From a virus: DNA of 64,000 bases. The position numbers were made by a program, and so were the translations under genes. This document shows, one piece after another, positions 1 to 64,000 of this stretch (positions are counted from its first letter, which is position 1; each line of letters opens with the position of its first letter). The notes under the pieces were generated by a model. It did not search any database. It was not told the DNA's origin and was given only the letters and a program-made list of their open reading frames with translations. Location: IMG/VR virus record IMGVR_UViG_3300013119_001061; one strand, given 5' to 3'.

Positions 1-15
1 CGCGTTCTTAATTTA

Positions 16-1470
16 ATGTATAACCCAGAGGATGACGGCGAACCTCTCAAGGCATCATATTTTGTGACCACCCAGAAAATCCTACAAGAACAATACATTA
101 AAGATTTTGGTGAACCCGCAGGACAAATGAAGTCAATCAAATCATCTTCAAACTATGGTTGTAGATTCCACAAAGGAAACACTTGTGCGGAATCACGTCA
201 ACTACTCAGAACAGAAGACAGAGGGACAAAGTTCTTTAAGACATGCACAATGAACTGTGTATACAAAAAGGCTAAAGAGGCATTCCTTGGGTCACCCGAG
301 TCAGTTGTCAACTTTCCTTACTTCTTGACTGAGGCAACCTACAGTGGCGGAATCACCCCAAGACATGTGCTAGTGCTAGATGAGGCACACAACATCGAAC
401 AAGAACTCAGTCGATTTATTGAGATTTCTGTGTCTGAGTGGTTCTCAAAGAAGACGCTAAAAGCAGGCTGGACATCCTCTGAGACACAATTCCAGGCATA
501 TAAATGGGTTAGAGATATATACTTCGAAAAAGTAGAAGCCCGGCTCAAGCACATCGAAGGAATGATGAGCAAATACGGTGGCCTCCAAGACAAACTTGAT
601 GAGATGATGAACTTTGCAACACAAATGGAGATGCTTAAGTCTCATGTTGATAAGATCAAGGTGTTCCTCAAGCACTATGATAAAGACAACTGGATTGTAG
701 AGTTCGATAACTTCAAGGGACGAGGCAAACGCCGCATCACATTCAAGCCCGTAGATGTATCCAAGTTTGCGTCTGACTACCTGTTTCGTCTCGGGAACAA
801 GGTATTAATGATGTCAGCGACGATCCTTGACAGAGACTCATTCTGTCAATCTCTGGGTATCCCTGCGAATGATGTTGAGTTTATCTCTATTCCGTCTCCG
901 TTCCCTGTTGACAATCGACCAATTGTTGAGCTTCCCGTCGGCCCAATGAACATGAAGAACATTGAAAACACACTTCCCAAGATGGCCAAGGTCATTCAAG
1001 AGCTACTTGACTCCCACCCAGATGAGTCTGGGATCATCCACACACACACTTATAAAGTCGCGAAGCACCTAAAGGAAAACATCAAGACAGATCGATTCTT
1101 GCTGCATGATTCTGATAATCGCGATGAGATCCTAAAAGAACACATCAAGTCAGGCAAACCGACAGTCTTGCTTAGTCCATCAATGTCAGAAGGCGTAGAT
1201 CTCAGAGACGACTGTTCAAGATTCCAGATCATTTGCAAGATTCCGTATCCGTATCTAGGAGACAAAGTTGTGAAAAAGAGAATGAATAAGTGGCCCGGGT
1301 GGTATCCGCTGCAGACTGCGAAAACAATCGTCCAGTCAGTAGGCCGAAGCATCAGATCTGAAGATGACTACGCTGTGACATACATTCTAGATTCGCAGTG
1401 GGGCTACTTCTACAAGCGTAACAAGAAGTTCTTCCCTGCTGATTTCCAAAACTGCTTGAGGAGGACATAA
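16..1470 (+). CDS. DinG/YoaA-like SF2 helicase (probably 5'-truncated by window edge)
   Basis: Motif Ia TTQKILQEQY, Cys cluster, LDEAHN (DEAH), MSAT, SEGVD, QSVGRSIRSEDD; Walker A missing, so the gene probably starts upstream of the window. Confidence 0.85.
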   Translation: MYNPEDDGEPLKASYFVTTQKILQEQYIKDFGEPAGQMKSIKSSSNYGCRFHKGNTCAESRQLLRTEDRGTKFFKTCTMNCVYKKAKEAFLGSPESVVNFPYFLTEATYSGGITPRHVLVLDEAHNIEQELSRFIEISVSEWFSKKTLKAGWTSSETQFQAYKWVRDIYFEKVEARLKHIEGMMSKYGGLQDKLDEMMNFATQMEMLKSHVDKIKVFLKHYDKDNWIVEFDNFKGRGKRRITFKPVDVSKFASDYLFRLGNKVLMMSATILDRDSFCQSLGIPANDVEFISIPSPFPVDNRPIVELPVGPMNMKNIENTLPKMAKVIQELLDSHPDESGIIHTHTYKVAKHLKENIKTDRFLLHDSDNRDEILKEHIKSGKPTVLLSPSMSEGVDLRDDCSRFQIICKIPYPYLGDKVVKKRMNKWPGWYPLQTAKTIVQSVGRSIRSEDDYAVTYILDSQWGYFYKRNKKFFPADFQNCLRRT

Positions 1471-2231
1471 TGCCAGACGATGATGATATGGGAAAAATCA
1501 TTGAGTTTCCAATGCACAGGGTTCAAAGACGTCAAGCAGAATTCAATGATGATATTTATGATGGAGGAATTCAAGACTTTAATCCTGAAGTTATGTCTGA
1601 TCCACAGCTGGGCAGAACTGTCTTATCGTGTCCCCCATATGTAATCGGTGATATCTTTGACACAATCTTTTGGGCACGCAGACTATCATGGATGTTTAAG
1701 GTAGGGATTGCAGTCGAGCATCCTGTCATCGAGGAAGTCAGCCCTGAGATCGTATCTGCTACTGATGTTAAATTTAAAGATAGATCATTTGATATTATGT
1801 GGTTTGATGAGGATAAATGCATTAGTGTGTTCAAGATTAAGATAGATAAGCCGTTAAAAAAAGGCGAGCTAGATAAGGCAAATAAAATTCTCAAAGGCAA
1901 GGGTTTAGGAAATATACCTCGAAGACTAATATCACTTTTTGAGCCAAACCCAGACTTTATTGAGCCTGAATGGACAGTAATCCCATTAGCTGATTTTATT
2001 AACCCGATGTATGATATTTCAGGGATTATTGCTGGAAATGAAGATTTGTCACGATCAATTGCAAATTGTTCATCATTCGTTTATTTAGTTGATGAGATTA
2101 TTACACGCTTCTATGAATCTCAAGCAAATAATAACAAAGAAACACAGGTAGCAATGAAATATTTTGCGCAGCAAATGGGCATATATGGGATAATGTGTAA
2201 ATCATTAAAATCAGGAACTGGACTTTTCTAA
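1470..2231 (+). CDS. hypothetical protein
   Basis: 253-aa ORF coupled to the helicase stop (TAATG). Confidence 0.7.
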   Translation: MPDDDDMGKIIEFPMHRVQRRQAEFNDDIYDGGIQDFNPEVMSDPQLGRTVLSCPPYVIGDIFDTIFWARRLSWMFKVGIAVEHPVIEEVSPEIVSATDVKFKDRSFDIMWFDEDKCISVFKIKIDKPLKKGELDKANKILKGKGLGNIPRRLISLFEPNPDFIEPEWTVIPLADFINPMYDISGIIAGNEDLSRSIANCSSFVYLVDEIITRFYESQANNNKETQVAMKYFAQQMGIYGIMCKSLKSGTGLF

Positions 2232-2234
2232 ATT

Positions 2235-2262
2235 GTGCAAACCAAAATAAGCATCATATAAT
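2235..2262 (+). promoter_or_regulatory. putative phage promoter GTGCAAA-N15-TATAAT
   Basis: Intergenic; the same motif recurs at 4681, 34106, 39562, 55117, 57027; followed by SD AAGGAG. Confidence 0.6.
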
Positions 2263-2285
2263 ACAGACATAAAAGGAGCTACTTT

Positions 2286-4154
2286 ATGGGCGGTCTATAC
2301 GGGCACATGAGTCATATTCACGAGGATCTTGATCTTTCGTTTAATAATATCATTGATATTCTTCAAAACCTTTCTGAGTTTCGAATCGAGCCATTTGAAA
2401 AAATGGATGGTCAAAATATTAATTTCACGGTTGACTCCGATGACAACATTCGACTAGCTCGAAACAAAGGAAACATCCAGGCAGGCGGCTTAAGCACAGC
2501 TGAATATTCTGCAATGTGGAAAGATCATCCAGCACAAGAGTCATTTATGCGAGGATTCGAGGCAATCCAAGCAGTGCTCAGAGTCTTGTCAAGCGAAGAG
2601 AAGCAATCTTTATTCGCCACCGGCAATAGATATCAAAACGCGGAGATCGTCTATCCCGAGGGAAAAAATATCATCAAGTACGATGCACCAATGATCCGTC
2701 TTCATGAGGCTGCAATCCTATTTGATCGTGAATCTGGATTGCAGGTTGAAAACGACCGCGAGGCTTTTGCAGTAGCAAAGAAGCTGGGTGATATCATCGG
2801 TCATCTTAAAGTGGCAGTTCGAGGAGAAGAATGGCAAATCAGGAAGCCCAACAATGTAGTTCTTAACGTAATCAATCGGACTCATTTTGAGACTGCTGCA
2901 AGCCGCTTAGAAACGCTAGCCGGCTACTACGTTACTCGCCCAATCTCTGACTGGGTTGAAAGCAAGATCAGGCCCGATCTTTTGCAGCAAGGGCTAAATG
3001 AAAATGTCATCAATCATGTAGTCAATGCCATGCTGCGCAAGCAAGGTGCAATGACAGCTGTTCAAATCAAGAAGTTAGTTCCAAAAGATCAAAAGTCAAT
3101 TGTGTCTCAATACGCAACAAAGTTGACTGCAGCTAAAAGAATCAAAGAGAAGACTGCAGATATCGAGATGATCATTAACGATTTCGCAATGGAGCTGCTA
3201 AGAGACATTCCCTCTGAGTTCGTTAATAATCACAACATCGAAGTTCAGAGAATACAAAGAGAATTACAGCAGTCAATTACGACACTACAACATGCAGCAT
3301 CAGCCGGTGACATGTCTGCCAGGGACTTGCTAAGCAAACAAATGCCAAAGCTGGGAAGTGTATCAAAATTAACTTCATCGCTTGAAGGCATTGTATTTCA
3401 ATATCCGAAAAACTCAGGCAGAATCTATAAGCTCACCGGTGCCTTTGCAATGACCAACCAGCTAATTGGGCGCGCAACCAGGATGAATGTGCCGTCTGGC
3501 CCACTGGACAAAACAAAAGCTGCTTCTCAAAAGATTGCACTAATCCCAATGTCGGCCAAGCCCTATCACAAAGGTCATCATATGCAGGTTCGGCATGCAT
3601 CGGCAACTTGTGATCATGTATATGTCTATGTTTCCCCTACAGACAGACAAAGAAAAGGAGAGCTCCCCGTCTTTGCCTCAAGCTTGAAGACATACTGGAG
3701 AGATCATATTATTCCAAGCTTGCCCGATAATGTAACTGCAATCACTACGGGATATTCTATGTTTGGCCTGAACCATCACCCGTTAGCATCACCCGTGTCA
3801 GCTGTATACGCCCACCTTGAGTCTGCAGAATCTGCGGGAAGCAACAATACTTTCTACATATACTCAGATGAAAAAGATACAGGCAATGCATTCCCAGAAA
3901 AAAGCGTAATCAAAAGCGCATCATCATTGCATGCAAATAAGCAAATCAAGTTCCCGGGAGTCGAAGACAAAAATAGCTTGCCCAGAGTTGCCAGCGGTAC
4001 AGAAGTCAGAAAAGCAGTGTCAGATAACAACTTTGATACATTCAGAAGCTTAATTCCCGATTTTATGTCAACCAAAGACAAACGAAGTCTGTTCACGATC
4101 CTCAGAATGCCAGAATCAAAAATGGGAAATCTAATGCCAATTTCAATGGGATAG
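2286..4154 (+). CDS. ligase-like (EKxDG) domain fused to HxGH cytidylyltransferase-like domain
   Basis: N-terminal GHMSHIHED...EKMDGQN; C-terminal AKPYHKGH and SGTEVRK. Confidence 0.6.
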   Translation: MGGLYGHMSHIHEDLDLSFNNIIDILQNLSEFRIEPFEKMDGQNINFTVDSDDNIRLARNKGNIQAGGLSTAEYSAMWKDHPAQESFMRGFEAIQAVLRVLSSEEKQSLFATGNRYQNAEIVYPEGKNIIKYDAPMIRLHEAAILFDRESGLQVENDREAFAVAKKLGDIIGHLKVAVRGEEWQIRKPNNVVLNVINRTHFETAASRLETLAGYYVTRPISDWVESKIRPDLLQQGLNENVINHVVNAMLRKQGAMTAVQIKKLVPKDQKSIVSQYATKLTAAKRIKEKTADIEMIINDFAMELLRDIPSEFVNNHNIEVQRIQRELQQSITTLQHAASAGDMSARDLLSKQMPKLGSVSKLTSSLEGIVFQYPKNSGRIYKLTGAFAMTNQLIGRATRMNVPSGPLDKTKAASQKIALIPMSAKPYHKGHHMQVRHASATCDHVYVYVSPTDRQRKGELPVFASSLKTYWRDHIIPSLPDNVTAITTGYSMFGLNHHPLASPVSAVYAHLESAESAGSNNTFYIYSDEKDTGNAFPEKSVIKSASSLHANKQIKFPGVEDKNSLPRVASGTEVRKAVSDNNFDTFRSLIPDFMSTKDKRSLFTILRMPESKMGNLMPISMG

Positions 4155-4182
4155 ATATTTATCTTCAGAGGCGGAGATAGAT

Positions 4183-4686
4183 ATGTACGATTTTTTAGAA
4201 TCCCATATGTGGGTTACATACTCACTAACAATGACAATGCTATTCCTTGGATTGCTTAAGACAAAGCTGCTTCACGGGCTCAAGCCCATCATTATTGAGG
4301 GCAGCAAAATCCCAGCAATACTTTCATATATTGCTCCGCTCACAATCGGAGCCATCTCAATATTCCCATTCGTAATTGCGAGAGCCCCAAAAGGCACAAT
4401 GTCTGAGACAACTCGACGACATGAGACAATACACTTCCACCAGACGATGGAGCTATTAATAGTCGGAATGCTAGCAATCTATTTGTATGACTATTTTGTC
4501 GGGCTAATCAAATATAGAAACGATTGGGAAGGACAAAACAACTCCAGAGGTTGGCCGTATTTATCTGCAGGAAATAAGGCATATCATAGAACCCGCGCAG
4601 AGCAAGAAGCATATGAGTCAGAAGACATTGAGGATTACCTCGTTAATCGCAAACGCTGGGCATGGATCAAAAAATACAAGGTGTAA
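4183..4686 (+). CDS. membrane-associated HExxH protein
   Basis: Hydrophobic segments, RHETIHFHQ and downstream EQEAY. Confidence 0.5.
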   Translation: MYDFLESHMWVTYSLTMTMLFLGLLKTKLLHGLKPIIIEGSKIPAILSYIAPLTIGAISIFPFVIARAPKGTMSETTRRHETIHFHQTMELLIVGMLAIYLYDYFVGLIKYRNDWEGQNNSRGWPYLSAGNKAYHRTRAEQEAYESEDIEDYLVNRKRWAWIKKYKV

Positions 4687-4709
4687 ATCGCACCAAGCTG
4701 CTGTATAAT
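4681..4709 (+). promoter_or_regulatory. putative phage promoter GTGTAAA-N16-TATAAT
   Basis: Recurrent motif at a gene boundary. Confidence 0.6.
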
Positions 4710-4758
4710 ATAAATGATTCAATAAAGGGGTCAGAATACGGAGTCGACGTTATGTCGA

Positions 4759-5166
4759 GTGTACTATAAATTAAAAGCCATTGCTCAGAATTATTCTGAA
4801 AATGCACACAATTACAACATCTCAGCATGCGTCACAGTAGGCAAGACGAGGTTCTACGGCTGGAACAGCTATGACACTCATCCATTTGCCAAGCGTGAGC
4901 TCAAGTGTTCATCTACTGGCGAGAGCGTGGTAAGTTATTGCTACCATGCTGAGGTTCATGCACTTCAAAAGGCACTGAGGTTCACGCAGAAAATGAAATC
5001 CGCTGATATTGCGGTAGCAAGAGTTCTGGCAGATGGAAGCTTTACAATGGCAAAGCCCTGTGAACACTGCCAGGGTAAAATGAGAGATATTGGCATCAAT
5101 CCATCAAAGATCAAGTATACGAATTGGGATGGAAACTTTGTTACGCTTAATTCGTATGAGTGTTGA
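4759..5166 (+). CDS. zinc-dependent cytidine/dCMP deaminase-like protein
   Basis: HAE and PCEHC motifs. Confidence 0.75.
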   Translation: MYYKLKAIAQNYSENAHNYNISACVTVGKTRFYGWNSYDTHPFAKRELKCSSTGESVVSYCYHAEVHALQKALRFTQKMKSADIAVARVLADGSFTMAKPCEHCQGKMRDIGINPSKIKYTNWDGNFVTLNSYEC

Positions 5167-5230
5167 AAATCTACAAATCTCCTGGTTATAATCAAATACA
5201 AATCACTTATAAAGTGGGAAGGTAAATAAT

Positions 5231-6946
5231 TTGTCACATTCAGATACGAAAGGAGACTTCGGAAGCTTTGTGCGCCCCAATCGATTCGTCGGTTTACACG
5301 GGCACTCAGGCTTCTCGTAGTCGACTTACGACGGACTCGGCTATCCAGCTCAGCATATTGACTTCGTTCTTGACAACGAAATGGATGCATGGGCACTAAC
5401 TGACCACGGTCACGGCTCTGGCTTAGCACATGCTCACAAGCACTTCGACAAAATGAAGAAGGCCGGCCGCAAGTATCGGCAGGTATACGGTGTTGAGTTC
5501 TACTTCGTCGAGGATCTCGATGTTTGGAAGCAAAACTACCTGGGTCACAAAGAAAAAGTCAAGGCTGAGAGAGATGCAAAGAAAGCTGAGAAGCTTGCAA
5601 CAACCGATCTAAGCTCTGACAATGAAGATGATCTCAAATCTGAAGGACACACCATTGAGAATGAGGAGGAGTCAAAAGGCGGAGGTAAGGGGAAACCCGA
5701 ATGGATGCGCCGCTATCACCTCGTAATCACTGCAAGAAACGCAGCAGGCCTAGCCAATCTTTTCACGCTAGTAAAGAGAGGATACACCGACGGCTTCTAT
5801 CGGTTCCCACGAATTGACTTCAAGCTTCTCAAGCAATACAGCGAAGGTCTAACTGTAAGCTCAGCATGCATTGGCGGAATTACCGCAGGACGAACATTCC
5901 AGCAATTCCCGGGCGTTGATTTCATGGATCTTAAGCCTGATTTGCTAGATGACCCGTCAAAGATGAAGAATCTGATGGGTGTGCTCGGAAACATAACAGA
6001 TCGGTTTGTCGATGCAGTAGGACAAGACAACTTCTTCTATGAGCTGCAGTTCAATAAGCTCCCAGCCCAGCATCTATCTAACCGTGCGCTTCTCGAACTA
6101 CACGATCAGACGGGAATCGGGCTTATCACCACATGTGACTCCCACTATCCCGGCAAAGAATTATGGGAAGCCCGGGAGCTATATAAGAAGCTAGGCTGGA
6201 TGGGAAATGATCCGTCACCTTTGCCGAAGTTCGACGAGCTAAAGTGTGAGCTTTATCCAAAAAATGCCTCAGAGGTGTGGGATGAGTTCGACCGCGACTG
6301 GCATGCCTATGACTTTTACAAAGGCAGGGAAGAGCTTATTAGAGATAGTGTAGAGAGGACACACGATATTGTCTGGGATCGTTATGAAGATGTATGGGTC
6401 GACTCTAAGGCTAAGCTACCAAACTATGCTGTGCCTCAAAAGGGACATGCATGCTATCCTGAGGCACCCAAAGATACACCCTTTCAGCAGCTTGGAAAGC
6501 TTGTAAAAGCAGCAATGATCAGTCATGATATGGCCGAAAAACCTGAGTATGTTGCGAGGATCAAAGAAGAGCTAGCTGACATTAAGTTCCTCGGATTTGA
6601 AAACTACTTCCTGACAATGTATGATGTTTTCCACTTGGCCGAGAAGAAAACTCTCTTTGGGCCTGGCCGCGGCTGCTTTTTACCTGATACACGTGTAAAA
6701 ATGTCCGACGGATTAATGAACACAATTGAAGCAATTTCTCCCGGTGATCACGTAATTGACGCATACGGAGAAAGTCAAGAGGTTATAAAGAAGTTTGTAT
6801 ATGATATCGAGGAAGATATTGTTGAGCTTGAATTTGATGATGGTATCGTAATTAAGTGCACAGTAGATCATAAGTTCTTGACGTCAAATCGAGGATGGGT
6901 TGAGGCTCAAAACTTAAGCGACGAAGATGTTATTGTTGATGTTTGA
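5231..6946 (+). CDS. dnaE: DNA polymerase III alpha, N-terminal part (PHP + start of catalytic domain) fused to split-intein N-half; in-frame TAG at 5318-5320
   Basis: In frame upstream of track ORF 5381: FVGLHGHSGFS*STYDGLG, then ALTDHG, YGVEFY, HLVITARN, SACIGG, DSHY, GPGRG|CFLPDT; TTG start at 5231 after GGAAGGT. Confidence 0.85.
6674..6943 (+). mobile_element. split intein N-half (90 aa) in DnaE
   Basis: Starts CFLPDTRVKM after GRG; block B CTVDHKFLT; ends GWVEAQNLSDEDVIVDV*. Confidence 0.92.
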
Positions 6947-7007
6947 TATTTATAAATAGTTTAGTTATTCGACCCGGCCCGATATACTTATATTGAGAGG
7001 GCAAAAT

Positions 7008-7955
7008 ATGAAAACTCGAAAAACACTTTCAAAAGAAAACAAAAAATATATTGACAAACTTCTAGCAGGCAATGACCAGATGTTTATTAGTCAAGAGATG
7101 CTCGAAGTCATTAAGAAAGAAACTGGCCTGACAAGAATGGCGATAAAGCACCAGATATATGATCTTGAATTTGATTATAATTTTGGGTATTCATGGGGTG
7201 AGTTTGATAACAAGACACCCGGAAAGGCACGAGTTTATTTTAGATGCAAGACGTGTAATTGCAAATACAGCATGTTAGCGATCAAGCTTAGAGGACGAAC
7301 GTATAGCAACGACCCGATATGCCCAGATCACTATGCTAAGATTGTGACTTCGTCAAAAGTGTGGCGAGAAAAGAATAGAAGTGCACAGCTTGTTTCGCAA
7401 AATTTACCAGAGGCAAAAGAGAAGCAACGAGTTTCACAACTTCGACGACATGCACAGCCCGGAATGAAAGAAAAATATCGCCAGATCGGCTTAACACTGT
7501 GGAAAGATCCGGAGTATGCAAAAAGAGTATCAAGCTCACTTCGAGAAAAATGGAAAGATCCGGAGTATGCAAACAAGGTGATGAATAACTCAAAGCAACA
7601 ATATCATGGTAGCTACAGCGGAATGAGGTATCAAAGCTTAATTGAACTATCTTTTATTCTGTGGATGGTTAGTGTAAAAAGAAATATTGGGCGTTATAAT
7701 CTAGAGGGAATAAAATGGGATGGAAACAGAAGCTATTATCCTGATTTTATTGTTGATGGAAATCTAATAGTTGAAGTCAAGGGGACCTTAAAGGGATTTA
7801 TGTATCAAAGAGAAGACGAGATAAAGAGAAAGCAATCTGCTTTAATAGAGTGGTGCAAAGACAGAAAATATGAGCAAAGAATTGTTGTAAAGAAAGACAT
7901 ACCGAAAGAATTCTACGAGAAGGCAAGGAAAGTGCATGACAAAATTAATCTCTAA
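7008..7955 (+). CDS. free-standing homing endonuclease (PD-(D/E)xK, TnsA-N-like) between split-intein halves
   Basis: YQSLIE...YYPDFIVDGNLIVEVKG; CxxC and WKDPEY repeats; location inside the fractured gene. Confidence 0.75.
   Translation: MKTRKTLSKENKKYIDKLLAGNDQMFISQEMLEVIKKETGLTRMAIKHQIYDLEFDYNFGYSWGEFDNKTPGKARVYFRCKTCNCKYSMLAIKLRGRTYSNDPICPDHYAKIVTSSKVWREKNRSAQLVSQNLPEAKEKQRVSQLRRHAQPGMKEKYRQIGLTLWKDPEYAKRVSSSLREKWKDPEYANKVMNNSKQQYHGSYSGMRYQSLIELSFILWMVSVKRNIGRYNLEGIKWDGNRSYYPDFIVDGNLIVEVKGTLKGFMYQREDEIKRKQSALIEWCKDRKYEQRIVVKKDIPKEFYEKARKVHDKINL
7500..7573 (+). repeat. 23-bp direct repeat x2 (TGGAAAGATCCGGAGTATGCAAA), 51-bp period
   Basis: Copies at 7500-7522 and 7551-7573, encoding WKDPEYA. 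Confidence 0.9.
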
Positions 7956-10554
7956 AAAGCTTGTTCCGTATGATGGAAAAGTAATTGACCTATGTGTTGA
8001 AAATTCACACACGTATAACGTTGAAGGAAAAGCAGTTCACAATTCAGGCGCCGGCAGTTTAGTCAATTACTTGCTAGGAATCACGCAGATTGACCCGATT
8101 CCATACGGTCTACTTTGGAGTCGATTCCTCGGCAGACACAGGACATCGTGGCCGGATATCGACTCGGATGCAGGAGATCGAGATGCACTCATTGATGCCG
8201 CCCGAGAGCTGTTTGGTAATGATGCTGTTATTCCCGTAAGCAACTTTAATACACTCAAGCTAAAGTCAATTGTCAAGGATGTTGCTAAGTTCTATGATGT
8301 TCCTTTTCAAGAGGTAAATATCGTCACAGGACCATTACAAGCTGACGTAGAGCCTCATGCTCGAGATGCTAATACTGAGAAGTCGGTATTCGTTTTGACC
8401 CACGAGGATTGCATGAAGTATTCAGAGAAATATCTTGCTTTCATGACGAAATATCCGCATGTAGAAGATCATGTGAGCACGTTGTTTATGGAGCAAAAAT
8501 CAATTGGCCGTCATGCAGGCGGTGTTCTTATTGCAGATGCACGTGAGCTTGAGAAGACAATCCCACTAATCTCAGTTCGAGGTGACTTGCAAACTCCGTG
8601 GACTGAGGGAATGAACTTCAGAAACCTCGAAGATAATGGGTTCATTAAGTTTGATTTCCTCGGACTCACACTGATGAAAGATGTGGAAAATTGTATCCGA
8701 AGAATCCTCATTAAAGACGGGCAAAAGAATCCATCGTTTATGGATATCAAGGAATTCTTTGATAAAAACTTGAATTGTCGTACTATTAAGCAAGATGATC
8801 CAAGGGTATGGGAGAATGTATATCACCAAAAGAACTTTGCCCCAGGCATCTTTCAGTTTACTGCGCAAGGAGCTCGAAACTTCTGTATGCAAGCTAAGCC
8901 TGAAAACATTGAGGAGCTCGGTGCAATCACAGCAATTTATCGACCGGGCCCACTGAAGGCAAATGTTCATATTGATTATGTCGCAGCAAAGAACGACCGA
9001 GACAATATCGTGTATGACCACCCAGTGATTGAGAAGATCCTCGGTGCAACTTGTGGATTCATCACGTTTCAAGAGCAGTTCATGACTTTGGCAGTGGAAC
9101 TAGCAGGATTTACGCCCGGCGAATCTGATAAAATGCGTAAGACGCTGGTGAAGAAGTCGCTTGACACAATCGGCAAAAAAGGTTCAGAACGTGATGCATT
9201 GCGCAAGAAGTTTGTTGAAGGTGCTGAGAGATTACATGATCTAGATCCGAAAATCACACATGCACTCTTCGACAAGATCGAGTTCTTCAGCCTGTATGGG
9301 TTTAATAAATCACATGCTATCTCTTACGCAATTGACAGTTACTACGCAGCATGGCTCTTTACTTATCACCCCAATGAGTGGATTGCAGCTGTTCTTCAAT
9401 CTGAAAATGGAAGCCCGAAAAATCTGTCAAAAGCAATCCGCGAGGCAAAGGTTCTTGACTTCAAGTTCGAACAGTCAGACATCAACTACTCGGGCATTGA
9501 GTGGGAATTTAACTATGAAAAGAACGCATTCATTCCGCCGCTAACCTCCATCAAAGGTTTGGGAAAGACGGCGATGGCAGAACTGATTAAGCATAGACCC
9601 TATGCGTCAGTCAAAGATCTGTTCTTTAATAAGCGCGGTGAATGGCGATTCTCAAAGGCAAATAAGACAACCTTCGGAGCGCTATGTCAAATTGAGGCAT
9701 TCTCATCACTTGACGAGCTTGAAAGCGGAGATATTGAAAATCACCGACAGCTTTATCACTTGATTGTGGACAATTACGATAAAATCAAAAAAGCAAATGA
9801 TGGAAAACAAAAGTGGTTGGATAAGCTTCCTGTCCTCGCTGAAAAAAATTATGAGGAGGTCAAAAAGATTATCAAGGTATTCGAAAAATACAAGAATGAA
9901 GACACTGCATTAAAAATGAAGGCAGTTGTTGAAGATTCAAATGTCATGGATTGGAACTATATTGACAATCTTTCATCTGAGCTTAGGGTATACGAGCACA
10001 ATCAGCCTCGACGACAGCTGCAAGTCGACAGATGCTTCACCCGCCTAGAAGAGAACACTGTAAAAAGAGATAAAATCTTAGATAGGCTTGATCAATATTT
10101 CGATCTCAAAGAAGCAATCAAGGATTATGAAGATATCGAAGACTGGGCAAGAGATGAAAAGATTCGGCTATATCAAGAGATCACGTCAGCAATCAATAAC
10201 GAGCTTGTATTTCCGTCTGAAGTAATGGATAGAATCACGAGGACTGATATGCCGTCAGTATGTGAAATTGAGGGCGGCCAAAAGGCTGTGGCATGGGGTT
10301 GCATCGCCGAGGTTCAAAAGAAGAAGACGAAAAAGGGAAAAGATTTCTATCGTCTCAGAATGATCGATGAGCAAAACCGAAATTGCTGGCTCAGGGTTTG
10401 GGGTAAGTTCTTTGATTGGGGCGAAGAAAGAGGGCAGAAGGTTTATTATGAACCCCCTTCATTCTCTTATTGGTTGATGGAAGTTGACGTCGATCCGAAT
10501 TGGGGAGCATCTACTGCAGCATGGAAAATGAGAAGGATACCTCTTGTTGATTAA
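7936..10554 (+). CDS. dnaE: split-intein C-half (36 aa) fused to DNA polymerase III alpha C-terminal part
   Basis: VIDLCVENSHTYNVEGKAVHN|SGAGSLVNYLLGITQIDP; WPDIDSD, HAGGV, KFDFLGL, YRPGP, YGFNKSHA. Confidence 0.93.
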   Translation: MTKLISKKLVPYDGKVIDLCVENSHTYNVEGKAVHNSGAGSLVNYLLGITQIDPIPYGLLWSRFLGRHRTSWPDIDSDAGDRDALIDAARELFGNDAVIPVSNFNTLKLKSIVKDVAKFYDVPFQEVNIVTGPLQADVEPHARDANTEKSVFVLTHEDCMKYSEKYLAFMTKYPHVEDHVSTLFMEQKSIGRHAGGVLIADARELEKTIPLISVRGDLQTPWTEGMNFRNLEDNGFIKFDFLGLTLMKDVENCIRRILIKDGQKNPSFMDIKEFFDKNLNCRTIKQDDPRVWENVYHQKNFAPGIFQFTAQGARNFCMQAKPENIEELGAITAIYRPGPLKANVHIDYVAAKNDRDNIVYDHPVIEKILGATCGFITFQEQFMTLAVELAGFTPGESDKMRKTLVKKSLDTIGKKGSERDALRKKFVEGAERLHDLDPKITHALFDKIEFFSLYGFNKSHAISYAIDSYYAAWLFTYHPNEWIAAVLQSENGSPKNLSKAIREAKVLDFKFEQSDINYSGIEWEFNYEKNAFIPPLTSIKGLGKTAMAELIKHRPYASVKDLFFNKRGEWRFSKANKTTFGALCQIEAFSSLDELESGDIENHRQLYHLIVDNYDKIKKANDGKQKWLDKLPVLAEKNYEEVKKIIKVFEKYKNEDTALKMKAVVEDSNVMDWNYIDNLSSELRVYEHNQPRRQLQVDRCFTRLEENTVKRDKILDRLDQYFDLKEAIKDYEDIEDWARDEKIRLYQEITSAINNELVFPSEVMDRITRTDMPSVCEIEGGQKAVAWGCIAEVQKKKTKKGKDFYRLRMIDEQNRNCWLRVWGKFFDWGEERGQKVYYEPPSFSYWLMEVDVDPNWGASTAAWKMRRIPLVD

Positions 10555-10735
10555 AGTTGGTGACTTGGTAAAAATTATAAAAGTATCAACAGTTGATGAT
10601 ACTCATCTAGGAAAAATAGGAGTATTGATAGTGAATAAGGGCGTTGACAATAGTGGGTATCCACTGGATAAGATTCTTGTTAATGGTGAAAAGATAAGTA
10701 TATACCCAGATGGTTACGAGGTAATAGATGATTAA
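10544..10735 (+). CDS. small KOW/SH3-like 'KxGDLV' protein
   Basis: IKVGDLVKII...GKIGVLI; same pattern as the 54.8-59.3 kb array. Confidence 0.6.
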   Translation: MLIKVGDLVKIIKVSTVDDTHLGKIGVLIVNKGVDNSGYPLDKILVNGEKISIYPDGYEVIDD

Positions 10736-11636
10736 GTTTCCGATAAACAAGATCTTCATCGAAGGCCCAGACCTTTCTGGTAAGTCATCATTATATAGGT
10801 CAATTCATGAGAAATCAAAGTTCAAATGGAACATCGATGACAGATCAACGTTATCAATGTGTGTGTATGCAAACCAGTATGACCGAGATGACTTCTATCT
10901 CCGCCAGAATCTAAGTTTAGAGCTTTCAAACCTGAACAATCACCTCGTGTTACTACTGCCAGATCTCGGCGTCATTCATGATAGATTTCTGGATCGCGGC
11001 GACGAGTTTCAAGATGCTGATTCATTAGTCGATCTTCACCATAGGTTTGCTAAAGAGTTTGAAAAGGTTTGCATGTTGCCAAACGTTCATGCATTCACTT
11101 CCGGGACTGCTGAAGAGCAAGCATCAAAAGTCATTGAAAATCTTTGTGAGTGGGAAGCAAGAACACCCAGGCAGATCGGAAAGCTGGTAAATGAGTTTGC
11201 AAAGTTCTCACCCAATCGTGAATGCACCACAATGCAGTTTCACTTCTACGACGACGGGACATTCGAAGGAGTCAATGACAATATTGAGTTCACGCCCGGC
11301 GAAGAAGTATATTACGCCAAAATCCGCGGTAAGCTCATAGGAAAAATTGAGGATGAACTAGCAGGATTAAACTCATATATGCGCAAGGAAACCAAAACAT
11401 CCCGAAGGTTCGTATTCGCAGGTGACGACTGCATATCATTTATTCAGGTGCTAGTCAGAGATGGATTAATGGATGTGCACTCAGTATTCAGGTCGTCAGA
11501 TACCCAAAGAAAAACTGCAACTGACATTCAGCTCATTCATTACCTAGGCAGAGAGGCCGCCAAAATACTCAGATTGAACACAGATGACTATCGATTCCGA
11601 TTCCGATTTAACATAAACAGTGCACACGTAATATAG
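10728..11636 (+). CDS. dNMP (thymidylate-type) kinase fused to thymidylate-synthase-like domain
   Basis: IEGPDLSGKS P-loop and DDRS; C-terminal SRR, CISFIQ, RSSD, SAHV. Confidence 0.7.
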   Translation: MIKFPINKIFIEGPDLSGKSSLYRSIHEKSKFKWNIDDRSTLSMCVYANQYDRDDFYLRQNLSLELSNLNNHLVLLLPDLGVIHDRFLDRGDEFQDADSLVDLHHRFAKEFEKVCMLPNVHAFTSGTAEEQASKVIENLCEWEARTPRQIGKLVNEFAKFSPNRECTTMQFHFYDDGTFEGVNDNIEFTPGEEVYYAKIRGKLIGKIEDELAGLNSYMRKETKTSRRFVFAGDDCISFIQVLVRDGLMDVHSVFRSSDTQRKTATDIQLIHYLGREAAKILRLNTDDYRFRFRFNINSAHVI

Positions 11637-11648
11637 GTAGAACACACT

Positions 11649-11873
11649 ATGATCAACGGAAAGCATATTAACATTGATGAGCTCAAGTGGTATAAACTAG
11701 AGCGAGGAAGACATAGATCACAGCTTGTCATAAATATAGACAAGATTGTTGAGTGTATTAATAATGATTGCTGGTCAGCTGATCTAAAAGCAGCACTAGC
11801 CCAAGCACAATATGCATATGACTCTGCGTCTTTTACAGAATATAAAATAGAACTATTAGAGGACAAAGATTGA
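11649..11873 (+). CDS. hypothetical protein
   Basis: 74-aa ORF in operon. Confidence 0.55.
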   Translation: MINGKHINIDELKWYKLERGRHRSQLVINIDKIVECINNDCWSADLKAALAQAQYAYDSASFTEYKIELLEDKD

Positions 11874-12289
11874 CACAAAAAACAAAGAAAAAAATCTGGT
11901 CGGATTCATCAATACTCAAATCAATTAAAAACCCAACACCAGACTCATACGAAGTAAAAATCAAAGCTCCCGAAGTTACGTTCATGGGTGGAAAAAATAA
12001 GCCAGATTTTGCGTCTGTGTATTTAATTATGTATCCGCAAGATCATGTAGTTGAACTCAAATCTTTAAAGCTATATTTTTATCAATTCCGTGAAAAGCTC
12101 TTTTCATATGAAAGAATAATTAATGTAATTTATGATGATCTCATGAAAGTATACAAGCCAGAAAGATTAAGAGTAATGATAGATTTTAATCCTCGAGGTG
12201 GAATATCATCAAGATTGACAATCGACTCAGACTGGAAATCTCGAGGCGGAAAAGATAAGTTTAAAAATTGGAATGAGAGCCCGTGGTAA
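11870..12289 (+). CDS. QueF-like T-fold protein (lacks catalytic Cys)
   Basis: PDFA, VELKSLKLY, FNPRGGI motifs. Confidence 0.75.
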   Translation: MTQKTKKKIWSDSSILKSIKNPTPDSYEVKIKAPEVTFMGGKNKPDFASVYLIMYPQDHVVELKSLKLYFYQFREKLFSYERIINVIYDDLMKVYKPERLRVMIDFNPRGGISSRLTIDSDWKSRGGKDKFKNWNESPW

Positions 12290-12729
12290 AAAACAAGCTC
12301 AAAGTAGGATTCACATGCAGCAGTTTCGACCTATTGCATCCAGGGCACGTTGTAATGCTCAAGGATTGCAAGAATGTATGTGACTATTTGATTGTCGGGT
12401 TACAAACTGATCCAACGATTGACCGCAAGGACAAAAACAAGCCAATCCAGACATTCCGCGAAAGAGAGCTTATGATTCGCTCTATTAAGTACGTCGATGA
12501 GGTTGCCAAGTATGAGACTGAAGCAGAGCTTTATGAGCTAATCAAGGATTTAAATCCAGAAGTCAGAATTTTGGGAACCGACTGGAAAGACAAAGAGTTT
12601 ACTGGGCATGATCTTGAAATTCCGATTCACTGGCACAATCGTGATCATGACTGGTCAACATCAGAATTAAGAAGTAGAATTTACCGAGTAGAGCTAGACA
12701 AAATGGAAAGATTAATGGGGCGTCTATGA
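12283..12729 (+). CDS. TagD-like cytidylyltransferase
   Basis: FDLLHPGH, VGLQTD, STSELR. Confidence 0.85.
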   Translation: MVKNKLKVGFTCSSFDLLHPGHVVMLKDCKNVCDYLIVGLQTDPTIDRKDKNKPIQTFRERELMIRSIKYVDEVAKYETEAELYELIKDLNPEVRILGTDWKDKEFTGHDLEIPIHWHNRDHDWSTSELRSRIYRVELDKMERLMGRL

Positions 12730-13655
12730 GTAGAAAAGCATTAGTAACAGGCGCAGCAGGATTCATCGGCTCAAACTTGGTTCGAAAGCTGCTTGAAGAA
12801 GGCTGGAGTGTCACGGGTGTCGACGACCTCAGCTCTGGGCATCTTGAGTTAGTTGAGGGTTGTAAGGGCCTCCGACTCATTGTCGATGACTTTGCAGGAG
12901 CGCAAGCAATAGCTGAGATAGAAAGGGGCGACTACGATGTTGTGTTTCATGTCGCCGCAATCCCACGAGTAAGCTACTCAGTTGAGCACCCATCAGAGAC
13001 AACTCTGACAAATATCGCAAAGACAGTCAAGTTAATGGAAGCATGTCGAGGAACTATTGACAGGTTCGTGTTCTCATCGTCATCGTCAGTCTACGGCGGC
13101 GCCGAGATCATGCCTACACCGACTGATCACCCGCGAGATCCCAAGTCGCCATATGCATGGCACAAGTCGTCAATCGAAGATCTACTTCGAATGTTCGGCA
13201 ACCTTCATGATTTTGACTCTGTGTGTCTGAGATACTTTAATGTCTTCGGCCCAAATCAATATGGTGACTCGCCGTATTCAACAGCTATATCTGCTTGGTG
13301 TCATGCAATCAAGCACGGAACGCCCCTTCGATCTGACGGAACTGGCGAGCAATCACGTGACATGTGCTATGTTGACAATGTAGTTGACATGAACATTCGG
13401 GCTGCAAATCACGCCGAGTCTTTAAGAGGAGAATCATTCAATGTTGCATGCGGAGATCGAACGACAAATAACGAAATCCTCGAGGCACTAAAAGAGAGAT
13501 TCGGAGATCTGGATATCAATCATGCACCACCCCGCCCCGGCGACGTTATGCACACCCAGGCAGATATCTCAGAGACAGAACGAGTATTTGGATACAAGCC
13601 GCTGGTAAAATTTTGGCCCGGGTTCCAGAAAACGCTAGAGTGGTGGGATATTTAA
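12726..13655 (+). CDS. NAD-dependent sugar-nucleotide epimerase/dehydratase
   Basis: TGAAGFIGS, SSSSVYG, YAWHK, LRYFNVFGP, GEQSRD. Confidence 0.9.
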   Translation: MSRKALVTGAAGFIGSNLVRKLLEEGWSVTGVDDLSSGHLELVEGCKGLRLIVDDFAGAQAIAEIERGDYDVVFHVAAIPRVSYSVEHPSETTLTNIAKTVKLMEACRGTIDRFVFSSSSSVYGGAEIMPTPTDHPRDPKSPYAWHKSSIEDLLRMFGNLHDFDSVCLRYFNVFGPNQYGDSPYSTAISAWCHAIKHGTPLRSDGTGEQSRDMCYVDNVVDMNIRAANHAESLRGESFNVACGDRTTNNEILEALKERFGDLDINHAPPRPGDVMHTQADISETERVFGYKPLVKFWPGFQKTLEWWDI

Positions 13656-13679
13656 TCATACCGACACGAGGATAATGAT

Positions 13680-13991
13680 ATGAAAATAACTCTCGCTGAG
13701 CTAAGATGCTTAATTAAAGAAGCAATTGCTGATACAGGCGACTCTTTCGACCCACTTTCATTCCTAAGAAGATCAAGGAAGGTAAACTATAAACCCCTAC
13801 CAGATAGCATGCGACGAGAGTATGATGCAGCCACTACGATATTGAGCACCGCAAGTGATACAATGTCTCTTGAAGAGCTTATTCATTCACTTGAAACCGA
13901 CGAGAACCCCATAGAGAGATCTGCCGCTGATCCTCGGTATGCGCAGATTGAGCTAGCATGGATCGAGCACCAGCATGCACAGAAGGCATAG
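13680..13991 (+). CDS. hypothetical protein with 'ELRxLIKE' leader
   Basis: MKITLAELRCLIKEAI. Confidence 0.6.
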   Translation: MKITLAELRCLIKEAIADTGDSFDPLSFLRRSRKVNYKPLPDSMRREYDAATTILSTASDTMSLEELIHSLETDENPIERSAADPRYAQIELAWIEHQHAQKA

Positions 13992-14000
13992 CAACTTAGA

Positions 14001-14507
14001 TTGGAACTTTCCCTTGGGATAAAGAACAAAAAGATTAGGATCGCGTTCTACAAAGGGCCAATGAACTGGCGAACGTGGATTGTCAAGTGGCGAACTGGCG
14101 GAACATATACTCACTGTGAATTAGTGATGCCGTCAGGCGACTGTATTGGTATTTCACCAGAAGATTCACCGCCAAGAATCAGGATGAAGCGACAAGAACT
14201 ACCCGATGATGATTGGGATTTCATCGACATAATGGTCGACAAGATCCAGATCATAAAGATCATTTCGTTTTTCAATAGCACATACGGGCATAAATACGAC
14301 TGGTTCGGGATGGTGATGTCATATGCTTCGCCTTGGTTCATCAAACATGAGAGAAAATGGTACTGCAGTCAATGGATTGCGACGCTGCTCACAGTGTCTG
14401 ATGTTTATTCATTTAACTATATCAAGATGTCGCCGACAAAACTATATGACATGCTGAGCATGAAAGTCAATAACGGATTAATCGACGGATCAGTAGAAGA
14501 TGCATGA
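14001..14507 (+). CDS. permuted papain-like (NlpC/P60-related) amidase
   Basis: YTHCELV precedes KYD...WYCSQ (His before Cys). Confidence 0.6.
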   Translation: MELSLGIKNKKIRIAFYKGPMNWRTWIVKWRTGGTYTHCELVMPSGDCIGISPEDSPPRIRMKRQELPDDDWDFIDIMVDKIQIIKIISFFNSTYGHKYDWFGMVMSYASPWFIKHERKWYCSQWIATLLTVSDVYSFNYIKMSPTKLYDMLSMKVNNGLIDGSVEDA

Positions 14508-14586
14508 TCTCTTTTCTAGCGAGTGGTTCAAAATTGCAATGGTTGCATTACTCATCATCGCTCTAAGGGCCTCGGGAAAGCAATAA

Positions 14587-15069
14587 ATGATATTAAGTTT
14601 AATTTTAGCTGCAAATATTTGTAATAGCCCAATAAAATTAAACACTGGGTATATTTCTTCCCATTATGGCCCGAGGCAAATGATTAAGAACGGCTTAGTG
14701 TCACACCACGACGGAGTTGATATTGCAGCAAAAGTTGGGACACCAATCTATTCAATTCAGGCAGGTAAGATAAAGTCAGTTCATATTCAAGACGATGGAG
14801 CAAAGATTGTCGACACTATTTCAGTTGATGATCAAGGTGTTTCCAGGATTATACGATATGCTCACCTAAGCAAATTTTCTGTCACAGAAGGTCAGCTTAT
14901 TGAATCGGGTGGATTAATCGGTTATGTGGGAATGACTGGGAATACAACCGGCCCACACGTTCATATTTCAACAGCCCTTTATGTTCACAATAAGGGTAAA
15001 TACATTCATCAAAATCCCGAAAAAGTTTTAAACCTCTGTAAATACAAGGTGAAAATTGAGTATAAATAA
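14587..15069 (+). CDS. M23 family peptidase
   Basis: HDGVDIAA, YAHLS, TGPHVH. Confidence 0.9.
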   Translation: MILSLILAANICNSPIKLNTGYISSHYGPRQMIKNGLVSHHDGVDIAAKVGTPIYSIQAGKIKSVHIQDDGAKIVDTISVDDQGVSRIIRYAHLSKFSVTEGQLIESGGLIGYVGMTGNTTGPHVHISTALYVHNKGKYIHQNPEKVLNLCKYKVKIEYK

Positions 15070-15121
15070 AGCAGCTCTGTCAATCACTAGCAAGGTTTTT
15101 AAAAATAAATGAAAAAAAGAG

Positions 15122-15148
15122 GAAACCCTCTCGAAAAATGTCCGATAA
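15122..15148 (+). promoter_or_regulatory. sigma28/FliA-like promoter GAAA-N15-TCCGATAA
   Basis: Similar to the consensus TAAA-N15-GCCGATAA; upstream of the T3SS-subunit-like genes; SD GGGAGG before 15185. Confidence 0.4.
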
Positions 15149-15184
15149 TATAGATAGGAAAACAATTAATGGGAGGTTTTCAAA

Positions 15185-16009
15185 ATGGTAGTTGGAATTA
15201 ATTCTCTTGGGACACGCGTTAATAAAGCAATGGATAATCTTGGTTACCCAGATGCAATTGGCGATATTGTCGGAGCCCAAACTGATCTTGCAACCTTTAA
15301 CATCTCAGGCGCAGTTCAAAACTGGAAAGATCTATTCTCAGGAATGCCGACTGCAAAGTTTCTAACTAAACCATCTGATGCAATTGCGCGATCACGACAA
15401 TTGCATAGTGACACATATGCAGCAGGTTCAGGTGGAACATTGGCTACTGCACTCCAAAAGATGGACGGCGAACTCATGGATCTTATGAAAGCTGCAGGTT
15501 CAAAAGTAGGTTCATTAATGAATCAACAAGGGAGTGGCCAAGCTGACCTTGGCGATCTGGTCGGCCCAAATGCACCAATTGAAGACCGAATTGCAGCTTT
15601 CTTGTTCAAGCAAATGAAGGAAAGCGATAAAGCTCTTGAAGCACAAATGAAGAAATACGAAGCTATCGGTAAATCTACCAAAAAGAAATCGGGTGGATTC
15701 TTTGGTTCAATCAAATCTGCATTCAAATCAGTTGCATCATCTGCATTTTCAATCGGCGGAGGAGCGCTCGGCGGAATGATCGGCGGTCCAATCGGAACCA
15801 AACTCGGTTCTGCGTTCGGCGGCGGATTATTCGGCGGAATGTTCGGCAAGAAAAAAGCAGCTAGTAGTGACAAGGAACATTCAAAATCAGTAATGAACTT
15901 TAAGATTCAGCAATTGATGAACAAAAGGGCACAATTACATGACTTAATATCTAATGTTTTAAAAACGATGCATTCAATGAGCATGAATTGCATTAGAAAT
16001 ATAAAATAA
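15185..16009 (+). CDS. T3SS tip/filament (Bsp22/EspA-like) protein with Gly-zipper
   Basis: C-terminal helix KIQQLMNKRAQLHDLISNVLKTMHSMSMNCIRNIK; GGxxGG hydrophobic segment. Confidence 0.5.
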   Translation: MVVGINSLGTRVNKAMDNLGYPDAIGDIVGAQTDLATFNISGAVQNWKDLFSGMPTAKFLTKPSDAIARSRQLHSDTYAAGSGGTLATALQKMDGELMDLMKAAGSKVGSLMNQQGSGQADLGDLVGPNAPIEDRIAAFLFKQMKESDKALEAQMKKYEAIGKSTKKKSGGFFGSIKSAFKSVASSAFSIGGGALGGMIGGPIGTKLGSAFGGGLFGGMFGKKKAASSDKEHSKSVMNFKIQQLMNKRAQLHDLISNVLKTMHSMSMNCIRNIK

Positions 16010-16024
16010 TAAATATTTATCAAT

Positions 16025-16987
16025 ATGTTAGTTGAAACATTTTACATAGTTCCGGCAGATGGAAAACAAAAAAACCCAAGAAAGAAGCTGGTTGCTAAAT
16101 TTAGTTGTGATATATGCAGTGAAGAATTTCAATCTTCAAATTCAATAAAAAAGAAGATTAAAAGAAATAATCACTTTTGTTCTAAGTTTTGTTTCGGTGA
16201 ATCTTTAAGAAATTCTGGTCATTTAAGACGACAGATAGAAGATACAAATTTAAAAAAGTATGGAGTAAAAAATCCTGCGTCACTCAAAGAAACTAAAGAG
16301 AAAATAGAGAACACTAGATTAAAAAAGTATGGTGTAAAGCACTTGATGCAATCGCAGGAATTCTTAGACAAGAGGGTTAAAACATATATTAAGAATCTTG
16401 GTGTTGATAATCCGTCAAAATCAAAAGAAGTTCAAGATAAGAAGGTTATGACTAGCATAAAGAACCACGGAGCAACTCATCCGCACATGAGTAAAAAAAT
16501 ACAAGAAAAATATAAGAAAACATGTAGGGAGAGGTTTGGTGTAGATAACCCGCTATCAAATAACAGGGTAAGAGAAAAATGCAAAGAAACGCTTGTGAAA
16601 AGATATGGTGTAGAGTTTTCACTACAGTCTGACGAGATAATTGAAAAATTTTATAAAACAAAATTTGGAATATCAAGAAGCGACTACATTGCACAACTGC
16701 CAGAGTTTGAAAACTACAAAAGAGAAGTAAGTAAGATCACAAACCAACAACCCATTCACTTGCTAGAAAACTCTAATAAAAATAGAGGTAAAGGTGAAGA
16801 CGACTACCAGCTTGATCACATGTTTTCAAAGCGGGAAGGTTTTTTACAAGATATAGATTCAGAAATAATTGGAAATATATGCAATCTTGAATTCATCCCG
16901 GCAAGAGAAAATATATCAAAGGGAAAAGATTGCTCGATATCAAAAGAAGAACTAATAAAAAGATTCAACGAATCAGATAAGGAATAA
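16025..16987 (+). CDS. putative HNH homing endonuclease with KKYGVxNP repeats
   Basis: CDIC...FCSKFC, about six YG/FG/LG-VxNP repeats, C-terminal LDH...N...EN. Confidence 0.7.
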   Translation: MLVETFYIVPADGKQKNPRKKLVAKFSCDICSEEFQSSNSIKKKIKRNNHFCSKFCFGESLRNSGHLRRQIEDTNLKKYGVKNPASLKETKEKIENTRLKKYGVKHLMQSQEFLDKRVKTYIKNLGVDNPSKSKEVQDKKVMTSIKNHGATHPHMSKKIQEKYKKTCRERFGVDNPLSNNRVREKCKETLVKRYGVEFSLQSDEIIEKFYKTKFGISRSDYIAQLPEFENYKREVSKITNQQPIHLLENSNKNRGKGEDDYQLDHMFSKREGFLQDIDSEIIGNICNLEFIPARENISKGKDCSISKEELIKRFNESDKE

Positions 16988-16990
16988 AAA

Positions 16991-17479
16991 ATGACCGGTA
17001 TCAATAGATTAAACAGTGGAAATTCAATTCGAGTTAATTCGGCACCGCTTCATACCCGACAAACTGCAAGAAATGATTTTGGGTCACAGATAGGCCGCGG
17101 AGTTGCTAACGGTGCAAATGCTGTAGCTGGCGCTGTTGCAGTTGCTGCACCATTCGTCCCAGGCGGAGCGGTTGTAAGTGCTACCATAAATCAAGCAGCA
17201 GGCGCCATCGGCAATTACGCCCCAGGTGGAACAATGAATACTCCGGGCCAGATGCCGGGACCAAATACCCAAATTGGTGCTGGTCAAGCCGGAACCTCAA
17301 GCACACAATCACTGATGGATCAAACTAAGCAAATGCAGGAGATGCAGATGTCGTTCAATCTACAATATCTAAATCTTCAAAATAAGATGCAAAATGAGAA
17401 TCGTCAATATAGTACTATCTCAAATGTCCTTAAAGCAAAGTCAGATACTGCTAAGAACGCAATAAATAATATACGCTAA
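16991..17479 (+). CDS. T3SS needle (SctF)-like protein
   Basis: C-terminal LQYLNLQNKMQNENRQYSTISNVLKAKSDTAKNAINNIR resembles the needle-subunit terminal helix. Confidence 0.55.
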   Translation: MTGINRLNSGNSIRVNSAPLHTRQTARNDFGSQIGRGVANGANAVAGAVAVAAPFVPGGAVVSATINQAAGAIGNYAPGGTMNTPGQMPGPNTQIGAGQAGTSSTQSLMDQTKQMQEMQMSFNLQYLNLQNKMQNENRQYSTISNVLKAKSDTAKNAINNIR

Positions 17480-17481
17480 AA

Positions 17482-17889
17482 ATGGATATCCCTGGTCTTA
17501 ATATACAGATACCTGCAGTTAATCCTCAAGTATCACCACAGAATATATCTAAGAGTTTCCAGGATGTCCTTAGTGAAGGTTCGTCTTCTTCTACAATAGG
17601 TAATATATCTTCCACCCAAAAGATGACAGAAGTCACACCTACACCAAAACTCCGAGTAGACAAAACAGAAAATACAAACTTCAATAAAATATTCTCAGGT
17701 TTGATATCTGGGCAAGGGAAACTCGACAAAATAATCAAGCTTGCAACCTCAGGAAAGTCATTCAGTCCTACCGAACTACTTGCAATTCAAGCAGGAGTTT
17801 ATAAATTCAGTCAGGAACTTGAATTAACTTCAAAGGTGGTCGAAAAAGCAACTGATGGTGTTAAACAGACTTTACAGACTCAGGTATAA
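17482..17889 (+). CDS. T3SS inner rod (SctI/YscI/HrpB2)-like protein
   Basis: C-terminal SPTELLAIQAGVYKFSQELELTSKVVEKATDGVKQTLQTQV; low-complexity N-terminus; directly follows the SctF-like gene. Confidence 0.6.
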   Translation: MDIPGLNIQIPAVNPQVSPQNISKSFQDVLSEGSSSSTIGNISSTQKMTEVTPTPKLRVDKTENTNFNKIFSGLISGQGKLDKIIKLATSGKSFSPTELLAIQAGVYKFSQELELTSKVVEKATDGVKQTLQTQV

Positions 17890-17940
17890 ATCTTTCCTCG
17901 CATAGGGTATATTTATTAATACCTTCCTCGGAGTGTGTAT

Positions 17941-18387
17941 ATGCAAATCAAGTTAAATGAATTACGTCAAATAATTCGAGAAGAACTAAGCAGAATCAAT
18001 GAATCATCTGAACATGATCACGAAACGATTTGGGATAAAGCTGACGAAATGTTAAAGTCAGAACTATCTCCTGACGAGATAAGTCAGTTTATGGGTCTTG
18101 CTGCACTTTACGATGAAGGAAAAACATATACAGAAATTCAAGGTTGGCTTCGGTTTAGGCCTCAAATAAAGAGGCTTTTAATTTCAGCTGCTTTAGGAAA
18201 CAAACCTAAATCAGTTAAAAAACATTTAAACCGTTTGTCAAAATATTTAGATGAGTATTTAAAAGTATCAAATCAATCTATTGACGACCTTCAAGATGAC
18301 GGCTGGGATTCTTTCGTTGGAATATCTGAAGAAATTATGTCTAATCCAATGAGTGCATCATTTTTAAAAAGGCGATGGAAGTCGTAA
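17941..18387 (+). CDS. hypothetical protein with 'ELRQIIREE' leader (putative virion protein)
   Basis: MQIKLNELRQIIREELSRINE; ATATTTAT upstream. Confidence 0.6.
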   Translation: MQIKLNELRQIIREELSRINESSEHDHETIWDKADEMLKSELSPDEISQFMGLAALYDEGKTYTEIQGWLRFRPQIKRLLISAALGNKPKSVKKHLNRLSKYLDEYLKVSNQSIDDLQDDGWDSFVGISEEIMSNPMSASFLKRRWKS

Positions 18388-18393
18388 GATACG

Positions 18394-19068
18394 ATGCCTA
18401 ATATGAAACTAATAATGGAAAACTGGCGTGGGTTCCTAAAAGAATCCAAACACGACGTCAAAGTTCGTCACTTATCATTCGAAATGATGCAATATATCAA
18501 ATCAGGTGAAACAGAAGATCCATTCATAACTGACATAACAATCAAAAACCACAATCTAATCGATCCTGACGACGAGTTTGATGACCCTGAAACCTGGGAC
18601 GACGTTGAGGTCACACTTGATGTCCTCCGAGATCCAGAGTGGGGAATTCCGTTCACATTAAACGGAGGAGCTTCAGGCGATGCTATCGAACTAAACTTGA
18701 CAATAAATCCAGAATACGAACCAAACATCTGGTCAGATATCAATATCGAACTCCACGATGCCATCCGACACGAAATAGAGCATATAACCCAGGATAGAAA
18801 TCCAAGTAAAGGGCTAAAAGATTCACATCAGGAAAGCACACTTCCATATGCAGAATATCTTTTACTCCCACACGAAATACCGGCCTTCGTTAACGGCTTC
18901 AATGCCAGAAGGAAAAAAATGAAATCTACTTTAACTCAAGCTATAGATGATTTCTTGGTCAAGCATAGGGCAATGTTCACAAACGGCAAAGAAGACAAAG
19001 AAATAAAAAGAGTTAGACAGGTATGGCTCGACTGGGCAAAAGAAAACTTGCCTAACACACCAATGTAA
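18394..19068 (+). CDS. HExxH zincin-like protein
   Basis: IRHEIEHITQ, YLLLPHEIPAF; leader MKLIMENWRGFLKE. Confidence 0.55.
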   Translation: MPNMKLIMENWRGFLKESKHDVKVRHLSFEMMQYIKSGETEDPFITDITIKNHNLIDPDDEFDDPETWDDVEVTLDVLRDPEWGIPFTLNGGASGDAIELNLTINPEYEPNIWSDINIELHDAIRHEIEHITQDRNPSKGLKDSHQESTLPYAEYLLLPHEIPAFVNGFNARRKKMKSTLTQAIDDFLVKHRAMFTNGKEDKEIKRVRQVWLDWAKENLPNTPM

Positions 19069-19100
19069 GATATTTATTAAATGACTTCCGGGATTTTATT

Positions 19101-20306
19101 ATGACACTAAATGAAAATGACTTGCGATTGCTAATTAGATCTATTCTGCAAGAGCAAGAAGAGCCTGAAGAAGAAGAAGCGCTCGAAGTAGAGAAAGAAG
19201 ATTTGACGCCGTTCGAGATGTCAACAGTTGCAAAAAACAAAGCAGCTATTTTCATACAAGTGCTGAAGTCATTAGGGCTCCCGGTCAGAGACAAACATGT
19301 TAAAGCAAGTATAAAATCTGGAGGCGAAATTCGGGTAGCAATAGATCAGGATGTTACAGAGCCCAAAACTGAAAAAGAGCTCCTGACTTTCGTCGAACTA
19401 GCATTCCAAAAAATACTAGGTAGAGATGTCGAAGTCGAAGTTCTCTCTCCGAATGAGGGAAGAAATACTAGCGGAACATATGCAGGATACAGTGTTGAAG
19501 GGCAACCACTAATTTCATTTGGGAATTCTGGATTTGGAAAATCGCAACGGGCCGGAGGGTTCGAATATGAAACAAGAATGGCAGAATTCCTTAAGGATGA
19601 AAACATAGACTTTAAAGCTGACGACAACATGAAGACGTCAGACATAGAGATAAACGGAATTATGATCGAACTCAAAAAACAAGATGCCGATGGTGGTTCA
19701 CCAGCTCTTGTGTATGACTTCAACAAATCAGAATTTTATCCGAAGCGTAGCTCAAGTGCAAATAATTACCTTGTAGATATGATCAACTCAACATTTGACA
19801 AAGAAGAGACAAAGCGAAAACTTGATATCATCAAAAACAAAATCAACCTCGACGCTGCTACGCTCCAGTCAGTCACTATGGAGCAGTTTGAAACAATAGT
19901 TCAGCCTTTTCTAGAAAAAGAGGCAAATCAAAATGTATCTAATTCAAAAATTACCTCTGAAGACATAGCGATGTACTATAGAGAAAAAGGGGCTAAGTTT
20001 ATTCAAATACGGGGCAAGGGATTATATCATATAGATGAAAAAAATGCTGCAACCCTAGGTGACGGAAGGAAGACATCGCTGTTTACTTTCCCGGACGACG
20101 TCGGTGCAGCAGTTACTTTTAGAAACTATCACGGTGCTCGCGCCCTCCGCCCAAGAATAAAGGGAAGTGCATTCAAGAAGCCGGAAAACTCTCCCGTTAG
20201 CCTCGACAATCCTGAAGATCGTAAGCTTTTTGCAGCCTGGGCTGAGAAACAAAACCTCAACGAATCTACACAAAATCGCTGGGAACTTTTAGCGGGAATT
20301 AAGTAA
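19101..20306 (+). CDS. hypothetical protein, possible PD-(D/E)xK nuclease domain
   Basis: GFEYE...SDIEINGIMIELKK; leader NENDLRLLIRSILQE; C-terminal RWELLAGIK. Confidence 0.5.
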   Translation: MTLNENDLRLLIRSILQEQEEPEEEEALEVEKEDLTPFEMSTVAKNKAAIFIQVLKSLGLPVRDKHVKASIKSGGEIRVAIDQDVTEPKTEKELLTFVELAFQKILGRDVEVEVLSPNEGRNTSGTYAGYSVEGQPLISFGNSGFGKSQRAGGFEYETRMAEFLKDENIDFKADDNMKTSDIEINGIMIELKKQDADGGSPALVYDFNKSEFYPKRSSSANNYLVDMINSTFDKEETKRKLDIIKNKINLDAATLQSVTMEQFETIVQPFLEKEANQNVSNSKITSEDIAMYYREKGAKFIQIRGKGLYHIDEKNAATLGDGRKTSLFTFPDDVGAAVTFRNYHGARALRPRIKGSAFKKPENSPVSLDNPEDRKLFAAWAEKQNLNESTQNRWELLAGIK

Positions 20307-20356
20307 TAAATTTAAAAGACATGTGTTATAATCTTTCATAACGTATAGGAGAAAGC

Positions 20357-21199
20357 GTGAAAATCCAAGAGACTCTTGCCTACGAAGATGTTCTACTCGT
20401 CCCCCAATACTCAGACATTAAATCCCGATCAGAATGTGACACATCAGTCACTCTCGGCTCCGGAGTCAATCTCAAGCTACCCATTATTGCATCATGCATG
20501 GACACGGTGACTGAAGCTGAGATGGCTGCAGCAATCGGTCTTATGGGTGGCCTCGGCGTCATCCACCGGTATAATTCGCCAGAGGAACAAGCACAGCAAG
20601 TAATAAAAGCAATACAATTATCAGAGCATGAGGCACCTATTGCCGCAGCGATTGGAGTAACAGATGACTATTTTCACCGAGCAGACCTTCTTGTTAATGC
20701 TGGAGCCTCTGCTCTTTGCATTGATGTGGCACATGGTCACCACATTCTCGTAAAAGAGGTGCTAGAGGAGCTTCGTGCTACTCTGGGTGAGGATTTTTGC
20801 TTGATTGCAGGTAATGTTGCCACCCTCGAGGGAATTAACGACCTCGCTGATTGGGGGGCTAACGCAGTACGCTGCAACATCGGCGGAGGCTGCTTTGTTC
20901 CGGGTACAAAAGTTCGAACTGAAAACGGTTTAAAGAATATTGAAAATGTTAAAGTCGGTGATAGAGTCTATACACATACAGGAAATCTAAAGCCAGTTAT
21001 TGATACATTAGCTTTTGATAGAAGTGAAGCAATAACTGTGATTAACGATATTGAATGTACATCAAATCATGAATTTTATGTCGTAAACAGAGAAGATGTC
21101 GAACTTATCAATGAAAACAATATTCACGAGTATGCAAAGTGGATCGCAGCATATGATCTAGACGAACAGCAACATCTTTTAATAAAAACATTGGAATAG
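20357..21199 (+). CDS. guaB: IMP dehydrogenase/GMP reductase family N-part (no CBS) fused to split-intein N-half
   Basis: EDVLLVPQYS, MDTVTE, GGLGVIHR, IDVAHGH, AGNVAT, IGGG|CFVPGT. Confidence 0.88.
   Translation: MKIQETLAYEDVLLVPQYSDIKSRSECDTSVTLGSGVNLKLPIIASCMDTVTEAEMAAAIGLMGGLGVIHRYNSPEEQAQQVIKAIQLSEHEAPIAAAIGVTDDYFHRADLLVNAGASALCIDVAHGHHILVKEVLEELRATLGEDFCLIAGNVATLEGINDLADWGANAVRCNIGGGCFVPGTKVRTENGLKNIENVKVGDRVYTHTGNLKPVIDTLAFDRSEAITVINDIECTSNHEFYVVNREDVELINENNIHEYAKWIAAYDLDEQQHLLIKTLE
20891..21196 (+). mobile_element. split intein N-half (102 aa), IMPDH-1-like
   Basis: CFVPGTKVRTENGLKNIE...CTSNHEFYV. Confidence 0.92.
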
Positions 21200-21249
21200 G
21201 ATCAAAATGTATCTACTTGTATATTTATATACATAGGGAGCCATATTCA

Positions 21250-22260
21250 ATGTGTAGTAAAGAAAAATATTGTAGAGAGTGCGGAGAATCAATATCGAGC
21301 AAAAAAACATTTTGCGATTCGATTTGCTATGAGAAAAATAGAAAAGTTGATGATATAAAAAAGTGCAATTATTGCAAAGAAGACTTTGCTTGCCAGGGTT
21401 CTAGTCGGCTATACTGCTCTAAAGAATGCAGAACTAAAGGGACGAGAGTTAAAAATGGATATAAGAAAAAGCTCTGTCAAGAATGCAAAGAAGAAATATT
21501 GGGCCGCGGCACCAAATACTGTTCAAACAAATGCAAAGGGCTAGCAAAGGCTGGCAAGAATAACTCATTTTATGGCAAGAAGCACTCTAAAGAAACCAGG
21601 GAGAAGATAAGAAATGCTCTATCAGGAAAGCTATCCGGAGACAAAAATCCATTTTACGGCAAAATACACTCGGATGCTACAAAACAGAAGATAATTGATG
21701 GAAACAAAAAATTTAGAGAAGAAAATAAAGTCTTAGTTCTTGAAAGAACACTGCGACGTCTAGGTTTGACTGAAAGCAAGCTGGAGGGCCTGTGGCACAC
21801 GTATTCGACCACACTCGAGTTTAACCAGAGTGATCTTAAAAGACTCGCGGGCAACATAGACATAAGATCGATTAAAAAATATTTGTTCTTTTTTAATATA
21901 GTTGATGAAGATGAATTTGAAAAAACTGTGCATAAGAAAAAGATGGGTCGAGCCGGATCTTCCCCTGAGCGACGATTATATGAAATGTTATGTGCTAAGT
22001 TTGGCAGGAGAAACATAAGTAGGCAATTTAAGATAGAGAGAAAGTTTTATGATTTTATAGTTTTTGGAAAATATTTGATAGAATATGATGGTTATTACTG
22101 GCATAATAATTCAAAATCAAGAGACGATATTAAGGATGACATTGCAAAAAGAAGTGGATATCCTTTGTATCGAGTAAAAGAGCCAAAAAATAGAAGCGTT
22201 GATTTTATTGATGAAATAGAAAAAATTGAAGGGTTTATAAATGAAGTTCGAATTAGTTGA
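21250..22260 (+). CDS. free-standing homing endonuclease (CxxC repeats, NUMOD3, Vsr/DUF559-like nuclease)
   Basis: NSFYGKKHSKET and NPFYGKIHSDAT; YDFIVFGKYLIEYDGYYWH; ATG 21250 after GGGAG. Confidence 0.8.
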   Translation: MCSKEKYCRECGESISSKKTFCDSICYEKNRKVDDIKKCNYCKEDFACQGSSRLYCSKECRTKGTRVKNGYKKKLCQECKEEILGRGTKYCSNKCKGLAKAGKNNSFYGKKHSKETREKIRNALSGKLSGDKNPFYGKIHSDATKQKIIDGNKKFREENKVLVLERTLRRLGLTESKLEGLWHTYSTTLEFNQSDLKRLAGNIDIRSIKKYLFFFNIVDEDEFEKTVHKKKMGRAGSSPERRLYEMLCAKFGRRNISRQFKIERKFYDFIVFGKYLIEYDGYYWHNNSKSRDDIKDDIAKRSGYPLYRVKEPKNRSVDFIDEIEKIEGFINEVRIS

Positions 22261-22852
22261 GTTTAAGAAGAGAATGAAGCACTATGAGGGAAAAGTTCAT
22301 GACTTAACAGTTGAGGATGATCACTCGTATAATGTTGACGGCATTGTAGTGCACAATTCAATCTGCTCAACTCGCATCCAGACCGGCCATGGCGTCCCAG
22401 GCCTGCAAACAATCTTTGACTGCTATCATACAGATCGAAACGTAGCAATCATTGCCGATGGCGGCATTAAAAACTCCGGAGATATCGTAAAAGCTATTGC
22501 TGCAGGCGCTGACGCTGTAATGCTAGGTTCACTTCTCGCAGGGACCGACGAAGCTCCCGGAGATATTGTCTACGTCGACGGCGAGAAGAGAAAGACGTAT
22601 AGGGGTATGGCCAGCCCCGAAGCACAGTTCAATTGGCGAGGAAGAGCAAGTAGTCTTGAGGGGATTTCAACCACAGTGGCACATAAAGGCTCAGTGAGGG
22701 ACATAGTTAGTAACCTAACACAAGGTTTGCGGAGTGGAATGTCATATTCAGGTGCTCGAACAATTACAGAGCTGCAACGACGTTCACAGTTTATCCGACA
22801 AACATCATCGGGAGCAAACGAAAGTGGAACACATATTCTCAATAATCACTAG
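22241..22852 (+). CDS. guaB: split-intein C-half (39 aa) fused to IMPDH C-part
   Basis: [21 protein letters not shown]|[12 protein letters not shown]; [27 protein letters not shown]. Confidence 0.9.
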
Positions 22853-23555
22853 CTTTCTAGAGGTCATCGCACAAACGCTGGTCCCAAGGAAAGAAGCAGT
22901 CAAACTTAAGATAAAGAGCCTAGATAGTGTTGTAGAACCTGTCAAGGAGATTGAAGTGAAAAAGAAAGAACACAGGCAGCGATATCTGTGGATCCTGGAT
23001 AACGGTCACGGCCACACAACGCCCGGAAAGCGCTCGCCCAAAATGAACGACGACCGCCAACTATTTGAATATGCATTTAACCGAGATGTTGTAAGAAGAA
23101 TTACAGCACAGCTGGATTCACATGGTGTCGCATATTTCAACTTAGTAAAGTCGGACGATGATATGTCATTGCCTATGCGTGTTGCTGCATCAACTGCAGC
23201 TGATGACCTAGGGCTTGCAAAACTATACATCTCAGTGCATGCAAACGCAGCAAGTGACAATTGGTCATCAGCATCCGGGGTTGAAACTTATTGCTGTCCC
23301 GGATCACCAACCGGTCATTCTTTGGCCGTGATATTCCAAAAACACATTGTTGAGCAAACTGGGTGGAAAGATCGAGGAGTCAAGAAAGCCAAGTTCTTTG
23401 TATTGAAAAAGACAACCATGCCCGCAATCTTAACTGAGAACGGATTCTTCACCAATCGAATCCAATGTGAACAAATGATGACAAATGAGTATAAAGATAA
23501 AGTGGCATATGCACACGTCAAAGCAATACTAGAAATAGAAGAAAAGGGAATCTAA
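22824..23555 (+). CDS. N-acetylmuramoyl-L-alanine amidase (Amidase_3)
   Basis: LDNGHG, ISVHAN, SGVETY, MPAILTENGFFTN; start uncertain. Confidence 0.88.
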   Translation: MEHIFSIITSFLEVIAQTLVPRKEAVKLKIKSLDSVVEPVKEIEVKKKEHRQRYLWILDNGHGHTTPGKRSPKMNDDRQLFEYAFNRDVVRRITAQLDSHGVAYFNLVKSDDDMSLPMRVAASTAADDLGLAKLYISVHANAASDNWSSASGVETYCCPGSPTGHSLAVIFQKHIVEQTGWKDRGVKKAKFFVLKKTTMPAILTENGFFTNRIQCEQMMTNEYKDKVAYAHVKAILEIEEKGI

Positions 23556-23743
23556 TGATTGAAATTGCGAATGAGAAAATCCTCAAGCTAGAGATCGCCA
23601 AGTTTTTGTGCGAGTTTCCAGAAAAGACTGTCAATCTAGACAGCGATGCTGCTGTAAGAATTATGTCATTTGAGCTCGCAAACTATCTCGTCAAGTCATT
23701 CACACCCTCAGAAGAGGCAACACAGCTGCGGTTTGACTTTTAG
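23555..23743 (+). CDS. hypothetical protein
   Basis: 62-aa coupled ORF. Confidence 0.55.
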   Translation: MIEIANEKILKLEIAKFLCEFPEKTVNLDSDAAVRIMSFELANYLVKSFTPSEEATQLRFDF

Positions 23744-23752
23744 GATCATCAT

Positions 23753-24325
23753 TTGAAATCACCGGAATTCAAGATATTTGTTGGCCCAATGTTTGGATCA
23801 AAGACAACCCGTCTAATGGGTGCTGTTGATCGATACAAGTATCAAAATAGAAATGTCATTGCATTTAAACCGAGAATCGACAACAGGTATAACGATTCTG
23901 AGATCACGACCCATAATGGCGGCAAGATCGATGCAGTAATTGTTGACAATGCTGAGTGTATCTATCAATATCTCGCTGAGTCAGATGAGATGTATGATGT
24001 CGTTGCTGTAGACGAAGCATTTATGATCGAAGGGATATCAGATGTTTTGCTCTGGTTGTTCAGCAAGGGAGTAACGGTTATTGTGTCTTCCCTTGATCTT
24101 GCAGCATCATGCAAACCGTTTGATGAGATTCAAGAGATGCTACCATGGGCCACACATATCGAAAAGTGCCCCGCTGTATGTCCAGTCAAAGATTGCGGCC
24201 AGGATGCTTATTATACCTATAAGAAAACGCAAGGTGGACCCGAGTTAGAAGTTGGTGGCGCAGAAATGTATGAACCGAGATGCTACTCACACTACCCACA
24301 AATCAACAAGAGGGATTTTGAATGA
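23753..24325 (+). CDS. tdk: thymidine kinase
   Basis: GPMFGSKTT, FKPRIDNRY, VDEA, Cys motif, VGGAEMYEPRC. Confidence 0.92.
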   Translation: MKSPEFKIFVGPMFGSKTTRLMGAVDRYKYQNRNVIAFKPRIDNRYNDSEITTHNGGKIDAVIVDNAECIYQYLAESDEMYDVVAVDEAFMIEGISDVLLWLFSKGVTVIVSSLDLAASCKPFDEIQEMLPWATHIEKCPAVCPVKDCGQDAYYTYKKTQGGPELEVGGAEMYEPRCYSHYPQINKRDFE

Positions 24326-25206
24326 TACCCAACCCTAGAGATGTTGACCTTGTCATCTATCATGCAAATTGCACTGACGGAATGGCAAGCGCATATTCAG
24401 CATGGAAACTGCTTGGCAATCGAGCTGAATATCTTCCATGCGCCCACGGCGGAACTATCCCAGAGGTCAAAGGAAAGAACGTAGCAATATGTGACTTTTC
24501 GTTTAAAAACGCTACAACAAAGAAGATGATCGAAGATGCCGAGTCGCTAGTAATACTCGATCACCACAAGTCAGCGATGGTTGAGCTGCATGATATCCCG
24601 GACGCAATCTTCAATATGGAGAAGTCAGGCGCAGTCATCACATGGGAATTCTTTCACCCTGGAAAAGAACCCCCAAAGTTTATAAAATATGTTCAAGACA
24701 GAGATCTTTGGACTTGGGCATTGCCACACTCGAGAGAGTTCTCAGCTGCTTTTGATATGATCCCGTTTGAGTTTGAGGCATTTGACAACTTTCTCGATGA
24801 TTCGGTATTTGATGATGCAGTTCGCCGAGGATCATATATTCTTGCATATTCAAAGACAGTGATCAAGAAGGTTGCATCAAAGGCTCTACCAAGAAAGCTA
24901 TCCGGAAACGACGCACTGGTTGTAAACGCATCTCATTGGATGTCAGAAGTAGGATCAGCACTGTCGCCCCATTGTGATCTTGCTGTCATTTGGTATCACG
25001 ACCACGAAGACAAGAAGATCAAGGTAAGCCTCAGGGCATTCCACGATAATATCGATGCATCAGAAATTGCCAAACAGTTCGGCGGCGGCGGCCACAAAGC
25101 CGCGGCAGGATTTACATACGAAGGCAACATCGAAGACCTGTTTGATAAGCCAAAACGGAAAGCAAAGAAGAAAAGTGAATCAGAAAAATCAAAAGACAAT
25201 TCGTGA
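24322..25206 (+). CDS. DHH/DHHA1 phosphoesterase (NrnB-like)
   Basis: YHANCTDG, LDHHKS, VQDRDLW, GGGGHKAAAG. Confidence 0.88.
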   Translation: MIPNPRDVDLVIYHANCTDGMASAYSAWKLLGNRAEYLPCAHGGTIPEVKGKNVAICDFSFKNATTKKMIEDAESLVILDHHKSAMVELHDIPDAIFNMEKSGAVITWEFFHPGKEPPKFIKYVQDRDLWTWALPHSREFSAAFDMIPFEFEAFDNFLDDSVFDDAVRRGSYILAYSKTVIKKVASKALPRKLSGNDALVVNASHWMSEVGSALSPHCDLAVIWYHDHEDKKIKVSLRAFHDNIDASEIAKQFGGGGHKAAAGFTYEGNIEDLFDKPKRKAKKKSESEKSKDNS

Positions 25207-25402
25207 ATCAATTCTCGTAGCTGCTGAGAATCTTAAGGGAAAGCTGCCACCCCATCCAAAGCATCCAACTGGAAGAAACGAATATGCGCACATCCCCAAA
25301 GTTATCAAAGATATAACTGGTCATTCATATAAAGATCTGCCTGATGAGTATTTCAATATTGTAATGGAAATCATAGACAAATGCGAAAGGAATCCGTTTT
25401 GA
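25175..25402 (+). CDS. hypothetical protein
   Basis: 3' part of track ORF 25055 fills the gap; LPPHPKHPTGRN. Confidence 0.55.
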   Translation: MNQKNQKTIRESILVAAENLKGKLPPHPKHPTGRNEYAHIPKVIKDITGHSYKDLPDEYFNIVMEIIDKCERNPF

Positions 25403-25815
25403 CAAAAGGAGATAGGCCTTCATGGGACGATGTATGGATGAGAGTGGCCCGAACAATCTCGGAAAGATCAGTCGATAAAAAGCATCAAGTGGGGGCAGTG
25501 GTTGTAACAGAAGATAACACCCAGCTGCTTTCCCTGGGTTACAACGGTAACTACAAAGGGGGTCCAAATAGAACGGAATCTGATCAACCTGGTGAATCTG
25601 GGCTTATACATGCAGAGGTCAATGCACTAATCAAGCTTGACTACAATAATCCGAAGGTCAAAAAGATGTATATATCCTTGTCGCCATGCAGAGCCTGTGC
25701 AAAGCTTATAGTAAACGCCGGAATATCAGAAGTTATATATGGAATTTTGTATAGGGACGCCACAGGGCTTGATATTCTCAGAGAAGCAGGAATTAAAATA
25801 AGATATTATGGTTAG
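25381..25815 (+). CDS. dCMP deaminase
   Basis: RPSWD, GYNG, HAEVNA, SPCRACAK. Confidence 0.9.
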   Translation: MRKESVLTKGDRPSWDDVWMRVARTISERSVDKKHQVGAVVVTEDNTQLLSLGYNGNYKGGPNRTESDQPGESGLIHAEVNALIKLDYNNPKVKKMYISLSPCRACAKLIVNAGISEVIYGILYRDATGLDILREAGIKIRYYG

Positions 25816-25866
25816 TGATGCATTAAGCTGGAAAGCATCATATTTATAATCACGCAGGAGAGTAAT

Positions 25867-26133
25867 ATGTCGATTATGCTTACAAGAGAAAGAATTCTTA
25901 AGATTATTGAAGAAGAAAAGCAAAAATTAAAAGATGATAAATGTGATAGTAATAAGCATAATCTCGGAAAATCTCCCGATTTAATAGATAGAGGCCTAAG
26001 AGTTTGTTGTAAAAAAAGTAGCAAAGAATATCATGTTACTAAAAAAACAGATGATGGCTTCGTCCTCTCAGGACCTGAGGGTCGAAAAAAAGTCACAACA
26101 AAAGAATTAATGAATAGCTATAAGTTAGGTTAA
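25867..26133 (+). CDS. hypothetical protein
   Basis: SD GGAG; leader LTRERILKIIEEE; ATATTTAT upstream. Confidence 0.6.
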   Translation: MSIMLTRERILKIIEEEKQKLKDDKCDSNKHNLGKSPDLIDRGLRVCCKKSSKEYHVTKKTDDGFVLSGPEGRKKVTTKELMNSYKLG

Positions 26134-26139
26134 AACTAT

Positions 26140-26826
26140 ATGAAAAAATCAGATGTAGCAAAAAATATACGCGAATCTTTAGGGATTAATAATGACAAAA
26201 TGCTAGAAGAGTCTTTGGTTGTTCAACCCAAACCTTTTTCCATCCCCACTGAGTCACTATCAGGAAAAAATATACGAAATCATTATAGTCTGTATGAGCA
26301 ATATACAAAAGACTTTAATCAAATAAGCGCTGAGCTTGATGCAGCAGATAGAAATACTGCTTCATCTAACACATCTAAGTTTCGAAGTTTAAAAATTGAT
26401 GAAACTTATAATCTAAACGCTACATATTTGCATGAACTTTATTTTGCTAATATTGGCGATCTTCAAAGTGAAATTACAATGGATACGCTTTCATTTATGC
26501 GCCTTGAAAGAGACTTTGGAAGTTTCGATGATTGGCAAAGAGACTTTGTAGCATGTGCAAAAGCTTCTCGATGCGGCTGGGTTATAACCGGATTTAATGT
26601 CTATACACATACATACATGAACTATGTGATTGACTTACATTCTGTCAATGTTCCTGTGGGCGTAATCCCAGTCATAGCAATGGATGTATGGCAGCACGCA
26701 TACTATAGTGATTATTTAAAAGACGTGGCAAGCTATACAGTCAATATGATGAAAGAACTAAACTGGAACGTAATTGAGCAAAGATTTAAAAGAGCAGATG
26801 AAATAGCTCAGATCATGAGAGGCTAA
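26140..26826 (+). CDS. Fe/Mn superoxide dismutase-like protein
   Basis: NHY..., LHELYF, RDFGSF, GW, MDVWQHAYY, LNWNVIEQRF. Confidence 0.8.
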   Translation: MKKSDVAKNIRESLGINNDKMLEESLVVQPKPFSIPTESLSGKNIRNHYSLYEQYTKDFNQISAELDAADRNTASSNTSKFRSLKIDETYNLNATYLHELYFANIGDLQSEITMDTLSFMRLERDFGSFDDWQRDFVACAKASRCGWVITGFNVYTHTYMNYVIDLHSVNVPVGVIPVIAMDVWQHAYYSDYLKDVASYTVNMMKELNWNVIEQRFKRADEIAQIMRG

Positions 26827-26829
26827 AAA

Positions 26830-27486
26830 ATGAATGAAAAAGAATTGCGAAAATTAATATCAGAACAATTTTCAGGAATGATTTTAGAACAAGCTGAAGA
26901 AGAGACACCAGAAGAATCTGAGGAGTCAGATAAAGATTCAGCTTTAGATTCTATAGATGATCAAATTGATGAACTTTTTTTACAGTATGAAAAGCTCTCT
27001 CTTCCTAACGAAGAAGAGGCAATTCAAGAAATAGTTCAAAAATGCTCTCTTAGATTTATTCTAGAACAATCAGATGAAGATAAAACTGAAGAAGACAATG
27101 TTGAAGAGGAAGAATCTGAAGAAGATATAAAGGCAGATACTGAAGAAGCAGCTGAAGAAGCTGACGAGGTAGAAGAAGATGAAATTTCTGATGAAAACGA
27201 AGAAGAGATTCCGGAAATTGATATTACTACTTTTGCACTTAAGGTTGCACGCTTAGCTGAGTTACCTGAAAAAGTTTTGGACTTAAAGGCAGCTATTATC
27301 AATAGAGCTGTACAATATCTTGAAACAAACTATAATAAAAATGTTGCTGAAGATTTTGAAAGTGCGCTCATGGATAAGTTCCAACTCTCAGTCCCAGAAG
27401 CAGAAATTGAAAAAGTTATTGATGCTGATCTTCCTGCGCCTCCTGCAGTTGGTGCAGGATCCGGCGGAGGTGGCGCAGGAGGTTGA
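26830..27486 (+). CDS. acidic hypothetical protein (putative virion/scaffold)
   Basis: Glu-rich; leader NEKELRKLISEQ; internal ILEQ sites. Confidence 0.6.
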   Translation: MNEKELRKLISEQFSGMILEQAEEETPEESEESDKDSALDSIDDQIDELFLQYEKLSLPNEEEAIQEIVQKCSLRFILEQSDEDKTEEDNVEEEESEEDIKADTEEAAEEADEVEEDEISDENEEEIPEIDITTFALKVARLAELPEKVLDLKAAIINRAVQYLETNYNKNVAEDFESALMDKFQLSVPEAEIEKVIDADLPAPPAVGAGSGGGGAGG

Positions 27487-27768
27487 GTGAGCAAATATCA
27501 AGATTTTGATCGTCGAAAATCTATTCACATAAAACTCTTTGCAGATACACATGCAAAGTTTAGGATAGAGCTGATGAAAAAAAAGCTGAGTATGCAAGAA
27601 GTAATCGAAGCTTTTGCGCAAAGAGTTGTTGCTGAAGATGGATTTGCATTACGAATGCTAGATACGATTGCAAGAAAGAAAAGAGACAAAGAAATAGAAA
27701 GATTATCATCAACAGATGTTGAGTCTCTTTTTGATGTAATTGAAGATAATCAAAGAATTGATGACTAG
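27487..27768 (+). CDS. hypothetical, possible ribbon-helix-helix protein
   Basis: RKSIHIKL...HAKFR...SMQEVIE pattern. Confidence 0.45.
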   Translation: MSKYQDFDRRKSIHIKLFADTHAKFRIELMKKKLSMQEVIEAFAQRVVAEDGFALRMLDTIARKKRDKEIERLSSTDVESLFDVIEDNQRIDD

Positions 27769-27988
27769 AATGTTTAGAAAAACAAAAAAAATTAAAGAGC
27801 TTGAAAAAAGAATAAATGAATTAGAAAATCTTTGCATGCAACTTTCTACCAATTCATTAATGCTTACTAAGGAATTTGGACTTATGGCAGAAGCAATTAA
27901 AATCTTGCTAGAAAAACAGCAACTAATAGATGCGATAATAGATTCTAGATACAATGTTGTTAGAATTGATGATGATACTATCAATTAG
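27740..27988 (+). CDS. hypothetical protein
   Basis: Short coiled-coil ORF; start uncertain. Confidence 0.5.
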   Translation: MKIIKELMTRMFRKTKKIKELEKRINELENLCMQLSTNSLMLTKEFGLMAEAIKILLEKQQLIDAIIDSRYNVVRIDDDTIN

Positions 27989-28000
27989 CGGAGAAACAAA

Positions 28001-28192
28001 ATGGCAAAAGCATTCATAGATAAATATCTCAATAAGTTTGTATCACGTAAGTTCACTGTATGGTTGACAGCAACAGGACTTCTAGCTTTTGACAAAGTAG
28101 ACGGGGATCATTGGGTATATGTTTCAATGATTTACATCGGCACCCAAGCAGTGATAGATGCATTCATTAGATGGAAGGGTAGTAACCAGTGA
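28001..28192 (+). CDS. small two-TM membrane protein (holin-like)
   Basis: SRKF followed by two hydrophobic segments. Confidence 0.45.
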   Translation: MAKAFIDKYLNKFVSRKFTVWLTATGLLAFDKVDGDHWVYVSMIYIGTQAVIDAFIRWKGSNQ

Positions 28193-28593
28193 TATTATTC
28201 TTTAAAAAACTCTGGGAGCTAATTAAGAGATCCTGGCAGTTCATTGTAGGCTTTCTAATAGCAGTCATTGCAATTATCATAACTGCCGGCAAAAAAGACG
28301 AAGGATTTAAGGTTCTTAAGCGACTTCGGAAAGATGAAAAGACTCTCGATGAAAAGGTCAACGATATCCTCGAAGGAGTCGATGAAAGAAATAAGAGAAT
28401 CGATGCTGAGACAAAAAAGAGGGTAGCTGAGATTGAAGACAAGCTAAAAGAAAAGAACGAAGAGCTTGAACAATCTAAGCGAGATGAGATAGAAAAGATA
28501 GTACGTGAGACAGACGGTAATCCATCTGAGCTAGCAAAAAGATTGAGTGAGCTCACAGGTTTATCAGTTTCATCTAATAACGTAGAATTATAA
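28189..28593 (+). CDS. single-TM coiled-coil protein
   Basis: N-terminal TM FIVGFLIAVIAIII then charged coiled coil. Confidence 0.55.
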   Translation: MILFFKKLWELIKRSWQFIVGFLIAVIAIIITAGKKDEGFKVLKRLRKDEKTLDEKVNDILEGVDERNKRIDAETKKRVAEIEDKLKEKNEELEQSKRDEIEKIVRETDGNPSELAKRLSELTGLSVSSNNVEL

Positions 28594-28609
28594 ATACGGA
28601 GATTACATT

Positions 28610-29632
28610 ATGAGTGAGTTTGATTTTATTGATGCATATGAAGAGCCGCAAGCAAACCTTGAGACACTTGCAGCAAATGTTGCAGAGTCAGCTATTAACT
28701 GTGCGTTCGTCGGCGTAGGCGGCGGAGGATGCAAGATTGCAAAGTCATTCTTAGATCTTGGCTTCACAAAGACAGTTCTTCTCAATACGACGACTAAAGA
28801 CTTCCAGACGGGCGTTGATCCAGATCACATGGTCGTTCTTCCTGGGTCTGATGGGCTAGCAAAGAATATTGAGCTTGGACGAAAGGTTCTGTCAGAGAAC
28901 AGTGCATTTGTTGAGGATGCATTAAGGACTAAACTAGGCAAGGTTGACTGGTTGTTTGTTTGCGCCGGCGCCGGCGGAGGAACAGGATCATCTGCATACA
29001 CACTTGATCCGGTATTCAAGAGATTCCTTGAGACAGGAGAGGCGACAGGCAAGGTAGTCTATATCGTATCACAGCCATCAGCGCAAGAGAAACTGAATGC
29101 AACAATTAAGGCAAATGCAAAATCATTACATGCTGATGTAAAGAATGACCCACATATAATCATTGATAATGAGAAGCAATTAAATGCATTTAGAGGAAAG
29201 GTCGGAGTATTGGGCTTATATCCTGCTGCTAACAAAGCATTTTCAAAGATGTTTTGGCAGCTGCTCAAGCTAGCTAGTGAACCATCACCCGTCCAAGTAT
29301 TTGATGGCAAGGATCTAGAGCGATTCCTCGCAGCCCCTGGTCGAATGATTGTAGGTTCTGCAATTTGTGCGCCCGGCCCAAACCTAGGTGTGCAACTCTA
29401 TCAGTCATGTATTAATAACTCTCCTTGCCCTACTCCTTCTGGGCATGCTGAGACAGGTGTTCTTCTCCAGGTAATTACTGAGGATCATGCAAACGATGCA
29501 AGCATAAGCGGCCACCTAGAGGCATCAGCTGCATATGTTGGCGGAAGAACTAACACACTATTTACTGGGATTTATGTTCGAGATGCTCTCCCAGGTTTGG
29601 TGACAGTCTTGGCTTTGGGTGGTCTTAAGTGA
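28610..29632 (+). CDS. tubulin/FtsZ-family GTPase (PhuZ/TubZ-like)
   Basis: VGVGGGGCKIA and GAGGGTGSS signature; IIDNE; DGKDL. Confidence 0.85.
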   Translation: MSEFDFIDAYEEPQANLETLAANVAESAINCAFVGVGGGGCKIAKSFLDLGFTKTVLLNTTTKDFQTGVDPDHMVVLPGSDGLAKNIELGRKVLSENSAFVEDALRTKLGKVDWLFVCAGAGGGTGSSAYTLDPVFKRFLETGEATGKVVYIVSQPSAQEKLNATIKANAKSLHADVKNDPHIIIDNEKQLNAFRGKVGVLGLYPAANKAFSKMFWQLLKLASEPSPVQVFDGKDLERFLAAPGRMIVGSAICAPGPNLGVQLYQSCINNSPCPTPSGHAETGVLLQVITEDHANDASISGHLEASAAYVGGRTNTLFTGIYVRDALPGLVTVLALGGLK

Positions 29633-30060
29633 GACTACTTTTAGTCGCCATTCTTTTAGTGGCACCCCATGCATCATATGCAGATTGTGCTGACCTGACG
29701 CCAAGAACACAAGGTCAACCTGCACCGTGTGATGGTGTGCACGTAAAGTCGTCAGCAGTTGCAAAGCTTATAGTAGACAAAGAAGTTGCTGCGCAGCAAT
29801 GCCAAAACAGGGTAGATGCGCAAAAACAAACTAGCGAAACTATATGTGCGAGCAATCTTACAAAAAAAGACAATGAAATAACAGACCTCAAAGATATCCA
29901 CAAGATAAAAGTAGATATCAAAGATTCACAAATCGATTTTTTGGTCGAAAGACTAGACAAGACCAATAACCCAAAATCAAGCTGGTGGTTCTCAGGAGGT
30001 GTATTGTCAGGAATTGCTTTGACAATGGCATCTGCATGGGCATTAAATCAGATAAAATAG
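29629..30060 (+). CDS. exported coiled-coil protein with C-terminal TM
   Basis: Signal peptide, Cys pairs, C-terminal WWFSGGVLSGIAL. Confidence 0.55.
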   Translation: MRLLLVAILLVAPHASYADCADLTPRTQGQPAPCDGVHVKSSAVAKLIVDKEVAAQQCQNRVDAQKQTSETICASNLTKKDNEITDLKDIHKIKVDIKDSQIDFLVERLDKTNNPKSSWWFSGGVLSGIALTMASAWALNQIK

Positions 30061-30108
30061 CAATGCTAGTCCATATTTATTTTGACTTATCGTCCTTGGA
30101 GTAAATTA

Positions 30109-32016
30109 ATGGCTGTCAAGATTACTGAAAAAGCTTTACGAGATTTTGTAAAGACGCTGCTTTTAGAAGCACAAAATGAAAAAGAAGCTGAAGAAAAACT
30201 AGCTTTAGACCCTGCCCTTGTTGCAGAAGTTCCTTTAGATCAACCAGATACACCACTTGAGGCAGATCCGGTAGTTTTTGATCATACACTCGGCCCACCT
30301 GTAGCTGATCCAAGCTATGTTCCAGAAGATTCTGATGCATTAAAAATCTCAATAGAAAAAATGCTAGATGATGTACCTGAAAAATCAGTTGGTACTGCAT
30401 ATAAAATTGTAAAGAAAACATTAGACAATATGCATAATGTAATTCGACAAAAAGCAGAAATTACTCCTGATAATGTATTTTCACTACATGAGGCTACTGC
30501 GGCAGAAAAACTACTCTATCTAATATCAGAAGGATTCTACGACAACGTTGGTTCAATGCACGGCGCCGACGGATCAATGAGAAAAGATGTTGCAAAGGCT
30601 GCATCATATGATGGCGGGTATGGTGAAGTAGATAGAGATGAAGACGAAGAAGATCTCGGTACTCAAGGAGGCATAAGAAAATCGTCAACTGATTCATTGT
30701 CCTCTGTCGGAAAATCTGGTAATTTAGCTTCAAATATTACAATGGCAGATATTCGAAAGAATGTTGAAAGAATTAAAGCAGATGCTGTAGCCGCCGGAAA
30801 AGCTAGATCCGCTCCCGCGCAAAGTGTTATTTTCGATGGTCTCGCAAAAAGAATTCAAATTGCCAAAGAATTATTCCCTGGAAAGGCAGATGATATTGAT
30901 CTTGCAATCGCCCAGGGAGATGATCTAGATACAGAGCTTACATTTAATGAGCTTGAGCAAGTTCACAATATATACATGACATCTCCTGAGTCTATAGCAA
31001 TTGATGCATTCTACAAGAAACCTGCAAAGCCCAGCGAGGAAAATCTTCAAGCTTTGCTGGCAAGAGAAAAAGCAATAACAGGTCGTGTAAAAGATACACT
31101 ATCATCAATTGAACAAGATATGATCAAAGATAATGACGGAGAACCTGTAGAATCACAAAATGTTTGGCACAAATACCAACAGTCAGAAGACGGCCGAGAA
31201 CTAAAAAGAATTGCTACCAAGCTTCATCATCACAAAAAGCGCTCTAGAGATATCGATGCAATGCCTGGAACGTTTATTCCACCGTCAGCACAAACTGACG
31301 CCTCTTTAGCAGCACAAACTGCAGACTTGTTCGATATTGAAAAAGCAATGGGAACATCAGTTTTCAGAAATGTCAAAGACGAAGGATTTATGAAGCTAAT
31401 GTTCGGCCTGTCTATTGGCCCGGATGCATTTGAAGAAAAATATGTTGAATTCGTAATAGCACCCCCGGAAGATGCTAAAAAGATAAAATCTTTTCTTAGA
31501 AAACATACAGATGTTGATGAAATAATGGCAAATCCAGAAGAGGGCGGAGTTGAAAAAGTACTAGGACAGCTAAAAGATAAGCCTTCGAGTGAGGGAAAAG
31601 ACAGCTTGCTTGATCAATATTTAGAGCTAGTCTTGCGCTATCTTGCATCTGATATGGAATTCCCTGGTGCCAAGTCATCAAAATTCCACTTCAATAAGCA
31701 GAATGGCATCGAAGCACTATCAAAAGCTGTTGAAGGTCTAATTAGGCGCAAGGACAAAGGCAGTTATATGCATCTTAAGAAAATACTTGAAGATCCCATG
31801 AATGCAAAAGCAGTCAAAGGTCATCTTGGCAAAGACTGGAGAATGGAGCCGTTCCCAGAGAGCGAAGAAACAAAAGTATCATCTGAGATTGAAGTCGAGC
31901 CTGAAGAGGCTAAGCCGAAAATCGTACGCAAGGGCAAAACATTCAGAAGAGCAGCAAAGAACGAAAACACAATCAATCTTGATAAGCTACTAAGAGATGT
32001 ATTAGGAAACTCATGA
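30109..32016 (+). CDS. large hypothetical protein (putative virion internal protein)
   Basis: Leader KITEKALRDFVKTLLLE; ATATTTAT upstream. Confidence 0.65.
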   Translation: MAVKITEKALRDFVKTLLLEAQNEKEAEEKLALDPALVAEVPLDQPDTPLEADPVVFDHTLGPPVADPSYVPEDSDALKISIEKMLDDVPEKSVGTAYKIVKKTLDNMHNVIRQKAEITPDNVFSLHEATAAEKLLYLISEGFYDNVGSMHGADGSMRKDVAKAASYDGGYGEVDRDEDEEDLGTQGGIRKSSTDSLSSVGKSGNLASNITMADIRKNVERIKADAVAAGKARSAPAQSVIFDGLAKRIQIAKELFPGKADDIDLAIAQGDDLDTELTFNELEQVHNIYMTSPESIAIDAFYKKPAKPSEENLQALLAREKAITGRVKDTLSSIEQDMIKDNDGEPVESQNVWHKYQQSEDGRELKRIATKLHHHKKRSRDIDAMPGTFIPPSAQTDASLAAQTADLFDIEKAMGTSVFRNVKDEGFMKLMFGLSIGPDAFEEKYVEFVIAPPEDAKKIKSFLRKHTDVDEIMANPEEGGVEKVLGQLKDKPSSEGKDSLLDQYLELVLRYLASDMEFPGAKSSKFHFNKQNGIEALSKAVEGLIRRKDKGSYMHLKKILEDPMNAKAVKGHLGKDWRMEPFPESEETKVSSEIEVEPEEAKPKIVRKGKTFRRAAKNENTINLDKLLRDVLGNS

Positions 32017-32408
32017 GTAAAGATTTTTTTAAAAATCTAAGCAAAGATCTCCAGAAAAGTCATCTGGTAAAAAAGCCCTATACTTCTCGATTGTTAAGAG
32101 AAGTCTGTGTTAGTAAAAAATCAGCTGTGACAAAAGAATCCAATGAGTGGGAAATCTTAGAAAGCCCAAGAAGACTATCAAAGATCTATAGCTTTAATAA
32201 AAGTACTCATGTAAAAGAGTTTATAAGCGAGATGATTGACTATCATTCTCGATATAAGCATGAAGGGGATATTCAAATTAATCAAAATAAAGTTTTGGTT
32301 GAAGTTCATACAAAAGATTTAAACAATTTAACAGAACTAGACTATGAATATTCTAGAATGGCAGATTTGATTTACAAAGATATCGGACACTATAATGATG
32401 AACTCTAA
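32013..32408 (+). CDS. pterin-4a-carbinolamine dehydratase-like protein
   Basis: W...LSKIYSF...HEGDI...VHTKDL..LTELD pattern. Confidence 0.6.
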   Translation: MSKDFFKNLSKDLQKSHLVKKPYTSRLLREVCVSKKSAVTKESNEWEILESPRRLSKIYSFNKSTHVKEFISEMIDYHSRYKHEGDIQINQNKVLVEVHTKDLNNLTELDYEYSRMADLIYKDIGHYNDEL

Positions 32409-32766
32409 TGAAGAAAGATTTTTTGCATCAGAAAGTCTTGCAGGTATATTGTCACCCAATCTTTTAGAAGAACCAAAGACTCCCACAGGAAACTTTTCTT
32501 TAATAGTAAAAGACGAAAATTATAGTTTACAAACATACTCTGAAAACGGATCAAATATTTCAATAACTTTTGTATGTAATGATAACATGCTATTCAATAT
32601 TCTTGCGCTTGATAACAAAGAAATAAGTTTGCAATGTGGCGACAATAAATTATCTAGAGATTTAGCAGGATACGAAACAAGCTGGAATATAATTAAAGTA
32701 GATAATGAAACTTATGAAGTAAGTTTAGCATTCACAAAAAATCAGACGGGTTTAATAAATGGCTAA
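32395..32766 (+). CDS. hypothetical protein
   Basis: Coupled ORF. Confidence 0.55.
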   Translation: MMNSNEERFFASESLAGILSPNLLEEPKTPTGNFSLIVKDENYSLQTYSENGSNISITFVCNDNMLFNILALDNKEISLQCGDNKLSRDLAGYETSWNIIKVDNETYEVSLAFTKNQTGLING

Positions 32767-32980
32767 TAAAAATTCAAAAACTAAAACAGGCATTAAGAAG
32801 AAAAATGACGAGACGGCCTCGAGTCCGTTTGATAAATTTATCGACGACCAGATTAAAAGAGAACAAAAAAATACCCAACGACATGAATCAATTGCTGATA
32901 AGGGAGAAACACCACAGCAAAGATTTAATAAGCGTTATCGTGAGACAGCAGCAAACAGAACTGTCTGGAGTAAAAAATGA
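32759..32980 (+). CDS. hypothetical protein
   Basis: Coupled basic ORF. Confidence 0.55.
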   Translation: MANKNSKTKTGIKKKNDETASSPFDKFIDDQIKREQKNTQRHESIADKGETPQQRFNKRYRETAANRTVWSKK

Positions 32981-33597
32981 GAAAAACAATTACTACAAGC
33001 AAGCAACTAAAAGACTTTCTTTCAAATATCATTAGCAACAGTATTGTAATTGCAAAAGATGAATTAGATAAAATAAATGAAAACTCATTTACCAGCCTTT
33101 TAGAGCAAGAATCAGCAGGACCTGAGGAAGAGCCAGAAGAGACTGAAGAAGTCGAGGAAGAGGTTGAGGAAGAGGCTGAGGAAGAAAAAAATCCGATGAA
33201 AAGAAAGCCAAAGGCTGACCTCGACAGACCAAAAGCAGGATCAGAGGTTCGACTCACGCACATTTTGTCAGCTGTTAATCAAATTAGAAGTGGCCGATCT
33301 TTAAAAGACCCAGATGTAAGAGAAGAACTTAAAGTATACTTTGACGGTCTAGATAACCCAGAAAGAATTGCTCTATCTGAGTTTTTAGACGGCCTAACAG
33401 ACGTTATTGTAAAAGGCGTGCCAGGAGACGAGGCAGAAGTGCCAAGTGAAGAAGTAAAAATGAAAGAACCTGAATCTTCAAAGGAAGATAAAGACAATAA
33501 AATTGACGACGCATCCAAGAGTGAAAAACCCAAAGATGAAGAAAAGTCAGCTGCCCCGGCAGAAGACCTAACCCCACCCATTCAAGTACGGAGATAA
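32977..33597 (+). CDS. acidic hypothetical protein
   Basis: Glu-rich; LLEQ site; NQIRSGRSLKD. Confidence 0.6.
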   Translation: MRKTITTSKQLKDFLSNIISNSIVIAKDELDKINENSFTSLLEQESAGPEEEPEETEEVEEEVEEEAEEEKNPMKRKPKADLDRPKAGSEVRLTHILSAVNQIRSGRSLKDPDVREELKVYFDGLDNPERIALSEFLDGLTDVIVKGVPGDEAEVPSEEVKMKEPESSKEDKDNKIDDASKSEKPKDEEKSAAPAEDLTPPIQVRR

Positions 33598-33601
33598 TGA
33601 A

Positions 33602-33799
33602 TTGCAAATTACAACAATCGAATTAGGCGACGGAAACGTTTTAGAAGTCCAGCACACCCCGGGATTTATCCGCGAGGTATCAAAGTGGTCTGGGACATCT
33701 GCTGAAGAAGTTCAGCCTAATGATATTAAAGCATTCATTAGATCGTCATTTAAAATTGCCTTAGACACCGGCACACTGGAAAAAATAGAAGCAGTTTAA
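33602..33799 (+). CDS. hypothetical protein
   Basis: 65-aa ORF fills the gap. Confidence 0.5.
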   Translation: MQITTIELGDGNVLEVQHTPGFIREVSKWSGTSAEEVQPNDIKAFIRSSFKIALDTGTLEKIEAV

Positions 33800-33800
33800 T

Positions 33801-34088
33801 ATGGGCAAAGATCTACTCAGAGACATAATTCGAGAGGAGCTTAACTCTCTAGTTGAAGCCAAGATGCCCACCACAAGAGAGGGTAGTAAGGTTGTGTACG
33901 CCTCTGAGGATCATATCATGTCCCTTGAAGAAGATCTCCGGGAGCTTGTTTCAATTCGCGACCGTTCAACACGACGATCTACTGGTCGCTGGGCGTTGTC
34001 ACGCGCCGTTGAAAGAGTTCGCACCGAGCTCAAAAGAGCAAAAAGGATCAAGGCAAAACAGGATCTATTGCTAGCCCAAGAAGACTAA
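33801..34088 (+). CDS. hypothetical protein with 'LRDIIREE' leader
   Basis: MGKDLLRDIIREELNSLVE. Confidence 0.6.
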   Translation: MGKDLLRDIIREELNSLVEAKMPTTREGSKVVYASEDHIMSLEEDLRELVSIRDRSTRRSTGRWALSRAVERVRTELKRAKRIKAKQDLLLAQED

Positions 34089-34105
34089 AAATTATTTACA
34101 ATCGT

Positions 34106-34134
34106 GTGTAAACTCCCTATAGATAGTGTATTAT
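34106..34134 (+). promoter_or_regulatory. putative phage promoter GTGTAAA-N16-TATTAT
   Basis: Intergenic; followed by strong SD TAAGGAGG. Confidence 0.6.
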
Positions 34135-34157
34135 ATCTATGTTAAGGAGGTTCCCAT

Positions 34158-34502
34158 ATGACAAATAATAACTGGGTCCCAGAGATCATGTACGAGGAAG
34201 GTTCCGAAGGAGCCAGCAATATCCCGTTTATTCAAGTTCCCGAGGACGAGGAGATGCCAAAGCTTCTCTTTATGTTCGAGAGCAGGAATACCGGTGAGCT
34301 CGAGCCGGGCCCTGAAGGTGAAGAGATGCCTGTTTTTGAATGGGATCTACACCAATATGCAGATATGGCAATTCTTAAGGAGGCACTCCGACCAGAGTTG
34401 TTTGATGAAGTTCGTGTATCTCTAGGGTTGCAGCCGATGGCCGAGGCAGTTGAAGCTGGCCAAAAGATTTCCCAAAACGTTCGAACCACGCTGGAAGATT
34501 AA
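34158..34502 (+). CDS. hypothetical protein
   Basis: Strong SD; 114 aa. Confidence 0.65.
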   Translation: MTNNNWVPEIMYEEGSEGASNIPFIQVPEDEEMPKLLFMFESRNTGELEPGPEGEEMPVFEWDLHQYADMAILKEALRPELFDEVRVSLGLQPMAEAVEAGQKISQNVRTTLED

Positions 34503-35323
34503 TGGAATATATCACTAAAGATGATATTCAATCTACACTTGTCAATATGCAAGAGTTTTATCAAGAGCTTAAAAATGTTTTTTTAAAAAGCAGAATGAAC
34601 ATTGAAGACAACCTCGGTCGAAGAAACATTCTTATGTCAATGGTTCAAGAAGAGTTTCTTGCTCGAACTCTTGATAAGCGCTATAATAAAGTTACTGCTG
34701 ATGGCGCTCCCGGAAAAGCGGACATTGTAATCGAGGATCTAGATAAAGAGATCGAATGCAAGCTTACAACAATTACAAAGTCAGGTTCAATCAGTTTGCA
34801 GTCAGACTATGCTACACTTAAGCAAAAGGGATCGCTTGACTATATCTACTTTATTGCATCACCTGATTTTGAAAGCTTCTCTGTAATCTATTTTGACGGG
34901 CTAACAGTTGATGACTTTAGAAGTCTCTCTCCTGGCGCCAGAGGAAAAGTTGCCATGAAAAAGCATGAAGGCATGAAGAAGGCAAAGATTCTATTTGGAA
35001 ATGTTAAAAATAATAATGAGTCTGAAATTGAAAAGATTGATTCTCTTTTTGATGATGAAGCAAATCGACACAGAAAAAACATGAAAAGAATCAATGAGCT
35101 TAAGTGCAATCTATCATCACGTCTTGAGTCAAAAACAAACACTGGAGGAAGAGAGATTTCTGAGAAGGTTATTAGATCAACTGAGGCCAATCTAAAGAAA
35201 ATTTTTGATCGCCAAGAAAGAGAAGTGGAAAGACATAGAAAGAAGATTTCTGTGCTAATGAATCGCAAATCTTATTGGTTGAGTCATCCAGGAAAATATT
35301 CTTTTCTGTTAGAAAAAGTATAA
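34502..35323 (+). CDS. restriction-endonuclease-like (PD-(D/E)xK) protein
   Basis: QEE...GKADIVIEDLDKEIECKLT. Confidence 0.5.
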   Translation: MEYITKDDIQSTLVNMQEFYQELKNVFLKSRMNIEDNLGRRNILMSMVQEEFLARTLDKRYNKVTADGAPGKADIVIEDLDKEIECKLTTITKSGSISLQSDYATLKQKGSLDYIYFIASPDFESFSVIYFDGLTVDDFRSLSPGARGKVAMKKHEGMKKAKILFGNVKNNNESEIEKIDSLFDDEANRHRKNMKRINELKCNLSSRLESKTNTGGREISEKVIRSTEANLKKIFDRQEREVERHRKKISVLMNRKSYWLSHPGKYSFLLEKV

Positions 35324-35380
35324 CAATCTAATTCTACATAATAATTAGAATAGAGCGCCATTTTGCGCAAGGAGAAAATC

Positions 35381-35905
35381 ATGGATTTTAATGCAAAACG
35401 TTTATCATTGTTAGCAGGAATCGGAAACCCTGAAGATCGTCACGATATCGTGCAAGAACAAGCTCAGCAGCTTAATGAGTCAATTGAGGCTCGAAAAGTA
35501 GATGAGTCAGAGAGTGATGTTCGAATTGCAGTTCGTAGAACTATTCAAAAGATGATTGCTGAGGGCTCATTGTCGCCTAAGCAGCAAAAATCTTTAGATA
35601 GATTTGAGGATGCACTTCTTAAGGGAGCCGACGCAGAAGAAGATTCTGAAACAGGTGAGATTAAGATAAAGTTTGCTGCTGATGAAAAAGAAAAAGCCAA
35701 TGAGTCTGATGATCCAGAAGAGCTTATTGATGCTGATCAAGAATTAGAAGCAGATGAAGAGGCCATCAAAGAAGTGGATGAATCTGACGACGAAGCTGTA
35801 ATCAGTGAAATGGAAGATGGTTCGCTTACTTTAGAAATGGGTGGCAAGACATACTCACTTAAAGAAATTCTTGCAGAAGTCGAAGACGACGTAGAAGAGA
35901 TTTAA
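35381..35905 (+). CDS. acidic hypothetical protein
   Basis: SD AAGGAG; RLSLLAGI motif; LNE sites. Confidence 0.6.
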   Translation: MDFNAKRLSLLAGIGNPEDRHDIVQEQAQQLNESIEARKVDESESDVRIAVRRTIQKMIAEGSLSPKQQKSLDRFEDALLKGADAEEDSETGEIKIKFAADEKEKANESDDPEELIDADQELEADEEAIKEVDESDDEAVISEMEDGSLTLEMGGKTYSLKEILAEVEDDVEEI

Positions 35906-35932
35906 TAGTTAGTTTTTTAGTAAACAATCTGT

Positions 35933-36160
35933 GTGCTTATAGTATTATATGCCTATGGAGATTTACTAATGAAATTACACCCAAGTGCAGTTAAGCGTCT
36001 ATTGAAAATGTATGATAATTTTGGCGGCTTTCGAGAAGAAACTAAGCTAAAGCAGGCTCTCGAGGCGCTAGATTTGTCATCATATTTACAGCAAGCTCCC
36101 CCTAATGACGAGGTTTTAGTTTGCACAGATGAATTACAAGAGGCACTAAGGAACCTATAG
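35933..36160 (+). CDS. hypothetical protein
   Basis: Short ORF; true start probably the internal Met after GGAG. Confidence 0.5.
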   Translation: MLIVLYAYGDLLMKLHPSAVKRLLKMYDNFGGFREETKLKQALEALDLSSYLQQAPPNDEVLVCTDELQEALRNL

Positions 36161-36161
36161 C

Positions 36162-36581
36162 ATGTCGTCATATGACGTCGGGCAAGTAGTCTATGTTGTA
36201 TCTTATAAAAAGATGCAAGTTTTGCCCGTAGTAATATCAGAAGAAGTAATAAGAAATACGCTTGACGGAAAAAAAGTAACGTATCTTATTAAGCGAGATC
36301 AAACTAGTAAAGTGTATAATCTTTCTGAGATTGATGGTAATATCTATAATAATATTGCTGAAGTAAAAAATGCATTAATAAAAAATGCTACTCATGCAAT
36401 TAACGAAATTTGCAATATTGCTAAAAAATCATCTGAAGCTTTTGTTATTCCGACCGATTTAAAGCCTAGCGCACCAAAAGAAAGTCAAAATAAATCTCTT
36501 AATATTCCTACTGATGACGATATTAAAAGTTTTGTTTTAGATAATGGAACACGTGTAAATGTGAATATGGGAGATATTTAG
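36162..36581 (+). CDS. hypothetical protein with SH3-like N-terminus
   Basis: YDVGQVVYVV. Confidence 0.55.
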   Translation: MSSYDVGQVVYVVSYKKMQVLPVVISEEVIRNTLDGKKVTYLIKRDQTSKVYNLSEIDGNIYNNIAEVKNALIKNATHAINEICNIAKKSSEAFVIPTDLKPSAPKESQNKSLNIPTDDDIKSFVLDNGTRVNVNMGDI

Positions 36582-36599
36582 TTTCAAAAGGAGAATCTT

Positions 36600-39218
36600 G
36601 TGGAACTTGATAAATTTACCCATATAGCTGCTGATATCATAATGTCAGCAATCAATACAGCAAAATCTAGTAAGCACGCACCAACGCCAGAATATTTACT
36701 GGCTGCGATGTTAGTAGCAAATGATAGCCCAGTCCCTTCTATGATGATAAGTCACAAGGTAGACAAAGATAGGGTTTATAAAGAAACGCAAGATCACCTT
36801 TCATCAATGGGCGTAGTAATAGACAGTGATCAAGATAGTAAAAATAATGTAATAAATGTGCATCCAAGATTTGTCGCATTGCTTGAAAGGGCTAAAAAGT
36901 CAGCACTAGATTCAGGGGATTCTTATATTGATACGATGACTGTGTTTAAGCAGTTCTATACAGAGGGAACGGGAAACAAAGCACTAGAAATTCTAAATTC
37001 AAATGGAATGACAATAGAAAAAGCAGTTGCTGCATATAAAAAAAATAGAGGCAACAAAAAGGTCGATACAAGAAAAGAAAGACAAAGTTCTCGGGCACTT
37101 AAAAAATATTGTTCTGACATGATTAAGTCGGCATCTGAGGGAGAGTTTGCCCCAGTCATTGGTAGAGAGTTTGAGACAAGAAGAGTTGTCCAAATTCTAT
37201 GTAGAAAAACCAAAAACAATCCTGTTATTATCGGAGAATCCGGTGTAGGAAAAACAGCAATCGTTGAAGGTCTTGCACAAAGAATTCATCGAGGCGAAGT
37301 ACCAGATTTTTTAAAAGATGCAGAACTATATGAGCTAAAGATCTCGTCACTTATGGGCGGTGCCTCAGTTCGTGGAGCGCTAGAAGAACGTGTTACAAAA
37401 CTAATGGATGCAATTGCAGATTCTGAAAAGAACATTATTTTATTTATTGATGAGATTCACACCATCGGCACGTCAGTTGGAGGCGGAAGCGATACAACAC
37501 TATCTAATCTTTTCAAGCCGGCTCTTAGTCGAAATAAAATTCGAATCATTGGAGCAACAACACTTGATGAATATAGAAAGTTCATTGAGACTGACAAGGC
37601 CTTAGAGCGAAGACTTCAATCTATCTTTGTAGAACCACCCTCAGTCAGAGAGTCAGTTGCTATTCTTCGAGGCCTCCGCGATACGTATGAGGCATTTCAC
37701 GGACTCAAAATTAAAGATGCATCACTTGTGACCGCCGCGGAGCTATCTGAGCGCTATATCACATTTAGAAACCTGCCCGACAAAGCAATCGATCTTATTG
37801 ATGAAGCACTTGCCAGAGTAAGATCTGAAAATGAAATGACGCCATCTGAGATGTCAGACTTGGCACAAAAGCTTTTGCTTCTTAAGATTGAAATTAACTC
37901 ACTTAAAAAAGAAGATGATGAAGATTCTAAGAAAGAGCTCGAGGAGCTTCAAAAAGAAAAAGCAAATACGCAAGAGCGGTATGACACCATCGAAAGAAAG
38001 TTCAATACCGAAAAGGGTGTTGTAGAGAACTATCGAAAGGCCCGAGCAGCCAAGCTTAAGGTTGAGGCAAAGATGGCAGACGGAAGAGCTGGGGGTGAAC
38101 ACATGAATGACGTTTACAAACTCCAGACTGTTGACCTGCCCGAAGTTGAAAAGAATCTCGAGCAGGCGCAAAATGCATTCCAGCAGCTTCGACAAAACGG
38201 CGAGCTGCTAATCAAAGATGAGATTACTCCGATAGAGATCGCACAAGTCATATCAGATTGGGTAGGAATTCCTGCAGAGAGTCTATCAAAATCAGATCGA
38301 GAAAAACTAAATACGCTGCACGAAGATATCTCAAAACTAGTATATGGTCAAGAGGTAGCAACCAACGCAGTATGCAATGCAATAATCAGATCTCGTGCCG
38401 GGCTATCAGATGAGTCACGCCCAATCGGGTCGTTCTTATTCTTGGGCCCGTCAGGCGTAGGAAAGACGTGGCTAGCTAAGTCGCTGGCTAAACTAATGTT
38501 CGATGATTTTGAGCATGTAATCAGAATTGATATGTCAGAGTTCGGTGACAAACATACAGTATCTCGCCTAGTCGGAGCCCCTCCAGGATACATTGGCTTT
38601 GAGCAAGGTGGGCAACTCACAGAAGCAGTAAGAAGAAGACCGTATTCTATCGTATTGCTTGATGAGATCGAAAAAGCCCACCCAGAAGTATTTGATATCT
38701 TGCTGCAGGTTCTTGACGACGGCCGGCTCACAGATGGCCAAGGTCGAGTGGTTAATTTTAAGAATACCATTATTATCATGACATCAAATATCGGATCACA
38801 CTTGCTTTTAAAATCCTTGCAAGAAACTGGTGAAGTATCAGACGATGTAAGAAATCAGGTTCTAGAACTATTGAAATCTAAATATCGCCCGGAGATCTTA
38901 AACAGAATTGATGAGATTGTTACGTTTGATCCGCTTGGAAAAGACTTGCTCAAAAAGATCGCAAATACATGTCTTGAAGAAGTTAAACATCGATTATCTA
39001 AAAAGAAGATTGACATAGAATGGTCGGATAGTTTGATATCGTATATTATGGAACAAGAGTATGATCCAGTTCAAGGCGCAAGAGGAATGAAGTCTTACGT
39101 AAAGAAAAATGTAGAAACTCACATCGCATCAGCAATCGTTAAACACCATGATATAACTAAATTCAAGATTGATGTTGTTGAAAATCAAGTGAAAATTCAA
39201 CCCGTAGAGGATATTTAA
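36600..39218 (+). CDS. clpB: ClpB chaperone (AAA+ disaggregase)
   Basis: KNNPVIIGESGVGKT, LFIDEIH, coiled-coil M domain, FLGPSGVGKT, RLVGAPPGYIG, GRLTDGQGR. Confidence 0.93.
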   Translation: MELDKFTHIAADIIMSAINTAKSSKHAPTPEYLLAAMLVANDSPVPSMMISHKVDKDRVYKETQDHLSSMGVVIDSDQDSKNNVINVHPRFVALLERAKKSALDSGDSYIDTMTVFKQFYTEGTGNKALEILNSNGMTIEKAVAAYKKNRGNKKVDTRKERQSSRALKKYCSDMIKSASEGEFAPVIGREFETRRVVQILCRKTKNNPVIIGESGVGKTAIVEGLAQRIHRGEVPDFLKDAELYELKISSLMGGASVRGALEERVTKLMDAIADSEKNIILFIDEIHTIGTSVGGGSDTTLSNLFKPALSRNKIRIIGATTLDEYRKFIETDKALERRLQSIFVEPPSVRESVAILRGLRDTYEAFHGLKIKDASLVTAAELSERYITFRNLPDKAIDLIDEALARVRSENEMTPSEMSDLAQKLLLLKIEINSLKKEDDEDSKKELEELQKEKANTQERYDTIERKFNTEKGVVENYRKARAAKLKVEAKMADGRAGGEHMNDVYKLQTVDLPEVEKNLEQAQNAFQQLRQNGELLIKDEITPIEIAQVISDWVGIPAESLSKSDREKLNTLHEDISKLVYGQEVATNAVCNAIIRSRAGLSDESRPIGSFLFLGPSGVGKTWLAKSLAKLMFDDFEHVIRIDMSEFGDKHTVSRLVGAPPGYIGFEQGGQLTEAVRRRPYSIVLLDEIEKAHPEVFDILLQVLDDGRLTDGQGRVVNFKNTIIIMTSNIGSHLLLKSLQETGEVSDDVRNQVLELLKSKYRPEILNRIDEIVTFDPLGKDLLKKIANTCLEEVKHRLSKKKIDIEWSDSLISYIMEQEYDPVQGARGMKSYVKKNVETHIASAIVKHHDITKFKIDVVENQVKIQPVEDI

Positions 39219-39222
39219 TAAT

Positions 39223-39561
39223 ATGGCAAGCTCAAAAAGTATATTAAGTGAACAAAAGTTTGATCGAGAGAGGTCAGATCTAATTCGCCCAATTGAGGCG
39301 CATTACCTCCTCGCGTATCCAAAAGGTGAGTTGCTTAATAATATTCTCACACGTGTACGAGTCCTCTCTGGCGTTGCGACAGTATACCAGCGTGATACAA
39401 TTAAAAAGAAGACCGGAAGAAACTACGTTCCAATTGAAATTGGATTTGTAATGCCACCAGGCTACGGCGGCCGAGAAAAGTTTGAATCTGATTTAATAGA
39501 GTCTATTCGAAAGATAAAAGGAATCGGCTCTCTTTCGAAGATAAGAAAACAAACAAAATAA
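39223..39561 (+). CDS. hypothetical protein
   Basis: 112 aa; ATATTTAA upstream. Confidence 0.55.
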   Translation: MASSKSILSEQKFDRERSDLIRPIEAHYLLAYPKGELLNNILTRVRVLSGVATVYQRDTIKKKTGRNYVPIEIGFVMPPGYGGREKFESDLIESIRKIKGIGSLSKIRKQTK

Positions 39562-39590
39562 GTGTAAACTCTAAAGCCGTGTGATAGAAT
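39562..39590 (+). promoter_or_regulatory. putative phage promoter GTGTAAA-N16-TAGAAT
   Basis: Recurrent motif upstream of the exonuclease. Confidence 0.55.
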
Positions 39591-39606
39591 CTTGTCAGGA
39601 GATAAG

Positions 39607-40428
39607 ATGCGAATCACTATTTTAGATGGCTATAATTTACTTCACCGAGCTAGATCTGGGTTTATGAAGGGCGAACATGCAGTAACGTTCATGTTTTTTA
39701 GGTCTTTGCGGCCAATTATTGAAAAGCTTTCTCCTGATAAGGTATACTTTGTTCTCGAGGGAACTCCCAAAAAGAGAATTGAGCTTGATGAAAATTATAA
39801 GGCTAATCGACGTATTGATGAGTCGGACCCTAAATACGAATCACTAATGTCATTCCTCAAACAAAAGGATGAGTGTATTGATCTTCTTGCAGAAGCATTT
39901 CCTTTTACTTTGGCAAGGCACCCCGATTTTGAAGCAGATGATATTATTGCACATTATGCTCGCAAGCATGCGAAAGATGATGTAACAATCGTCTCAGGAG
40001 ATTCAGACTTTATCCAGCTCCTAACCAATGACAACCCGCAGATCAAAATCTACCACCCAATTAAAAAAGAATATATTGAACCGCCCGATTACAACTACCT
40101 TCACTGGAAGGCTATCCGAGGCGACGCAACCGATAACATTCCCGGAATTCCGCGTCACGGTGACAAGACTGCCGAAAAAATTGTAAGAGATGCATTTCTT
40201 CTGGGCAAGAAAATGGCAGACCCGGAATGGAAAGAGATCTTTCTCAGAAATTTGAGACTCATTAGAATCGATCCACTCACACAAAAAGAGGCGTCAGAAA
40301 TTCTAACCAAAGAGGCAGGATTTAATTTGGACACTGCAAAGGAACAATTTAAAAACTGGGAATTTAGCTTTGCTACAAAAGAATCGACGTGGGAAAAATA
40401 TGTCAAGACTTTTAGCGTCTTGAAATAA
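39607..40428 (+). CDS. 5'-3' exonuclease/flap endonuclease (PolI N-terminal/T4 RNase H family)
   Basis: LDGYNLLHR, YKANR, EADDII, SGDSDFIQL, GDATDNIPGI. Confidence 0.9.
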   Translation: MRITILDGYNLLHRARSGFMKGEHAVTFMFFRSLRPIIEKLSPDKVYFVLEGTPKKRIELDENYKANRRIDESDPKYESLMSFLKQKDECIDLLAEAFPFTLARHPDFEADDIIAHYARKHAKDDVTIVSGDSDFIQLLTNDNPQIKIYHPIKKEYIEPPDYNYLHWKAIRGDATDNIPGIPRHGDKTAEKIVRDAFLLGKKMADPEWKEIFLRNLRLIRIDPLTQKEASEILTKEAGFNLDTAKEQFKNWEFSFATKESTWEKYVKTFSVLK

Positions 40429-40480
40429 ACATTTAACAAAGCACAGAGTAAATAATGTCTATACTTAAACTACAAGGAAG

Positions 40481-40744
40481 ATGGAAGTATTGAAAAAGTT
40501 ATTTAAAATTGTAACCAAAATAGTAAAAACAGGCAATGATACACAAGAAGTCAAAGTCCATATTTGTAAAATGGGTTGCGGGTATAGCGCAATGAAAGTT
40601 GATGAAAATTGGAAGAATTGTCCAGGATGCTCGTATAAGGAAAAGATTGATGAGCAAATTCTACGCCAGGGAACACTTCGAACTAAGTCCGGCGCGCCCA
40701 AGAGAAAAGGCGGAAATTTCCGCGAAGTAAACAAAGAAGACTAA
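40481..40744 (+). CDS. small zinc-ribbon protein
   Basis: CKMGC...CPGC. Confidence 0.5.
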   Translation: MEVLKKLFKIVTKIVKTGNDTQEVKVHICKMGCGYSAMKVDENWKNCPGCSYKEKIDEQILRQGTLRTKSGAPKRKGGNFREVNKED

Positions 40745-40758
40745 GACGGAGTATTACA

Positions 40759-41562
40759 TTGCCCGAAGGACCAGAATGTAGACAGATGGCATTGCAAATG
40801 TCAGAGGATGTAAGCAATAAAAAGATTATTGACATCACAGTCTTAAGTGGAAGATATCTTAAAAATCCCGTCGAAGGAATGGAAAGCTTTCTTAAAGAGT
40901 CACCCATAAAAATCAGAGGCGTCGGAGTTCACGGAAAGTTTATCTTCTTTGTTCTTGACGATCAATGGACAATTTGGAGCACACTAGGTATGACCGGAGC
41001 TTGGTCAAGAGAAAAAGCTAAGCATGCCCGAATCAAGCTAGTTCTCGACGATGGACCGATCTATTATAATGATACACGAAACTTTGGCACGATTAAGTTT
41101 GTCAAAGGGAAGAAAGAAATTGTTGACAAGCTTGAATCACTCGGCCCGGATATCCTGGCAGAGGAATGTTCCGACGAGTTGTTTGCCGAGAGAATCCAAA
41201 GTAAGCCGAAGAAAACAATTGCGCAAGCACTTATGGACCAGGCAGTAGTGTCAGGAGTTGGCAACTATGTGAAGGCGGAGGCTTTGTATCTCGCTAAGGT
41301 TTCCCCTCATAGAACCTGCGGAAGTTTAACAGAAGCGGATCTGTATAACCTCAACACTGCTGTGCGCTCTGTCCTTATGTCATCCTTTGAATCTGGCGGA
41401 GCTACCATCCAGTCCTACAAAGATTTTCACGGAGACGTAGGAAATGCAACCCAAAATTTTGCAGTCTATGGACAGAAAAAAGATCCGCTAGGAAACGATG
41501 TCGTTAAGGAAAAAACCAAGGATGGACGAACGACACATTGGGTCCCGGAGGTTCAAGAATAG
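40759..41562 (+). CDS. Fpg/Nei DNA glycosylase (zincless finger)
   Basis: N-terminal PEGPE, HGK, LGMTG, DTRNFG, LGPD, MDQ..SGVGNY; no Cys in the C-terminal finger. Confidence 0.9.
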   Translation: MPEGPECRQMALQMSEDVSNKKIIDITVLSGRYLKNPVEGMESFLKESPIKIRGVGVHGKFIFFVLDDQWTIWSTLGMTGAWSREKAKHARIKLVLDDGPIYYNDTRNFGTIKFVKGKKEIVDKLESLGPDILAEECSDELFAERIQSKPKKTIAQALMDQAVVSGVGNYVKAEALYLAKVSPHRTCGSLTEADLYNLNTAVRSVLMSSFESGGATIQSYKDFHGDVGNATQNFAVYGQKKDPLGNDVVKEKTKDGRTTHWVPEVQE

Positions 41563-41599
41563 CGTTTACTTGATTAGCATTTGAATGTAAGATTTCAAC

Positions 41600-41851
41600 A
41601 TGATTAACGTGACTCACATAGGCAGCGGCTCAATAAGCGAATATCAGATTGTAACAATGGAAAGCTCATCTTTTAAAACAGTTGCAGACTTTGAAGCACT
41701 AGATACAAATATGATGTCGTTCTATAAGGTTTATAGAGATATCCTCTCAGTCACGTATAATGTTCGCCCACACGATCTTATACTTCTGCCAAAAATGAAA
41801 TATATTTTAAAAAAATGGAGATCAGCAAATGATGACACTACCGGACAATAG
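41600..41851 (+). CDS. hypothetical protein
   Basis: 83-aa ORF. Confidence 0.5.
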   Translation: MINVTHIGSGSISEYQIVTMESSSFKTVADFEALDTNMMSFYKVYRDILSVTYNVRPHDLILLPKMKYILKKWRSANDDTTGQ

Positions 41852-42014
41852 TCAAGATCAGCTAAGGAAGCTCGGCATTTTAAACGAGAATGAAGTAGCA
41901 ATTAAAGAAGGTGATTTATATGTTGCCAAGAACGTATTGACACAAGCCAGGCGAGCAATTGTAGTCCCACAAACAATGCTTGAGAACACACAACGAAGAA
42001 TACTAAGAGACTAA
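41829..42014 (+). CDS. hypothetical protein
   Basis: 61-aa ORF directly before groEL; not GroES-like. Confidence 0.55.
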   Translation: MMTLPDNSQDQLRKLGILNENEVAIKEGDLYVAKNVLTQARRAIVVPQTMLENTQRRILRD

Positions 42015-44370
<2,356 letters not shown>

Positions 44371-44381
44371 TATGTATTATT

Positions 44382-44564
44382 ATGAAGAAAAGCATTCTTT
44401 TAGCTTTCTATCCTATAATGATCTGTGTATGGTCACTATGCTTCATTCTTGACATTCTTTATTTGCCATTTTCTGAATTGAGATTAGCTTGGCCTGTATG
44501 TGCTGTATATTATGCAATACGCCTTCGTGATGTTAAAGAATGGAGTGATAAACTAGATGAGTGA
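44382..44564 (+). CDS. small membrane protein
   Basis: Two hydrophobic segments. Confidence 0.5.
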   Translation: MKKSILLAFYPIMICVWSLCFILDILYLPFSELRLAWPVCAVYYAIRLRDVKEWSDKLDE

Positions 44565-44994
44565 TTGGCGATGCTTGAATGGCACTCCTCGAAATCTAAA
44601 CAAGAGCTTGGAAGTTTATTTGAGGGAAGGATATAAAATACACGTCGGGTGCGACTCACATCAGTATGCAGACTATACACGACTTGTGTCAGTTATTTGT
44701 CTTCGAAAAGGACCCTACGGCGTTGTGACATATCGAAAAGTTCAAAATGAAAAATCGTCCCCTAGCATTTATATGAAACTTCAAAAAGAAGTGTTAGAAT
44801 CTTTGGAAATTGCTGAGTTAGTATCTGAACTCGGTTTTGAAGATGTAACAGTTCACTTAGATATCAATCCAAATGATAAATTTCTTTCAAATAAATTTTA
44901 TAAAGAATTTGTAAACATGGTTAAAGGTTGTGGGTATAAATGCATTACAAAACCCGACGCATTTGCAGCAGCTATTGCTGATATGTTTACATAG
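44557..44994 (+). CDS. RNase H-like YkuK family protein
   Basis: HVGCDS, EVLESLEIA, VHLDIN, KPDAFAA. Confidence 0.75.
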   Translation: MSDWRCLNGTPRNLNKSLEVYLREGYKIHVGCDSHQYADYTRLVSVICLRKGPYGVVTYRKVQNEKSSPSIYMKLQKEVLESLEIAELVSELGFEDVTVHLDINPNDKFLSNKFYKEFVNMVKGCGYKCITKPDAFAAAIADMFT

Positions 44995-45008
44995 TATAAG
45001 GAAAGAAA

Positions 45009-45398
45009 ATGAATAAATTACTAGAGTTGAGTCGACAAAGGATCCAAGCATTCGACGGATTAAAAGAAAACATCCAAAATATTGCCAGCAATATTCAGGA
45101 GGCTCAAAAATCTCATCTTGAAAGTGCCGAAAAAGAATCGTTAATAGATCTTGCTAATAAGTGGAATACATTAACTGCGCAGGATGCAAAAGAAAAAGGG
45201 CGTCAAGCAGGATATGCAGAAGCATGCAATGACTTTATGCCACTGATGCAAAATCTTTTTACTGTGCTCGATGAACAGCGAAATCAATTACAAGAATTGT
45301 TTGAAGAGCTCTTAATTGAAGAAGCACAAGATGAAGTTATTGTCGAGGCTGAACCTGTCCCTTTAGTCTCGAAGCGTCGCTCAAAAAAGCAAAAGTAA
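45009..45398 (+). CDS. hypothetical coiled-coil protein
   Basis: 129-aa ORF. Confidence 0.55.
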   Translation: MNKLLELSRQRIQAFDGLKENIQNIASNIQEAQKSHLESAEKESLIDLANKWNTLTAQDAKEKGRQAGYAEACNDFMPLMQNLFTVLDEQRNQLQELFEELLIEEAQDEVIVEAEPVPLVSKRRSKKQK

Positions 45399-45568
45399 CT
45401 AAGCTTGCATACTTTAAGTTATTTCAAATGAATTCACAAAAAAGATTTCATTTGCAAGCGCCTATACAACGTCTTCAAAATCATTTGCGCGCCGCAATAA
45501 ATAGAGAAAAATCAAAAAATATCTAGAAGCGATTATTTATCTATAATCTATATAAAGGATAGAAAATT

Positions 45569-45997
45569 ATGAATGTATCTTCTTCTTATAAGCCTGCAGC
45601 AGGCGTCGTAGTTCTTCGTCACATGGATGGCAACTGGAATGTTTTATGCCTTAAAACACGAGCCGGCGATTTAGACTTAACAAAGGGGATCATTGATCCA
45701 GGAGAAGACCCATTCGAAACTGCAATCAGAGAAGCCAAAGAAGAGGCAAATATATCTGATCTTGCATTTCCTTTTGGAAAAGATGTGGTTGAAACTGATG
45801 CCTGCGTAATGTATATCGGTGTTACAAATCAAGAGCCTGAGATCTTATCAAATCCTCATACTGGAATAAAAGAGCATGCCGGGTATGTGTGGATGCCAAT
45901 TTTAGAAGCAGTAAATTCAAATAAAATAAAGAAATTTCTACAACCTGCAGTTGAACGAGCCTTTGAATTGACTTTAAAAGATAAACAGCGCTCTTAA
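45569..45997 (+). CDS. NUDIX hydrolase
   Basis: KGIIDPGEDPFETAIREAKEEA Nudix box. Confidence 0.9.
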   Translation: MNVSSSYKPAAGVVVLRHMDGNWNVLCLKTRAGDLDLTKGIIDPGEDPFETAIREAKEEANISDLAFPFGKDVVETDACVMYIGVTNQEPEILSNPHTGIKEHAGYVWMPILEAVNSNKIKKFLQPAVERAFELTLKDKQRS

Positions 45998-46031
45998 AAG
46001 TTATATAATAATAAATTAAGGAGATTTAAAA

Positions 46032-46214
46032 ATGAATCAAGATGAGATTAGTAAACTTGTTGGGCTTCGGAAGTATATTATTGAGTGTCATAACAATCTA
46101 GACGGAAAAGGGAATAATAACTCTTTAGTAAAACAGCATGATGTAGCATACGAATATTCTAGAATGATCAAGATGACAGACAGTATTTTAAAAGAATATG
46201 TAAATTTTGAATAA
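46032..46214 (+). CDS. hypothetical protein
   Basis: SD AGGAG; 60 aa. Confidence 0.55.
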   Translation: MNQDEISKLVGLRKYIIECHNNLDGKGNNNSLVKQHDVAYEYSRMIKMTDSILKEYVNFE

Positions 46215-46233
46215 TAAAAACGAGGATAAGTAA

Positions 46234-46668
46234 ATGGCATCTAGATGTAAAAATTCAATGGCAGTCAAAAACAAAAAGATAAAACCTGTATCTGCAGATG
46301 ATATTGTCGAAACTAAAAGTGAAATAACTGCAATACCCAGATCTGAAATCAAGAATTCTAAAAAGCTTGTTTCAAAAAAGAAACCTGCTTCGAAGAAAAA
46401 GATTTCCAAAAAAGTATCAACAAATTGGGAAGATTCAAAGCCCGATAATCCTGCGGTTGAAAAAGCAGTAAATAAAATCTTAAAGCCTAAAGCAAAGAAA
46501 AAGGCTAAGGTTAACAATGCTCAAACTCCCGAGGATGCAATTATGCAATCTGAGGCTGTGACTCCTGATTTAGAAAAAGCTGTTGTTCCTAAAAAGAAGG
46601 CAGAAAGAAAGTCACCGGTACGTCGAGCAAAGAAAACAACCAAGAAAACAACCAAGAAAAAGAAGTAA
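46234..46668 (+). CDS. Lys-rich histone-H1-like protein
   Basis: KKKPASKKK, KKTTKKTTKKKK. Confidence 0.5.
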   Translation: MASRCKNSMAVKNKKIKPVSADDIVETKSEITAIPRSEIKNSKKLVSKKKPASKKKISKKVSTNWEDSKPDNPAVEKAVNKILKPKAKKKAKVNNAQTPEDAIMQSEAVTPDLEKAVVPKKKAERKSPVRRAKKTTKKTTKKKK

Positions 46669-47196
46669 ATGAGATTAAAAAGAGTCGCCGCCCCAGCCAG
46701 AATCTATAAAGATATCAAATCTCTGAGAGAGGGAATCCTCAAGACTGCAGAACCGTCAGAGGTTGTGGTTGCAACGTCAGGCGGATTTGATCCAATGCAT
46801 GTAGGTCACTTGCGCTGTATTCAAGATGCTGCCGAGCTCGGTGATATCTTGGTTGTCATCGTCAATAGCGATGAATTTTTGCAACGAAAAAAAGGATTTG
46901 CATTCATGCCCCATCAAGAGAGAATGGAAATCATCGCCGGAATTGCAGGTGTTGATTATGTTGTGGGCTGGGACGATGGATCTCAAACTGTGACAGGTGC
47001 ATTAGATATCCTCCAGCCGGCGATCTTTGCCAAGGGCGGAGACAGAGATGCTGCGTCCAACGTTCCCGAGTATGATCTATGCGACAAGATCGGCTGTGAG
47101 GTTAAGTTCAACATCGGCGGAGGTAAGATCCAGTCAAGCACCAACCTAATCAGTAACAGCGCCCTTCAATTTGAAACAGACGATAAAAAGAAATGA
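46669..47196 (+). CDS. cytidylyl/adenylyltransferase (RfaE domain II-like)
   Basis: SGGFDPMHVGH, VNSD, FAKGGDR, KIQSS. Confidence 0.85.
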   Translation: MRLKRVAAPARIYKDIKSLREGILKTAEPSEVVVATSGGFDPMHVGHLRCIQDAAELGDILVVIVNSDEFLQRKKGFAFMPHQERMEIIAGIAGVDYVVGWDDGSQTVTGALDILQPAIFAKGGDRDAASNVPEYDLCDKIGCEVKFNIGGGKIQSSTNLISNSALQFETDDKKK

Positions 47197-47633
47197 AGCT
47201 AATTACATCATTCATATGTCTGACCAAAGATCTGGGCGTTCACAATAACCTCTTCGGGGGAGTCCTTTTGTCACATCTCGATCAAGCCGGCGGCGTTCTT
47301 GCAGCAGAGTCATGCCAGACTCCGAGAATGGTAACAGTCAAAATGGATGAAGTTGAGTTTTTACTACCGGTCAAGGCAGGAAACGTAATTAAGATCTACG
47401 GTAAGGTTGCAGAATATGGCAACACGTCAATAACGCTGGAACTCGAGGCTCGAAAAGAATCTGCATACACAATGAAGCAAAAGGTTGTTTGCTCAACACG
47501 CATCAAGTTTGTTAGAATCGATGAAGATGGCGACCCAGTTCCGATCTCAGAGCGCGCCAAAAAGGGTGAATCACCTAGCACAACCCGGGAAAAATTAGAA
47601 GAAATTCAAAAATGGCGTGAAGGCCTAAAATAA
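47193..47633 (+). CDS. acyl-CoA thioesterase (hotdog fold)
   Basis: NLFGGVLLSHLD, VTV..EFLLPV, GNTS. Confidence 0.85.
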   Translation: MKLITSFICLTKDLGVHNNLFGGVLLSHLDQAGGVLAAESCQTPRMVTVKMDEVEFLLPVKAGNVIKIYGKVAEYGNTSITLELEARKESAYTMKQKVVCSTRIKFVRIDEDGDPVPISERAKKGESPSTTREKLEEIQKWREGLK

Positions 47634-47644
47634 AGAACGGTAAA

Positions 47645-50134
47645 ATGTCAAAATATACAATTGATTTGAAGGACCTTCGTCTCACAGACATTGAGAAGGT
47701 CGGCGGAAAGAGTGCCTCTCTGGGAGAGATGATTCAATCACTGTCTGAGATCGGTGTCAATATCCCGGGCGGCTTTGCAGTTACAGTCCAGGCATACAGA
47801 GACTTCCTCGCAGCTAATGGCCTCGAAGACAAAATCAGAAAGCTAATCGAATCATGCGACGTTGATGACCTTGTCCAGCTCAGGCAAATTGGCACTCAGA
47901 TCAGAGAGATGATTCGTCAGTGTGAGTTCCCAGATGATATGCGCGCCGAGATCAAGATTGCCTATGAGGAGCTCTCCCAGAGATATGGCCAGGATATCAC
48001 AGATGTTGCTGTGAGATCTTCCGCCACTGCAGAGGATTTACCGGATGCCTCTTTCGCCGGCCAGCAGGAGACGTTTCTGAATGTTCGAGGCTGGAAGGGC
48101 GTTCTAACTGCAACCCGCAATTGCTTCGCGTCCCTCTTTACTGACAGAGCGATATCATACCGAACCACATTCAATTACGATCACTTCGATGTAGGACTCT
48201 CAGCTTGCGTTCAAAAGATGGTCAGGTCAGATCTCGGAGCTTCAGGCGTCGCATTCTCGCTGGACACGGAGTCTGGATTCAAGGATGTAGTTCTCATTAA
48301 CGGTTCGTGGGGTTTGGGTGAGATGGTGGTGCAAGGAGCTGTATCACCGGATGAGATGCTGGTATTCAAGCCTACACTAAAGAGCGGATACACGCCGATC
48401 ATTGAAAAGCGGATGGGTGACAAAGACAAGAAGATGATCTACTCTGACAACCCAGGTGAGAGAACAAAAATCATCTCTGTCTCACCTGACCAGCAAGGAT
48501 CATTTTGTATCGATGACGAGATGGTTCTCAAGCTAGCCGATTGGGTATGCAAGATTGAAACATACTACACAAACCTCCGCGGAACGTGGTGTCCGATGGA
48601 TGTTGAGTGGGCTGTTGATGGTTTGACGCACGAGCTATATATCGTGCAAGCCCGCCCGGAGACAATCCACTCTCAACGCCAGCAAGACGTGATAACTGAA
48701 TATCATGTCAATGACCCGCTCCGCGCCAAACGCTTAATTGCAAAAGGTGTTGCAGTTGGTGATGGAATATCAACGGGTAAAGTTCGAATCATGTATTCAC
48801 TCGACGGCCGTGACGGCGGATCTGACGAGACAGATTTTGAACCCGGCGATGTGCTAGTGACAGAGATGACTGATCCAGACTGGGAGCCTATAATGAAAAA
48901 GGCAGCAGCCATCATCACCAACCGAGGGGGCAGAACCTGCCATGCAGCAATTGTCGCCCGTGAGATGGGAATTCCAGCAGTGGTCGGTGCCAAAGGTTTA
49001 GACAAAAGGCTTTCCACAAAATGCCTAAATGAAGGACAGATCGTTACCGTATCATGCGCTGAGGGAGACGTTGCCAATATTTACGACGGGATTGTGCTAT
49101 ATGAATCGTTAACCACAAAGCTGAGTGACCTGGCTGAGACCCATACACCGATCATGATGAACGTAGGATCACCCGACCAAGCATTTAAATTTGCTGCCAT
49201 ACCCAATGCGGGAGTCGGCTTGGCGCGCGAAGAGTTCATCATCAACAACTACATTCAGGCACACCCGATGGCGCTGCTTAAGCATCGAGAAGTAGGCGAC
49301 CCGGAGCTCACAGCAAAGATTGAAGATTTGACGAAGGGTTATGAAAGTGAAGAAGAGTTCTTTATCAAGCGTCTATCGTATGGTATTGCAAAGATCGCGT
49401 CAGCATTCTATCCCAACGAAGTAATCGTCAGGTTTAGCGACTTTAAATCCAACGAATACCGAGGTCTGCTAGGCGGAGAACACTTCGAGCCTACGGAAGA
49501 GAATCCAATGCTCGGTTGGAGAGGCGCATCACGCTATTACTCACCCGAATACCGAGAAGCGTTTGGGATGGAGTGCAAAGCCATTCGTCGAGTTCGCGAA
49601 AAGATGGGCCTGAAGAATGTGACAGTGATGATTCCATTCTGCCGAACAGTCGGCGAACTCCACAAAGTATATGATGTCATGAGTGCTTACGGACTTGAAC
49701 GAGGCCGAGAGGACCTAAAAGTATTTTTAATGGCTGAGCTACCATCCAACGTAATCCTTGCTGGTGAATTTGCAAAACACATTGATGGATTCTCAATCGG
49801 AAGCAACGATCTAACGCAGCTTACTCTCGGCTTAGACAGAGACAGTGAGCTGGTCCAGCATCTCTACGATGAGAGAGATGACGCTGTAAAGAAGATGCTA
49901 GCAATGGTAATCTGTCAGGCTAAAGCCTGCGGTGTCAAAGTCGGAATATGCGGCCAGGGTCCATCTGATTTTCCAGATCTGGCAGCGTTCCTTGTTCTGC
50001 AGGGAATTGATTCAATTTCTGTGACTCCGGATAGTATGTTAAAGACCCGAAGGGCTATATATGATATAGAGCATAGAAATCTAATCCAAGGACGGAATAG
50101 AGAGTATAATAATCCCAACGAAGGAAATAAATGA
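47645..50134 (+). CDS. ppsA: phosphoenolpyruvate synthase
   Basis: VGGKSASLGE, AVRSSATAEDLPDASFAGQQ, GGRTCHAAI, EENPMLGWRG, FSIGSNDLTQ, GICGQ. Confidence 0.96.
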   Translation: MSKYTIDLKDLRLTDIEKVGGKSASLGEMIQSLSEIGVNIPGGFAVTVQAYRDFLAANGLEDKIRKLIESCDVDDLVQLRQIGTQIREMIRQCEFPDDMRAEIKIAYEELSQRYGQDITDVAVRSSATAEDLPDASFAGQQETFLNVRGWKGVLTATRNCFASLFTDRAISYRTTFNYDHFDVGLSACVQKMVRSDLGASGVAFSLDTESGFKDVVLINGSWGLGEMVVQGAVSPDEMLVFKPTLKSGYTPIIEKRMGDKDKKMIYSDNPGERTKIISVSPDQQGSFCIDDEMVLKLADWVCKIETYYTNLRGTWCPMDVEWAVDGLTHELYIVQARPETIHSQRQQDVITEYHVNDPLRAKRLIAKGVAVGDGISTGKVRIMYSLDGRDGGSDETDFEPGDVLVTEMTDPDWEPIMKKAAAIITNRGGRTCHAAIVAREMGIPAVVGAKGLDKRLSTKCLNEGQIVTVSCAEGDVANIYDGIVLYESLTTKLSDLAETHTPIMMNVGSPDQAFKFAAIPNAGVGLAREEFIINNYIQAHPMALLKHREVGDPELTAKIEDLTKGYESEEEFFIKRLSYGIAKIASAFYPNEVIVRFSDFKSNEYRGLLGGEHFEPTEENPMLGWRGASRYYSPEYREAFGMECKAIRRVREKMGLKNVTVMIPFCRTVGELHKVYDVMSAYGLERGREDLKVFLMAELPSNVILAGEFAKHIDGFSIGSNDLTQLTLGLDRDSELVQHLYDERDDAVKKMLAMVICQAKACGVKVGICGQGPSDFPDLAAFLVLQGIDSISVTPDSMLKTRRAIYDIEHRNLIQGRNREYNNPNEGNK

Positions 50135-51963
50135 GAAACTCTATAAGAAACGCCAATCCAAGAACGTTGGGACTTTGGTTTATGGCCCTCGCGATAATTT
50201 TCTTTTTATTGTCATCGCCAGGACACAGAGATAGCAACGTAAGAAAAGTCAGCTATACTGAGATGATTCAACTTATTCAGGAGCTGCCCGCAGGGAAAGA
50301 TTCAAAATCAACGCTAACGATTAGCGGAGATAGATGGGAACTGATACAGGATGACGACCCCGGAATCACAACCTCAGTAGGCCCAGTTACAGAGGGCTTC
50401 CTTGATCTGGCACAAAAGCATCATCCGGGCCTAAAGCTGGTAATATCACCCAGAGAAACACCGTCGGCATTTTGGTCATTCCTGGGCAGCTTCCTTCCAT
50501 TCGTTCTTATTTTTGGTATCATATTTTTCTTCGTCAAAAATATGACTAAAACACAAGGCAGGGCAATGGACTTCAATAAAAGCAAGCATAAGATCATATT
50601 GCCAGGTGAAAATAAAAAGAAATTTTCTGACGTGGCTGGGTGTGATGAGGCAAAGGCAGACCTTGAAGAGGTTGTTGACTATCTCAAAGATCCAGCTAAG
50701 TATTATAAGCTCGGCGCCAAACTACCAAAGGGGATTCTATTAGCAGGCCCGCCCGGAACAGGCAAGACACTTTTAGCTCAGGCCCTCGCCGGCGAAGCCG
50801 GCGTTCACTTTCTAACCATCTCAGGTTCAGACTTCGTTGAAATGTTTGTTGGTGTTGGTGCATCTCGAGTCAGAGATTTGTTTGAAGCAGCAGAGATGCT
50901 CGCGCCTGCCATTATATTCATTGATGAGATCGACGCCGTCGGTCGCCAGCGCGGTGCAGGCATGGGCGGAGGCAACGATGAACGTGAACAAACACTCAAC
51001 CAGCTCCTCGTCGGAATGGATGGCTTTGAAGAAAACAGCGGGATTATGGTTCTTGCTGCATCCAACCGACCCGATGTCCTCGATCCGGCACTTCTCAGAC
51101 CCGGGCGCTTCGACCGCCGCGTTACAGTTGGTCGCCCAGACATTAAAGGCCGCGCAGAGATCCTGAGGATTCATCTCAGAGACATTCCGCTGGATCCAGG
51201 TGTAGATATTCAAGTCATAGCACGATCAACACCAGGGATGACAGGAGCAGATCTAGCTAATCTGTGCAATGAAGCAGCATTGAATGCGGCGAAGGACAAT
51301 AGAGAGAAGGTAATTGATACTGACTTCGAAGTCGCCAGAGACAAAGTTACAATGGGATCCCCTCGAAAATCTATGATCATGTCTGATGAGCAAAAGCTAG
51401 CCACAGCAAGACACGAGGCAGGACATGCTGTCGTGGCATTCCATACAAAGACCTCAGATCCACTGCACAAGGTTACCATTATTCCTCACGGCGGAGCACT
51501 CGGTTTGACAATGCAACTACCCGAAGAGGACAAGCATTGCTCAACACATGAAGAGTATGAAGACAGAATCAAGGTATTGCTCGGCGGTTATCTAGCTGAG
51601 AAGATGTATTACGGCGACAAGGGCTCAACAACAGGTGTCAAGAATGACCTCCAGCGTGTTAAGGCAATTGCTGCAAGCATGGTCAAAGAGTTCGGTATGT
51701 CGCCATTAGGCCCGATCTACAACGCCACCGGAAATGACAGCCCATTCTTAGGTCGAGAAATGGGGACAGCTAGAAAATCAGATCTGAGCGAAGTGGTTTC
51801 TGCCCGAATCGACAAGGAGATCCGGAACGTGATTGAATCATCTCTCGAAGCAGCACAAGATATTTTGACAAAGAACAAAGCAGTAATGGACAAGATGGTT
51901 GATGATCTGATGGAGCATGAAACGCTCAATGCAGACCAGCTTAATAAAGTTCTGTTAACATAA
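50131..51963 (+). CDS. ftsH: ATP-dependent zinc metalloprotease FtsH
   Basis: Two TMs, [28 protein letters not shown]. Confidence 0.96.
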
Positions 51964-51976
51964 AGAATGGATTGAA

Positions 51977-52309
51977 ATGAAGCTATCATTAGATACTCTC
52001 TCCGGAGACGTAGTAAAAAAGACTGACGTATATACCGTCATCGACAACACAGAGCTAAACAATCTTGTTGTCTCAAAAACAATACTGCATCCCGAAATGT
52101 CAACATCAGGGCACACACATAAAGGACAAGAAGAAGTATATCAATTTATCTCTGGGCACGGTCTTATGTATGTTGGCAAGGAGACATATGATGTCAACTC
52201 GGGTGTTACAGTGCTTATTCCTGATGGCGAATTTCACAAAGTCGCCAACTCAAGTGAGTATGAGGATCTAGTATTTATTTGTGTTTTTGACGGCAATAGA
52301 AGTCATTAA
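51977..52309 (+). CDS. cupin domain protein
   Basis: GHTHKGQEEVY...IPDGEFH. Confidence 0.85.
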   Translation: MKLSLDTLSGDVVKKTDVYTVIDNTELNNLVVSKTILHPEMSTSGHTHKGQEEVYQFISGHGLMYVGKETYDVNSGVTVLIPDGEFHKVANSSEYEDLVFICVFDGNRSH

Positions 52310-52349
52310 TAATATAAAATCTTGATTATTAGACTATAATAAATCATAT

Positions 52350-52437
52350 GGAAAGTTGGCCGAGTGGTCGAAGGCGACGCATTAGAAATGCGTTGAGGTG
52401 CAAGTCTCCGTGGGTTCGAATCCCACACTTTCCTCCA
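52350..52437 (+). tRNA. tRNA-Ser (anticodon AGA), encoded CCA
   Basis: Acceptor GGAAAGT/ACTTTCC, D arm GCC-GAGTGGTCGAA-GGC, anticodon arm ACGCA-TTAGAAA-TGCGT, long variable arm, T arm GTGGG-TTCGAAT-CCCAC, 3' TCCA. Confidence 0.9.
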
Positions 52438-52457
52438 ATTTCTCTGAAGGAGATCGA

Positions 52458-53225
52458 ATGAAGAAGCTCGTTTGTTATATGCTAATGTTCACAGGTTGCA
52501 ATAGCGGCAATGATTCTGTCACGCAAGAGGTAAAGTCTGAATACTCATATGAAGATGAAATGGTTAGGGTCTACGCTGACGACGTCATTCCAGCCATCAA
52601 GCTAAATGAGACTGAACAAAATACACGGGATGCTTCTGTAAAAGTCTTCACGCCCGGCATGGGAAGAGGATCAGGCTGCTATGTAACGTATAAGGGAACA
52701 AATCTTGTCATTACTGCCGCCCATGTAATCAATGACTCTAAGACTAATTGGTTTTGGGTTGTCAACAATAAGCAAAAGGTCAAAGCTCACGCTGCTTATT
52801 TTAATGGTGCTGAGGACATTGCACTGCTAGCTGTTCCTGATGCAAAGATCGCTGATCCTGTCCCGCTTGCAGTAGAGAATACATATCCCGATATCGGTGA
52901 GGAAATAATCTACTCAGGCTGGCCAGGACACCATTCTCTCTTGACGATCCGCGGCGAAGTTGTAGGATATCAAAAAATCAGCAGGGGCAAAGAGAAGCTT
53001 GTCGTTCATACATACGGTTGGCCCGGGGCCTCGGGATCATGTTTCTTTAATGCAGCTGGGGCAGTTGTTGGTATCCTCGTAGCACTCCCGGTCGAAAGAG
53101 GATATGTTCCGCAGCTTCTTGAGAGCATGGTTTACGCAACCCCCATCAAACATCTGGATCTTGACAAGCTCGACAAGGCTCTTTGCACCTTGCCTAAAAA
53201 TGTTCGACCTGAGATGTGTAAGTAG
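52458..53225 (+). CDS. trypsin-like serine protease, probable lipoprotein
   Basis: Lipobox-like FTGC; ITAAHV, DIALL, GASGS; SD AAGGAG. Confidence 0.8.
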   Translation: MKKLVCYMLMFTGCNSGNDSVTQEVKSEYSYEDEMVRVYADDVIPAIKLNETEQNTRDASVKVFTPGMGRGSGCYVTYKGTNLVITAAHVINDSKTNWFWVVNNKQKVKAHAAYFNGAEDIALLAVPDAKIADPVPLAVENTYPDIGEEIIYSGWPGHHSLLTIRGEVVGYQKISRGKEKLVVHTYGWPGASGSCFFNAAGAVVGILVALPVERGYVPQLLESMVYATPIKHLDLDKLDKALCTLPKNVRPEMCK

Positions 53226-53231
53226 GCAATC

Positions 53232-53585
53232 ATGTTACTAGCATTTGTTCTCGCCACTTCACTCCCAGCATATCATCCAGCAGCGCCAATAAAATGTGTT
53301 AAGTACATGCCGGGATCCAATAGTGTCATACCTGATAACGTCGCGTTTAGATATTCGCCCTCGCAATGGCGAGACAACCAGATGAGATGCTATTGTGAAG
53401 TCGTCCGACCAATCGAAGGAAGATGCATCAGATCAGGCTACAGTAGATCGCAGTGTAAATCACGAACAACAACTTGGGTCAATGAGAACTTCCAGATTGT
53501 GGATGCCAACAACAATCAAAATCAAGAAGGGCAAGGAAATAATGCAAGACGAAACTTTATCCTCAATATCAGTCCACGCCACTAA
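53232..53585 (+). CDS. exported Cys-containing hypothetical protein
   Basis: Signal peptide-like N-terminus. Confidence 0.55.
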   Translation: MLLAFVLATSLPAYHPAAPIKCVKYMPGSNSVIPDNVAFRYSPSQWRDNQMRCYCEVVRPIEGRCIRSGYSRSQCKSRTTTWVNENFQIVDANNNQNQEGQGNNARRNFILNISPRH

Positions 53586-53994
53586 AAAAGGCTTCGTGCT
53601 GATGGTGACTTTGATGATGCTAGTGATAATCTCTCTTGTAGCAACGATGTTGTGGCATTCGTCGAATACTGAGATGCTTATTGCAGGAAATTCTCGCAGA
53701 GCTATGCATGCAAAACACTCAGCATCGTCAGGTATTAATCATTTTATGGCAATGGATTTCTATGCTGACGACGTTTATGAAATGCTAGGCAATATGAACG
53801 AAGCACAAATTATTAATACTACGACAATCCCGGGAACAAAGCAATCATATGATGTGAAGGTTACTACATGCTGTGATCAAAATGGAAATAGATTGCGCAA
53901 CGGCCTATTCAAAGTAATCAGCTCAGGATATTATGGTAATATATCGGGATCACATGCTGTTCATGTCCTCGAAGCAACAATCAAAACGGAATAA
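53542..53994 (+). CDS. PilX-like type IV minor pilin
   Basis: KKG|FVLMVTLMMLVIISLV...SNTEMLIAGN...HSASSGI; C-terminal FKVISSG. Confidence 0.7.
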   Translation: MQDETLSSISVHATKKGFVLMVTLMMLVIISLVATMLWHSSNTEMLIAGNSRRAMHAKHSASSGINHFMAMDFYADDVYEMLGNMNEAQIINTTTIPGTKQSYDVKVTTCCDQNGNRLRNGLFKVISSGYYGNISGSHAVHVLEATIKTE

Positions 53995-54000
53995 AAAATT

Positions 54001-54822
54001 ATGAGTCAAATTGAATTAAATCTAAAACCCTGGTATCAAGATCTTTGTGATTATTACAGCGTATCCCCAGAGAAAGCCCTTGAGCTAGGAACAAGAGCAA
54101 CAGGAAGAAAGCCAGATTTACCAGGATCAGATACATGTGAACCTGTAGCAGACATGACATTTGAAGATATCTGGGAAAGTAAAGATAGAAAATCTGTAAA
54201 AGATGTATTCCAGTTTTATAAAGATCAAGGCGCGTGGAGCGCGTTTAGACAGTGTGTTCGTCATAAAGATTTGGTGCAATTACATTTGAATTTTTTGGCG
54301 CCGTTCCTGTCGTCAGGAGCCCATGTATGTGAGTATGGCTCGGGTGTTGCCCCGTATATGAATACATTGTTGCAAGCAATCACATCAGAATCAGATTTAG
54401 ATATATCAATTGCTGATGTTGATTGTGAGCACTTTAATTTTGCAAAGTGGCGTCTAGATAAGCTTTTGAAAGATAGAAATTTAAAAAATGTAAATCTTTT
54501 CTCTCACACAATTCAGACAGACGATTTGCCGAAATTCCATAAAAACTTAGATTTGGTAACAATTTTTGAGGTTTTAGAGCATGTGCCAGATCCAGTCGCA
54601 GTTATTAAAAATCTTTATAAACAAATGAATGAAAGCTGTGTTCTTGTAGAGAATTTTATTCTAGCACCTGACGTTCTTGAAGGTGAAGAGTTTGAAGGAC
54701 CGGATTTAAAATCCGCCGCATTATTGAGAGATGAGTATCTAGATTTTGTAGAAAAGAATTTTGATTTAATTACAAAAGAAGATGCTAATCCTAATGCAAC
54801 TCGTATTTGGAAAAAGAAATAA
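54001..54822 (+). CDS. class I SAM-dependent methyltransferase
   Basis: VCEYGSGV, ADVD, FEVLEHVPDP. Confidence 0.8.
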   Translation: MSQIELNLKPWYQDLCDYYSVSPEKALELGTRATGRKPDLPGSDTCEPVADMTFEDIWESKDRKSVKDVFQFYKDQGAWSAFRQCVRHKDLVQLHLNFLAPFLSSGAHVCEYGSGVAPYMNTLLQAITSESDLDISIADVDCEHFNFAKWRLDKLLKDRNLKNVNLFSHTIQTDDLPKFHKNLDLVTIFEVLEHVPDPVAVIKNLYKQMNESCVLVENFILAPDVLEGEEFEGPDLKSAALLRDEYLDFVEKNFDLITKEDANPNATRIWKKK

Positions 54823-54837
54823 AATTGGGCAGTAAGG

Positions 54838-55110
54838 GTGTCGAAAGACAATAGTAAAAAAAGAATCCTCAAACCTGGCATGCTCGTCAAATGTGTTGCT
54901 GGTGATCTGAGTGTGCATGAAAACGCAGTCATTGTCCGCTATCTTGACGAGGTAGAAAAAGAAGATCTCAGCATGCTCACGAACGACAGAAGTTATTCCA
55001 CGAGTGACGTCGTCGAGGTGCTGGTGTCTGACGGGCTGATCGTAGTTCACGAGATATACTGCAAGCCTTATGATATCAAAGTTCCGTGGGATCACGTATT
55101 TAAAGGCTGA
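54838..55110 (+). CDS. KOW/SH3-like small protein (array member)
   Basis: LKPGMLVKC. Confidence 0.6.
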   Translation: MSKDNSKKRILKPGMLVKCVAGDLSVHENAVIVRYLDEVEKEDLSMLTNDRSYSTSDVVEVLVSDGLIVVHEIYCKPYDIKVPWDHVFKG

Positions 55111-55116
55111 GTATAT

Positions 55117-55144
55117 GTGCAAACTGCTCCTCATGTAGTATAAT
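55117..55144 (+). promoter_or_regulatory. putative phage promoter GTGCAAA-N15-TATAAT
   Basis: Recurrent motif; SD GGAGG downstream. Confidence 0.6.
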
Positions 55145-55160
55145 CACTACGGAGGCAAAC

Positions 55161-55328
55161 ATGAAGCCAGGCACATTAATCAAGCTATCAAGTTCTACCC
55201 GAAGGGTCGGTCGTAATGCTGGTCAAGTTGGCGTCATTGTAGGGTATGATCGCTTCTCGCAATTCAGGGTTTTGATCAATGGAGAAATTATCAAATATCA
55301 TGAAACCCAAATCGAAGAAGAACTTTGA
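55161..55328 (+). CDS. KOW/SH3-like small protein (55 aa, not in ORF track)
   Basis: MKPGTLIKL...QVGVIVG...FRVLING; SD GGAGG. Confidence 0.65.
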   Translation: MKPGTLIKLSSSTRRVGRNAGQVGVIVGYDRFSQFRVLINGEIIKYHETQIEEEL

Positions 55329-55564
55329 ACACTCCTCGCCACCCACCAATCCAAGCCGGCGATCTAATCGAATTCATCGGTAACGATATAAGCAACTTCC
55401 GAAAAGGCGCCCAAGTAAAGCGAACCCTCGCTGTAGTTCTCACTGATGTCGATTCTGCTAACTGGTGGGATTACCGCGTAGACCTCCCCTGGGAAGGAAC
55501 CAGGGTTAACGGTGTATATACTAGCCCTTATCACCCGGAGCTATTATCAAATGAAGAAGGGTGA
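55325..55564 (+). CDS. KOW/SH3-like small protein (array member)
   Basis: IQAGDLIEF. Confidence 0.6.
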   Translation: MNTPRHPPIQAGDLIEFIGNDISNFRKGAQVKRTLAVVLTDVDSANWWDYRVDLPWEGTRVNGVYTSPYHPELLSNEEG

Positions 55565-55748
55565 TATGATAAAGTTCCTCGACATCTCGTTCGAGAGTGG
55601 TCTAAAGTTTGTCATCCCATCAGGTCAAAGGATCGGGATCATAATCAGAGAATCGTCTGATAAATCCGAATATGACGTTCAATTCCACGACGGAAAACGA
55701 ATATGGGTCAACGCAGAAAACCTGGAGGTTGTAAGTGAAGCCCGGTGA
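55551..55748 (+). CDS. KOW/SH3-like small protein (array member)
   Basis: MKKGDMIKF...IGIII. Confidence 0.65.
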   Translation: MKKGDMIKFLDISFESGLKFVIPSGQRIGIIIRESSDKSEYDVQFHDGKRIWVNAENLEVVSEAR

Positions 55749-55971
55749 TATCGTTAAATCAAATACGTCGTCAGCCCCCTGGTGGATGTCCGGTCAATGT
55801 GGGATCGTCACAGCATTTCACCCTTTGCCAAAGCCTTTACGTGATTATAGAAACAATAAAGACATCCAGCCAGGTCCAGCCGCTGATGTTAGGTGGTTAA
55901 AGAGCGGCCGCACAAGTAACACCTCAGTTTCAATGCTTGATATTGTTATGAGTAAAGATGAGAATCAATAG
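55735..55971 (+). CDS. KOW/SH3-like small protein (array member)
   Basis: MKPGDIVKS...CGIV...VRW. Confidence 0.65.
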   Translation: MKPGDIVKSNTSSAPWWMSGQCGIVTAFHPLPKPLRDYRNNKDIQPGPAADVRWLKSGRTSNTSVSMLDIVMSKDENQ

Positions 55972-55974
55972 AAG

Positions 55975-56202
55975 ATGATTGATATTCATTACAACGACTT
56001 CAAAACCGGAGACATGGTTCAAATGCTAAGCACGGATGCATTTGGTATCGTTACTGTAGTTGATGTTGATGATGCTGGCACAAACTTTTATTACGTTATG
56101 TGGATGTCTGGTGAAGATCTTGTTTCTCCGCCCTTCGAAGATATCGCGTGGGGTGAAGACTTGACTTTGATTTCGCGAGGAGACAAAAATGAAAAAAGGT
56201 GA
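55975..56202 (+). CDS. KOW/SH3-like small protein (array member)
   Basis: FKTGDMVQM...FGIV...YYVMW. Confidence 0.65.
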   Translation: MIDIHYNDFKTGDMVQMLSTDAFGIVTVVDVDDAGTNFYYVMWMSGEDLVSPPFEDIAWGEDLTLISRGDKNEKR

Positions 56203-56410
56203 TCTAGTCTGGGCGACAAGGGTGTGGTCTGGCAAGACTGGCACAGTTGGAATATGGAAAGAGGTTGAGCCTTTGCTGGCAGTAATCTGCGATGTTGATG
56301 TTTCACTTGAGTATGAAGAAGACGAATTAGGCTATAGGCTGTTGATTGACGGAAAGAAGAGCGATGCAATTTACTGCGAGTCAGATCTGGAGTTGGTAGA
56401 AAATGCTTAA
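56189..56410 (+). CDS. KOW/SH3-like small protein (array member)
   Basis: MKKGDLVWA. Confidence 0.65.
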   Translation: MKKGDLVWATRVWSGKTGTVGIWKEVEPLLAVICDVDVSLEYEEDELGYRLLIDGKKSDAIYCESDLELVENA

Positions 56411-56597
56411 ACCCGGCGATCTCGTTCAAATTAGAGACACCCCCTCGACTGGCCCATTCAAAGGTTTTGTTACTAAAGTTGAATCAGGGTTTTATAAGAG
56501 CCACGATGGGGTGTTTTGTTCTCGTCTAACAATCCTTTGGAGTGATGGTTCAAAGACTAGCGATCCTGAACCCTATGTTTGTAAGATCGATGTTTAA
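56403..56597 (+). CDS. KOW/SH3-like small protein (array member)
   Basis: LKPGDLVQI...ILWSDG. Confidence 0.65.
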   Translation: MLKPGDLVQIRDTPSTGPFKGFVTKVESGFYKSHDGVFCSRLTILWSDGSKTSDPEPYVCKIDV

Positions 56598-56793
56598 GCC
56601 CGGAGACTTCATCAAAGTCAATATATCAGATCAACAATTCCTTCCAAGCTGGCTTCAAGGAAAACTTGCGGTAGTTATAAAAAAGAGGGATGCACAAGGA
56701 CCCAGTGAAAATAATTTATACCGTGTTCTAATAAAGGGCGAGCAATGGGTCGTTGCTGAAAAACACTCGTGGAGGATCGATGAAAGATTCTAA
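56590..56793 (+). CDS. KOW/SH3-like small protein (array member)
   Basis: MFKPGDFIKV...YRVLIKG. Confidence 0.65.
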   Translation: MFKPGDFIKVNISDQQFLPSWLQGKLAVVIKKRDAQGPSENNLYRVLIKGEQWVVAEKHSWRIDERF

Positions 56794-57025
56794 TAGCAGC
56801 CAGGCACTTGTCAAAGGCGACATGGTCAAATACACGGGAAACTGGGACGGTTCAAAGTTCAAGCATGGTATCGTTATTGAAGGGCCATTCGTGATGGATT
56901 TTGCGTTCTCCGTTGCTGGAAAAGAAGCAGAACCTGAATTTGTCAATGTTAAGTGGTGGAAAACTGACGGAACAATCAGAACCCAGACAGATTCAATCTA
57001 TAATCTGGTGAAGGTTAATGAATAA
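56780..57025 (+). CDS. KOW/SH3-like small protein (array member)
   Basis: LVKGDMVKY...HGIVI...VKW. Confidence 0.65.
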   Translation: MKDSNSSQALVKGDMVKYTGNWDGSKFKHGIVIEGPFVMDFAFSVAGKEAEPEFVNVKWWKTDGTIRTQTDSIYNLVKVNE

Positions 57026-57026
57026 T

Positions 57027-57054
57027 GTGTAAACCGCAGAGGGTTACATATAAT
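57027..57054 (+). promoter_or_regulatory. putative phage promoter GTGTAAA-N15-TATAAT
   Basis: Recurrent motif inside the array. Confidence 0.6.
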
Positions 57055-57073
57055 ACCTATAAAGGATTCATAT

Positions 57074-57349
57074 ATGAAAAAAGGTGACTTAGTTTATTTC
57101 TCAGAAGTCAAAGCAAAGCCCGATGACTACATCAACTCTCCTCGATTCTGGTCTGACGAAGACGATCAAAGGATTCAGCCGGGCACAAAGGGCATGATCA
57201 TATCCTCAGAGATCATAGAGTGCCCACCAGGTGATTTCGACCCTCTAAATGAGTTTCCATACACAGTATTCACTGTCCTTCTAGAAGACGGTGTCATGAC
57301 CCGTGGCTGGACAGCGGGGGCGTTGATCAAGCTCCCAGAGATCAAATGA
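57074..57349 (+). CDS. KOW/SH3-like small protein (array member)
   Basis: MKKGDLVYF. Confidence 0.65.
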   Translation: MKKGDLVYFSEVKAKPDDYINSPRFWSDEDDQRIQPGTKGMIISSEIIECPPGDFDPLNEFPYTVFTVLLEDGVMTRGWTAGALIKLPEIK

Positions 57350-57552
57350 TCATACAAGGCGACCTAGTCAGAATTCAAACCGGATTACCTCCTTCACCGT
57401 ATTACAATAGTGTTATGTCAAAAAAGGCATTTGAAAACCCAATGTTTGTTACAGGTTTAATCTTTAGATACGACCAAAAATTATACGCAAAAGTTTTAAA
57501 TGCAGACAAGAAACTAATAGACGTCTATATCGAACATTTGGAGAAGATATAA
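57346..57552 (+). CDS. KOW/SH3-like small protein (array member)
   Basis: IIQGDLVRI. Confidence 0.65.
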   Translation: MIIQGDLVRIQTGLPPSPYYNSVMSKKAFENPMFVTGLIFRYDQKLYAKVLNADKKLIDVYIEHLEKI

Positions 57553-57719
57553 TGAAAAACACATTCAAACCGGGAGATCTTGTACAAATGATGTTTGGGC
57601 CAGAACATGAACCCGGGATTATAGTTGAAAAATCAAACACCAGCTTATTTCGTGTGCTTATTAGTGGTGAAATCTATCGATCGTCTGAATCAATGCTGAC
57701 GCATGCCCAAGATGAATAG
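57552..57719 (+). CDS. KOW/SH3-like small protein (55 aa, not in ORF track)
   Basis: MKNTFKPGDLVQM...PGIIVE...FRVLISG. Confidence 0.65.
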   Translation: MKNTFKPGDLVQMMFGPEHEPGIIVEKSNTSLFRVLISGEIYRSSESMLTHAQDE

Positions 57720-57972
57720 GTTCACCCCCGGCGACCTAATCCAGGTATTCGACAATTCAGCCCTTGCAAACCGACAACCATATCCAGTTATCCATCCATA
57801 TCACAAACAAAAGGGTATCGTAATCAAAACACTTGTAATCCAGGATCCCGAAAGGACATCATCATTCGACGCATTGATGAGCGCGATCTCGGGTGAATGG
57901 CTTGTAGAATGCTTGATTGATGGGGAAATTACCTCTATTGAACCAGAATATCTTAGGCTGGCAGATCAATGA
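57703..57972 (+). CDS. KOW/SH3-like small protein (array member)
   Basis: FTPGDLIQV...KGIVI. Confidence 0.65.
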   Translation: MPKMNRFTPGDLIQVFDNSALANRQPYPVIHPYHKQKGIVIKTLVIQDPERTSSFDALMSAISGEWLVECLIDGEITSIEPEYLRLADQ

Positions 57973-58184
57973 AACCAGGGGATCTTGTCTCATCAGCCAT
58001 TAATCTGCTATATAGAGGAATAATCTTATCACGTGAAGAGGATGACTATAAACAAAATGATTCATACGATCAAACACACTCAGTTAAAAAGTTCGAAACG
58101 TTCCAGGTTTTCTGGTTTGCAGATCGAAAAATATTTAAACACTCACCGCAACAACTGATTCCTGTAAAAGATGTCGCCGAGTAG
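57969..58184 (+). CDS. KOW/SH3-like small protein (array member)
   Basis: MKPGDLVSS...RGIIL...VFW. Confidence 0.65.
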   Translation: MKPGDLVSSAINLLYRGIILSREEDDYKQNDSYDQTHSVKKFETFQVFWFADRKIFKHSPQQLIPVKDVAE

Positions 58185-58196
58185 ATATAATAAAAA

Positions 58197-58448
58197 ATGG
58201 TGGGTTTCGTAACAATGTTCAAAGACGAGGAAGACAAACTGCAACCTGGTGATATGGTCAAGGTAGGATTCTTTCCGCCTCACAAAAAAGTCACTGGGCT
58301 ATACATCACGACCGGCGTAATCGTCGAGAGGTTCAAGACAAAGGGTGATCGACTCGGGAAAGACAGGTTTAAAGTTCTCGTTGAAGGAAAGCTATTCAAG
58401 ACACCTCACATCAAACTAATCGAGAAGATAGAAGATGAAGAGCTTTAA
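58197..58448 (+). CDS. KOW/SH3-like small protein (array member)
   Basis: LQPGDMVKV...TGVIV...FKVLVEG. Confidence 0.65.
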   Translation: MVGFVTMFKDEEDKLQPGDMVKVGFFPPHKKVTGLYITTGVIVERFKTKGDRLGKDRFKVLVEGKLFKTPHIKLIEKIEDEEL

Positions 58449-58632
58449 AAAAGGTGATCTGGTTCGGTCAATCATGTCACACTACTTCTCAACTGTCACG
58501 ATTGAGGCTGGAGACATAGGGTTTGTTACAAAAATAAACGTAGAGCCAGGAATAACGACTGCGATCTGCCTAATCAACGGTGTCAATGATACTGAGTTCT
58601 ATTTTGAAGAGTTGGAGTTGGCAAATGGTTAA
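58435..58632 (+). CDS. KOW/SH3-like small protein (array member)
   Basis: FKKGDLVRS...IGFV. Confidence 0.65.
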   Translation: MKSFKKGDLVRSIMSHYFSTVTIEAGDIGFVTKINVEPGITTAICLINGVNDTEFYFEELELANG

Positions 58633-58900
58633 AGGATCTTTCGTCAAAATAATGGATCAAAACGGATCTACTATCGATAGCAAAATCTATATCGAAGAAG
58701 TGATCCCATACGAGATGCTAAAGAAAGAACCCGATAACGAACACATAAAAGATCGAGTTGTGTCTTGTCGTATGAAGATGACAACTTATGATACTGAGGG
58801 AAAGCACTTCAATCACAGGCATCACGCAGTTCTTGCGGAAGGTCAAATAAAATACTATAATACGAGTTACTTCACATTGATGCCTGCGGAGGAATCATGA
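58625..58900 (+). CDS. KOW/SH3-like small protein (array member, divergent)
   Basis: MVKGSFVKI. Confidence 0.5.
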   Translation: MVKGSFVKIMDQNGSTIDSKIYIEEVIPYEMLKKEPDNEHIKDRVVSCRMKMTTYDTEGKHFNHRHHAVLAEGQIKYYNTSYFTLMPAEES

Positions 58901-59106
58901 ACAGAGGTGATCTCGTAAGATGCTACGTTCACCCTGATAAGTTCATCCACAAAAGCAAGATCAAAGATATCGTTGGTGTCTTGATTAGTCATAAAAGGTT
59001 TAAGTCGAAGATCACCAAAAACTGGGATAATGAGTTTCAAGTTTTGTCACAAGGTAAGATCCGACGAGTAACTACTGAGCTATATAAGATTGAGAAAATA
59101 GAATGA
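58897..59106 (+). CDS. KOW/SH3-like small protein (array member)
   Basis: MNRGDLVRC...VGVLI...FQVL. Confidence 0.65.
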   Translation: MNRGDLVRCYVHPDKFIHKSKIKDIVGVLISHKRFKSKITKNWDNEFQVLSQGKIRRVTTELYKIEKIE

Positions 59107-59333
59107 ACAACTACTTCCGTGGTGATATTATAAAGATAGTAGAGCTCTATCAGGACAGAGAGACGCTGTATTGGAATCCGATCAGAGATACAGTAGGCTT
59201 GTTGTTGGAGGAAATCGACGATGATCTGATGCAGGTGTTGGTTGCTGGCAGAAAAGAGACACATGATATCGGGCGAGGGCCCTACACGAGATACAAAGTG
59301 GAAGTGATAAGCAAAGGAAACATCAATGAATAA
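59103..59333 (+). CDS. KOW/SH3-like small protein (array member)
   Basis: YFRGDIIKI...VGLLL...QVLVAG. Confidence 0.65.
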   Translation: MNNYFRGDIIKIVELYQDRETLYWNPIRDTVGLLLEEIDDDLMQVLVAGRKETHDIGRGPYTRYKVEVISKGNINE

Positions 59334-59452
59334 CGAAGATAGAGAGACAGCATACTTGCACCAGGTCAGTGATATCCTGAATGAACTCCGAGATGTGCTA
59401 GCAGTAACACATGAGTATCACGGAGATCTGAGGTCCTTGCGCAAGCTGATGA

Positions 59453-59731
59453 ATGAGTTTGATGATTGTAACTATGGTTCAAACCTTAGCTAGCTGGTAC
59501 GTGTATCTGGTGAAATGTGGCGATGGTTCTCTTTACTGCGGTATCACGACAAACATTGAGCGACGATTAAAGGAACACAACTCCGGCTCAAAGGGTGCCA
59601 AATATACACGATCTCGCCGCCCAGTCAGCTTAGTTCACGTCGAGCCATCAGAAAACCGATCGACTGCATCACGCCGGGAGGCACAAATCAAAAAGTTGAC
59701 ACGCAAGCAGAAAGAAGAGCTGATTAAATGA
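59453..59731 (+). CDS. GIY-YIG nuclease (YhbQ/UPF0213-like)
   Basis: WYVYLVKCGDGSLYCGIT...RRLKEHN...GAKYTR...REAQIKK. Confidence 0.9.
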   Translation: MSLMIVTMVQTLASWYVYLVKCGDGSLYCGITTNIERRLKEHNSGSKGAKYTRSRRPVSLVHVEPSENRSTASRREAQIKKLTRKQKEELIK

Positions 59732-60432
59732 CACGCAAATATAAGACTGAGCAGGTTTATTACAGTGATTGGAATGATAAACTCGCGCCAGGGCATGAAG
59801 ATTACTGGAACAAGATTAGCATCATCGCTGAGTGGATCGGATATGCGCTGGAAGCATCAATCTCAGGCTATAGTCCGATGTGGAATCATCTTGCAACCAT
59901 CACAGTTCAGCAGACCAAAGAAAAGTTCGGCCAGGCAAGAGTACACACTAACCTTGCTACCCACGAACATGTTGAGCAGCAGTGGAAAGAAGACCTCACC
60001 GATGCCAAGGAAAAGAACAATAGATATCATCGATGGGTGTCCGGCGATCTTGATGAGGAGAACCACAAGGAAATCACGCCGCACATTCTCAGCTCATTTA
60101 AATACAATACCTACCCACTCGATGAACCTACACTTGAAGAGCATGAACAACAATGTCGTGAATATGATTCTGCGCATTATCGACACGTATATCAGCAGGC
60201 ATTTACACTCTGGCCTGAATATGAATACGCAATCTGGTCCGGCGCTGATCACCCCAACTACTTGTTCAATGATATCGAGGAGCTCGAAGAATACTATGCT
60301 AAGCAAGTCGATGATATAAATGAAAGTAGCTACCTAACTGACGATGACAAAGTTGTAGCAACTACCCGATACGAAGAAGAAAAGGCATATGCAATGACTG
60401 TCTGCAGGTTCGGAGATCAAAAGGATGTTTAA
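59728..60432 (+). CDS. hypothetical protein
   Basis: 234 aa; QTKEKFG motif. Confidence 0.6.
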   Translation: MTRKYKTEQVYYSDWNDKLAPGHEDYWNKISIIAEWIGYALEASISGYSPMWNHLATITVQQTKEKFGQARVHTNLATHEHVEQQWKEDLTDAKEKNNRYHRWVSGDLDEENHKEITPHILSSFKYNTYPLDEPTLEEHEQQCREYDSAHYRHVYQQAFTLWPEYEYAIWSGADHPNYLFNDIEELEEYYAKQVDDINESSYLTDDDKVVATTRYEEEKAYAMTVCRFGDQKDV

Positions 60433-60586
60433 AGTCGGCGCCAAAGTTCACCACAAGTCAGCAACGCATCGAATCGGCAAAGTTATTCAGTCATGCGACT
60501 CGGGGCCCTGCAAAATTCTGTGGGAAGGAAATACAAAAGCAGTATGGATTCATGAGCATGCACTGATTCTTTGTGAGACCAAATGA
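60425..60586 (+). CDS. KOW/SH3-like small protein (53 aa, not in ORF track)
   Basis: MFKVGAKVHH...IGKVI...KILWEG. Confidence 0.6.
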   Translation: MFKVGAKVHHKSATHRIGKVIQSCDSGPCKILWEGNTKAVWIHEHALILCETK

Positions 60587-61323
60587 GCATAGGCAAGACA
60601 GTTAATGATCTGTATCAGCTCCTCGGGCTTGAGCATCCACGCATCTGGACCAAGTCAAAGATCAAGCACAATAAAATGGGAGGATATTCTGAGTGCAACT
60701 ATATGCGACAAACCGGTCGATCTACGCTTAATTGTTTGACTGCGATTGCCCACTTGATGACGGGTGACGATGTCTTGATCCCTGTCCCAATCGCTCATAG
60801 TAAGCGAGTTCAATCCACATTTATTGAAAACATCCTAGCAAAGCTGTCAATCCCAGTCAAAAAATCAAAACGATCGTCAGGCTATCTACAAATTGCGGAT
60901 GGTGCACAAGTTCATTTTGCCTCAATGTCAAGATTGCGCAGATCAGGGGTCACTCATCAGACAGGCCTAGGCGAAGAGCTGAGAGGAAGAACTGTCGATG
61001 TAATCCTTCCAGACAATGCTCTCTTCGATATAATTAATACGACACCGGTGATTGAAGAACGACCCGACGAATTAGTGTTTCTTGACGAGTGTGAACGTGT
61101 ATTAGATTACGAGAAAAGAACGATGATAGATACAAAAACATTCACAACAAATTATGGCGAGGTGTTCAGAAACGGTGACCTGATAGAACACGGCGATTCA
61201 GCAGCAATGATCATAAATCTGTATGAAGGTCGATACAATATGACTGTCCTTATCGACGGCCAAAAGAGATCATGGGTTCGCCAAGATTTAAATTTGATGC
61301 TTAAATGCACTGACGAGGATTGA
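60583..61323 (+). CDS. hypothetical protein: degenerate P-loop-like N-part plus C-terminal KOW-like module
   Basis: RQTGRST; LRGRTVD; FRNGDLIEH...TVLIDG. Confidence 0.55.
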   Translation: MSIGKTVNDLYQLLGLEHPRIWTKSKIKHNKMGGYSECNYMRQTGRSTLNCLTAIAHLMTGDDVLIPVPIAHSKRVQSTFIENILAKLSIPVKKSKRSSGYLQIADGAQVHFASMSRLRRSGVTHQTGLGEELRGRTVDVILPDNALFDIINTTPVIEERPDELVFLDECERVLDYEKRTMIDTKTFTTNYGEVFRNGDLIEHGDSAAMIINLYEGRYNMTVLIDGQKRSWVRQDLNLMLKCTDED

Positions 61324-61356
61324 ACACCGACCACCCGTAGGTTATAATAATACATA

Positions 61357-61851
61357 ATGGAGGTGTCTATGGCTAACCTGAAGTGTAGCATTCTAACATC
61401 TGATCGTAAAGAGGAGTTCAAGGATGCATTCAAGCATGCTCGATCATTCTCAGACTACGACCTGACCCAGCATTCAGAGTCAGTATACTTTGCAAACACC
61501 AAATCACCTTACCTTTTTTGGTCTCATGCCGACTACCCGCTGGTCCTAGCGGGCGATGGGCGCAAGACAAACTTAAGCAAGATCGGCAAGTTCACCGGCG
61601 GCATGGACGAGGTGATTGAAGCACTCGACGTCATGACCTTCTTGCTTACACGCGAGAACGCATACATTCTGCACCTCGACCCGCATACCAAAGATCTCTA
61701 TCGGACAATGGTGCCCAAGATCCGCAAGGTCCAGGTCACCAAAGAGCTCAAGGGCCTCAAGACGATGTCTGAACTCGAAGATCTGCGAGAGGTCAAACGA
61801 AAAGAATACGAGGCCAAGAAAGCTGACGCAGAGGCAGAAGTAGAGGCATGA
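61357..61851 (+). CDS. hypothetical protein
   Basis: Promoter-like TTGAACA-N16-TATAAT upstream; SD GGAGG before the second Met. Confidence 0.6.
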   Translation: MEVSMANLKCSILTSDRKEEFKDAFKHARSFSDYDLTQHSESVYFANTKSPYLFWSHADYPLVLAGDGRKTNLSKIGKFTGGMDEVIEALDVMTFLLTRENAYILHLDPHTKDLYRTMVPKIRKVQVTKELKGLKTMSELEDLREVKRKEYEAKKADAEAEVEA

Positions 61852-61899
61852 CCCCGCAAGAACTAGTTGGTATCATTACACTAACAATCATCGCCGGCA

Positions 61900-62199
61900 T
61901 TGCATTGCAGATTCACATACTCAGAATGCTGTCTCGCAAGAACAAAGACGACGATGAATCTAAATAAGAAGCAGCAGATTCTACTCGACAACACGTTTGC
62001 AGATGCAAAAGAGTTCTTAGCAAACCGTGCCCCTCATCTGACAAAAGAGGATATCTCAAACGAGCTTAGGTGGTTCGGGCAATATGATATAATTGAAAAG
62101 AAAGCCGGATACCCTGAGTCACTCAAGCTTATGTGGTATTGGCGCGAGATGGCAGATGAATTGCTAGAAGGAATAGAAGAAGATGAACAAAACCAATAA
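61900..62199 (+). CDS. hypothetical protein
   Basis: Start probably the internal Met (MNLNKK). Confidence 0.5.
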   Translation: MHCRFTYSECCLARTKTTMNLNKKQQILLDNTFADAKEFLANRAPHLTKEDISNELRWFGQYDIIEKKAGYPESLKLMWYWREMADELLEGIEEDEQNQ

Positions 62200-62653
62200 G
62201 CAAAAGTTTAAAGACCTAGCTGATCTCGCTATAGAGATAGCAAAAGAAAACACTGTCCCATGGTTGAAGAGCCGAGTCACTGAACTTGAAGATGAGCTTT
62301 TGTGCATAGAGGGTAGTTTAATTGCTGAAGAGGGTGAAACGAGAGCTTTAAAAGGCGAGCTTGAGGAAGTTAATCATCTTTGGGCGATCTGCAGTGACCG
62401 CCTCGACTGGCTCGAAGAAAAGATGGAAGTATATGAAAAGCATTCCGGCACCGTGCTAAGGATGCACTCAGATTACTACCGCGAGTTCTTTGACATCAAA
62501 GAAGATTATGCTTATAAAAGTTCAGGCAAATCCAGGCCAGCAAATACGGCAAGGGTAACGAAAGAATTCCAAATGATCCTGGACGACGGAATGGTTCGTG
62601 CAGCCAAAAAATGGGCAGGCAAAGATAGGGAAGGGGGTGATGAAGATGAGTGA
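62183..62653 (+). CDS. hypothetical coiled-coil protein
   Basis: 156-aa ORF. Confidence 0.55.
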   Translation: MNKTNKQKFKDLADLAIEIAKENTVPWLKSRVTELEDELLCIEGSLIAEEGETRALKGELEEVNHLWAICSDRLDWLEEKMEVYEKHSGTVLRMHSDYYREFFDIKEDYAYKSSGKSRPANTARVTKEFQMILDDGMVRAAKKWAGKDREGGDEDE

Positions 62654-62879
62654 GATTCAAAAAGGAGATCTGGTGAGATTAACACCCATTAATAATAACG
62701 ATGTTCTATCCGTATTCACCGTGAACAGCTCTCCTATGATCGGAACTGTGATAGAACTTAACACAGAAACGGATGGAGGATTCTCGCTATCTGGACATGG
62801 GCACGCAACATATCTGGCTGGTGGCGAGTTGAAAATCCTAGATAAGGGAATGTGGCGCGCGAAGAAAATAAAAGAATGA
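62646..62879 (+). CDS. KOW/SH3-like small protein
   Basis: IQKGDLVRL...IGTVIE. Confidence 0.6.
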   Translation: MSEIQKGDLVRLTPINNNDVLSVFTVNSSPMIGTVIELNTETDGGFSLSGHGHATYLAGGELKILDKGMWRAKKIKE

Positions 62880-63280
62880 GCGAGAGTAAAGAGATCAGCG
62901 ATGTGCGATGGTTAGAACACGGCAAAGAAGGGTATCTGATGCAATTCTGCACAATAGATGATAAGGTACACCAGCGAGATCCTACAGAATATTCAGTAAT
63001 GATTATGAACGCAATGAGTACCCCCATGGATCTAGCGGTATTAAAAGAGGGAGGTGAGAATGGAGAACCACCCAGATTACCATCCCTAAATGATATCCCT
63101 TGGAGTGAACTTCACGATGGGTTCAAGGAGGCACTTCGTGAGTATAGGGTGTTCGGAGATGATACAAGGGTGATTCGTAGAATGTGGTTTCGTGAAGATA
63201 ATGGTGATATAGTTCCAGTTATCGTTAAGAGTGAGAATAGTGTGGAAGTTGGTTTATTCGCCGAGGGCGTTGAGAAATGA
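62876..63280 (+). CDS. hypothetical protein
   Basis: Coupled ORF. Confidence 0.55.
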   Translation: MSESKEISDVRWLEHGKEGYLMQFCTIDDKVHQRDPTEYSVMIMNAMSTPMDLAVLKEGGENGEPPRLPSLNDIPWSELHDGFKEALREYRVFGDDTRVIRRMWFREDNGDIVPVIVKSENSVEVGLFAEGVEK

Positions 63281-63981
63281 GTGCCTCTGACGAAATCCTA
63301 CACAATTACACCCTAAACATGGCCAAAGATCACGGCCCGTCATCATACAAAGATGACAAAATGCCCGGAACATATATGGCCGAAACCGACGAAGATCAGA
63401 TCGTGGAAGATATGCTCAACGCTGTCGTTAAGAAGGTTCGTAATCAGACACTAGAAGACCACAAAGAGTTCGGAGACATGTGGAACAATCCAGTTAAAAA
63501 TACTGACCCCAAAGAGATCTTCACCCCAAAGTTCGTCTCAATCCATAATGAAGATGCTAAGTTCTATCCCGTCAGCAAAGGTGACCTAGTTGAGATCCCG
63601 AATCCCGAAGATCCAAATGAAAGCTACAAAGGTGTTCTAATCGATATCTTGAAGCCAAATCCTGCCTGGATCCTCGATCAAAACGATCAAATGTCAGCGC
63701 CCTCAAGCTTGCCAGAAGATATTAAAAAAGCTATGAACGAATCATCTGGGCGTAGCGATAAACACGATATCTACTGGGAATTAAACGACGATCAACGAAC
63801 TGATAAGATGACTCACGAATCTTTGTATGAAGTTCTGGCAAACTCAAAAGTATATAGATTCAGATCAAACAAGATCCGAAAGGTTGGTGCAACTAAGCTT
63901 GTTAACGAAGAAGCCAAGATTGAACAACCCTCAGAGATGAGCTTTCACGGGATGATGGACGCAATGGGAATTACAGGATGA
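63277..63981 (+). CDS. hypothetical protein with internal KOW-like module
   Basis: VSKGDLVEI...YKGVLI...YEVL. Confidence 0.55.
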   Translation: MSASDEILHNYTLNMAKDHGPSSYKDDKMPGTYMAETDEDQIVEDMLNAVVKKVRNQTLEDHKEFGDMWNNPVKNTDPKEIFTPKFVSIHNEDAKFYPVSKGDLVEIPNPEDPNESYKGVLIDILKPNPAWILDQNDQMSAPSSLPEDIKKAMNESSGRSDKHDIYWELNDDQRTDKMTHESLYEVLANSKVYRFRSNKIRKVGATKLVNEEAKIEQPSEMSFHGMMDAMGITG

Positions 63982-64000
63982 TCAACTACAGCTTCAAACC

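Follow-up and report, generated by a model that had tools for sequence, protein, structure and literature searches.

The stretch of viral DNA analysed here (IMG/VR record IMGVR_UViG_3300013119_001061, 64,000 nt, hereafter the window) carries a dnaE gene whose PHP motif is interrupted by an in-frame stop codon (Table 1). Translation from TTG 5231 reads ...NRFVGLHGHSGFS(TCG 5315-5317)*(TAG 5318-5320)S(TCG 5321-5323)TYDGLGYP..., and the frame before the stop is that of the called open reading frame 5381-6946. The TCG-TAG-TCG series at 5315-5323, to which an earlier note on this sequence had drawn attention, is indeed present inside the motif in the frame described there. The segment 3' of the stop matches the Pfam PHP profile only from position 10 onward, so the start of the PHP domain is encoded 5' of the stop. 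Deletion of 6 nt gives HGHSGFSTYDG, identical in every residue to the uninterrupted motif of L016/L017 and L096-L100, the closest relatives (77% identical). The resulting spacing is that of 140 of the 174 related loci, in agreement with the canonical spacing that the same note had expected after removal of 6 nt.

Otherwise, the dnaE gene of the window is intact, with more than 1,600 codons and a complete split intein, whose N-terminal half has its Cys1 codon at 6674. The endonuclease gene located between the intein halves matched PHROG families phrog_945 (E = 1e-6) and phrog_33911 (E = 9e-15) and encodes a YYPDF...EVKG motif. Genome-wide recoding of TAG was considered and rejected: 23 of the 118 long ORFs terminate in TAG, and the 64-kb window yielded a tRNA-Ser(AGA) as its only tRNA and none with a CUA anticodon. 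Pattern scans of IMG/VR did not find a second contig with the exact 6-nt TAG gap, a megablast search against GenBank phages returned nothing, and searches of the literature gave no report of gaps in dnaE.

Table 1. Features of the interrupted dnaE locus, in positions of the window.
Feature	Coordinates	Strand	Basis
C-terminal remnant of a nuclease ORF (homing-endonuclease type), ...LVIIKYKSLIKWEGK, stop TAA 5227-5229	5182..5229	+	tblastn, position, end motif
Replacement dnaE 5' end: presumed TTG start, extended leader, RFVGLHGHSGFS to the putative take-off Ser (29 codons)	5231..5317	+	translation
Shine-Dalgarno-like AAGGAG at the 5' foot of the hairpin	5250..5255	+	GGAG-containing motif in all classes
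Long hairpin, 5' arm; lies in the leader extension	5255..5278	+	folding, RNAduplex
3' arm of the long hairpin: GHSGFS codons, TAG and first two bases of the landing codon	5300..5322	+	folding, RNAduplex
Putative take-off codon TCG (Ser)	5315..5317	+	sequence, comparison of alleles
In-frame TAG, which makes up the 6-nt coding gap together with one of the two flanking TCG codons	5318..5320	+	translation
Putative landing codon TCG (Ser), after which ACT 5324 would be the next codon decoded	5321..5323	+	sequence, comparison of alleles
DnaE N-part after the gap, with the PHP domain, the beginning of the polymerase core and the N-terminal split-intein half	5324..6946	+	Pfam PHP, DNA_pol3_alpha, Intein_splicing
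Further endonuclease gene, lying between the split-intein halves and distinct from the gap cassette	6993..7955	+	PHROG matches
C-terminal split-intein half (to HN|S, ~8038-8043) and DnaE C-part	7936..10554	+	Pfam DNA_pol3_alpha, DNA_pol3_finger, HHH_6

Upstream of dnaE, a nuclease gene is reduced in the window to its last 15 codons. A tblastn search with residues 294-308 of the nuclease of locus L160 matched positions 5182-5226 (67% identity, E = 0.54), which is weak alone, and the segment 5182-5229 was assigned to the nuclease by its position together with the shared end motif. The dnaE leader of the window is 25 aa long up to the second His, compared to 14-20 aa in ungapped alleles, and DNA similarity to the nearest ungapped relative (L016) begins only at 5276. 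An in-frame GTG is present in the leader at 5270; a start there would leave a nascent chain of only 16 residues at the take-off codon. No displaced original dnaE 5' end was found in the window, and the genes upstream of dnaE, which had no match in the 77%-identical relatives, do not inform the borders of the insertion.

Stop-led gaps were observed at the same PHP site in related dnaE genes, giving a family of 27 contigs, 23 distinct sequences and 16 gap classes. In 15 of these classes the gap (6, 7, 9, 10, 11 or 12 nt) lies at the codon used in the window, whose 6 nt form the shortest gap of the family, the short gaps of its relatives measuring 7-12 nt; the remaining class, a 38-nt gap (L168), lies one Ser codon earlier. 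Gaps of 9, 10, 11 and 12 nt occur, for example, in L104, L105, L061 and L056, respectively. All 16 classes open with TAA, TAG or TGA directly after a TCC or TCG take-off codon, several of them with double stops (TAA TAA, TAA TGA or TAG TGA), and gap lengths of 7, 10 and 11 nt shift the reading frame. These frame-shifting gaps and double stops require a frame-independent mechanism and exclude readthrough as the general one. No allele showed a sense insertion at the gap site, a separate clade with one extra loop residue (HSGVGSPFDG) aside; because of this clade, the spacing of the loop cannot be regarded as absolutely fixed.

Position 2 of the landing triplet is C in 15 of 16 classes, and its third base tracks the take-off codon (UCC followed by Y in 8/8 classes, UCG by G in 5/8; Fisher p = 0.007), with the proviso that the classes share ancestry via the cassette described below, so that class counts overstate independence. 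In several classes the landing codon matches the take-off codon only in part (ACC, ACT or ACG), and in one it is TTG. A start codon lies at or beside the landing site in two classes (ATG in L061, TTG in L187), and in L061/L062 this ATG overlaps the stop (TAATG). The Ser at this position is encoded by AGY in the nearest ungapped kin of five gapped lineages, whereas the gapped alleles use TCT or ACC; thus, the landing codon travels with the cassette. The alignment of relatives, a check suggested in the earlier note, thus showed a stop-led gap with pairing-compatible codons in many lineages; the small hairpin described in that note was not conserved in the other short-gap alleles.

Purifying selection acts on both sides of the gap in the gapped alleles as a group. 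Downstream of the gap, dN was 0.14-0.20 with dS saturated. In the leader, omega was 0.11-0.18 in five of six pairs and 0.52 in the sixth, where dS is low. For the 19-21 codons between the landing codon and the first in-frame Met, pS was 0.5-0.92 compared to a pN of 0.06-0.26. A restart at the Met of the MDAW motif was considered as well; it is disfavoured by this excess of synonymous over non-synonymous change in the codons that precede it.

Judged from the comparison of alleles, the gaps form the right-hand border of a mobile cassette of the homing-endonuclease type. In relatives with an intact copy, the cassette sits at the PHP-motif codons and comprises, in order, a nuclease gene, a dnaE start that replaces the original one and has a longer leader, AAGGAG, the hairpin, and the stop, gap and landing codon. 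The nuclease (~305 aa) has N-terminal zinc ribbons and a C-terminal PD-(D/E)XK endonuclease-I-like domain, and matched Pfam Phage_endo_I (E = 1e-8) and PHROG endonuclease families (E = 1e-11 to 6e-15). WEGK is the C-terminal motif of every intact copy, and the stop codon that follows abuts or overlaps the dnaE start. The cassette carries a copy of the RFVGLHxHSxFS codons, followed by the stop, 0-9 further bases and a Ser-type landing codon. Its leader is 8-13 residues longer than that of the ungapped sister in 9 of 9 pairs; as the extension also encodes the 5' arm of the hairpin, a role of the peptide as a nascent-chain signal that holds the peptidyl-tRNA would be inseparable from one of the RNA. 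The cassette is mobile: gapped alleles occur beside near-identical ungapped ones, and the distribution of gaps over the gene tree requires 11 changes of state. Using blastn, we observed an insertion of ~1 kb that distinguishes the members of the sister pairs L153/L154, L160/L162, L056/L052 and L158/L161, and in some loci the displaced original dnaE 5' end as an upstream remnant. AGY Ser codons accompany nuclease genes found 5' of ungapped dnaE, the one hint that the nuclease may cleave cassette-free alleles and spare those with the cassette.

A long hairpin precedes and includes the stop codon. Folding of positions 5248-5326 gave a minimum free energy of -29.3 kcal/mol (z = -2.61) with 5255-5278 paired to 5300-5322, and RNAduplex gave -19.2 to -25.8 kcal/mol for the two arms of the window. 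Equivalent pairing, at -17.6 to -31 kcal/mol, was observed in 23 of 23 distinct gapped sequences. It was absent from all 108 ungapped sequences, the best of which reached -14.5 kcal/mol (gapped versus ungapped, p = 3e-14, Mann-Whitney test). Compensatory changes were found at 8 of the 11 consensus pairs. The hairpin of the window is weaker than that of intact cassettes. In every gap class a GGAG-containing motif lies no more than ~10 nt upstream of the 5' arm, and not inside the gap. The earlier note had instead proposed a small take-off hairpin in which TCGTAG (5315-5320) pairs with TTACGA (5326-5331). This structure did not rise above chance level, since the region 5312-5334 folds at -3.8 kcal/mol (z = -0.01), a value equalled or bettered by 98 of 200 shuffled sequences. 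No conserved small hairpin was seen in other short-gap alleles, the local folds in 11 classes being no better than shuffles. A take-off stem-loop within the 5' part of the gap is absent, 6 nt being too short to hold one; an internal GC hairpin occurs only in the 38-nt gap of L168.

The best reading of these data, and in our judgment a fairly probable one, is a ribosomal hop from Ser to Ser over the stop-led gap. The TAG would then be the central element of a 6-nt coding gap that the mobile cassette carried into dnaE. The ribosome would translate the leader and stall with peptidyl-tRNA-Ser on TCG 5315 and TAG in the A site, and the leader-encoded 5' arm may re-pair with the take-off region as that region exits the ribosome, pulling the mRNA forward. 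The tRNA would re-pair with TCG 5321, take-off and landing codon both being TCG in the window and able to pair with the same peptidyl-tRNA, and decoding would resume at ACT 5324 to give the canonical ...HGHSGFSTYDG... protein. The product would carry the junction ...HSGFSTYDGLGYPAQ.... Of the scheme put forward in the earlier note, the TCG-to-TCG hop itself is the best-supported reading once the relatives are considered, and the small hairpin and the role as a throttle of polymerase synthesis are the parts that did not stand.

The gap is not a free-standing regulatory element, as that throttle would have been, but the terminus of a homing-endonuclease cassette that survives in the window only as remnants. 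Because of this position, self-immunity, as shown for T4 MobA/gene 60, appears a likelier reason for the existence of the gap than regulation. By analogy with that system, the gap probably breaks the recognition site of the nuclease without adding residues to the metal-binding motif. A broader proposal drawn from the same alleles, which seems to us about evenly balanced between right and wrong, is that a portable hop module (Shine-Dalgarno-like motif, long hairpin with the take-off region as its 3' arm, stop-led gap of 6-12 nt and pairing-compatible landing codon) may let free-standing homing endonucleases invade the most conserved catalytic motifs of phage genes, with signals unlike those of T4 gene 60 and with crossing efficient enough for an essential replicative polymerase.

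We weighed several other explanations of the stop. The polymerase might be made in two pieces, translation terminating at TAG to give a ~29-residue peptide with the HxH motif and restarting just downstream by means of a hairpin-presented AAGGAG, after which the pieces would assemble. Hairpin-assisted restart has a likeness in T4 gene 38, and the assembly of split pieces in T4 gp39/gp60 and Aeh1 NrdA. Such a restart would fit the AAGGAG found at the hairpin foot in every class, which folding puts beside the gap, as well as the TAATG of L061/L062 and the TTG used as a 'landing' triplet in L187; moreover, earlier work describes HEG insertions by which a protein is divided into pieces that still function (bioRxiv 10.1101/2022.08.31.505936; PMC2677866). 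We nevertheless consider it unlikely. From 15 nt before the landing codon to Met 5381, 20 codons on, there is no in-frame ATG, GTG or TTG in the window and in most classes. Restart does not predict that landing triplets are Ser or Thr codons able to pair with the take-off tRNA, with a third base that tracks the take-off codon, and a 29-residue fragment with a single strand of the barrel domain would probably not be a stable subunit. Somewhat less likely still is a decaying or crippled allele, in which the stop truncates DnaE and leaves either a polymerase without the first PHP strand, started from Met 5381, or a defective lineage. The cassette of the window looks decayed, with only 15 codons of its nuclease ORF left and a hairpin less stable than those of intact cassettes, so that it may function poorly or not at all; the exact gap was found only once in the IMG/VR pattern scans, and the equivalent MDAW Met is the start in many public gene calls of relatives. 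Decay is at odds, however, with purifying selection on gapped alleles as a group on both sides of the gap, the gap-to-Met stretch included, with the intact state of the rest of the window dnaE, and with ATG 5381, which has no Shine-Dalgarno-like sequence before it.

Readthrough or suppression of the TAG would lengthen the motif by two residues, to HSGFS-X-STYDG. The gap of the window, in frame and with a single TAG, would by itself be compatible with readthrough, and the HSGVGSPFDG clade tolerates one additional residue in this loop, yet TAG is an ordinary stop in the 64 kb, which lack a tRNA-CUA, the homologous gaps of relatives have double stops or a change of frame, and in no allele are sense codons inserted at the site. 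We hold this explanation to be very improbable; the earlier note had ranked amber suppression as an alternative only, which agrees with the lack of a suppressor tRNA in the window. It is barely credible that RNA-level removal, of the gap alone or of the whole cassette spliced out as an intron, restores the gene. In some relatives a displaced dnaE 5' end does lie upstream of the nuclease gene, and joining it to the gene body would restore the protein. The window, however, has no such upstream remnant, the cassette is almost wholly coding and purifying selection acts on the 5' end that it carries, and the junction bases appear unlike group I rules. Rfam gave no intron match, and no match to any other family, in the window or six gapped loci. 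The chance that the 6 nt are an assembly or sequencing artefact, and not part of the phage DNA, is next to negligible. The gap sequence occurs only once in the collections searched, but errors of this kind seldom take the form of a 6-nt insertion. An assembly error is also unlikely because the window bears other cassette-specific features found only in gapped alleles, namely the leader extension, the hairpin and the nuclease remnant, as in 26 independent gapped contigs from other samples.

The hop that we favour has its closest counterpart in T4 gene 60, the bypass of which lies within the MobA homing-endonuclease element (Manning & Atkins, bioRxiv 10.1101/2022.08.31.505936; Bonocora et al. 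2011 therein). In both systems a free-standing nuclease gene is accompanied by a new start and an extended N-terminus of the host gene, and by an insert, within a conserved metal-binding motif, that cannot be translated. In both, the stop directly follows the take-off codon, take-off and landing codons match, and repeated recent insertions are accompanied by progressive loss of the nuclease with retention of the gap. For gene 60, mRNA pairing behind the ribosome has been proposed as the forward driver (bioRxiv 10.1101/2024.12.09.627546). There is, however, no homology between the two elements: the nuclease is PD-(D/E)XK endonuclease-I-like here and HNH in MobA, and the host gene is dnaE instead of the topoisomerase II large-subunit gene. 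The gap measures 6-12 nt compared to 50 nt in gene 60 and contains no take-off stem-loop. The dnaE hairpin is long, upstream, conserved and covarying, with the take-off region as its 3' arm, whereas the 5' stem-loop of gene 60 is not conserved, and the Shine-Dalgarno-like motif lies at the hairpin foot and not in the gap. T4 gene 60 is an established bypass and that of dnaE a putative one, best read as a short, independent counterpart of the gene 60/MobA bypass.

Synthetic +6 stop-hops between matched codons were reportedly obtained in E. coli with engineered reporters by Weiss, Dunn, Atkins and Gesteland in 1987, at ~1% when unassisted. The geometry of the window is the same (matched codon, stop, matched codon, with peptidyl-tRNA re-pairing 6 nt forward), but those constructs had no biological role, whereas the dnaE case concerns a natural gene of essential type, with a hairpin and a conserved family. 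A short-gap bypass was also described in the terminase gene g6/7 of Streptomyces phage phiHau3, for which the junction peptide was detected by mass spectrometry in E. coli (PMC10732093). It likewise combines a phage gene, a slow or stop codon, a short gap and a landing codon, but the gene and the signals (rare UUA or UAA) differ and no homing-endonuclease cassette is described there (PMC10732093).

The comparison of related dnaE genes (n = 27) suggests that the phage of the window, which is marine, uses bypassing, a very rare way of reading a gene. Essentially the one well-studied natural bacterial bypass is that of T4 gene 60 and its homologues, still termed 'unique' in a 2022 survey (bioRxiv 10.1101/2022.08.31.505936). 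Bypassing is otherwise known from elements of yeast mitochondria and from the terminase of one Streptomyces phage. If the hop is real, dnaE would provide a second, unrelated family and thereby natural variation for testing ribosome take-off and landing; the family offers gaps down to 6 nt, 16 natural sequence variants and a covarying hairpin. The combination of a homing endonuclease with an untranslatable insert would then have evolved more than once as a route into a conserved motif.

Gene callers truncate such polymerases or label them pseudogenes. Many database proteins of relatives start at the equivalent MDAW Met or have frame-shifted N-termini, and about one in six protein clusters of the family in public sets starts at the internal Met. 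With a stop lying upstream, an MDAW start is what a gene caller has to give; the annotation of uncultured phage genomes is therefore affected. Should the hop module proposed above exist, natural short stop-hops would be a widespread, unannotated way of reading phage genes, and many database gene models starting at MDAW would be wrong.

Free-standing endonucleases have previously been reported in 'fractured genes', in which phage replication genes, including dnaE, are split at split inteins (Dassa et al. 2009, PMC2677866). Those genes share with the present ones their origin in marine and lake phage metagenomes, dnaE as host gene and a free-standing endonuclease of the type-II-restriction fold inside the gene (PMC2677866). 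They rely on protein trans-splicing (PMC2677866), whereas the PHP-site cassette lacks an intein and is marked by a duplication of the 5' end and a stop-led gap. Bypassing is mentioned in that work only to be dismissed for gaps of hundreds of bases (Dassa et al. 2009, PMC2677866). Such a split-intein fracture was also observed in the dnaE gene of the window, at 6674-8043.

On the + strand of the window, dnaE reads from a putative TTG start through LSHSDTKGDFGSFVRPNRFVGLHGHSGFS, meets a TAG and continues, in translation, as STYDGLGYPAQHIDFVLDNE, in the frame of the called ORF, which starts at the internal MDAW methionine. The in-frame TCG-TAG-TCG that the earlier note had described in the PHP metal-binding motif, with the Ser codon TCG on both flanks, is thus present. 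The part after the TAG matches the Pfam PHP profile from profile position 10 onward only, indicating that the domain start and the HxH metal ligands are encoded upstream of the stop. As had also been proposed, removal of 6 nt gives the canonical motif: the nearest relatives (loci L016/L017 and L096-L103, 76-77% identical) carry HGHSGFSTYDGLGYP uninterrupted, which equals the window minus two codons. No tRNA with a CUA anticodon, the search suggested in that note, was found in the window, and TAG, which ends 23 of its 118 long ORFs, is an ordinary stop there. The window encodes a single tRNA, a class II tRNA-Ser (anticodon AGA, loop UUAGAAA); A34 Ser tRNAs are uncommon in bacteria and phages. 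This anticodon reads the UCN box, which includes both Ser codons flanking the TAG, though UCG is its poorest match.

We found no close relatives among GenBank phages. From metagenomes and IMG/VR, searched at both the protein and the DNA level, we obtained 174 usable related loci: 140 have canonical spacing and 18 fall in clades with one extra sense residue. Aligning these dnaE genes, a check proposed in the earlier note, revealed stop-led gaps at the very same codon in the other 16, as in the window, and ten further interrupted contigs came from a scan with the cassette-associated nuclease described below. Altogether, 16 distinct gaps were observed (see table). A stop immediately 3' of the take-off codon opens every one of them, several contain two stops and at least five are not multiples of three; removal of the gap gives the canonical H-x-H-S/T-x-F-S-x-x-D-G in every class. 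The 38-nt gap of L168 (1450-1500; HAHS TCG, TAG ..., TCG GGT TTC TCA) contains an 11-bp GC hairpin followed by UUUU, which by its sequence looks like a gene-60-type take-off stem-loop and equally like an intrinsic terminator; no nuclease gene was found upstream of dnaE in this locus. Two dnaE clades (L001-L013 and L164-L170) have a genuine extra residue in this loop of the PHP motif (HSGVGSPFDG, HCGTGSPYDG), so the HxH-to-DG spacing tolerates one more residue. In public data, many genes of this family are called from the MDAW Met or with frame-shifted N-termini, and roughly one protein cluster in six shows such a start or a frame-shifted FVGLHAHS N-terminus (P0012, P0014, P0018, P0021, P0029, P0080 and others). 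This is the output expected of gene callers at stop-led gaps, and these proteins probably come from genes mis-called across gaps of this kind.

Features of the window dnaE region, with window positions, and the 16 gap classes
Feature	Position (nt)	Take-off	Gap	Landing	Shift (nt)
Deaminase ORF	4759-5166				
Weak second nuclease match	5119-5160				
TAA closing nuclease remnant	5227-5229				
TTG start	5231				
AAGGAG-type motif	5250-5255				
Leader hairpin	5255-5278 with 5300-5322				
Start of similarity to ungapped L016	5276				
Small hairpin of earlier note	5315-5320 with 5326-5331				
Gap, window	5318-5320	TCG	TAG	TCG	6
MDAW Met (ATG), start of called ORF	5381				
Split intein	6674-8043				
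IntN half	Cys codon 6674 to 6946				
Endonuclease gene, separate (320 aa), between intein halves	6993-7955				
IntC half	7936 to about 8040				
tRNA-Ser (AGA)	52350-52437				
Gap, L187		TCG	TAGC	TTG	7
Gap, L104 group		TCC	TAGGTA	TCT	9
Gap, L153		TCG	TAGATA	TCT	9
Gap, L160		TCC	TAATAA	TCT	9
Gap, L193		TCG	TAGTGA	TCT	9
Gap, L077		TCC	TAATAA	ACC	9
Gap, L190		TCC	TAAGTA	ACC	9
Gap, L105		TCC	TGAATAA	TCT	10
Gap, L186		TCC	TAAGTAA	TCT	10
Gap, L181		TCG	TAAAGTT	ACG	10
Gap, L061/62		TCC	TAATGAAA	ACT	11
Gap, L159		TCG	TAATAATA	TCA	11
Gap, L056		TCC	TAGCTAGGA	TCC	12
Gap, L145/146		TCG	TGACCTAAA	TCG	12
Gap, L168 (one Ser codon earlier)		TCG	TAG + 32 nt	TCG	38

On a tree of 430 downstream residues, the gapped state requires 11 changes, and gapped alleles adjoin near-identical ungapped ones (L153/L154, L160/L162, L056/L052, L151 and L158 with L161). 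Pairwise blastn of such sister pairs revealed about 1 kb extra at the PHP codons of the gapped member. This insert is a mobile cassette to which the gaps belong. From left to right it comprises the displaced original dnaE 5' end (five loci), which breaks off after a Phe or Gly codon and ends in a stop; an ORF of about 305 aa with CxxC zinc ribbons, a C-terminal YTPDF...EIKG domain and always a WEGK end; a new dnaE start, often overlapping the nuclease stop (TAATG); a leader exceeding that of ungapped alleles by 8-13 residues; the RFVGLHxHSxFS codons for a second time; and, at its right end, the gap. In profile searches the ORF matched Phage_endo_I of Pfam (E = 1e-8) as well as endonuclease and resolvase families of PHROG (E = 1e-11 to 6e-15). 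Residues up to the second His number 22-31 in gapped versus 14-20 in ungapped alleles, the gapped one being longer in 9/9 sister pairs. The motif Ser is AGT/AGC in the closest ungapped relatives of L153, L151/L158, L104, L105 and L077, whereas these gapped alleles themselves have TCT or ACC; judged from these sequences, the landing codon arrives with the cassette. AGY occupies this position in 50 of 109 ungapped alleles. In L189, L192, L194 and L196, the same nuclease family lies directly upstream of an uninterrupted short-leader dnaE with AGT/AGC at the motif Ser, and these alleles may resist the nuclease by codon choice and not by a gap. Remoter family members (L205-L254) share the WEGK end, and their stop overlaps the ATG of the gene that follows; here this is another conserved gene, beginning MAAYKEQYYNLAEEEMQ, so the nuclease family has other targets.

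The window fits this gapped-cassette family. Its last 15 codons before the TAA (LVIIKYKSLIKWEGK) match the nuclease C-terminus, a single base separates that stop from the TTG and the leader has 25 residues; the body of the nuclease gene is absent. No other gap of the cassette-borne family is as reduced as that of the window, whose allele may be decaying. Upstream lies a 135-aa ORF whose product has a zinc-binding domain of the cytidine/dCMP deaminase type (Pfam E = 4e-8); it is in frame with the nuclease remnant and stops 15 nt short of it. Because the 3' end of this ORF contains the weak second match to the nuclease (residues 215-228), it may be a deletion junction.

A Ser-to-Ser ribosome hop is, with moderate confidence, the best explanation of these alleles. 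Peptidyl-tRNA-Ser would leave the take-off codon and re-pair at the landing triplet, which fits all classes. The second position of this triplet is C in 15/16 classes; after UCC the triplet ends in a pyrimidine (8/8 classes), as a GGA anticodon requires, and after UCG in G (5/8), a dependence on the take-off codon (Fisher p = 0.007) among classes that are not fully independent. Readthrough as the mechanism for all classes is ruled out by the double stops and frame-changing gaps, and no Rfam intron model matches the window or the six gapped loci scanned. Given the SD-like motif beside the folded hairpin, the main rival is restart after termination at the gap, for which two classes offer possible codons (ATG, in TAATG, in L061; TTG, as landing triplet, in L187). 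However, the window and most classes have no in-frame ATG/GTG/TTG from 15 nt before the landing codon to the MDAW Met, and over the 19-21 codons from the landing codon to the first in-frame Met, pS (0.5-0.92) exceeds pN (0.06-0.26). Between gapped alleles, dN over 430 downstream codons is 0.14-0.20 with synonymous sites saturated, and omega from leader to take-off codon is 0.11-0.18 in five of six pairs and 0.52, at low dS, in the sixth (L104/L174). Thus both sides of the gap, including the stretch left untranslated by an MDAW restart, are constrained as protein, although the cassette is exchanged among alleles and part of this history was possibly spent ungapped.

The hop of the earlier note, which would run from TCG to TCG in the window, is thus the best-fitting reading, but the small hairpin on which it drew folds no better than chance (z = -0.01). 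Local folds around short gaps showed nothing remarkable. In every gapped allele, however, the leader extension pairs with an 18-nt stretch whose 3' end is the take-off codon. Duplex energies range from -17.6 to -31 kcal/mol across 23 distinct gapped sequences, against a median of -6.6 (best -14.5) in 108 distinct ungapped alleles (Mann-Whitney p = 3e-14). Pairing extends through stop, gap and landing codon in many classes. The 3' arm ends, by class, in ...GGCUUUUCC, ...CAACCUUCUCC, ...CCGGCUUCUCC, ...GGUGCCUCG or ...CCGGGCGCUCG, and the 5' arm varies in step. RNAalifold, on an unrefined MAFFT alignment, gave 11 consensus pairs, of which 8 show compensatory changes; G.U pairs are also frequent, and this pattern argues for an RNA rather than a DNA structure. 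The window hairpin (MFE -29.3 kcal/mol, z = -2.61) is weaker than those of intact cassettes; in all classes the 5' foot of the hairpin carries an AAGGAG-type motif. With the 3' arm just exiting the ribosome at take-off, re-formation of the hairpin could pull the mRNA forward, and mRNA pairing behind the ribosome was proposed as such a pull in gene 60 (bioRxiv 10.1101/2024.12.09.627546).

Among known systems, the MobA/gene 60 element comes nearest, yet the dnaE cassette does not belong to it: the two differ in nuclease family, in host gene, in the length of the gap and in RNA signals. The gap probably serves, by analogy, to break the nuclease target while leaving a conserved motif free of extra residues, as shown for MobA in a 2022 survey (bioRxiv 10.1101/2022.08.31.505936). 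There, T4 and other MobA elements are described as having lost the endonuclease, as the window has, and kept the bypass, and the bypass cassette 'remains unique'. We found no report of gaps in dnaE in the literature searched. The window gap has the geometry of the synthetic +6 stop-hops reportedly made by Weiss et al. in 1987, a study cited in PMC10732093.

The window dnaE is also fractured at GPGRG/SGAGS by a split intein, its halves and endonuclease gene arranged as in Dassa et al. 2009 (PMC2677866). Together with the PHP-site cassette, dnaE thus carries two unrelated selfish insertions.

Follow-up and report, generated by a model that had tools for sequence, protein, structure and literature searches.

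A phage-borne cassette of predicted type III secretion substrates related to proteins of Myxococcota secretion loci

Genes for type III secretion system (T3SS) effectors are known from phages, as with SopE-phi and the effectors of Gifsy and lambdoid prophages. Phages are also known to carry genes for host subunits with a high turnover, of which cyanophage psbA is an example. On the bacterial side, a system of relevance here is the T3SS* of Myxococcus, which was described as having no needle, translocon or secretin (PMC12075869, PMC10849154) and which is needed for prey lysis (PMC12075869). Here, we focus on a stretch of viral DNA of 64,000 nucleotides (IMG/VR record IMGVR_UViG_3300013119_001061, referred to as the window) with three genes, A, B and C, that were originally predicted to encode tip-, needle- and inner-rod-like T3SS subunits. 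We found no report in the literature of a phage carrying exported structural T3SS subunits. In the reading that we consider reasonably probable, the cassette consists of three genes that derive from a host, encode exported parts of a non-flagellar T3SS and reside on marine T4-like jumbo phages, and their products would be exported and assembled on the machine of the host.

The cassette and the phages that carry it

The three co-oriented genes are present in the list of open reading frames with the starts and C-termini claimed for them. All are on the plus strand: gene A (15185-16009, 274 aa) ends in NCIRNIK, gene B (16991-17479, 162 aa) in NAINNIR and gene C (17482-17889, 135 aa) in QTLQTQV. 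No Sec signal is apparent at the N-terminus of any of the three. Their adjacency held only in part, with B and C lying 2 nt apart but the gap between A and B being filled by a homing-endonuclease gene (16025-16987, plus strand, 320 aa) that matches Pfam DUF7487 (1.2e-27), phrog_3339 (2.6e-20) and phrog_12131 (homing endonuclease). This gene has a GC content of 0.32 vs. 0.42-0.45 for A and B, and it is missing from the A-B junction of three related viral contigs, where A, B and C are contiguous. It is an insertion between A and B with no part in the function of the cassette. Upstream of A, the intergenic region (15061-15184, plus strand) contains a T4-late-promoter-like TATAAATA at 15061-15068 and a GGGAGG ribosome-binding site at 15172-15177. 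This putative T4-late-type promoter and ribosome-binding site serve as a lead only; TATAAATA is found 6 times in the window with 2.7 expected, an enrichment that is not significant. No convincing sigma-70-type promoter was found before A.

Homolog matches for the three proteins number 338, 193 and 29, the last being those of A. The phage copies, with dN/dS values of 0.055-0.097 (only where dS was estimable), are under purifying selection. Together with the many homologs and with the contiguous A-B-C arrangement on three other distinct viral contigs, these values argue that the three genes are real and beyond chance.

That the genes are phage-borne was confirmed through a relative. The DnaE encoded in the window is 77% identical to the DnaE of a 235-kb contig (IMG/VR contig 3300009108_000751, 235,681 bp) with contiguous A, B and C, a T4 Gp23 capsid gene (PF07068, 1e-63) and a T4 portal gene (PF07230, 3e-77). 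The window itself has no phage structural gene; its genes, all on one strand, include those for a DnaE-type polymerase, a helicase, GroEL, and Clp- and FtsH-like proteins. Judging by the T4-type capsid and portal of this close relative, the virus is a T4-like (Straboviridae-type) jumbo phage. The flanks of the cassette vary between phages, and a PilX_N-like gene is found near it in the 235-kb relative. An M23 peptidase gene just upstream was considered as a further member of the cassette and rejected, as it is not a conserved neighbour of the cassette in the other phages. Described phages offer no precedent at the sequence level: blastn of the region against GenBank phages gave no match, and tblastn with B and C found no homolog in 50,697 GenBank phage records.

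The window was also said to have no ring, ATPase or export-apparatus gene, with the phage supplying exported subunits only. Both statements agree with our searches. Queries of the window by tblastn with Myxococcota Sct proteins were negative, it contains neither a core nor a chaperone gene, and contig 3300009108_000751 has no FHIPEP (SctV) or T3SS-ATPase (SctN) domain. As the phage brings neither a basal body nor an ATPase, an export gate or a chaperone of its own, the products of the cassette can act only via the machine of the host.

The three proteins and their bacterial counterparts

The phage proteins had been likened to those of myxobacterial T3SS loci. The genomes bear this out for B and C, whose homologs occupy the sctF and sctI positions directly 5' of sctJ in four loci and thus do lie in T3SS loci beside sctJ. 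In the loci L037, L039 and L040, the order is B, C and SctJ followed by export-apparatus genes, with SctR, SctU and SctV in all three and SctQ and SctT additionally in L039 and L040. Locus L038 reads B, TPR, a 131-aa protein, sigma factor, C, SctJ, SctK-like, SctL and SctN, which mirrors yscF-G-H-I-J-K-L of pCD1, while L027 has the Pfam-confirmed order C-like, SctJ, SctL and SctN. The module of B, TPR, small protein, sigma factor and C is conserved in L001, L019, L020 and L038, and both L038 and L001 show the order characteristic of an sctF gene with its TPR gene (B, TPR, ..., C, SctJ). Across 151 genomes sampled from the phylum of a marine Myxococcota metagenome-assembled genome (MAG) with close homologs, the B family was found in 125 and the C family in 121. 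The situation was not so clear for the distant B-like loci L004-L018, which have no T3SS neighbours and share as their sole conserved neighbour one small downstream gene in three Myxococcota-type loci. These loci first seemed to oppose a link to T3SS, until closer Myxococcota genomes resolved it. A flagellar identity of B and C was considered as well, as the host-clade MAG has a full flagellar locus. It was rejected since B and C lie beside short SctJ-type lipoprotein genes with SctL, SctN, SctQ, SctR, SctU and SctV.

The B protein has a conserved, hydrophobic N-terminal domain (Kyte-Doolittle 1.9, with a hydrophobic stretch at residues 44-62). This is followed by a linker rich in Gly and Pro and then by a needle-type helix, about 55 aa long, at the C-terminus. 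B and its homolog in the marine MAG (L001:7808-8326) share 63% identity, with the highest conservation at the C-terminus. An end-anchored, ungapped profile of its last 34 aa ranked MxiH first (27.0) and YscF second (22.3) among 287 ORFs, the next score being 12.5. YscF was also the top match in hmmsearch (E 0.14), and a search of 177,635 PDB sequences with the C-terminus returned a single match, the EsaG33-73 needle fragment of 7Y6C (E 1.1). Each of these signals is weak alone but they agree, and on sequence the C-terminal helix is of the needle type. Other comparisons were negative: B does not match PF09392 (SctF), nor was there a match in the genome scans, hhalign of the B profile against a single YscF sequence was not significant (probability about 1%), and single-sequence PDB searches with B and with C gave chance matches only. 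A search of 400 genomes of one class with PF09392, meant to gather canonical SctF sequences, found no match anywhere, controls included, and so carries no weight either way. Precomputed PF09392 marks fall on the C family and not on the B family. In the Atlas, 11% of one neighbouring cluster carries PF09392, which is a lead only.

The prediction of a needle-like protein therefore stands for the C-terminus of B, which matches needle proteins, but not for the remainder, as B has twice the size of SctF and a hydrophobic N-terminal domain. Its 162 aa, and the 160-230 aa of the bacterial homologs, fall outside the 70-90 aa or so of a helix-turn-helix hairpin, and the AF2 monomer of B, a model of low confidence (pLDDT 51), has a single long helix at the C-terminus. 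The C-terminal domain itself extends beyond T3SS. It occurs in 3,219 clusters, many with Sec signal peptides, Nif11-type or double-glycine-like leaders and non-T3SS neighbourhoods; by a crude rule, 44 or more of the 149 best representatives have a Sec-type signal peptide before it. In P0277 it directly follows a Nif11-like leader that has GG at its end (TIGR03798, E 3.5e-7, slightly below the cut-off), and in P0279 a double-glycine-like leader. Compared with the SctF needles (YscF, MxiH, PrgI and EsaG), B thus shares the needle-type C-terminus, the absence of a Sec signal and homologs at the sctF position, and it differs in its length, its extra N-terminal domain and linker, the lack of a demonstrated P-x-x-P turn, its failure to reach PF09392, the Sec or Nif11-type leaders before its C-terminal domain elsewhere, and its residence on a phage. 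By gene order, B corresponds to the needle-position (sctF) gene.

A TPR gene follows the B-like gene in some loci, as yscG follows yscF, which invites comparison with the SctF/SctG-SctE arrangement. Complex prediction of the host TPR protein with the C-terminal 59 aa of phage B gave a score of 0.74 vs. 0.03 for the best of 3 controls, with residues 138-162 of B lying in the TPR groove, an arrangement also found in 7Y6C. The runs agreed with each other in at least 94% of contacts, and the partner had a pLDDT of at least 66. Of 80 solved complexes, 58 attain the mark for this score, as do 2 of 110 mismatched pairs; these counts are only roughly valid here as custom alignments were used. The model supports the prediction that phage B binds the host TPR protein. 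The score may, at the same time, reflect memory of solved YscG-type chaperone-needle complexes (7Y6C), that is, likeness rather than binding.

In the product of gene C, the N-terminal half is variable and the last 60 aa are very conserved. Its C-terminal half shares 80% identity with L001:10001-10504, and the host form exceeds the phage form in length by about 32 aa. Its designation as inner-rod-like is backed by consistent matches to SctI, although all of them remain under the curated thresholds. C matches PF17001 with E 0.006 (17.5 bits, below the cut-off of 32.4) and NCBIfam T3SS_SctI (NF038054) with E 0.017 (15.2 bits, below the cut-off of 39). Members of the C family behave alike, with 22 of 27 matching PF17001 weakly (best 1.4e-4), and a C homolog is the best match of the SctI profile in all three genomes checked (G002, G006 and G007) of five from Myxococcota. 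MxiI came top of 287 plasmid ORFs in hmmsearch with the C-family profile (E 0.24, not significant). The rod-profile rank test, with 12 parameter settings each scored as the best of four small register shifts, is to be read with this number of trials in mind. The C-family profile found no match in the PDB, and hhalign against a single YscI sequence was not significant (probability about 1%). As in SctI proteins (YscI/LcrO, MxiI and PrgJ), C is of a similar size class with a conserved C-terminal helix, and its homologs lie directly 5' of sctJ (L027, L037, L038, L039 and L040). It is unlike them in its unrelated and variable N-terminal half, its scores, its phage location, where no sctJ adjoins it, and the sigma-factor gene found between the C-like and needle-position genes in several Myxococcota. 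C is thus predicted, at sub-threshold scores, to be the inner-rod (SctI) equivalent.

Gene A was taken for a tip or filament protein of the Bsp22/EspA type, and here the original prediction found no backing: A matches none of the tip and filament families (LcrV, IpaD, EspA and Bsp22) in Pfam, NCBIfam or PHROG. The N-terminal region of the protein is helical, and roughly residues 170-221 form a hydrophobic segment rich in glycine whose Kyte-Doolittle value peaks at only 1.15. The needle-type helix at its C-terminus is shared with the B family (hhalign probability 92%, E 5e-7). The Myxococcota protein of which A is a shortened homolog has 365-369 aa and includes an insert of about 95 aa that the phage form lacks. 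The homolog in the host clade (L043:9892-10989, 55% identity over residues 77-274) is found in the order MBL-fold, SctU, a 139-aa protein, TPR and A-like. As it follows sctU and a TPR chaperone gene, and given its glycine-rich core, A looks more like a translocator-like substrate than a tip protein. The host form has a faint match to SseD (E 0.085), xenorhabdolysin is matched faintly too, and A has weak matches to a pore-forming toxin family (E 0.016) and to tape-measure PHROGs (phrog_167, E 3e-4). The AF2 model is all-helical at low confidence (pLDDT 41). The likeness to translocators and their chaperones (YopB/D-LcrH, IpaB/C-IpgC and SseD) thus lies in the position of the A homolog directly after a TPR gene, the glycine-rich hydrophobic centre and the C-terminal amphipathic helix. 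The differences are the lack of a significant sequence or fold match, a needle-type C-terminus and the absence of some 95 aa of the host form.

Origin and possible purposes of the phage genes

The phage copies have a GC3 of 0.28-0.34 vs. 0.64-0.70 in the host homologs and are fully adapted to the base composition of the phage. In the tree, the B copies of the phages are grouped together (support 88) within a 98%-supported clade that includes marine Myxococcota. In the host-clade MAG, A is found in a different locus from B and C, while the phage keeps all three together. This joining of A to B and C, the B grouping, the phage-like GC3 and the low dN/dS point to long residence and function in phages. 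By sequence comparison, the three genes are host-derived and were acquired long ago from a marine Myxococcota T3SS, and marine Myxococcota are the likely host.

If the products work on the host machine, host TPR chaperones, encoded next to the host B, would bind them, the host T3SS would export them, and they would assemble on it through C-terminal helices that closely match those of the host. The purpose to which we lean, at somewhat less than an even chance, would be resupply of consumable exported subunits in the manner of cyanophage psbA. This would keep up or boost the secretion function of the host, which in Myxococcus is T3SS-dependent prey lysis, as host gene expression declines. Several observations speak against the overall reading of host-derived, exported T3SS parts. 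None of the three proteins reaches a curated family threshold, the AF2 monomers of A and B are of low confidence, and the C-terminal domain of B is also found outside T3SS. The roughly 95 aa missing from phage A could mean an altered or antagonistic function, and the Myxococcus T3SS* is described as needleless (PMC12075869, PMC10849154).

Altered subunits that can still assemble might instead cap, jam or remodel the host T3SS. Such sabotage or masking, which we regard as unlikely, could keep out superinfecting phages for which the appendage is the receptor, or close a costly, leaky channel. It would account for assembly helices near those of the host (C 80% over its C-terminal half, B 63% overall) alongside parts that differ (A without its insert, the shorter C), and for a phage that brings exported parts only; the PilX_N-like gene suggests that these phages have other surface-appendage parts. 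However, B is full length with an N-terminal domain conserved with that of the host, there is no evidence of any phage using this T3SS as a receptor, and purifying selection fits a normal function equally well as antagonism. Also improbable, though worth stating for what it would entail, is that the phage re-arms a 'needleless' T3SS, with the shortened A capping a B filament on host basal bodies over a C rod. The machine of a predator would then serve the phage, for example in excluding competitor phages or in lysing neighbours or prey that feed the infected cell, and the B, C and A families would turn out to be the needle, rod and translocon that had so long been missing from the T3SS of Myxococcota.

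Control of transcription coupled to chaperones is established in other T3SSs, as with IpgC-MxiE and SicA-InvF. Phage B, and A, could by analogy titrate the host TPR chaperones and switch the regulon of the sigma-70-family factor in the T3SS locus during takeover. The module conserved in L001, L019, L020 and L038 has the gene order this would call for, and the TPR-B model (0.74 vs. 0.03) agrees with it, subject to the same caution about memory of solved complexes. But nothing shows the TPR protein touching the sigma factor, and this reading, which we hold to be doubtful, does not account for all four phage lineages having kept the separately encoded A and the rod protein C alongside B.

We give still less credence to the C-terminal domain shared by A and B (about 55 aa) being an autonomous extracellular peptide, bacteriocin-like or lytic, used against neighbouring cells or for lysis. 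The Sec-type, Nif11-like and double-glycine-like leaders described above would suit a peptide, as would the glycine-zipper-like hydrophobic segment of A with its match to a pore-forming toxin family and the requirement of the Myxococcus T3SS* for prey lysis (PMC12075869). The domain, however, differs from typical bacteriocins in being very polar and in its unusual degree of conservation between phyla; in Myxococcota it is encoded at the sctF position with an SctG-like TPR gene as neighbour, its match to needle C-termini is specific, and the co-carried rod protein C is unexplained. Finally, that A, B and C are tail-internal or ejected parts of the virion merely resembling T3SS proteins, as the tape-measure matches of A and the M23 peptidase gene might hint, or that host DNA was mis-assembled into the contig, is highly improbable: the homologs are single- or low-copy genes within T3SS operons in most Myxococcota genomes sampled, the region holds metabolic and replication genes rather than structural ones with varying flanks and no conserved M23 neighbour, and four independent viral contigs with phage-like GC3 carry the cassette, which likewise opposes the chimeric host DNA named as a danger in the original prediction.

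Comparison with known systems

If the favoured reading of exported, host-derived T3SS parts is correct, a close bacterial counterpart is the 'needleless' T3SS* of M. xanthus (PMC12075869, PMC10849154). It belongs to the same phylum, and the B and C families are found in such operons, including in a 9.8-Mb complete genome. The two differ in that the literature reports no needle or translocon homologs for the T3SS*, and the loci discussed here are compared with it by phylum and not equated with mxan_2434-2464. Although the system is called needleless, the sctF and sctI positions are occupied by genes of the B and C families in most Myxococcota genomes sampled, and these genes are candidates in Myxococcus xanthus. 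Along with the A-like genes, they seem to have been overlooked as candidates for the roles that this T3SS is said to leave unfilled. Furthermore, the needle-type C-terminal domain emerges as a large family whose members also carry Sec and Nif11-type leaders, and the cassette suggests that uncultured T4-like jumbo phages infect marine Myxococcota.

On the phage side, the cassette resembles the effector phages and cyanophage psbA in that its genes would work through a host machine that the phage does not encode. The effector phages, on the other hand, provide late substrates to animal pathogens through genes of lysogenic conversion. Here, the carrier appears to be a lytic-type T4-like jumbo phage, and the predicted products are structural or early-to-middle substrates (rod, needle-position and translocator-like) of the T3SS of an environmental predator. 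With T3SS effectors already known from phages, the cassette would be a novel means by which a virus influences a nanomachine of its host.

The cassette and its phage setting

[quoted passage not shown] Their description as a three-gene cassette needs some adjustment: B and C are 2 nt apart, but A and B are parted by a 320-aa homing-endonuclease gene (16025-16987; Pfam DUF7487, 1.2e-27; phrog_3339 and homing-endonuclease PHROGs), which fills exactly the A-B intergenic gap and has a GC of 0.32, below that of its neighbours. Three further, distinct viral contigs have A, B and C side by side, and because the endonuclease gene is missing from the A-B junction there, it is regarded as a secondary insertion. 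Ahead of A, TATAAATA at 15061 is a lead only on expression time (early or late). Directly after C there is a 150-aa gene (17935-18387) with 58% identity to the post-C gene of a related 235-kb phage contig and no counterpart at this position in the two remaining viral contigs. Its protein has no family match, and its N-terminus is similar to those of several other small window genes.

The long ORFs of the window are all on a single strand and encode a DnaE-type polymerase, a helicase, Clp-like and FtsH-like proteins, GroEL and homing endonucleases, with no structural gene among them. The window DnaE is 77% identical to that of the 235-kb relative, IMG/VR contig 3300009108_000751 (235,681 bp, CheckV completeness 70%), which bears the A-B-C cassette together with a T4-type major capsid gene (PF07068, 1e-63) and a T4-type portal gene (PF07230, 3e-77). 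The GC3 of A, B and C is 0.28-0.34, which is phage-like, while that of bacterial homologs is 0.64-0.70. A chimera or mis-assembly is ruled against by this phage-like GC3 and by the presence of the cassette on four independent viral contigs, which makes chimeric assembly an unlikely source. The claim that the phage carries exported parts only, and no core gene, holds. The domain search of the 235-kb relative gave no FHIPEP (SctV) and no T3SS-ATPase C-terminal domain, and when the T3SS core, chaperone and sigma proteins of Myxococcota were compared with the window by tblastn, the matches were confined to B, C and, weakly, the C-terminus of A.

Other genes of the two contigs deserve mention. The DnaE C-terminal gene of the window (7936-10554, 872 aa) corresponds to a portion of one 1,297-aa open frame in the relative (G010:C1:174360-176873), so the split dnaE is not common to that relative. 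In the 20357-22260 region, the gene starting at 20357 has the look of an IMP-dehydrogenase/GMP-reductase-type barrel with an intein-like block (C-F-V-P-G-T-K...) within, and is followed by a homing-endonuclease-like ORF (21217-22260; phrog_314). Near the cassette of the 235-kb relative (L029:1-3287 and 19474-20402) are genes for an FtsH-like protease, a trypsin-like protease, a PilX_N-domain protein and DnaJ; the PilX_N gene, minor-pilin-like, is another host-appendage-like gene.

Gene order and the identity of B and C

Gene order is the strongest evidence on the identity of B, whose 172-aa counterpart in a marine Myxococcota MAG (L001) shares 63% identity with it. Among 151 genomes sampled from the phylum of this MAG, the B family occurs in 125 and the C family, by its family profile, in 121. 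In the bacterial loci L037 (from a complete 9.8-Mb genome), L039 and L040, B, C and SctJ are encoded in this order on one strand and are followed by the export-apparatus genes SctR, SctU and SctV; L039 and L040 additionally have SctQ and SctT. The order in L038 is B, TPR, a 131-aa gene, a sigma-70-family gene, C, SctJ, SctK-like, SctL and SctN, which parallels yscF-yscG-yscH-yscI-yscJ-yscK-yscL of pCD1. In L027, the C homolog is directly upstream of sctJ, followed by a 365-aa gene, sctL and sctN (all by Pfam). These operon loci come from the Myxococcota genomes G155, G139, G031 and G002, and some Myxococcota loci have a TPR gene after B, in the manner of yscG after yscF. The sigma-70-family gene (regions 2 and 4; L001:9208-9960, L019:8979-9767, L020:12567-13535 and L038:9408-10247) has the SctG-like TPR gene and a small gene (125-147 aa) on one side and the SctI-like gene on the other, an embedding that suggests secretion-coupled transcription control.

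C has 338 homologs, and its last ~60 residues are nearly invariant. It matches Pfam T3SS_basalb_I below threshold (E 0.006), as do 22 of 27 family members (best 1.4e-4), and NCBIfam T3SS_SctI weakly (E 0.017). A best match to the SctI profile was obtained in each of five Myxococcota genomes, and in the three that were checked (G002, G006 and G007) it is the C homolog. Some SctI-like C homologs from Myxococcota MAGs (P0093, P0104, P0118 and P0119) are labelled 'ATP-dependent helicase HrpB' by NCBI, apparently a mix-up of the RNA helicase HrpB with the T3SS protein HrpB.

For the needle-type C-terminus of B, each sequence test is weak and all agree. With the last 34 residues as an end-anchored, ungapped profile, MxiH (27.0) ranked first and YscF (22.3) second against a background of 287 ORFs from the T3SS regions of pCD1 and pCP301, the next scoring 12.5. 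YscF was also the top hmmsearch match to the B profile, at a non-significant E of 0.14. The sole match in the PDB (177,635 sequences) was a 43-residue chain of 7Y6C (E 1.1), whose label names a co-chaperone family and which by its length and the paper is the needle fragment EsaG33-73; there, the fragment sits in the concave face of the helical-repeat chaperone EsaH (PMC9426511). When the TPR protein encoded beside the host B homolog (L001:8412-8831) was modeled with the last 59 residues of phage B, residues 138-162 of B were placed against the TPR. The model scored 0.74 versus 0.03 for the best of three controls, with at least 94% contact agreement between runs and a partner pLDDT of at least 66. 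Among solved complexes, 58 of 80 attain the mark for this score, as do 2 of 110 mismatched pairs, counts that are rough because custom alignments were used; since like complexes are already solved, the model may be reproducing known structures. What the predicted complex indicates is likeness to a chaperone-needle pair, not binding.

B has double the length of SctF and carries an additional, conserved domain at its N-terminus, part of which is hydrophobic (Kyte-Doolittle 1.9). It has no match to the needle family PF09392, and its AF2 model is poor. The proposal of needle- and rod-like subunits is largely right for B and C, given their operon position, the sub-threshold SctI matches and the needle-type C-terminus of B, but B is not a typical SctF.

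Gene A and the shared C-terminal domain

For A, proposed as a tip-like subunit, nothing points to a tip or filament family. Full-length bacterial homologs of A with strong matches (E 1e-128 to 1e-138) belong to a small-genome marine clade, from which the best matches to B and C also come. In this clade and on the bacterial contig L041, the A homolog comes after sctU, a ~140-aa gene and a TPR gene, an arrangement typical of translocators and their class II chaperones. The core of A is hydrophobic and rich in glycine. The host form of A resembles the SseD-translocon family faintly (E 0.085), and the phage form is without ~95 residues present in that host form. The lack of a tip or filament match, the TPR-adjacent layout and the glycine-rich core lead us to read A as putatively translocator-like, and the tip-like assignment is abandoned.

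The hhalign comparison (probability 92%, E 5e-7) shows that A has its last 34 residues in common with the B family. The needle-type C-terminal domain of B and A, ~55 aa with the core motif SFNLQYL...SNIMKTKHDTAKNAINN[IV]R, belongs to a family of 3,219 clusters at 50% identity (E up to 0.001; members P0270-P0418 and L004-L018, e.g., L009:9926-10327 and L014:9629-10183). Its position is invariably the extreme C-terminus, and no Pfam or NCBIfam model covers it. Many members have Sec-type signal peptides; in P0277 the domain follows a Nif11-like leader ending in GG, in P0279 a double-glycine-like leader, and in others still other N-termini. Carriers include Acidobacteriota, Aminicenantes and Gemmatimonadota, among others, and the neighbourhoods examined have no T3SS genes. 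Therefore, the domain is not exclusive to T3SS.

Origin, possible role and relation to known systems

In the host-clade MAG, A is on contig C11 and B and C are on contig C73, at different loci, while A-B-C are kept together in all four phage lineages. The phage copies are mutually 51-80% identical with saturated synonymous sites, and their dN/dS, where estimable, is 0.055-0.097. In a quick B tree with an arbitrary root, they form one group (support 88) within a 98%-supported clade with marine Myxococcota. The near-universal occurrence of these families in Myxococcota, within T3SS operons, is most simply explained by an ancient bacterium-to-phage transfer, and marine Myxococcota are the likely host of these phages. 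A full flagellar locus (L022, G006:C86:22200-42100, with MotAB, FliM, FliO, FliP, FlhA, FlhF, FlgF/G, FlgA, FlgH and FlgI) is present in the marine Myxococcota MAG whose genes are nearest to those of the phage, together with scattered non-flagellar T3SS genes and a second, apparently orphan, FHIPEP gene (L023:2134-4296).

The evidence on the cassette thus covers homology, operon position, phage context, selection and compositional adaptation. Because it has no basal body, ATPase or chaperone of its own, its products would act only through the host T3SS, presumably via host chaperones and their own host-like C-terminal helices. We favour a resupply of exported, non-recyclable subunits by the phage, by which the host secretion function would be sustained during infection; in Myxococcus, the 'needleless' T3SS* is required for prey lysis and nutrient gain (PMC12075869). 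The products could instead cap or mask the host T3SS antagonistically, or they could titrate host TPR chaperones, whose genes adjoin a sigma factor gene. A secreted-peptide role for the shared C-terminal domain is a further rival, and a role of A, B and C in the virion is unlikely.

No homolog of B or C was found by tblastn against 50,697 GenBank phage records, and the literature searched had no account of needle or rod genes carried by a phage. Reviews describe the T3SS* of M. xanthus as being without needle and translocon homologs (PMC10849154). In the 'needleless' Myxococcota operons, the places of sctF and sctI are taken by conserved small genes of the B and C families. The B, C and A families may be the missing needle and translocon parts of the Myxococcota T3SS*. 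The cassette, of interest for both phage biology and the Myxococcota T3SS, is a novel variant of host-machine genes carried by phages.
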